Assembly (NCBI RefSeq): GCF_000315625.1 | Contig: NW_005434395.1 | Coordinates: 1-33,915 of the forward strand | DNA: 33,915 nucleotides | Reading direction: 5' to 3' | From: Guillardia theta CCMP2712 | Lineage: Eukaryota; Protista; Cryptophyta | In this document: piece after piece, positions 1-33,915 of the stretch | Numbering within the stretch: position 1 is the stretch's first letter | How the letters are laid out: the number at the start of each line of letters is the position of its first letter | Made by a program: the position numbers and the translations under genes | The notes under the pieces: model-generated | Told to the model about the DNA's origin: nothing | The model's input: the letters and a program-made list of their open reading frames with translations, nothing else | Databases searched by the model: none

Positions 1-58
1 TTCTCCTGTGGACTGTGTGCCTGCCGGTTCAGCTTGTTCCTGCTTTGTTTTGCTAGAG

Positions 59-1630
59 AGTATAGGATTTACTGGCAGAACTGATATAGGATTTACTGGC
101 AGAAGATAAAAAGTGCCTCAAGCAGACAAAGGAGGAACGAGCTGAACCGGCAGGTACACAGTCCACAGCGAGAAGCTGCACAAACACACACAAAACACAA
201 GCCCGAAAAGAACCAGACGCGGCATCGCCAGCCCAAGCGAGAAGCCGCGCAGACAAGCAGCCTAAGGGTCAAGCAATCAAGCAGCCGCCGACAAGGAGCC
301 GGCGCTGCCCGGGGGTCCGCCTGGGGCAGCGGACGGAGGGAGGCTGGACACATGAACGGCAGAAGGTAAAAAGTTGTTGCTTGAGGCACTTTTTATCTTC
401 TGCCAGTAAATCCTACTTTTTACCTTCTGCCAGTAAATCCACTATACTCCTATATACTTTCAAGAGGCATCGAGCGCTGAGCAATGATGTCCGCGAGATA
501 CCAGATGAAGCGGAGGGTGTCAGGATGCAGGGTACCGTCCGTCGAGATGGCAAGAGGGATGAACGCTCGAGGAGGAGTAGTCATGGCATATGCAGCGCGA
601 TGTTTGCGAATCTTCTCAGACGCTGCAACATGGAGGGCGTCGAGGTTGACCTCCCCCCACTTGGTCAGGTCGGCAGAGCTACCAATGTAAGGGTGGACCA
701 ACGTCACGTCCGCCATCAAGCCCTCGTACTGCTCAGACCCTCGATCGCGGATTCCAGGGATGTGGATATCGCCCTTCATCTTGCGGCCATGAGGATGGGA
801 GGGTACCTGCCGTCGAGAACGAGGATCCCCCACTGTATCGATGACGCTCTGAAGACCAGCTTCGTTCAGCATCGACCGAAAGGTTGTCATGCGCCGTGGG
901 AAGCTTGGAGGATCGGCGTTTGCAGGTCTGGAGATGATGTGCAGCAGCGGAGAGATCGAGCTCGCGCTGACATCCATCACATTCCGTCGGACACTGGCAG
1001 ATCGGCATGCCATGGAGATAGCAGTCGAGCATCTGAGCATAGCGGTGCGGGAAGGCCTTGAGGGGGTAGTAGCTCGAGACTCGCATCGGAGAGTGGCTCA
1101 GGCCTCGCTCAGGAAATTGAGCGAAGATGCAAGACCCTCACCACTGGGGTGCTTGCTGCTGGTCCGAGCTCGCCTGCTTCCTCCCCGGCATCGGTCGGGT
1201 CACGCCGGTCCTTGGGCATTGCCGCGGCGTCGCCGCCGTCACGGGCGGCTACCACTGACTCGGCTACCGCTGACTCGGAGGCTAGCGAGGAGGACTACCT
1301 CGAGCGGTACCGTGTTCCTGTGTCCAGCCTCCCTCCGTCCGCTGCCCCTATTGTGGCGGCACTGCAGCGGACGTCTCGACCTCCTGCTTGCTCCTGCTGC
1401 TTGTTGCTTGATTGCTTCGGACCCTTAGGCTGCTTGTCTGCGCGGCTTCGCGCTTGAGCTGGCGCTGCCGCGTCCGAGGCTGGGTGCCAGCAGTGCTGGT
1501 TCTTTTCGGGCTTGTGTTTTGTGTGTGATTGTGCCGCTTCTCGCTGTGGACTGTGTGCCTGCCGGTTCAGCTTGTTCCTGCTTTGTTTTGCTTGAGGCAC
1601 TTTTTACCTTCTGCCAGTAAATCCTATACT
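59..1630. repeat. About 300-bp imperfect inverted repeat (59-352 vs 1320-1630), with further partial copies at 1-54 and 358-441
   Basis: 59-352 is the reverse complement of 1320-1630 with indels. 1-54 matches 1539-1592 directly. The motif TTCTGCCAGTAAATCC occurs five times (two reverse, three forward). Confidence 0.9.
450..1143 (-). pseudogene. CCHC zinc knuckle + restriction-like endonuclease of a non-LTR retrotransposon, frameshifted near 882
   Basis: ORF 733..1086 gives CDGCQRELDLSAAAHHLQTC...AHDNL (CCHC + RHD-like). ORF 450..1040 continues in another frame with GDIHIPG...LMADVTLVHP...AASEKIRKH...FIPLAISTDGTLHPDTLRFI, the typical RLE motif series. Confidence 0.8.
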
Positions 1631-2133
1631 ACTGCAGCCGGTGCAGGAGCCTTGACACGACGGTAGAGGATCGCTCCAGCATTATGAACGAAGTCGTGCG
1701 CCTCAACGAAGAAGGTCGCCAGAGGATGCTTCTGGGCACGGAGAGATCTCGAGCAGTGAACGTCCAGGCTATGAGGAGAGGGCAAGGTCCGGGACATGGG
1801 CTGGTCAGAGTACCAAGCGAGGAAGCGAGCGATAGCCGTATAGTAAACAGCGGGGTGTAGACCCTCAGAGGGCGTGAACTCGTCCCCTCCCCGACTATGC
1901 GGAAGCTCCCGCTTGAACCTCGCAAGCGCCAGGTGGACAGAGAGGTCAAAGCGACGAATCTGTGATTGGACCCGCGGGAGAAACGGAGATGACCCCTGGA
2001 GGAAGAAGCGCAGCTTCTGGAGATGGCTCGCCCTCACCAGCGTCTTGAACATGAAGCCATGCTGGACGAGCCCGAGCTTCGAGAGCTCTTCGTTGAGGGT
2101 AGAAACCTTCGCTCGGAGCTGACTAGCATGCAT
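1630..2133 (-). pseudogene. Reverse-transcriptase thumb/linker-like fragment of the same element
   Basis: LVRASHLQKLRFFLQ...FDLSVHLAL...LPHSRGG...AVYYTAI resembles the thumb region (LPxxxGGxG) upstream of the CCHC knuckle in RLE retrotransposons. No YxDD core is present. Confidence 0.5.
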
Positions 2134-2402
2134 TCACGGTCTACCGGCAGCCAACTAAACAAAAGTTACTTAAAAAATGATGGGGTCACCGTTGTCCGGG
2201 CCGGGTAAATTTAGGCCCTTAGGGTTTAGTTCACAGGTTTAGTTAGAGTTTAGTTGGAGTTTAGTTGGGGTTTAGATTCGTTTTCATTTCAGTCAATATA
2301 AAAGATGTTTTTGACATGTCGGCAGTTGGAAGGGAGGGAGGGAGGGAGGGAGGGAGGAGAGTCTGATGTTGCTCCTTTCAGCTCGAGTCAGCAGCGACTA
2401 GC

Positions 2403-2903
2403 ATGGAAGGCCTCGTGTATCCTTCTTTCGACAAGGTGAGCATGAAGGAGATCGCACCAACGATTCAATGAGTCTGCAGGTCTGGAGCAACAGGAGGACG
2501 CATTCGTCCAACAGGAGGCTACTCAATGTCGCCTACGCCGACAACTCTCGAACCTTGTCGATGCGAACGACCTACTCGTCTGGTAGCCGCTCATCCTGTC
2601 GGCATAGCTGACCGTATGCTAGCTCCCGTCATGCTGGGCGATCGCAGCTCGAGGCCGGCAGCTCGGAAAGTGCCCTTGGAGTTTCATGACGCCAAGATGC
2701 GAAAGCGATGGATGCCCAACCCCCCGCGACCCGCGACAGTAGAAGCAGGTCAGCAGCAGAGCTTGACGCTGACAACTTGACAGGCCATGGCGGCGATGCG
2801 ATCGGATGAGAGAGAAGAGCAGGAGGTGTTGGGAGTGCTCAATCACAGCCTGTTGCGGCAGCGCGGCTCGTCTGTAACCTCCATGTCCCGTACCAGTGAC
2901 TAG
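2403..2903 (+). CDS. Small spliced hypothetical protein (about 4 exons)
   Basis: ATG at 2403 (MEGLVYPSFDK). GT-AG introns at 2436-2479 and about 2583-2622 keep the frame open. The last junction is ambiguous. No recognisable domain. Confidence 0.4.
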
Positions 2904-3160
2904 AATAGCTGCAAGGCGGCAGCTGCTGACTTGTTGAAGCAGCAGGAGGAATACGAAGCAAGTCAGCCTTCCAGCCCTCTTCTCCTTCCGTTCGCTCTAA
3001 GAACATCTTTTCTGCTTCTTGGTCATCAGAGCATCATTCGCCGGCACGCAGCAAGCTAGTGGCTAAAGGACTGTTCCTCTCGCCTGCTCTGACTGCTACT
3101 CATGACCTGATGAAGTCAGTCATAAGACAGCCATGATGAGAACGGGAGTGATTGCGAGCT

Positions 3161-3255
<95 letters not shown>

Positions 3256-3291
3256 ATGATGGAGATGATGATGATGATGATGATGATGATG
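3161..3291. repeat. (TGA)n microsatellite
   Basis: Directly visible; it explains the poly-M/H/S/I ORFs. Confidence 0.97.
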
Positions 3292-3375
3292 CATGCATGC
3301 ATTGCCTTGTCCTCATTATTGCTCTTCATGCTCTCTCGTTTTTCATTCTCTAACAAGCTTCTTTCTAGTGTCGGC

Positions 3376-6300
3376 ATGAATCAAATTCTCGCCATGTCCC
3401 AAGACCCTTCACTTGTTGAGGTTACAGTGAAGGGCTCTTGAGATCGACATCTTGACATGACGGCAGAATGCTAAGAATCTAAGAAGACACGTGATCCAGG
3501 TCCTTGAACTTTCATCATCTTACATCCCCCCCGCTCTCCCTGTGACTGATTCTCGCTTTCTCTCTCCTTCTCCTCGCTTCCTCTTCCTCCCTTCTGACTT
3601 GTTCTTCTCAGGGAGTCCTCACCCTGGGATCATCAGGTGAGTACCAGCTGCCTCGTTTCCCTCCTCCATTTTCTCTTCTGCCCCTCCCTTCCCTTCCTTG
3701 ACGCTCTCGTTCTTCATCCTCTCCCTTCTCCTCTTGATCTTGCCCCGCATCACGTTTCCCATCCTCCTTGCCCCCCCCTCCTCTCCCGCGTCTGATGGTG
3801 ATGCCATAGCGCGGCTGATCGTGGAGTACGAGAGGTTAAGACAAGGAGAGATCTTGACGCCTGAGATGAGGAGGACCAACGAGGTGCGAGCAAACGATGC
3901 TTCTCATCTTCGCGCTTCTGTCCCTTCCTCCCTCTTCATCTTCATCTCCCTCTCGCTCTCCCCAACTCTTCTCCTTGCTGTCCCTCTGCCTGCCCCGCCG
4001 TCCCGGTCGCTCCTCTCTTACTTGACGGAACAGGTCTGCGAGCAGCTCGAGAGCATGTGCGACGAGCTGAGAAGGTCAAAGTTTGTGGGGGCCACAGGTG
4101 TTGACAAGCGAGCAGGCAAAACTTCTTGAACGTCACGATGCAGCGGCTAGAGGGCTACGTGCGTCGAGGATCTTTTGAGGTTGATAAGCTGAGAACTCTG
4201 AGAGTTTTGACATGCAGTCGAACAGGTCTACTTAAAATGGTTCTGGAGGAACGAACAGGTTCAGCTCCTGTCCAGCTGATTCATTCTGACAAGTCGATCT
4301 GTAGTATTGTGTAACGTTGACGTCCCTTCTCAACTCAAGGACTCTGCCAAACGTCGAGAGGTTCTTCCTGCTTGTCCTGCTTGTCCTGCTTGTCCTGCTT
4401 GTTCTGCTTGTTCTCCTCTCTTCATTCTCACTTGTCTGGCCCTCCAGCCTCCTGAGCCTGCTATCGTCCAACTGGCTCTGGGATGACTCCGTCGAGAGTC
4501 ACTCCAAGTCTCTCCACCATGCTGAGAGAGCGCGCGCGTGCGTGTGGGTGCTGGACGGCATGACAGGTGGGGGAGCAGTAGAGGGAGAGGGGTAGAAGGA
4601 GGGGAAGGGAAGGGGTTGGTGAGTGAAGTGTGGAGCAGGGCTTCCTGTGTCGACGTCCTTCATCAAGGTGGCGAAGGTCGGGTCAGAGGAGGGGGAGAAG
4701 AGGCAGCCGAGGATACAAGAGTGGTTCCCCGGGGGCTCCGACTCCCTTCCTGCTCATGTGCTCCTGCTCGAGAACAAGGAAGCTTCCATCAACTGCCTCC
4801 TTCCCTTCGGCGAACTTGAGATCCAGGTCCTGCTCCTCCTCTCCCTCCCTCCCTGCATCTTTCTCTCTCGTCCTCCTCAAGCCCTGAATCACCTTGGCTC
4901 TCTTCTCGCTCAGCTGGACCCTTCAGGTCCTGTCACCTGGTTACATCGCCTCCTCTCGGCGAGTTCGGGTGGGCAGGGAGATCATCTCCTCCCTCCCCTC
5001 CCACCAGGCTGACCGTCTCCTCAACTTCCCGCCCCTCTGCTTCCGCTTTGTCCTCGTTCCCATCATGGAGCAAAGCAAAATGTACGAGGAATAGCAACAG
5101 ACGTGACCTGACGATGCGCAGGAGGATAGTGTTGTCGACCTTCGTCGACCCCCTCGATGTCAGAACCTCTCGTTCCTGTCTTGTCTTGTCTTGTCTTGTC
5201 TTGTCTTGTCTTGTCTTGTCTTGTCTTGTCTTGTCTTGTCCTCTTCCTCTTCCGTTTCTCACGTCAGTCGCAGTCTCCCAGAGACTCGTCGCAGCCCTTC
5301 ATGGTGCTCAAGACGCCCAATGGTAACGGAGAGAGAAGAGGCGAGAGCTTGGGGGAGAGGACAAGGGGAAAGAAGGCCGAAAGGGAAGGTTGTGACGCGT
5401 TTCATTCAGCTGGGCATCTCTGCTATGGAGAGGAGCGCGTGGGTGTGCTGGGACGGGAGTCGCTGTCAGACAAGTACATGTTCGAGGCTGCCGCCGACTG
5501 GTGATGAGAAGAGCCGGCGAGATGAGAGCAGAAGGAGGGGAGGGGAGGGGAAAGGGAGGGGGAAGGGAGGGGAAGGGAGGGGAGGGAAAGGGAGGGGAGG
5601 GGAGGGGAGGGGAGGAGAGGAGAGGAGAGGAGAGGAGAGGAGAGGTCACTGACAGTGGGGCAGTGGGGCTTTCTCTTCCAACGTATTCAGCATCATAAGG
5701 CCGGATATGGGGCGGCATGTGCTGATGATAGGAGGAGGAGGAGGAGGAGGAGGAGGAGGGAGGAGCAGAGTGTCTGAAGAGGAAGGGAGGCGGAATGGAG
5801 ATCTCTCGTTGCCCCTCATGTCGATGAACTTTGACGTGCAGCTGTGGATGTTCGCCGGGTCTCGTCAGGTTTCTCCTCCTCCTCTTCTCGTGCATGCAAC
5901 GCCCTCACGCTCTCTCAGGTCCAGCATCTCGACCTCACCCTCCTCCTCCTCCCCCTCCCCACCAGCAGCTCACGAGTCACCCTGATGGACCTCAGCCCCG
6001 TCCTGGACATGGACAGCGATGGCATGCGGTATGCTGCTGCTGCTGCGGCTCCTCCTCCTCCTCCCCCTGCCCCCCCCCGCCCCTCCCTTCCTTCCTCTCT
6101 GTTTCTCCATCATTCTGCTCGTCCATCATGCTCAGCTTCTTTGGCTCATCCTCGCTTAGCTTTGTCAGTATCCGCTGCTGCGCGGGGAGTGAGGGGGAGA
6201 GAGCAGCAACAATGGAAAGACGAGCGAGGGAAGAGGAGGAAAAGAGGAAGAAGTCATCATCAGCTCCGGCGATCAGAAGACAAGAAGAACTGAACGGTGA

Positions 6301-6388
6301 CTCCTCTTCCTTCGCCTTCTGCTTCATCGCCTTCTCTTCCTCTTGCAGCGTGTCTTCCTCTGTTTCTTCTCCCACCACGCATCTCTAA
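3376..6388 (+). CDS. Multi-exon hypothetical protein (about 14-16 short exons; both ends uncertain)
   Basis: Coding-like blocks are bounded by GT..AG around pyrimidine- or SSR-rich introns: ARLIVEYERLRQGEILTPEMRRTNE / VCEQLESMCDELRRSKF / EQVYLKWFWRNEQ / LLSSNWLWDDS / IQEWFPGGSDSLPAHVLLLENK / RIVLSTFVDPLD / LMSMNFDVQLWMF. No family recognised. Confidence 0.5.
5177..5240. repeat. (TGTCT)n microsatellite, intronic
   Basis: Directly visible. Confidence 0.95.
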
Positions 6389-6856
6389 CTTGATGGAAGG
6401 TGGAGGAGACGAAGAGGAAGCGGAGATGAAGGTGAGAGGAGGAAGCGGAGATGAAGGTCCGCGAGGGAGGAGGAGGTTGAAGTGCCTCCAGCGTTCTTCC
6501 CCGCGTCTCCACGACATGCTGAGCTCCTCTCAGCCGAGGGCTCAGGAGGGGCTCGAGCTGGAGGACCAAGAAGCGGATGAGAACGAGGGGACGCAGGTGA
6601 GATTGAGAACATGGCGAGGACGAGCAGATGGTGGTTGAGAGAGGAGGAGATGAAGGGGAGGGAAGGAGGAAGATGAGGAGGTTGACGACGGGCAGCAGGA
6701 CATGGCTTCAGGTCGCATGAATCAGCTGCTGTTTGGCCCTTGACATGTTGTCATGCTGGAGGGGTAGGAAAGACCAAGGGTAGGGGTAGTATAGCGAAGA
6801 GGAGAGGGTAGGGGTAGTATAGGAAAGAGGAGAGGGTAGGGGTAGTATTCATTCAT

Positions 6857-6924
6857 TCAGGTCATGAGCCTTTTCACGATCTCCTTGAACTCAGAAAACC
6901 TGAACAATCGTCAGCCTCCTGCTG

Positions 6925-7017
<93 letters not shown>

Positions 7018-10000
7018 TACCTCCTCAACCCCTTCTGCTCCTGCTCCTGCTCCTGCTCCTCCTCCACTTCGTCGTCGTCCTTGTCGTCCTCTTCCTCCGT
7101 CTTCTGCTCCTCCACTACCACTATCACCACCATCACCTCCTCCTTGCCTGCTCATCTCTCATGACCCTTCAGTTCCATTCCTTCTCCCTCCGACATCTCA
7201 CGCTCTTCCCATCATCACCTCCCCCAGCTCTCTTCCTATCGCTTCCTGTCTCACGTTATCTGCGGGTCTTGTTCGTCCCCGCCATGTCGGCTCTCGATGA
7301 CCTGCGACAGCGTCAGCACCAGAAGGAGGAGAAGGAGGAGGAGGAGGAGGAGGAGTCTCGCTCACCTCCCAGAAAGCCTGGAGAGCCTCTTCCTCCTCCA
7401 CATGATGCGGGATCATCTTCTTGTACTTGAGCCTGACTCCTTAGTCAAGTTCCCTCTCCTCCTCCTCCTCCTCCTCCTGCTCTCACAGCTCTATGAAGGC
7501 TTCTTCTGTCAGCCCAGACTCTTGCGCGTCCTCTTCTGCTGGCTTGTAGCCCCTACGAGAAGCTCAGAGAGCGAGAAAAGAGACTCAGCAGGGGACGAGC
7601 CGAAACAGCGGCAGGAGAGAAGAAAGAAGTTGAGGTCAAGGAAGAGGAGGTGGAGGAGGCAAAGGAAGAGGAAGAGGAGGTGGAGGAGGAGGAGGAGGAG
7701 GAGGAGGAAGAGGAAGAGGAAGAGGAGGTCGACGACGACGAGGTCGACGAGGAGGAGACCTGGAAGGTGTCTCAGGCTCGTTCTTCTTCTTCCTCCTCCT
7801 CTCCTTCTGCCCAGTCCTGTGACATCACGGCATCACATGCGCCGATGAGGGACCGACAGACCTCAGCATCTCCTCCTCCTCCTCCTCCCGTATGGGGGTC
7901 GTCGACTCCTTTCGCCGCCTTCCTGATGACCTTCGAGTCATCGAAACCTCCTTCCTCTCGCTCCTCCCTCTCGCTCCTCCCGTCGTTCTTTCCGCACCTT
8001 CTCCTGTCGCTCTCCCGCTCGATCCTCCCACTCCTGCGTCTCCCAGCATCCTCTTCGGCCGGCTTCCAGCAGGAGCTGAGCTGGGGGTGGCGCGAGAGGG
8101 AGTGATCGCCTCCTCCACGAGCTTCTGCGTTGACAGCAGGCGGCGCGAGAGCTCTCCAATGGCTTCCGACAGCTCAGCGACCTGATCGCCCCCACCAGGA
8201 CGCCAGGAGGAGCGAGGGATGGAGGGGGTGAGGAGGGAGCGACGGCCAGTAGCTCTCTTCCAAGTCTTCACAAGCGACTCCAGCAGCCCTACCACCTCCC
8301 CCGGCTCCAGCCCCTTGTCCCTCCTCGACTTCCCCACCCCGTACGCCGCGTCGTCCAGCACTCGCGCCACCAGGTCCCACGACAGGGCCAGCGGCTCCCC
8401 AGCAGCGTTGAACAGCCAGTCCGACCCCTCGGAGTCCACCTGGGCGCCAGCAGGGCTGAAGCTGGGAGGAAGAGCTCGCTTCTGCTGGAGGATCCTCTGC
8501 TCGAGAGCCTCGACCTCCGCCTCTGCGAGCTCCGCGCGCTTCTGCCATGTCGCAATCTTGTCGGGCCAGTCCTGGTTGCGAAGGGCCGCGAGGACCTCGT
8601 GGGAGTAGGAGGGAGAAGCCTCGTAGTCTCTCAGTCTCAGCTCTAGCCCCGCCATCTCCCTCATCGCGCTCGCCTCCCACTCCTTGAAGGACGCCTCCGC
8701 TGCCTCCGTCCTCTCCTTCCACCTCGCGTGCTCCCTCCGATGCTGCTGCTCTAGCTCGCTCTGCTGCCGCAGCAGCTCTTGCACCTGCATCCTCAGCGCG
8801 TCCTCCCTCCCCCGCACGTCCTGCTCCCGAATCCCATCCTTCATGGCGAGGAGATGGAGCTGCTCCTCCAAATCGTGATTCCTCTCCACAAGCTCAGCCT
8901 GCAGGCAAGACCAGGGTAAGTAAGGAGGAGGAGGAGGAGGAGGAGGAGGAGGAGGAGGAGGAGGAGGAGGAGGAGGAGGAGGAGGGAGGGGAAGGTANNN
9001 NNNNNNNNNNNNNNNNNNNNNNNNNNNNNNNNNNNNNNNNNNNNNNNNNNNNNNNNNNNNNNNNNNNNNNNNNNNNNNNNNNNNNNNNNNNNNNNNNGCC
9101 AGGAAAAGCCCTGCCAAAAAATAGATCCGTGGCGCCGGCAGCGGCTCATAGACCGTCGTGGGTGTACTTCATGTTCAGGGACTAAACTTTATCAGATCCA
9201 GTTATGAAAAAGGAAAAAATTCCGTCTCGTTTATGATTTTTCCGAAGTTAGTAGTGTGCGACAAAGTAACTCAAGGCAGCAAAGGTCCCCCCCACGGTAG
9301 CCTTTAGGTCCAATCGGCTAGTAGGGGACACAGTCCTCCCCGGCCTCACCAGCCCTCCACAAGGGTCATTCCCACAAGCACGCACCTTCCTGCAGGGAAG
9401 TACCAGGCGGCCCAGGTCATGGGGGGTGGCGAGGAGGAGGAGGAGGAGGAGGGGAAGGTATCGCACCACATGAGCTTCGAGGGATCGCTTGCTTTCAAGT
9501 GTCTCCTTCATCGCGTCGAAGTCTCGCAGGCTTCCTTGCAGTCGGCTGATCTTGCCGTTCAGCTCCTCCTTCTGCGCCTCCAGTCTCGCGAGCTTCTCCT
9601 TCAGCTGCTCCTCCTCGGCTTCCCACCTCCTCCTCTCACTTCTCGCCTCCTCCTCTCGCCCCTTCAGCTTCGCGGTCTCTTCCAGCAGCTTGTCTCTCAC
9701 CTGCGCGATCTCCTCTCGCGCCCTCCTGCTGACCTCGTGCTGGGCTCTTTCCACCCTCAGCTCGTCTGCTAGATTCGCATTTTGCAGCCGTAGTTGCTGC
9801 GGGGGGAGAGTGAGGGAGAAAAGAGAGGAGAGGAGAGGAGAGGAGAGGCGAGACGCGACGCAGAGAGTAGAAGAGAGGAGACACGTGTTTTTCAGCTACC
9901 TGGGAGGTTCTCTCCTCCTCGACGACTCGCTGCTGTAGCCTTGAGAACTCGTTCTCTTGGATGTAGAGCTTCTCTTCCAGCTCAGCGATGATCCGTTCCA

Positions 10001-11509
10001 TCTCGCTTCTCTTCCACTCCTCCTCCTGCCCTCTCGTCGCCTCCTGGAGCTCCTTCATCTCCTCGTGGCTTCGCTTTGCCTCCTCCACCTCACGCCTCAT
10101 CTCCTCCAGGTTCTGCTCGGCTGCCACCAGCATCTCCGACTTGTCGCGCAGCCGCGTCAGCATCTCGTTCATCGAGCTCGTCAGCTCCTTGTTCAGCTTC
10201 CTCGCCTCCCCCAGCGCCGCGTAGAGCTGGTTGACCTCCGCCCTCAGCGCCTCCTCTTCGCTCCCTCCTGCTTGCGCGACCTTCCAGCCTGAGTCCGCAG
10301 AGCATCAAAGAAAAAACACCAGGAGTAGGAGGAGGAGTAGGAGGAGAAGTAGGAGGTAGAGGAGGTAGAGGATAGCACCTGGCGGAGTCTTACTGGAGCC
10401 AACCGAGAAGCTCCTGTCGAAACTAGTCGACTGTTGTTTGATCTCTCCCCTTTCAGCCCTCACTGCCGCAAGATCCTCCTCTTCCTCTCTCCTCCCTTTA
10501 TCCTCTTCCTCTCTCCTTCGTTTATCCTCCTCCTCTCTCCTTCGTTTATCCTCCTCCTCCCTCCTTCGTTTATCCTCCTCTCCCCTCCTTCGTTTATCCT
10601 CCTCCTCCCTCCTCCTCCTCCTTTGCTCTTCTTCCTCGTCCCTTCGCTTCTTTTCCTCCCTCATTCTGTCTTGTTCCAGTTCCTCTCTCCTCTCTTCGTC
10701 AGCCTTTCTCTCAGCTTCTCGCTTCTCCTCATGCCTCCTCCGCTCTTCCCAGCTCTCCTCTTTCGTCCTGTCCGCCCCGTGAGGAGGAGAGCTTGTCTCC
10801 TCTCGCTCCGTCAGCAACTTAGGGGAGGCGCGAGGCGAGAGGTTTGTGCTGGGGTAGACTGAAGTTGAGTTCCCTTCTTCTGAGGAGAGAGACCTCGACC
10901 GCATGCCTCTTCTCCATCCCTCTCCTCTCCTCCCGTGCTCCTGCTCCTCCTCCTCACTCTCCATTTGCAGGTCAGGAATCGTGACAAAGTCTCGCTCCTC
11001 CCTCCTCTCCCTCCTCCTCCATGATCGCTCCATCGACATCTCAGCGACGCTCGAGCTGTCGAAGTCAGAGGTCTCGCTGAACACGTCCGCACTGTAGAGG
11101 TCTGCCAGATAGTCACAAGCAGAGCATGACTGAAGATGCTGAGCAGGGAGGGGAGGGGAGGGGAGCAGAGGAGGAGGTCAGGAAGGAGAGTGAGGTAGCA
11201 GGAGACCGGGCACGTAATCGTCAGTTTCGTAGATGCCTGCCAACAAGTTAGAGAGGCTGGAGGAGCAGGAGGAGGGGCATGACTTGTCTTGCTCTCAGAG
11301 AAGGCGGAGCTTGCTACCTTTCGACTCGCCTGATACTCTTCAGACTCTCTCGTGACTTCGAGGCATCGGACCTGCGGAAAGTCAAGGAAGGGCAAGCGAG
11401 TGAGGGAGAGATGTAGATCAAGGATGACGATGACGATGACGATGACGATGATAACAATGATGATGATGATGATGATGAAGAAGAAGAAGAAGAAGATGAT
11501 GATGATGGA

Positions 11510-11557
<48 letters not shown>

Positions 11558-11572
11558 AATGATGATGATGGA

Positions 11573-11612
<40 letters not shown>

Positions 11613-13137
11613 CGAGGAGGAGGAGGAAAAGCTGACAAGGTTTCCCGTCTTGTTGGAGCTGAAGGTGAGAAACACGCGGGAATTCGGGGGCCCATCCAAC
11701 ATCCTTAAGAGTCTGTCCGGGGGGAGACCTGAGAGACTCGTCAAGGTGGTAGACGAGAAGCTCGCAAGACCTCCGACTGCCTCCTCGTCGATGTGCGTCA
11801 TCGTGTCTCCCGGTAAGATGCCCTTGGCTGCCACCGAGCCAACCTTGTGCTTGATGTGCGCGACTGCCGGCTTGCTCAAGGGACGCTAGGAGAGCGAAAG
11901 GGCCAGAGGGGATGAAGGAGGATGGAGCGAGAGCGAGGGAGAGGATGAATGAAGAGGAGCAGAAGGAGGCGAACCTTTCCATTCTCCGTTGACACTCTGA
12001 AACCCAAGACCTACCGACGGGGCCTCGTGGATCAATCCCTCCTTGATCTGCGAAACCCCTTCATCCCTCCAATGCCAGCACATCGACCAGCTAGCAGGAG
12101 AGGGCGAGGCAGGAGAGGGCGAGGCAGGAGAGGGCGAGGCAGGAGAGGGCGAGGCAGGAGGGGGCGGTCAAGAAGTGTGGGGAAGAGGGAAGGGGGGAAA
12201 GGGGAAGGGGAGGGGAGACATTGATGATGAAGAGATGGGGAAGGGGAATGAGGAAGGAAAAGGAGATCGAGTGGAAGTAGGATTAGGAGTGGGAGGAGGA
12301 GGAGTATAATCACCTTGATGAATCCAGCATGCATAAGGTTGGGCTCTACCTCATGAAGAAAGAGCCCAGATGAGATGTTGACTTGTACATTGCCGTTGGT
12401 GGTGTCCTGACGACAGCATGAAGGCGTTAGTCTACAACAGCTTCACGTTCTCCCACCAGGTCGATGATGGCGCTGCGATCGCTCGGCAGTCGCAGCAGGC
12501 TCGATTCCTGACAAGGCATGAGGAGACGCAAAGAGCTGGATCTTGTCGGTCTTACTCTCTCCTCCCACTCGTCCGAGATCTTCTTTTTCATCCTTTGCTG
12601 CATCAAGACGCCATGTACCCTGTGCGATATCTGATCACCTGAAGTCCGGTACGTCCGACCTCCCCCAACTTGTTCCTCTCCCTCCCCCTTACTCTCCTCC
12701 TCTCCTCCTCTCCTCTCCTCCTCTCTCCTCCTCTCCTCTCACTCCTCCCTCCCTTGCCATCCTTGCATGGCCATTTAGCGACTGCCGTTCAAAGGAAATT
12801 TTGACTTGTGACAAGCACCCTCATCCCCACTCATCCCTCTTTTTGACGACAGACGCTGGACAGACGCGTCCGAAGACCTGCGTCAAGACGGACTCCGACG
12901 ACATTCTGTCGCAATTTTTCTTTCATCTTCTTCACAAGCTTGGCATGCTTGACCTGACTCCACCACGTCAGTCTTGACGGGGAGGCTGACGTGGAGGCTG
13001 ACGTGGAGGCTGACGTGGAGGCTGACGTGGAGGCTGACCTCAACTTGACTGACGTCACGGCGTTGAGACTGACGTGAGGGCTGCTGGTTCAGATAGACGA
13101 GGCGAGAAGGCGAGTGAGCTATCAGCCTCATGTTCAT
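6857..13137 (-). CDS. Large multi-exon PDZ-domain protein with charged single-alpha-helix, long coiled coil and C-terminal EF-hand-like helical region; 5' end tentative
   Basis: The spliced PDZ reads SVGLGFQSVNGEWK|VAHIKHKVGSVAAKGILPGDTMTHIDEEAVG|GLPPDRLLRMLDGPPNSRVFLTF...VRCLEVTR (about 12030-11350). It is followed by the E/R-rich exon 10380-11100 and coiled-coil exons at about 9900-10290, 9467-9796 and 7860-8898. The gene ends EEALQAFWE|VIESRHGGDEQDPQIT|FSEFKEIVKRLMT* (stop 6857-6859). Confidence 0.7.
8998..9430. mobile_element. Probable insertion (partly gap) inside intron 8899-9466
   Basis: A compositionally distinct segment flanked by the direct repeat GGAGGGGAAGGTA (8985-8997 and 9448-9460), each copy preceded by a (GGA)n tract. 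Confidence 0.4.
10480..10612 (-). repeat. 24-nt coding tandem repeat (RRREEEDK x about 5)
   Basis: CCTTCGTTTATCCTCCTCCTCTCT-like unit repeated in frame within ORF 10305..11084. Confidence 0.9.
11423..11612. repeat. Compound (GAC)/(GAT)/(GAA) microsatellite, intronic
   Basis: Directly visible. Confidence 0.95.
12983..13038. repeat. 12-bp tandem repeat GGAGGCTGACGT x about 5
   Basis: Directly visible; lies in a predicted intron. Confidence 0.92.
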
Positions 13138-13379
13138 TACCAACTTCTAGCCCAGGTTGAAGAGAAGCAGAAACGATCTAAACATGCAGACTAACTGATC
13201 CAAACCTTCATGATTTACTGCACTTTGCTTGACAGAGAGTGCTAATGTAGCAAGGGTGCAATTATTCAGTGAAGTTTAGCATGAAGAAGAAATAATTTCA
13301 CTTTTGCAGAGAATGGAAAATAATGTACAAGCCATTGCTGCTGCAATGGTTGCATAGCAACGATCCGATGTAGATAACT

Positions 13380-14553
13380 TTAAAATTCAGAATCGTCGCC
13401 GCCCATACCCATCAGAAAGTTTTCATCTTCGTCTTCGAATCCTCCTCCATCATTCTTAGCAACAGTCTCTCCCTCATTCTCTCCCTCAGCAGCTTCACCG
13501 CCCTCCCCCTCGCCTTCGCCCTCATTCCCATCCTCAGCTGTAACAGCGTCATTCAAGCAGTGGGAAGCATCAAGCAGTTGTCAACCTTGCATAGCTGCCT
13601 TTCTTCCGCCTTCAAGCAAGTCAATCGCAGTGAATTGATGTGAAGAGACCTTACCTTGCGTTTCTCTTCCATCTCGAGGATTTCCTGCATGAGCATTGCG
13701 TTAGTCAAGCTCTACCGCAACTCTTTTCACAGCCTTCACCTTCTCACGGATGGAGGGCAGCCACTCCCACTTGCACCTCTTGACACCCTTAGCCATAAAC
13801 TTCAATGGCAGTTTTTCTTTCATCTTCTTCACAAGCTTGGCATGCTTGACCTGACTCCATCAATCACCCACTACCTACACAACCAACCCTTACTCGTTGA
13901 GCAATGAACAGTTTCGTCTTTGACTTGGTCCAGAAGTGAAAGACCTAAAAGAGAGAAGGAACTGTTGTTACATAAATCGAACATGGCAAAAACTGGAGAA
14001 TACTGGTTTCTTTCGACCCTTTGCACTACCCTTCATTGAGATCTTTGGCCTTTGCTGCAGAGCAGGGCAAAGTCAGCTGATCGGGGAGCTATGGAGTCAA
14101 GACAGCATACCAGCTCGGGTTTCTTGATCTTGTTGAACCATCCATCTTTGGGCAGGTTGTAGCTGGGCTGCTTTTTCTTGAGCGACTTCTTCTTCTTGAC
14201 ACCATTACTCCCTGCCAGCGTGCGTAAGACACACGTGGACCAAGAGGTCAACTACCGAGAGAGCGTGATCGACTAGCGGATCCCTTCCGCTTGTTTGACG
14301 CTGATCTTTTCTGAGCTTTGATGCCGCCTCCTCTCAGGTTCAGTCCCTCTCCACTATATCCGAATGCGGTTGTCGTTCCGCTGGCCTCCATCATGATTGC
14401 CTTCGCTTGAGCTGGAACGTGAGCAGCCTGGAAGGGGCCGATGGAGCTTCCTAGTCCTTCCGACAGGCTAACAACTATCAGCATGCTACACATGCTCTTC
14501 AGCGCCCATGCTCTCCCTGCCCCCCTCCCTTCCATTCCCCTCCTCCCTACCAT
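13380..14553 (-). CDS. Hypothetical protein: signal-peptide-like N-terminus, LRGG motif, Lys/Arg-rich body, acidic tail (8 exons)
   Basis: The model stays in frame across GT-AG introns: ...WALKSMCSMLIVVSLSEG...LNLRGGGIKAQKR...|SNGVKKKKSLKKK...KPEL|QRPKISMK...|VFHFWTKSKTKLFIAQR|VKHAKLVKKMKEKLPLK...|EILEMEEKRK|AEEKAAMQ|AEDGNEGEGE...GGDDSEF* (TAA 13380-13382). Confidence 0.75.
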
Positions 14554-15622
14554 GGTTGCCACCAACCTCAAATCTAGCACCCCCTTGCTCACCACCCATC
14601 CCCCTTATGCAATCATGTACCCCAAAATTCATCATCATATACCCCTACCTAAGACTCTCAATTTACCACCTTGATTATACCACCCCTCTAAATGGATACC
14701 CCTACCCTGCCCTACCCCCATTAGTGCGCACAAGGGCAGATAGAGAAAAGATCCGACGTCCTCCGGGCCGGGCAGCGCCGGGCCTAAAGAGATGGCGGCC
14801 TGTTTACTCAAAGTTAAGTTAAAAATCAGTACGAGGACACTCCGACTACACCGTGGCACTGTGACTAGCCTGGTCAAGCCTCCTCGACTCTCCTGATTGT
14901 CCTCGTACTGATCTCACGGTCCGACAGTCACGGTCCGACACGGTGGCACCGCCGGGTGGCGCAGCGGGCCCTGGGTCACCGGGTGGCCCGGCCCGGGTGG
15001 CGCCGGCCCGGCAACTGGGCGGGAAAGGGATGGAGTGAGCGGGGATGAGGTCCATAGTTGTCTCTTTTTTTGAATGAAGGCCCAACCGCAGGGGGCTCGT
15101 GGGGGTGGGGTAGTCTTGTAAGGGGTACTTTTATGGTGTGAATAAGGGGTACATTGAAGGGAGGACGAAGGAACGGAGGGTAGAGAGTTGGAGGGAGTTG
15201 GTACCAGGACAACTGAAGGGAATGCGAAGAGATGGCTGAGCGTTAGAAGCGAGAGGAGCGAAGATGAGCCAAGACATGGCAGAGAGAATGCCGCAAGAGA
15301 TGCAGAGACAGAGGAGAGGAGAGGAGATGTGAGGAGAGATGGGAAGAGAAGTGAGGAGCTGAGACGAGATGAGACGAGACGAGACGAGACGAGAATGGAT
15401 CAGAGGAGAGGAGAGGAGAGGAGAGGAGGTTAAGATTGGAGGGGAAGGAAGGCAGGAGGGGTAAGACAAGGAGAGTAGGAGAGAGAAGGGAGAGGATAGA
15501 AACGTGGACAACGAAGCTGACGATTAGTATTTTAATTTTATGGCGATGGATATGTCGTGGAAACAAGCTTACAACTTTGCTTTGATCTCAGGTCTTGTTG
15601 CTGAAGTGATCAACGCATAACA
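14554..15622. promoter_or_regulatory. Divergent intergenic region with a GC-rich CCGGG core and GGGGTA(C) motif clusters
   Basis: Lies between head-to-head genes. TACCCC motifs at 14617-14715, CCGGG-rich sequence at 14760-15012 and GGGGTAC motifs at 15105-15205. Function is inferred from position only. Confidence 0.35.
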
Positions 15623-17570
15623 ATGTGGGGTGCTCGCTCCAACTATGAAAGAAAAATGGCTCAGAACTTTTCTGAAGATGTGAGACGGGCAGAGTTGGAG
15701 TCAAAGATGAATCAGAACAAGATTCTGTTCGGTCAGGCGACACAAGACGAGCGGGTGATGAACCGACGACGAGCGCGGAAGGCGGCTGAAGAGGCTCAAG
15801 AGCGAGAGCTGGAGGAGAGGTTGAAGCAAGCAGCCGTGGTAGAGAAGCAGAAAGCCATAGCAGAGAAGGAAGCAGCTCTAGCTGCAGAACTGGAGCGAAG
15901 AAAGAACGATGCTCTACGGTCTGAGAAACTCCTTGAGAAGGTCAGGGCGGAGGCTCCTGAACTTCGTGAGCTGGAGCAGCGATTGAGAGCAGCGTACATG
16001 AACCAGGAACGAAGAAAGCAGCTGCAAGAGAAGCTTGTCATCGAAGAACAAGAGCGAGAGCGACAAGCCATCGCCGATCTTCACATGGAAGCTGCTCGCA
16101 TCCGAGAGATTCGGGTAGAAGAAGCGAAAGAGCAGCAGAGGAGGAACGAGGCACTTGCTGCCAAGCAAATCCTCAAGGAGCAGATGGCAGAGCAAGATGA
16201 AGCCAAGGCTGCAGCGTATGCAGAGTTCATCAAGGAGAAAGCGATGGTGGATGAAATCATCGCAAAGATCATGGAGGAAGAGAAGCAGGAAGCGCTTGCA
16301 AAGATGGCAAAACGCCAAGAGACCAGAGAATACATCCAGAGGTGCGAGGGAGTCTTCTAGAGTCTGCTAGCTTTGCTGATTGCGTGCCTTCATGGCAGGT
16401 ATCTTGTCGAGAACGAGAAGATCAAAGAGGAGGAGAAACGGCGGCAAGAGGAGGAGGACCAAGCGATTCTGCGCTATGCGGAGGTCTTGTTGTCGATAGT
16501 TCCTCTGACCCTCCGTTGACTCCTCTCCTTCAGGCCGTTCGAGCAAGAGAAGGAGCAGCAGCTGCGCAAAAAGCTGCGCAGGAGGAGGAGAAGGATAGAA
16601 TCTTCCAGAAGATCTCCAAGGACATTCTGCGGAGACAGGCGGAGGAGGAAGAGATGCTCGAGCTGCAGATCGAACTCGCGAACCAAGAGGCGGAGGAGCG
16701 AAGAGTGCTGGTACCTTGTCCTGCCTCTTACTATTCCTACCTGATGACGTTGACAGGCGGACAAGGCTGCTCTTGAGAAGAGATTGAGAGACAGGATGGA
16801 GATGATGGTCCGTCCTCTCCCACTTGCTCCCTCTCCTCTCTGACCTCCTTCCTACCCTCCCTCGCTCCTTGCCCTCGCTTTCTCCTTTCCTTGCTGCTCT
16901 TCCGTTTTGACTCACGGTCTTTGCCTATCTCTCGAGCATCACTGAGTTCCATGATCAGGCAGCCAACGAATACCAGAAGAAGTTGAAGCTGGAGAAGTTG
17001 AAGCAGCAAGAGGTCGACCCTTGTATCTCCTGTCTTGCACAGACTGAGAGCTCTTGCTAGGCGGAAGAAGAAGAATTCAGAAAGCGAATGCTCGCCAAGT
17101 TTGCCGAGGACGAGCGTATCGAGCAGATGAATGCGCAGAGGAGGAGGATGAAGATGCTGGAGCACAAACGCGAGGTCGAGCGGCTCATCGAGGAGCGTCG
17201 CCAGATGTACGAGGAGGAGAAGGAGGTGATGTACTCTGGTGGTTCGAGGGCGGAGGTTAAAAACGATGTCGCAGGCGGAGCTGGAGGAGCAGAAAGAAGA
17301 GGAGAGAAGAGCCCAGGTGAGGGCGATGCTTGTCTTGTCCTGCCATCGAGTGACTTGCTGCAGGCCCTGCGGGAGCTCATCGAACAAGAGCGTCAGCGCA
17401 TCTTGCGGGAAGCAGCAGGGAAGCTCGGGCTGGAGTACATGCCGAGGTGAGTGCATGGGAAGGGACGAGGAGGGAGAAGGGATGACGATCGGCGTGACAG
17501 AGGCGTACTGGCGTCCAAAGAAGATCTCGAGATGTTCAAAGCGGCTCAGCATGCCAACAAGTTCAGATGA
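15623..17570 (+). CDS. MNS1: Meiosis-specific nuclear structural protein 1 (ciliary microtubule inner protein, trichoplein/TPH family)
   Basis: Family motifs ELRELEQRLRAAYMNQER, MLAKFAEDERIEQMNAQRRRMKMLEHKREVERLIEERR and LIEQERQRILREAAGKLGLEYMPR|GVLASKEDLEMF. One long first exon then short exons; TGA at 17568-17570. Confidence 0.92.
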
Positions 17571-17687
17571 GAAGGATGACGGGAGAGCCCTTGGCTGGGA
17601 TACCATTACATCTGTATTCTTTCACCTCCACTCATGATACTTTTCTTGCTGTCCGTCTCCCCGTCGTTAACATCTGGTAGCGTCGAA

Positions 17688-18781
17688 TCAGCACCAGGAC
17701 ACGAGCCCAGTCTTGTAGAGCCCGGCGAGGGGATCGCACTTCTTCTTCGTCTTCTTCATCTGCGAAGGCATGGTCAACAAGAGCGAAGGAGAAGTTGAGG
17801 AGACGACATGGAGGGAAGAGACTGGAGGCTTCTTGTGCTCGTTGAGAACTCCATCCAAAGCGCTGCTCATGGAGTGCTTCACAGCACTGCGAAGGTCTGC
17901 CCCTTTCTCCTCCCCCTCCGGCTCCTCGTCCTGCTCATCTTCAGGCTTGTTGCGGGTGTGGTGCTGCTTGAGGGCGAGGAGCTTCTTCTTCAAGGCTGCC
18001 TTGCTCTTCTCGTACTTGAGGATGTCTCTGGGCTTCAGCTCTCGCTTCAGCTCAACGTCCACGTCCTGCTTCAAGTGCGAGAGCAGTCCGTCCTTGATCT
18101 TGGTCGACAGCTTCTGCGCGATTTCCTTCTGCTCCTCCTCCATCTTGTTCCTCTGCCTGCGCAGGATGCGAATCTTCTGCTGCTGCTCGCGCAGCACCTC
18201 CTTGAGAGGCTTCATCGTGCGCAGGAGCGCGGAAGCCACTCGTCGGCTCACTTGATCTTCGACTCTCCGTACGAAGGACGCCTGAGTCATGCCATGCAGA
18301 CCGAGTCTGTCCTGCCCCCCTCGCCCCCCGCTCTCCCTCCCCCGGCTTGTGCTTGGTGACACGTCAGAGGGGGAGGGTCCAGGCAAGCCGGAAGTACTAG
18401 GAGCAGAGAGAGATAAGAGGCTCGACAAGTAAGAGAGGAGGGGCAGCACCTGCTCATGCCAGGCACCGGCTGCCTGGTGTTGAACATCTCTTGTACTTTG
18501 TCTAGCTGTGCCTCCACACTGCAAGCGACTTCAATGCCTTCTCATCCTCTTCTGCCTCGTTCTCCTCTTTCTGTTTCTTTTTACCTGCTCGTCGTGGGAG
18601 CACTCGAGCTTTGTTTCTGCTTCAGAACGACGACATCTCCTCCATGTTGCCATGCCTGGGCATGTCTCACAATTGAGGTCTCATCCACCAAGCCATCGAG
18701 ATGGCAGGAACTTACTGCCAGGAGCATGATCCCTCCACAAACAGCCACGATGGCGGCGAGAAATCGAGCAAACGCTGACAT
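17688..18781 (-). CDS. Hypothetical protein with N-terminal signal/TM anchor and coiled coil
   Basis: MSAFARFLAAIVAVCGGIMLLA hydrophobic start. In-frame GT-AG introns lead to ASFVRRVEDQVSRR...EQQQKIRILRRQRNKMEEEQKE...CDPLAGLYKTGLVSWC*. Confidence 0.7.
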
Positions 18782-18789
18782 CTCGCTGA

Positions 18790-19407
<618 letters not shown>

Positions 19408-19444
19408 TAATAGCGGGGACGAGGGCAAGCGAATCTCCCACCAA

Positions 19445-21757
19445 ATGGCCTGGACGATTCAATTGCGATGGCCGGGAGGTCAAGCGACGCGTGAGGTGAG
19501 AGGAGGAGAGTAGGAGGAGGAAGGAGATGTAGAAGATGCGGGAGATGTAGAAGATGTAGGAGGAAGAGCTGTAGCCGACGACGAGGAGGGAAGGACAGGC
19601 GTGGAGTAAGGTTTGTTCGAGTATGGAGTTGGGATTCGAAGGATAGAACACAAATACTTCAGTTCATGAGAGATCCTCCTGACATCATGGCAGCTGGAAG
19701 CAGGAGGAGAGACTCCTGTCAAGTCTTTGAGAGCTCTATGCAGCCAAGTAGCGGGAGTAAGATCGCTTGCCCCCTCCCGCTCGCTGACGAACCCCCGCAG
19801 ATCTGCGAGGGCGAGCTGATCATCAAGGCGGGGTATCCTCCTCGCAAAGTCTCCGAGGCAAGCAGCGCGTGCAATGAGGAGGGAGGAAGAAACGCGGAGG
19901 TCTCGACCTGCTCTGCGCTCTTCAGTCTGAAGATGCAGCAGGAATTGAGCATCGAGGCAGTAGGAATCGTGAACAAGGACTCGTTGATTGTTGACCGACA
20001 AGCGTCTGAGAACAAGTTGACTGAAGGCAAGCAAGCACCTAAGGCTAGAGGCGAAGGAAAGAAGAGGAAGCAGCTTGAACCGCAGGTGCTCTCCTCCCAG
20101 CACGTGAGTTTGGACTCATCAGGAGCAGGAGCAGGAAGAGAGCAATGAGAGCGAAGTCTATCAGACGAGGAGCGGCAGGAGAACGACGTGCACGAGGTCT
20201 CCTCGCCTCCTCCATGTCGATGCGTCTCACTTGCTGGTCACACCTAGCGAGCGAATGGCGCAGCATATGAAGGAGATGAAGGAGCGTGAGGAAAAGCCAA
20301 CCCCCCCGCGCAAGTGGGAGCAGGTGGGGAGGGTCGATGAGAGTGCCCGCCTCACGGGGGAGCAGGGAGCCGCTTCGAATCCTCGCAAGCGCATGCCGGG
20401 CAAGGTGAAGAGGAAGAGCAGCTTGAACGCAGAGGCGTGAAGAGAGTGCAGGGACAACGACTGGACTCCTCCCTCGACTCCCCGACCCCTCAAGCCCCGG
20501 CAAGGCAAGAGCCTCAGGTGCCTCCTCCCCTCCCTGCCTCCCGTCCCTTCCCCCCGCTTCCTGCCTTCTCTCCCTGCCTTCTCTCCCGTCCTCCCTCTCC
20601 CTTCCTTATCTTCCTTCCTCCTCCCGGATTAATCAGGAGCTCAGCGGTTCGAGTCTGAGAACGAGGCGATCATACGAGGTGCTTGACCCGCCGCTCCTCT
20701 CCTCCCCTCACCTCACCTGCAGCTTCCCGCCATAAGCATACTCCAGCTGACGGCGAGCTACTCGCGCTGGGAAGCGGTGGCTTCACCTTTGCTCTGGCGG
20801 TGGCTGAAAACGTCCTGGGCAGATGTCAACGAGACGGAAGCGGCTCAGACGGCCATGGCGGCAGAGCTGGTAGGAGGCGAAGGTTGAGATGGTCACGTGA
20901 TGCTGTGAGGTCAGGTCAGCACGTTCGAGCCTGGGAAGAGCAAGAATCCCCTGCGAGTCTCACTGAAGAATGCGAGGGCTCAGCAGGGAGCGATTGAGAT
21001 GGCGGCAGATAGGTGAGGGAGGAGGAGGAGGAGGAGGAGGAGGAGGAGGAGGAGGAGGAGACGGGCATCCAACTGTCTGTCGCAGGATCAAAGCTGTGCT
21101 GAAAGGGGACGTGAACTTCATCGAGAAACAAGTTGACGGCATGTCCGCCAGTCTGCCGTTTCTGACGTTGGAGCTCAGGTGGCCCTGACAGGGGGAGGAA
21201 GGACCGTGACGATCATCGAGGTCGAGGAGGCGGCGGGCGCATGTCGCTCATGGGCCTGCAGGTGCGATGGAAGCGAGACGAGCACGAGGAGAGTGAGAAC
21301 ATCCCCAACTGGAGCCGCGAGGTTGTTGAGGGTGCGAGTGTCGAGCTGCTGACCTGCAGCAGGTTATGACCTTCATGCTGCGGGCGCTGCTACAGGACGA
21401 GGACAGCACGACGCGGGTCAACATCAAACCGCACAACATGGGTCTGTGCCTCCTCCTCCTCCTCTGCCCTCAACGCTTGCCCGCAGCCTGTGTGTCCCCA
21501 CGCGTCTTTTGGAACATCGTTCGCCATTGCAAGGTTATAAGTGCTTGCTGCCCCTCCCCCTCCCTCATCCTCCTCGCTTGCTTACCTGTTAGTCCAGGTC
21601 GGACCCAGCACCAGCTTCGAAGCTGCCTTCGCCTCCCTAGTCCCCGACGAGAAGTGGGACGTGATCCTATCGAGAAACCAGGTGAGGACAAGGTGCGAAG
21701 GGGCTGCTGGTGAACGAGGAGCAGGTGGAGCATCAGGAAGGCAAGTATCGCTTCTAG
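19445..21757 (+). CDS. Multi-exon protein with N-terminal UBX/ubiquitin-like domain and an unassigned C-terminal domain
   Basis: MAWTIQLRWPGGQAT..|LEAGGETPVKSLRALCSQVAG|ICEGELIIKAGYPPRKV...LSIEAVGIVNKDSLIVD has the GYPP loop of UBX/OTU1-type Ub-like folds. C-terminal exons give RVNIKPHNM|ACVSPRVFWNIVRHCK|...LVPDEKWDVILSR. The middle exons are uncertain. Confidence 0.65.
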
Positions 21758-21899
21758 TGGAGGAGTGTTATCAAGGTAAACATCCATGAAAGACAACCCT
21801 GTACTGTATTATCAATTGAAACACGCGACGACATGTGGCGATCCTGATACTATCGAGTTTGTCAACAATGACATCCTCCTTGTGCCCGAGGGCCCAATC

Positions 21900-23510
21900 T
21901 TACTTGTTCCTCTCAGCCTGAACCATGGTGGAGGCGATGAGGTCGGGAGAGAACATTCCCGTGCTTCTGCGGAGCATGGGGTAGCTCGAGTTGGCCTCGA
22001 GAGTCTCAATGACGTTGGGGTACATGGACTGAATCATCGCCATCTTCTCTTCCATAGCAGTGAACCTCTGCTTCTCGAGGGACCAGAAGTCAGCCAACGC
22101 CTGCTGCTGCTGCTGAGAGTGGCGCAGCTCTTCTCTCAACCGCTTCACCTCCTCGTCCGTTGAGTCGTGGCCGTTGGTCATGCTCTGCGGCAAGTTGCCT
22201 TCCATCCCTCGCTTCTGAAGTTCAGCCAACTTCGCCTCGGCTTTTTCTTTGGCGATTTGCATCTTGAGGATATCTTGCGTCAGCTCTTCTCTCAGGGCTC
22301 GCAACTCCCTCCCCGAGTCTCTTCGCTGCGCGTCCAGGGCTACTGAGAGATGGTTCCGCATCTTGTCGAGAGCCTCGTGCATCATCGCCCTCTCCTGCTT
22401 GATGCGGGCATCTACTGGACCCTCCTGCTTCACAGCCGAGCTCAGCAGGCGAATTTGCGACTCCATCTGCAAGAGTTTCAGACGCTCCATCTCGAGCTCT
22501 CTGCGCAGCTGATTGCTCTCCCTCAAGCTGTCGGTCAAGCTGTCGGAGCTCATAGCCAACCTCTCCCTCATCTCCTCGTGGGCCGACGCGAGGGACTGCG
22601 CCCTTTCTCGCAGCATCGCACACTCATGCAGGAGACCTTCATTTTCTTTCTTCGACTGCTCAAGCGCCAAGGTCAGGTCGTCGTTCTTCCTTTCTTCGTG
22701 TTCGAGTCTACTCCTCAACGAAGACAGCGCTGCCTCCATGTGCGAATACTGCTCTCCCCTCCCTTCGGGTGTGGGAGATTTACGGTCTGGGGTCGTACTC
22801 TCTGAAGCAGGCAAAGACAACTCCTGGATGGTCTCTAGCCCGAACCCCCCGAGGGCCAACGATGAAGGGTTGCCTGCTCCGGGACCGAGGACGCTGATCT
22901 CGCTGAACTTCAACTTGAGCTCCTCCTTCTCCTTGGCGACATGCTCCAGCGCCTCCCTTGTGCTCTCTACCTCCTCCTCCAAGTGCCGGCACGTGCCGCG
23001 GACTTGAATATTCTCCAGTGCTAGCTGGTTGATTCTGTCTTGAAGCTGCTCCACGATGCTCCTGTCGTTGGGATCCTTCACGTAGGCGTTCAACGCTGCT
23101 CGCATCTGCAGCTCGCTCTCCACCGATTCAGCCCGGCTCTGCTCCACCTGCTTGAGCTTCTCCTCGAGATTCAACACCTCCTCTCTCCGTGCTGCTAGCG
23201 CGTTGCTCGCCTTTGATAGAGCGCTCTCAATCTCCTCTACTTTTATCTGCTCCGCATCTGCTCCGCCAGCGCACACGGCCAGCCTGCCCTCGAGCTCTGC
23301 ATTCCTGGCTCTAATCTCTTCATTCTCAAAGAGCGCAGCACGCAGAGCCTTGGTGGTAGCGTCTATGATGCCTGTCAAGTCAGATGACGATCGCTTGTCC
23401 TTGAAGTCGTGCAGCTTGTCCATTGTGTTCGACCACGAGGGGGGCACAGGGTTGGGAGACTCTTCTGAGACGTCTTGCAGATCTAGTTGGTCGTGTGGAG
23501 GATGCGGCAT
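21900..23510 (-). CDS. Intronless coiled-coil protein (about 535 aa; start probably MPHPPHD, ORF extends to 23696)
   Basis: A 598-codon open frame with extended heptad-rich E/K/L/Q segments. Confidence 0.8.
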   Translation of the reverse strand: MPHPPHDQLDLQDVSEESPNPVPPSWSNTMDKLHDFKDKRSSSDLTGIIDATTKALRAALFENEEIRARNAELEGRLAVCAGGADAEQIKVEEIESALSKASNALAARREEVLNLEEKLKQVEQSRAESVESELQMRAALNAYVKDPNDRSIVEQLQDRINQLALENIQVRGTCRHLEEEVESTREALEHVAKEKEELKLKFSEISVLGPGAGNPSSLALGGFGLETIQELSLPASESTTPDRKSPTPEGRGEQYSHMEAALSSLRSRLEHEERKNDDLTLALEQSKKENEGLLHECAMLRERAQSLASAHEEMRERLAMSSDSLTDSLRESNQLRRELEMERLKLLQMESQIRLLSSAVKQEGPVDARIKQERAMMHEALDKMRNHLSVALDAQRRDSGRELRALREELTQDILKMQIAKEKAEAKLAELQKRGMEGNLPQSMTNGHDSTDEEVKRLREELRHSQQQQQALADFWSLEKQRFTAMEEKMAMIQSMYPNVIETLEANSSYPMLRRSTGMFSPDLIASTMVQAERNK

Positions 23511-24343
23511 GGCCGGAGGTGGACGCGATGAGGAAGAAGGAAGCAACGAGGAGGAGGAGGAGGAGGAGGAGGAGGCGAGCTGTTTGTTGTTGTGATCGAA
23601 CAACGAGTGACAAGTCGCTGGAAGCATTGAAACGGCGAACTTGACCTTTTTTTTTGGATGGGGGTATGTGGGTCCGGAGGTACCGGTCATATGCACCTAA
23701 ATTTACTGATGAAGGGGTGGGTACTGGTTGGGGAATGGAGTACAGGGTACTTGATGTACTCGAATGGGGTATTCATCAGTATTCTCAGGGGGGTACTCAT
23801 AACACCGGTGTCTTTTCCCAAGAAAATATGCTAAATGTCCAGGTGGGTCCTTATTGAATTGCAGGGGTACGATAAAATCGGCATGGGTGGGGGTACTTTG
23901 ATACCTATTTAGTACCCCTTATTTTCATATTAGTTGGTAGGGGTCTTTATGAAAATTGATGGTAAGAGCTCCCGATTAAAGGTGACGGGTGGGTGGGGTG
24001 GGTTTCAGCGGCTCTTCGCTGGGATGGCGAACTACGGGGCAGTAGGTGAGTGAGAATGGCGGGAGAGAAGGAGAAGAGAGGGAGAAGAAGTCAAGTCATG
24101 CCATGTTTGAACATAGTTCCATCCCTTCTTGCTCTCTTCTAATGCCTCCTCCTCCTTGTTTCGTTTGTTTCATCCCCTTACCCGTGATGTGCAAAAACTG
24201 TACGTTCGACGCTGCAGACAAATGAGCACATTGCTGCTGTTATGTTCGACATCTGATCTTGATTCTCTCACAAGAAGCTTCACATTCCTCAAATCCTTCC
24301 TGAGATAGGCGTAGATATTTGTCTGTGTCTCTCCTGCCGTAGC

Positions 24344-27300
24344 TTGTTTCTTGAGGATCGTGGGGTACAAGTCGACTGCCGACGCCTTCCAAGTCTTGTA
24401 CCTCTGACGGAGCTCGCAGGGTCCATCCAGGGACTCAGCCCGTTCAAGAAGACCCGCAAGTTGGCCGCATGGCAGGTCCTGGGCGTTGCAGCCCTTGCAC
24501 TGTGTGTGCTCGCGTTGGCAGTTGTTTCCACGCATGGCACGCGCAAGTCAGTCCTGCTGTCTAGGAGCAAGGCGCAGTATGCTGCTGCAAGGATGGGATT
24601 CATCCCCCGAGCAAGGTTCGTGATGACCAAGCAGCAGTTCCGAAAGATCCTACTGGCAGAGGAAGAGAGGTCCGTGATCCAGATCTGCGGTTCGAGTGTC
24701 TGCAAGGCCAAGGAGGGCTGTAACCAGGAGTCCTTCAAGAAGTGTGTCGCGATGAAGCCAGAGGACAGGAAGAAGTTTGTGGCCCAGCAGCTGCCCAAGC
24801 TCAACCTCATGGAGGGCCCACTTGCTGACCTCCCCGAAGAGGCAAACCTCGAGATGGGCGAGCTCGGAAACCTCCCGGAGGACACCACTGCTGCTCAGTG
24901 TGGGACTGGCGCATGCACTGCAGAGGGATGCGATGACAGCACCTTCTTCGCTTGCTTCAAGCAGCTGGAGCAGAGAAAGATGGAATTCGTGAAATCAAAC
25001 CCCCAGCTCGCCAAGCACATGGCTGAGTTTGTGAAGAAAGAGGCAGCTCAGAAGGCTCTCGTTAAGGGCCAGCAGGCTTCGGCGTCTAAGGTCTCCTTTA
25101 CTCATGCTACGATGCGAATGTGACCAGTGTGGTCAGAACGTGGAGAAGATGCCTTTCAGCAGCGATCAGGAGCCCCCTGTCATGGGAACACACTACATGA
25201 CCGCCAATTGGGTCAACCAGCAGGTCGTTGGCTGTCGCTTTGGCAAGCTCGCTGATGGTTCGTAGGCCAAGGGAAAGCAGTCAAGATTGAGATCCGCGTT
25301 CCGCATGTCAAAGTTGAACCTCCACGAGGGTCCGTTGGCAGACCTTCCGGATGAGGTAGTAGGCTCTCTGTTTGTGCTCCGATTGATTCCAGTGCTTTAG
25401 CCGAATGTGATGATCGGAGAGCTGGGAAGTTTGCCTGGTGGGTTGACAGATTCGGAATTGGATCCTTGTCTTCATCCCTTCCTTCCTCCATCCCTTCCTT
25501 CACGCACCTCGTTGATGCCGTTGATGCAGATGAACCGAACATCATGATCGGGGAGCTCGGTGGCTTGCCAGATGAGGTACAAGTTGGTGTTTTACAAACA
25601 AGGAGAAAGAGAGATGAAATTCTAATGCGATTGATACAGCCGAACCTGATGGAGGGAGAGCTCAGCACCCTTCCGGATGAGGTAAGAGACGAGGGAGAGG
25701 AAGGAGGAGATAGGGGAAAGCATACAAGAACAGGGGAAGGAGGGGACTAGAGAAGGGAGAGGGATCGTATGGGACATAAATCTAACGGCATTGGGCAGCC
25801 GAACCTGATGGAGGGAGAGCTCAGCACCCTTCCTGACGAGGTAGGGGAGGAAGCGAAGGAGAAGATGCAGAGGAGAGGAGAGGAGAGGAGGGAGAGGAGG
25901 AGAGGAGGAGACGGAGAGGAGCTGACGGCACTGGACAGCCGAACCTGATGGAGGGAGAGCTCAGCACTCTGCCTGACGAGGTAGGGGAGAAGAAGAGATG
26001 GAGAGGAAGAGGAGAGTGATGGCGTTTGCCAGCCGAACTTGATGATTGGCGAGCTTGGAACGCTTCCTGACGAGGTAGGGGAGGAGGAAGTGACTGAAAG
26101 GAGGCTGCCATCTGATGCTGCGTGACAGCCGAACCTGATGATCGGAGAGCTTGGAACGCTTCCCGACGAGGTGAGCGAGCAAGGAAGAGAAGGGGGGAGG
26201 AGGATGCTTATACGCCGGTCAGCCGAACTTGATGATCGGAGAGCTTGGAACGCTTCCGGATGAGGTAGGGGAGGAAGAGGAGACGGAGAGGAGGAGAGGA
26301 AGAGAAGAGACAAGCTGACGGGACTGGACAGCCGAACCTGATGGAGGGAGAGCTCAGCACCCTTCCGGACGAGGTAAGAGACGAGGGAGAGAGGGCTAGA
26401 GAAGGGAGAGGGAACGTAACGGACAGAAGCCTGACTGGAATGGGCAGCCGAACTTGATGATCGGAGAGCTTGGAACGCTTCCGGATGAGGTAGGGGAGGA
26501 GGCAGAGGAGGGGGGAGGAGGATGCTTATACGCTGGTCAGCCGAACCTGATGGAGGGAGAGCTCAGCACTCTGCCTGACGAGGTAGGGGAGAAAGAGGGA
26601 AATGGGAGGAGGGAGAGGAGGAGAGGAAGAGAAGATAGAAGCTGATGGGGCTGGACAGCCGAACCTGATGATCGGAGAGCTTGGAACCCTTCCAGACGAG
26701 GTAAGAGAGGAGATGGAGAGGAAGAGGAGAGTGACGGCATTTGCCAGCCGAACTTGATGATCGGAGAGCTTGGAACGCTTCCTGACGAGGTAGGGGAGGA
26801 GGCAGAGAGGGCTAGAGCATGAGGAGAGCGATTGTATGGGACAGAAGTCTGACGGGAATGGGCAGCCGAACTTGATGATCGGAGAGCTTGGAACGCTCCC
26901 CGACGAGGTGAGCAAGCAAGGAAGAGAAGGGAGGAGGAGGATGCTTATACGCTGGTCAGCCGAACTTGATGATCGGAGAGCTTGGAACGCTTCCGGATGA
27001 GGTAGGNNNNNNNNNNNNNNNNNNNNNNNNNNNNNNNNNNNNNNNNNNNNNNNNNNNNNNNNNNNNNNNNNNNNNNNNNNNNNNNNNNNNNNNNNNNNNN
27101 NNNNNNNNNNNNNNNNNNNNNNNNNNNNNNNNNNNNNNNNNNNNNNNNNNNNNNNNNNNNNNNNNNNNNNNNNNNNNNNNNNNNNNNNNNNNNNNNNNNN
27201 NNNNNNNNNNNNNNNNNNNNNNNNNNNNNNNNNNNNNNNNNNNNNNNNNNNNNNNNNNNNNNNNNNNNNNNNNNNNNNNNNNNNNNNNNNNNNNNNNNNN

Positions 27301-28322
27301 NNNNNNNNNNNNNNNNNNNNNNNNNNNNNNNNNNNNNNNNNNNNNNNNNNNNNNNNNNNNNNNNNNNNNNNNNNNNNNNNNNNNNNNNNNNNNNNNNNNN
27401 NNNNNNNNNNNNNNNNNNNNNNNNNNNNNNNNNNNNNNNNNNNNNNNNNNNNNNNNNNNNNNNNNNNNNNNNNNNNNNNNNNNNNNNNNNNNNNNNNNNN
27501 NNNCGTCGCCTCCCTCCCTCCCTCCCCTCCCCTCCCCTCCCCTCCCCTCCCCTCCCCTCCCCTCCCCTCCCCTCCCCTCCCCTCCCCTCCCCTCCCCTCC
27601 CCTCCCCTCCCCTCCCCTCCCCTCCCTCCCCCCTCCGCTCACTTTGGCCCTGCAGCCGAACCTCGACACCGGCATCCTCGGATCTCTCAAGGCCAAGAGG
27701 AAGGTTCAGCTTCTCAGGCAGGCGATGGGCCGCCGGGTCTCCAGCCCGTGGCAGATGCTCAGGAGGATGGTGACGCGTAAGAGCGCCGTGGTGGCTTGCG
27801 GGGTCACGAGCTGCGGGAGGAAGTCCGGGTGTGACAACAAGTCCTTCGCCATGTGCATGAGGCGAAGCGCCGGACAGCCACAGGCCCTCAAGGCTCGCAA
27901 GGTCCTGGGGCTGCGACGCTCCGTCCTGAAGCTCCTCAAGCAGAAGAAGGAGAAGTCCGCCGTCCTCCTCCTCGCTTCGCAAGAGGTTGCCCCTTCCCAC
28001 CTTCGGTCTACCGATCTATCTTCCTGCCTCTCTTTTCCAGTCTCCTCCTCCTCCTCCTCCTCCTCCTCCTCCTCCTCCTTCTCTTGCTGCTGAGCTTACT
28101 TGATGTCTCAGTGCTCGGCGAGAACCTGCAGCAAGTCGGGATGCGCCAGCAACGCCTTCAAGCAGTGCGTGCAGGGACGCTTGAGTATCTCTGCCAAGGC
28201 TGCTCGCATCCTCGCCCGCAAGGCTCATCCCAAGGCAGCAGCCGCCGCCAGCCGCTCGCAGCCGGTACGGGAAGAGGATGGAGAGGAGGGTCTGACCCCA
28301 GCTGCAGGCCAGCAAGAAGTAA
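24344..28322 (+). CDS. Type II membrane/secreted protein with four Cys-rich modules and a micro-exon-encoded 14-aa tandem repeat; start not resolved
   Basis: TM segment LAAWQVLGVAALALCVLALAVVS. Large exon to 25090, exons 25137-25223 and 25266-25355, micro-exons 25401-27001, gap, exons 27656-27984 and 28112-28264, and a last exon ASKK* (TAA 28320-28322). All visible junctions are GT-AG and in frame. Confidence 0.82.
25640..27001 (+). repeat. Array of 13 visible 42-nt micro-exons PNLM(E/I)GEL(S/G)TLPDE separated by 47-117 nt introns
   Basis: Exon starts: 25640, 25799, 25939, 26033, 26129, 26223, 26332, 26448, 26541, 26659, 26748, 26866, 26960. Each is preceded by CAG and followed by GTA/GTG. 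Confidence 0.95.
27516..27632. repeat. (CCCCT)n microsatellite at gap edge, intronic
   Basis: Directly visible. Confidence 0.95.
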
Positions 28323-28522
28323 CTGAGCTAGCGACGAGCTGGAGGATGAGAGAGGAGGGGGGAGGATCTTCTCTAACGCGCACGCGATCGATCCCACAAG
28401 ATGTACTTGTACCACATTACTGAACAAGTTGCCTCCTACCCCTTCCGGTCTGCCCACCCCCCTTCTTACTCCGTCCCCTCCCATTACCTCACTCTCCAGC
28501 TCCGTGTCCCAGCTCGGTCGCT

Positions 28523-29929
28523 TCAAGTTCGAGCTGGCGGAGTGTTCTTCCCTAGCTCATCCCCAGCAGAGGCTCGAACGGCCACCGGGCTGACCGTGAA
28601 GACGGCGCGAGGTCGCTCGTAATAGGAGATGTCGCAGGGAAAGCCGTTGTGCAGGAGTTGACCTGGGGAGACCTGCACGCACTTGAAGCAGCAGTCGACG
28701 AGCTCGGACTGCAGCTGGGGATGGCGGGGGAGGGGGAGCAGGGCGTCAGCTGGGAGCGAGCAGGTCCTCATGTACGGGGAGAGGGCCGAGATGACGTCAC
28801 CGGGCTTGAGCTTCCCCTCAGGCATGTTGTAGACGCTAACGGCGAAGAAGGAGCCGCTCCTGTCGGAGACGACCAGGTGGATGGGCCGCTCGGTGTTGGG
28901 GATCGCGAAGATCATGACGTGGAGGACCCTCCCGAGGTTCCATCCCTCGGCCATGTCCGCCAGCACGCAGTCCACGTACTCAGTGCTGCCGACGGGGAGA
29001 GGCTCGGCAGGGGGCGGGAGGAAGAGGAGCATGGACTGGATCTTCTCAGCCTTGAGGTTGCACTGCCGCGCGATCATGGCGTGCATCTCGTTCACCAGCC
29101 TCGCCACCTTGACGATCTGCTCAGACGCGTTGAGCTCGGGGTCGAGGGCGTGGGCGCGGAGGAGCTCGAGGACGGCGTTGTGGTAGTCCTCCAGGTAGCG
29201 GTAGACAGTGGCCTTGTTGAAGTGAAGGTCGGGGTCGCGGCTCTGACCGTCCTGATCTGACTTGTGATAGGCCTTGAGGGCTCGGAACAGATCCTCCCGG
29301 TCGAGGGACAGCGAGAAGAAGTAAGACATGTACGCATTCCCCAGGTTCGTCCACGAGTGCGAGTCAGACATGTCGCGGCTGACAAGCTCCTTGGCCAGCC
29401 TCAGGCTCTCCTCTGGGTTCTTGCCCTTCACCCGGTGCGCCATCGAGAGCTTCCGCATCGCCCCCTTCACGTCCTCCACGTTGGAGCAGTGCAGCAGCGT
29501 GTTCTGCCAGCAGTCGTGCGCGAGCTGTACCTCCCCCTTCTTCCACAAGCACGTTCCCAGCTGGTTCCAGGCGTCTCCCAGCGACGGGTCCAGCTTGACG
29601 GCCCTCGACAGGTCCTGCTCGGCTTCAGCTGAGTACTCCTCCCCAGCGTCGAAGGCCTTCCCCCGGATGTAGGATAGCGTCGCCCTCTCCTTCTTGGACC
29701 TGCCAGTAGCAGGGAACTGATCGAGGAGGGACAGCAGAGCCTGTCGCTCCGCCATCAGTCGCTCCGATCGCTCATGCAGGTCCAGCACCACCAGCCCCTC
29801 GTGCAGCTCGTAGAGCGAGCGCAGGCGCTGCAGGGCCATCTCGAACAGCTCGTTGGTATCCATGCTCCTCTGCTCTCCACTCTCACCAGCCTCGTCCAAC
29901 ATGCCGGGGCCGTCTTGTCCCCCTGCCAT
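28523..29929 (-). CDS. TTC5: Tetratricopeptide repeat protein 5 homolog (TPRs + C-terminal OB-fold), intronless
   Basis: 468-aa ORF with LSRAVKLDPSLGDAWNQLGTCLWKKG, SWTNLGNAYMSYFF, ALKAY, DPDLHFNKATVYRYLEDY...LDP and FAVSVYN...GDVI, all characteristic of TTC5/STRAP. Confidence 0.9.
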   Translation of the reverse strand: MAGGQDGPGMLDEAGESGEQRSMDTNELFEMALQRLRSLYELHEGLVVLDLHERSERLMAERQALLSLLDQFPATGRSKKERATLSYIRGKAFDAGEEYSAEAEQDLSRAVKLDPSLGDAWNQLGTCLWKKGEVQLAHDCWQNTLLHCSNVEDVKGAMRKLSMAHRVKGKNPEESLRLAKELVSRDMSDSHSWTNLGNAYMSYFFSLSLDREDLFRALKAYHKSDQDGQSRDPDLHFNKATVYRYLEDYHNAVLELLRAHALDPELNASEQIVKVARLVNEMHAMIARQCNLKAEKIQSMLLFLPPPAEPLPVGSTEYVDCVLADMAEGWNLGRVLHVMIFAIPNTERPIHLVVSDRSGSFFAVSVYNMPEGKLKPGDVISALSPYMRTCSLPADALLPLPRHPQLQSELVDCCFKCVQVSPGQLLHNGFPCDISYYERPRAVFTVSPVAVRASAGDELGKNTPPART

Positions 29930-30563
29930 GTCGCAGCCGTTCTCTATGCAGGAGAAGGGACAACAAAGCGAGGAGGAGGAGGAGGAGGATCAGACAGGTG
30001 AAGCTTACTTTTCTTCGAGGACCAGGACATCAGCCGCCATTCCTTGCCTTCCATTCTCTTCTCATCTCACGACACCCGCTGCTTCAAGAATCTCACGCCG
30101 GTAAGGATGATCCCTCCAGCCTCCAGAGCCCATCAGGCCTCCTGCTCAGACAAGTCAGCATGGATTGATTGGCAATATCTTCATAACGTTTACCATACCC
30201 TAGCCTCAGTCCTCCCTCCCTGCCATCACCATGCTTCTTGCTCCTGAATCTCCTGCTGCTCCTGCTCCTGCTCCTGCTCCTGCTGCTCCTGCTGCTGCTG
30301 CTCCTGTAGCTTCTACATCACTTCCTCGTACGTCAGATCCTCTTCCTGCTCCCGCTCGCGCTTCCCCTTCCACCTCACCTTCCGAGCTCGGCACCATACG
30401 CCCCGCAACGATGTGTTCCCCACCAAACCACTCATAAAATATTGCTGGAACCTTTTTGAAACAATAAAAAAGGGGAAGTTTATAGATGATTTATTGCATC
30501 GCCTCCTCTGAACTGCAATTCTTTACGCAATATTCCTATGGGAGTTTATTGCACAAACGGTAC

Positions 30564-31848
30564 ATGGTCGGCTATGGAGGGCACCGGCGGCTGGACGAGG
30601 AGGAGGGAGGAGAGGAGGAGAGGGACGGGGAGGAGAGGAGGAGAGGAGGAGCGGACAGCACCTTGACGAAGAATCCTTCACCCTCCTCGTTCGGACTTGC
30701 TGCTCTGTCTCGGTTGCGAGCGCTGAGCGGCCTCTCGCTCATGGTCTTCCTCTTCATCCTCTTCTTCCTCCTCATCCTCCGCTCACCCCAGCACGCAGCC
30801 CAGCAGGGCACGCTCAAGGTACGGGGGCGACAACAGCCTCCTCCAACTCTGCAGCGGACATAGCGGACGCAACCGTCGAGCTGCTGCAGGAGCTGATGAA
30901 GGCGAACAAGTTGAAGAACGAGGATGTAGAGGAGCTGTTCTTCTCCGTCACCCCTGACCTCACCGCCTCTTTCGCTGCCTCTGCCGCTCGTCGGCGGCTG
31001 AACATGACCAGCACCGTCCTCTGGGGAGGCCTCGAGGCTAACGTGTGCTCAGTGCTCTGCCGTCCTGCATTGTCGCTAACCCCTGAGACAGGTCGACGGA
31101 GCTCCTGCGAGGTGTATCAGAGTCCTCGTTCATGCTCGCTCGAGAATGAAACAGGTTCCTCCTATGCTGTGCTGTGCTGTGCTGTGCTGTGCTGTGCTGT
31201 TCTCTCTCCCCTCCTCCCTTGTCTGACGTGTTTGACTCCCAGGAGAACGTGGTCTTCAAGTACCTCAGAGGAGCCGCAGCGCTGAGGTCGACGGGCGGGG
31301 CTACGGGCCCAGAGGACCAGGGGAGGGGGCGAGGAGACGCCGGGACGTCAGCGTTGGATGCTGTGCGACGAAGAGGAACGATGCTCGTGGTAAGGGCTGA
31401 AGCTGCTGCTTCCTACCCGATGGGTGAGGTACCAGCAGGGCACCACCGGCGACTATCCTCCCTTCTCTCAGCGCTGTCCTCCCTACGACCGCTCCTCGTG
31501 TCTTGGGTCGGAATGGGGGGGAAGTGATGTAGAGATGGCACGATTGCTCGCTATGGACCTTGGTGTGCAGGTACGCGCTAACGAGGCCTTCTCTGCGTCT
31601 CCTCTGCATCTCCTCTGCCTCGATCTCTTCTCTCTCGGACGCCCATCTTCCTCCTCCTTCCTCCTCTCTTCTCGCAACTAGAGACCGAAGATGCTGCGAG
31701 CAGATTGAGTTCGTGAAGACGTCATGGGGTCAGTTGATTCTCGACATGGTCAATCGCTCCGTCTTCGACATCGCGGTGGGAGGCATCACAGACACGCTCC
31801 TCCGGCGAAGAGATGTCTTCTTCAGGTGCTTTTCCCCTCATAGCTCGC

Positions 31849-31918
<70 letters not shown>

Positions 31919-32512
31919 TTTTCCTCACGCCATCGGCAGCGAGTCGTACGCGGTGACGGGCAAGACGACTCTGTGGGAGTGCAGTGGGAGGTGCGGAGGA
32001 CGAGGACCGTTCGAGACGATCTCGTCGTTGAACCAGCCGGGCGTGCGAGTTGCCGTGAACGCAGGAGGGACAAACGAGGCGTTTGTGCGCAAGAATGTGG
32101 CAGGGTCGAGCATCGTGGTGGTAGGGCAAGGGGAACAGCCGCAGGCGCTGCTTTCATGCAAGGTGAAGCGAGAGGAGGCGTGTAGAGAGGCGTGTAGAGA
32201 GGCGTGTAGAGAGGCGTGTAAGGTGGTGACGGGGGGGTACAGGCCGATGTGGTTGTGACAGACGCGATCGAGGCAGATATGATGGCGATGAAACATCCAG
32301 AGCTCTGTGCTGGGAACAAGACCTTCACCCGAGAGGGCAAGGCGATCATGTACGCGTGAGGGAGGGAGGGAGGGAGAGGAACTGACGAGGCATGCAGGCT
32401 GCCACGTGGAGACTCGTCGCTGAAGGAGTACGTGGACTTTTGGCTGCGAGAGAACGCGGGGAGGATGGAAGCGAGTTTCCACAAGTGGATGAACCTGACA
32501 GTGAGCGGGTGA
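30564..32512 (+). CDS. Membrane-anchored AroH-class chorismate mutase / cyclohexadienyl dehydratase (PheC-like) fusion; apparent 1-nt frameshift at 30823-30827
   Basis: Seven GT-AG introns (31043-31091, 31155-31242, 31390-31438, 31571-31703, 31826-31939, 32163-32242, 32350-32397). CM part: VRG/ATT...FFSVTPDLTASFAASAAR...LEANVDGAPARCIRVLVH...KYLRGAAALR. CDT part: LDAVRRRGTMLVGTTGDYPPFS...TSWGQL...FDIAVGGIT...GKT...VNAGGTNEAF...ADVVVTDAIEA...HPELC...KAIMLPR...YVDFWL. Confidence 0.9.
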
Positions 32513-32522
32513 GAAGCAGAAG

Positions 32523-33316
32523 TTACCAACAATGAAGTACATCAGTGATGACGTCACGATCTTTGTCATGCTGCTCAAGTATTTGTCCAATGGACCGAAT
32601 CATGGAAGACAGACGAGGGACTTGAGTGTCTACCCCAGCCGGCTGATGGTTCTCATGGAGCTGCTGACAGCCTCTCCGAGATTCTTCAACTTCTTTGTCC
32701 ACGTCTTCTTTTCCCGCAAGATTGACCTTCGACTTGGTCACTGACCGTTTGAAAGTGGGTCAAATTGCTGCGGTACGCATGACAAGCCAACTCGATGGCA
32801 GCGATTGTTGATCGTTATCAATGCAGCCAAACAACATCCGTGAACGTTCTGTACGCAACAGCAGTTGAATGTGGTAGATGCAACAACAGCAGTTGAATGT
32901 GGTAGATGCAACAACAGCAGTTGAATGTGGTAGATGCAACAACAGCAGTTGAATGTGGTAGATGCAACAACAGCAGTTGAATGTGGTAGATGCAACAACA
33001 GCAGTTGAATGTGGTAGATGCAACAACAGCAGTTGAATGTGGTAGATGTAACAACAGCAGTTGAATGTGGTAGATGCAACAACAGCAGTTGAATGTGGTA
33101 GATGCAACAACAGCAGTTGAATGTGGTAGATGCAACAACAGCAGTTGAATGTGGTAGATGCAACAACAGCAGCAGGTACACATCGGATATTCCCCCAAGT
33201 TCAACGATCGTTGCATCCAGCCGGTTCCAGTACCGTAGGGAATCAGTACCGCCGGCTGCGGCAGTACTACATATAAAAGTTTTAAAGGATTTTGTACCTG
33301 GCAGATTGCCGTCCAT
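32523..33316 (-). CDS. Possible small spliced hypothetical gene
   Basis: Coding-like blocks (GGTDSLRYWNRLDATIVELGGISD; MIRSIGQILEQHDKDRDVITDVLHCW*) lie either side of the minisatellite. I could not fix a unique splice path. Confidence 0.25.
32856..33171. repeat. 28-bp minisatellite GCAACAACAGCAGTTGAATGTGGTAGAT x about 11
   Basis: Head-to-tail, nearly perfect (one C>T variant near 33049), no spacers. Confidence 0.96.
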
Positions 33317-33606
33317 TATATAGATGTTGCTCCTCTGCTACTTCAACTGCCCCTCTCGCTCCCTCCTCTTCAAGCTCCTCCACCGTCATGCCCACACGCA
33401 CACCCACTCGATCTCCTCGTGCTGCTTGTGCTTCTGTTGCTCTGCTCTGGCAACCCCTGTTCCTTACCCTGTTCCTTGCCCTTTCATCCCTCCCTCCCTC
33501 CCTCCCTCTCCCTCTCCCTCATCCTTTGCACGTTCATCCTGCTTCTGCCTCGCATCTCTTCGCTCTCTCTCAGCGAACAACTCACGGCTGTCTGAGCAGG
33601 TGCAAG

Positions 33607-33915
33607 ATGATGTCAGCTCCCAAGCTCCTGACGACTGTGCGCCCGCCCTTCAAGCTCATCGGCTACCATCATCTCGGGGTGGCCGTGTCGCAGATGCCGG
33701 CGGCTCTTGACTTCTACGGGAAGCTTGGCTTCAAGGAGGTGGAGGACGGGCGGTCGACGGAGGAGAGGAGGATGATGAAGAACGCGGGAGGGCTGCAGCT
33801 GCATCTGTTCAAGGCGGACGCGGGGCACGAGAACAATCAGAACATCCTGATGGACTTCAAGGACGTCAAGTACCCCGGGCACACGCACGCGAGCTTCCTC
33901 GTCCCCTCGGTCAAG
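33607..33915 (+). CDS. Glyoxalase/bleomycin-resistance/dioxygenase (VOC) family protein, truncated by window end
   Basis: MMSAPKLL...LIGYHHLGVAVSQMPAALDFYGKLGFKEV...GLQLHLF...YPGHTHASFLVPSVK contains the HxGxxV..FY..LGF and second-half H motifs of VOC proteins. Confidence 0.85.
   Translation, partial: MMSAPKLLTTVRPPFKLIGYHHLGVAVSQMPAALDFYGKLGFKEVEDGRSTEERRMMKNAGGLQLHLFKADAGHENNQNILMDFKDVKYPGHTHASFLVPSVK

Follow-up and report, generated by a model that had tools for sequence, protein, structure and literature searches.

A run of short direct repeats bounded by splice-site-like sequence, found in a contig of the cryptophyte Guillardia theta CCMP2712 (NW_005434395.1; the window analysed here is a stretch of 33,915 nt), raises the question of whether these repeats are exons of a gene and, if so, how such an array arose and whether it serves to vary the product. 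Our reading, to which we assign a probability of about 0.82, is that a single expressed gene on the plus strand (approximately 24024-28423) encodes a single-pass membrane-anchored product, the central part of whose repeat region comes from an array of at least 13 exons that has grown by co-duplication of exons together with their introns.

The visible array spans positions 25640-27001 and is composed of 13 units of exactly 42 nt. Each unit has cag directly before it and gt directly after it (13 of 13), length and phase are identical throughout, and the mean unit period is 110 bp ((26960-25640)/12). Two unit peptides occur, type E (PNLMEGELSTLPDE) and type I (PNLMIGELGTLPDE), arranged as E E E I I I E I E I I I I. 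On the plus strand, type E is found in units 1 (25640-25681), 2 (25799-25840), 3 (25939-25980), 7 (26332-26373) and 9 (26541-26582), and type I in units 4 (26033-26074), 5 (26129-26170), 6 (26223-26264), 8 (26448-26489), 10 (26659-26700, a hybrid with E-like flanking codons), 11 (26748-26789), 12 (26866-26907) and 13 (26960-27001). Number, size, borders, order and period of the units had all been given in a preliminary description of this DNA, together with the 0/0 phase of the array exons, and could be reproduced from the sequence; the joined exons form a single open frame. Being internal and joined to one another in assembled contigs, the 42-nt exons fall under the definition of micro-exons, which is set at 51 nt or less (PMC4317164). 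Their combined length of 546 nt makes up about one quarter of all coding sequence.

The RNA evidence consists of assembled 31-mer contigs from runs whose type was guessed as RNA, and the reads and contigs cover positions 23900-27006. In RNA-like assemblies under two organism labels (X1 and X2) the joints between units, and those to the exons on either side, coincide exactly with the predicted GT..AG borders, and introns 1-6 are removed in the spliced contigs of both. The gene is highly expressed; one spliced X1 contig reaches a depth of about 3600. Exon 1 (24024-24045) contains the ATG, the first 7 codons and 1 nt (MANYGAV G-), and its joint to exon 2 (24045/24420, GT..AG) is present in X1 and X2; the frame is confirmed by the joined exons. 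Intron 1 (24046-24419, 374 nt) is spliced out in X1 and X2 contigs and retained in X12 contigs and in one X1 contig of depth 4. Exon 2 (24420-25090) encodes the anchor, Cys module 1, two repeat units and Cys module 2, and matches cryptophyte homologues with E-values of 2.5e-85 and 1.5e-72; the earlier observation that the two units sit intron-free in this large exon is confirmed. It is followed by exon 3 (25137-25223, 87 nt, phase 0/0), with the joints 25090/25137 and 25223/25266 seen in contigs, and by exon 4 (25266-25355, 90 nt), which is closed by a third related unit outside the array, LNLHEGPLADLPDE, with an intron at the unit border. Exon 5 (25401-25437, 37 nt, phase 0 to 1) encodes PNVMIGELGSLP and the first base of an Asp codon, and exon 6 (25530-25576, 47 nt, phase 1 to 0) finishes the Asp-Glu codons and continues with PNIMIGELGGLPDE; their joint (25437/25530) is found in spliced X1 and X2 contigs, and the two exons sum to 84 nt, i.e. 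2 x 42 nt. Diverged units do therefore flank the array as had been described, but the peptide PNVMIGELGSLPDE quoted for one of them is correct only after splicing, the Asp codon being split by a phase-1 intron.

Within the array itself, joints are seen at 25576/25640 (X2), 26074/26129, 26170/26223 and 26582/26659 (X1 and X2), while an X2 loose end at 26031 joins unit 3 to unit 4 and a loose end at 26373 continues directly into the start of the next unit. Units 2, 6 and 10 are placed by their sequence borders and by contigs, units 8 and 11 by their sequence borders. The exons joined up to the assembly gap give one open frame of 500 codons. The array units are real exons and their introns are removed in mRNA, as the spliced X1 and X2 contigs show; X12 contigs run through the introns. 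X16, the sole raw-read run on record as RNA, contributed a single read.

After unit 13 and the following gtagg the contig is interrupted by a run of N (27007-27503). At the left edge of this gap (27006) an exon ending in phase 0 is followed by 5 nt of intron, and the right edge (27504) lies inside an intron, 152 nt upstream of a phase-0 exon start at 27656. With both edges in introns next to phase-0 exon borders, the reading frame is independent of the gap length. The 3' part of the last array intron (27504-27655) ends in ctgcag and contains (CCCTC)26, the (CCCTC)n repeat occupying positions 27520-27626 beside the gap. The post-gap exon (27656-27985) is an open frame of 110 codons with a last degenerate unit, PNLDTGILGSL, a linker and Cys module 3, and is separated by a predicted, pyrimidine-rich intron of 126 nt (27986-28111, gt..ag) from the last exon (28112-28423), which carries Cys module 4 and a basic tail and, provided that there is no further intron, ends with a stop at 28421-28423. 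Both exons, which like all the others lie on the plus strand, are collinear with the Rhodomonas homologue P0003 (residues 524-586 and 587-635), the predicted intron falling between its adjacent residues 586 and 587. None of the reads and contigs on 23900-27006 bridges the gap, and a protein search with the post-gap exon, its length range widened through a gap-spanning reference, gave no match. In the region 27641-28430, 0.67-0.69 of the sampled words are present in the same RNA-like runs, and it is homology that points to continuity of the gene across the gap. The coding sequence would then comprise at least about 2000 nt (1500 before the gap, 330 and 156-309 after it). Judged from the sequence, the protein starts with a conserved MAxYG N-terminus and a hydrophobic anchor; two small 4-Cys modules, the long acidic array of 14-residue repeats, two further 4-Cys modules and the basic tail follow in this order.

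As all 13 exons are of equal length and in phase 0/0, every subset of them would stay in frame, and the gene could act as a generator of diversity in the manner of the schistosome micro-exon genes (MEGs), with symmetric 42-nt cassette exons used in varying subsets to give many lengths and E/I compositions. Among the RNA loose ends two do not correspond to an adjacency of the visible array: in one an E unit is joined to a unit reading ENLLEGYLAT, and in the other, from X2, an E unit is joined to a further E unit with one mismatch. The latter speaks for a choice of exons, but units hidden in the gap, or a difference between strains, could equally be its source. Apparent long skips were observed as well; in all of them the shorter side measures just 22-26 nt and lies in stretches common to several units, and since adjacent joins fit equally well we rejected them as exon skipping. 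They are best read as mapping ambiguity among near-identical units; the contigs each cover at most about two array units. Where short introns are recognised intron by intron, retention is favoured over exon skipping. The array introns measure 47-117 nt, a size that suggests this mode of recognition, and the tiny exons would therefore be no obstacle to splicing. We regard a splicing-based generator of variants as unlikely.

Nucleotide differences within a unit type are found at 4 sites in type E and at 7 in type I, and all 11 are synonymous, whereas the expected synonymous share for random changes is about 0.22 and the chance of 11 out of 11 about 0.22^11. A second measure is provided by L001, an orthologous DNA on an independent metagenome contig, which is 91% identical and has the same layout. 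Between the two loci, exon identity is 95.5% and no indels occur in exons; intron identity is 86.7%, and 53 columns contain indels. The array exons differ from those of L001 by 15 synonymous and 3 non-synonymous codons, and each of the three is an E/I or S/G switch between allowed states. Unit 3 is of type E in the window and of type I in L001, and unit 2 is a hybrid in L001. Two earlier claims, that differences within a type are synonymous and that the array is constrained at the protein level, are borne out by these counts.

Homologues show that the same kind of protein can be built with other intron layouts. L005 and L007 (proteins P0037 and P0010) share with the window gene the 14-aa NLxxGELxxLPxE unit and the architecture of anchor and Cys modules; their units follow one another at exactly 42-nt spacing, with at least 27 contiguous units in L007, but no introns lie between them, where the window gene has one after every unit. 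Such a protein is hence made without any splicing choice, a further point against the use of the array as a set of optional cassettes. In L008 and L002 one-repeat exons of 39 nt are cut at other positions: L008 has its intron in phase 1 within the NLEG Gly codon, L002 has it in phase 0 following GELGQ, and the window gene in phase 0 following LPDE. One homologue displays a clean two-unit indel between near-identical proteins. Several database homologues visibly read through into introns, and gene callers will mis-annotate genes of such layout. Scans of JGI metagenome contigs with a spliced-junction pattern and, separately, with a general unit pattern yielded no match.

The array introns are very purine-rich and have no polypyrimidine tract; conserved are only the CAG acceptor, the 5' splice site and a branch-like YTRAY motif located 13 nt before the 3' end. 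Retention of 10 of the 13 introns would break the frame or introduce a stop. They resemble one another and are unlike the other introns of the gene in composition. This resemblance, together with the homologues that have intron-free arrays, would also be explained by a mobile intron-generating element that invaded an intron-free 42-nt array many times at one site. However, the introns fall into four families (a, b, c and e; 80-94% identity within and about 40-70% between families), and exon variants travel with the neighbouring intron variants in exon-intron-exon blocks: the 144-nt block 26126-26269 is 96.5% identical to 26863-27006, which includes unit 12. A second pair of segments, 25636-25699 and 26328-26391, is 98.4% identical. 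Intron halves are moreover mosaic, as recombination predicts, and outside the array the 34-kb window, the range searched, contains nothing similar to these introns except simple sequence of the (GGAGG)n type. We therefore consider repeated insertion very improbable, and the co-duplicated blocks and intron families support growth by duplication of exon plus intron, as had initially been proposed. The process would have begun with an intron at a repeat border, which unequal crossing-over in the coding tandem repeat duplicated along with its exon. Exon types and intron halves may then have been shuffled by gene conversion and recombination, and selection would have admitted only two forms of the peptide, E...S and I...G. 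A broader scenario, which we put forward tentatively and do not favour over its alternatives, is that introns entered the coding repeat at no fewer than three positions across lineages and multiplied with the exons by unequal crossing-over, sister lineages keeping intron-free arrays. If this were true and general, minisatellite-style expansion would still be multiplying introns and creating micro-exons in cryptophytes, and the process could be studied directly by comparing strains.

The named members of the protein family are all cryptophytes (Rhodomonas sp. CCMP768 with P0003, Proteomonas and Hemiselmis), the others coming from environmental contigs. They are characterised by a MAxYG N-terminus, one hydrophobic anchor, 4-Cys modules flanking the array and acidic repeats of 13-14 aa, and the spliced product of the gene shows the same traits on comparison with P0003, P0053, P0025 and P0055. 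P0003 is transcriptome-derived and carries ten identical E units in a row; like P0053 it has two 4-Cys modules on each side of the array. A DNA contig for it was sought and not found. Neither the protein nor its relatives are covered, in whole or in part, by a Pfam family. The sole hit, a weak periodic match of the 13-aa-repeat homologues to the PCF11 RFEGP repeat, was taken as an effect of repeat composition and rejected. Profile search in the PDB returned no relatives, nor did the ESM Atlas (best score 0.75). A reading of NLxxGxLxxLP as LRR-like was set aside, since so short a unit does not suit it and no solenoid appears in the model. In the P0003 model, which was built from 17 sequences and in which low confidence is no proof of disorder, the repeat region has a pLDDT below 50 and no secondary structure, while the Cys modules reach about 70-79; the repeat region is accordingly only predicted to be unstructured. 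The product likely forms a long, acidic stalk or spacer. This would probably lie on the non-cytoplasmic membrane side, its length following from how many units the DNA contains, and anchor and Cys modules make a surface location plausible. Lastly, a satellite in an intron or untranslated region, or an assembly collapse, might be suspected from the gap and the simple repeats adjoining the array, but such an artefact has next to no probability given that the units are joined in spliced contigs, that the same layout is found in an independent metagenome contig, that only synonymous change is tolerated and that the peptide repeat is shared by transcript-derived homologues.

Arrays of homologous exon-plus-intron cassettes are known from a few animal genes, and an alga with at least 13 near-identical exons of 42 nt provides an unusually clean and young case. 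With the orthologue, the intron-free homologues and those with shifted introns a comparison set is in hand, which makes the multiplication of introns inside coding repeats testable, as well as the way in which exons of such small size are recognised when the purine-rich introns around them lack a polypyrimidine tract. The locus also flags a highly expressed, unnamed family of cryptophyte membrane proteins. One repeat per exon is likewise found in the 54-bp exons of fibrillar collagens and the PEVK exons of titin, where short symmetric exons encode extended low-complexity structural segments and arose by tandem exon duplication; these arrays are old and diverged. The window array has in common with them the single unit per short symmetric exon, but sequences and lineages are unrelated, and near-identical exon-intron blocks mark it as younger.

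Schistosome MEGs, with which the array had been compared at first, consist in their coding region mostly of very small symmetric exons and produce a pool of protein variants by documented alternative splicing (PMC4350168). A run of very small symmetric exons, in principle skippable in frame, is present in the window gene too. However, MEG introns are long (up to 5 kb) and their exons are not copies of one repeat (PMC4350168, PMC10526429), and the MEG families are restricted to flatworms, with membership defined by protein family (PMC4350168). In the window gene most of the coding sequence lies outside the micro-exons, introns are short, exons are copies of one unit and the named relatives form an unrelated cryptophyte family, so that the analogy fails in most defining features.

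A closer parallel is offered by the spider silk genes Flag of Nephila and MaSp2 of Argiope, in which homologous exons alternate with homologous introns, a situation explained by an intron that, once inside a repeat, spreads by unequal crossing-over (PMC1885213). As in these genes, successive exons in the array are copies (13 units in two peptide forms) and there are signs of recombination or homogenisation, such as the highly identical blocks, the mosaic introns and the exchanged and hybrid states of units 3 and 2 relative to L001. The unequal crossing-over account fits the co-duplicated blocks and mosaic introns of the window. In contrast to the nearly identical silk introns and the Flag ensemble repeats of about 440 aa (PMC1885213), the array introns are not near-identical and are less conserved than the exons, each exon holds one 14-aa unit in 42 nt, and the host is an alga and not an animal.

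The array in the plus-strand repeat gene (about 24024-28423) is a real, expressed micro-exon array that arose through exon+intron cassette duplication while the protein sequence was strongly constrained. Reading 24000-29000 for CCGAAY-initiated 42-mers yielded 13 units on the plus strand, each exactly 42 nt long, with cag before and gt after it. They start at 25640, 25799, 25939, 26033, 26129, 26223, 26332, 26448, 26541, 26659, 26748, 26866 and 26960, and translate into either PNLMEGELSTLPDE (type E, four acidic residues per unit) or PNLMIGELGTLPDE (type I, three), with the types running E E E I I I E I E I I I I along the array. From unit to unit the period averages 110 bp, and Tandem Repeats Finder reported repeats with periods of 94-207 for the array region. 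Within types 4 (E) and 7 (I) sites vary, and all 11 differences are synonymous; for random single-base changes in the array units the synonymous share would be about 22%. Unit extraction thereby reproduced the unit number and length, the two peptide types, their order, the period and the synonymous nature of the within-type differences as given in the preliminary description, which is accurate and describes a pattern far from chance. The visible unit number is a lower bound, as an N run adjoins the array.

The proposal that the units are exons was borne out by contigs of two sequencing runs, X1 and X2 (organism labels A and B, respectively), whose run type is only guessed to be RNA and whose contigs are 31-mer assemblies. 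These contigs align to the gene with skipped parts, and every skipped part has GT..AG ends. Allowing for the stated cut offsets, the introns removed on the plus strand are 24046-24419, 25091-25136, 25224-25265, 25356-25400, 25438-25529 and 25577-25639. Inside the array adjacent units are joined at 26074|26129, 26170|26223 and 26582|26659, and loose contig ends at 26264, 26373 and 26582 lead without a break into the beginning of another unit. In the main X1 contig words have a mean depth of about 3600; an X1 contig that contains intron 1 has a depth of 4. Contigs of a further run, X12, read through the introns at a depth of 2-6, a behaviour expected of DNA or of unspliced RNA. Only one read came from X16, an RNA run with raw reads. 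When joined, the exons form a single open frame of 500 codons that opens with the ATG at 24024 and extends to unit 13. Among the 13 introns between exon 6 and unit 13 (25577-25639 through 26908-26959), 10 would cause a frame shift or stop if retained. The exon model holds because the contigs are spliced at GT..AG, the frame is open and retention is mostly disruptive.

Joints resembling long skips, e.g. 25574 to 26539 and 25838 to 26539, have only 22-26 nt on their shorter side. The first 29 nt are identical in all E units and the first 22 nt in several I units, and since the short side falls within this shared sequence the joints fit adjacent joins equally well. We therefore rejected exon skipping as their reading; they are assembler stopping points at branches. 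One X2 contig end runs from an E-type unit into a diverged unit, ENLLEGYLAT, and at least 255 nt more, and this sequence was not found in the visible window. At a second X2 end an E unit (...ACTCTGCCTGACG) continues into a further E unit, with one mismatch. Either end could stem from units hidden in the gap, from a paralogue, from a difference between strains or from skipping.

The N run (27007-27503) starts 5 nt into the intron (gtagg) that follows the phase-0 end of unit 13. To its right 152 nt of intron are visible, including (CCCTC)26, and a terminal ctgcag leads into the phase-0 exon that starts at 27656. As both gap edges are intronic, the reading frame is independent of the gap length. 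The (CCCTC)26 microsatellite (27512-27640) lies in the last array intron and adjoins the assembly gap. In the transcript-derived Rhodomonas protein P0003, residues 524-586 match exon 27656-27985 (41% identity, E 2e-10), and the match to the following exon, from 28112, begins directly next to them at residue 587. P0003 too has a repeat array of this kind, flanked by the same Cys modules. Of the words sampled from 27641-28430, a fraction of 0.67-0.69 is also present in the RNA-like runs that contain the left part, roughly what the exons alone should give. Collinearity with P0003 and this word share indirectly support continuity of the gene across the N run. Converging on the 3’ end of the gene from the minus strand (28523-29929) is an open frame of 468 aa that contains TPR repeats and an OB-fold domain of the TTC5 type (PF16669, E 7e-10).

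The array introns (25682-26959) are 47-117 nt long and 69-88% purine, compared with 35-46% in the other introns of the gene and 18% in the predicted last intron. All but the singleton 26075-26128 fall into families with 80-94% internal identity: a (25682-25798, 26374-26447, 26790-26865), b (25841-25938, 26265-26331, 26583-26658), c (25981-26032, 26701-26747) and e (26171-26222, 26490-26540, 26908-26959). The introns are mosaics of halves: 26490-26540 and 26790-26865, for instance, have a common 5’ part and the tails of families e and a, respectively. Duplicated blocks run across exon and intron, namely 26126-26269 versus 26863-27006 (144 nt, gap-free, 96.5%), 25636-25699 versus 26328-26391 (98.4%) and 25891-25983 versus 26285-26376 (90%). 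Repeated insertion of a mobile intron is not expected to leave such block duplications and mosaic halves, and elsewhere in the window the array introns match only (GGAGG)n-type simple sequence. Co-duplicated blocks, intron families and synonymous-only change within types instead uphold the earlier suggestion of exon+intron duplication under protein-level constraint, with unequal crossing-over of the cassettes as the probable mode of growth. The flanks of the array look older than its core: the last part of exon 4 (25266-25355) is a unit, and the intron behind it starts at the same unit border; exons 5 and 6 (37 + 47 nt = 84 nt) enclose a single intron that is shifted by 5 nt, into phase 1; and the flanking introns are not purine-rich.

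Array introns begin with GTAGGGGA, GTAAGAGA or GTGAGC, end in CAG and contain no polypyrimidine tract. Of the same 13 introns (25577-25639 through 26908-26959), 8 carry a YTRAY motif near the 3’ end; the distance of its A from the intron end is 14 nt in 25577-25639 and 13 nt in the other seven. Families c and e have GTGAY or TTATAC at this position. The fixed spacing of the branch-like motif to the acceptor suggests a role in splicing.

With exon 2 (24420-25090) as query one close protein was found, P0001, whose metagenome contig L001 (2409 nt) is 91% identical to 24077-26464, with the same exons and array spacing. Exons are 95.5% identical without indels, introns 86.7% with 53 indel columns. 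Overall 32 codon differences are synonymous and 19 non-synonymous; in the seven shared array exons the numbers are 15 and 3, and all 3 are E/I or S/G switches. Unit 3 is type E in the window and type I in L001, where unit 2 is an E...G hybrid, and the introns flanking unit 3 are the most diverged ones. This combination points to conversion or recombination tracts between units.

Exhaustive profile-free searching with exon 2 returned 23 relatives, the named ones being cryptophyte transcriptome proteins (Rhodomonas sp. CCMP768, Proteomonas sulcata, Hemiselmis tepida) and the remainder deriving from environmental contigs. The family has no name, and all its named members are cryptophytes; no Pfam family, PDB relative or Atlas relative was found for the protein. 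Several members, not each with the full set, have in common an N-terminal MAxYG(S/A)-hydrophobic motif, one hydrophobic anchor, small 4-Cys modules and a variable number of 13- or 14-aa repeats (NLxxGELxxLPxE or NLEGxLxxYPxD), with a Lys/Ala-rich tail in the longest. Before the anchor, 24024-24160 and its homologues encode MANYGAV, MAGYGTI, MAHYGAI, MANYGSL or MPSYGSI. The module C-x4-C-x4/5-C-x7-C occurs four times in 24680-28175, two copies on each side of the array, and recurs in named and environmental homologues. P0003 has ten PNLMEGELSTLPDE units in a row, identical to the E unit of the window; in its AlphaFold2 model (17-sequence alignment) the whole repeat region has pLDDT below 50 and no secondary structure, and the Cys modules form a helix-hairpin-helix (pLDDT about 70-79). 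The N-terminus resembles a YxxΦ sorting signal in a short cytoplasmic tail preceded by basic residues. Cys modules and acidic repeats would therefore lie outside the cytoplasm, where they may form a long stalk or spacer of negative charge.

The same 14-aa units are encoded at exact 42-nt spacing and without introns in metagenome scaffolds L005 and L007, at least 27 of them contiguously in L007 (1295-2390). An in-frame TAG at about 1679 of L007, where most other units have Glu/Lys, may be an error or a polymorphism, or may mark a pseudogene. As read from the splice sites in the DNA, the homologue L008 (2598-3300) has two 39-nt phase-1 exons about 0.5 kb apart, each with one 13-aa unit (cag|GC GAG CTC ... 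TTG GAA G|gt), and L002 a 39-nt phase-0 exon coding YPIDTNLVGELGQ. L008 has an N gap within its repeat region. Introns thus appear to occupy three different repeat positions in the family and to be missing from some members. Repeat number also varies at the DNA level, since homologues P0037 and P0005 differ solely by a clean 28-aa, two-unit indel. Database gene calls for P0007, P0041, P0042 and P0026 pass splice donors into introns, where (TG)n gives them Cys/Val-rich tails; for this reason automated gene calling cuts the family short at the first repeat-region intron.

Elsewhere the window carries a coiled-coil-like, Glu/Leu-rich open frame of 598 aa without a Pfam family (21900-23696, minus strand), the simple repeats (TGA)44 (3161-3291), (GAT)63 (11423-11612) and (CTCTG)84 (18910-19325), and a 28-nt unit repeated 11.3 times at 99% identity (32856-33172).

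Animal structural genes with one repeat per exon, such as collagen and titin PEVK, offer a looser analogy. Schistosome micro-exon genes (MEGs) are defined by a coding sequence made up mainly of tiny symmetric exons, by long introns and by alternative splicing that yields variant pools (PMC4350168, PMC10526429). From the proposed MEG analogy only exon symmetry stands; a coding sequence mostly of micro-exons and long introns are not found here. The array is not a MEG family member, and it may or may not work in a MEG-like way. In the spider silk genes Flag and MaSp2 an intron once present in a repeat can spread through the gene by unequal crossing-over (PMC1885213), and their iterated exon-intron organization is the closest mechanistic precedent. 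In the Guillardia array each exon is a micro-exon with one short unit, and homogenization has gone less far in the introns than in the exons.
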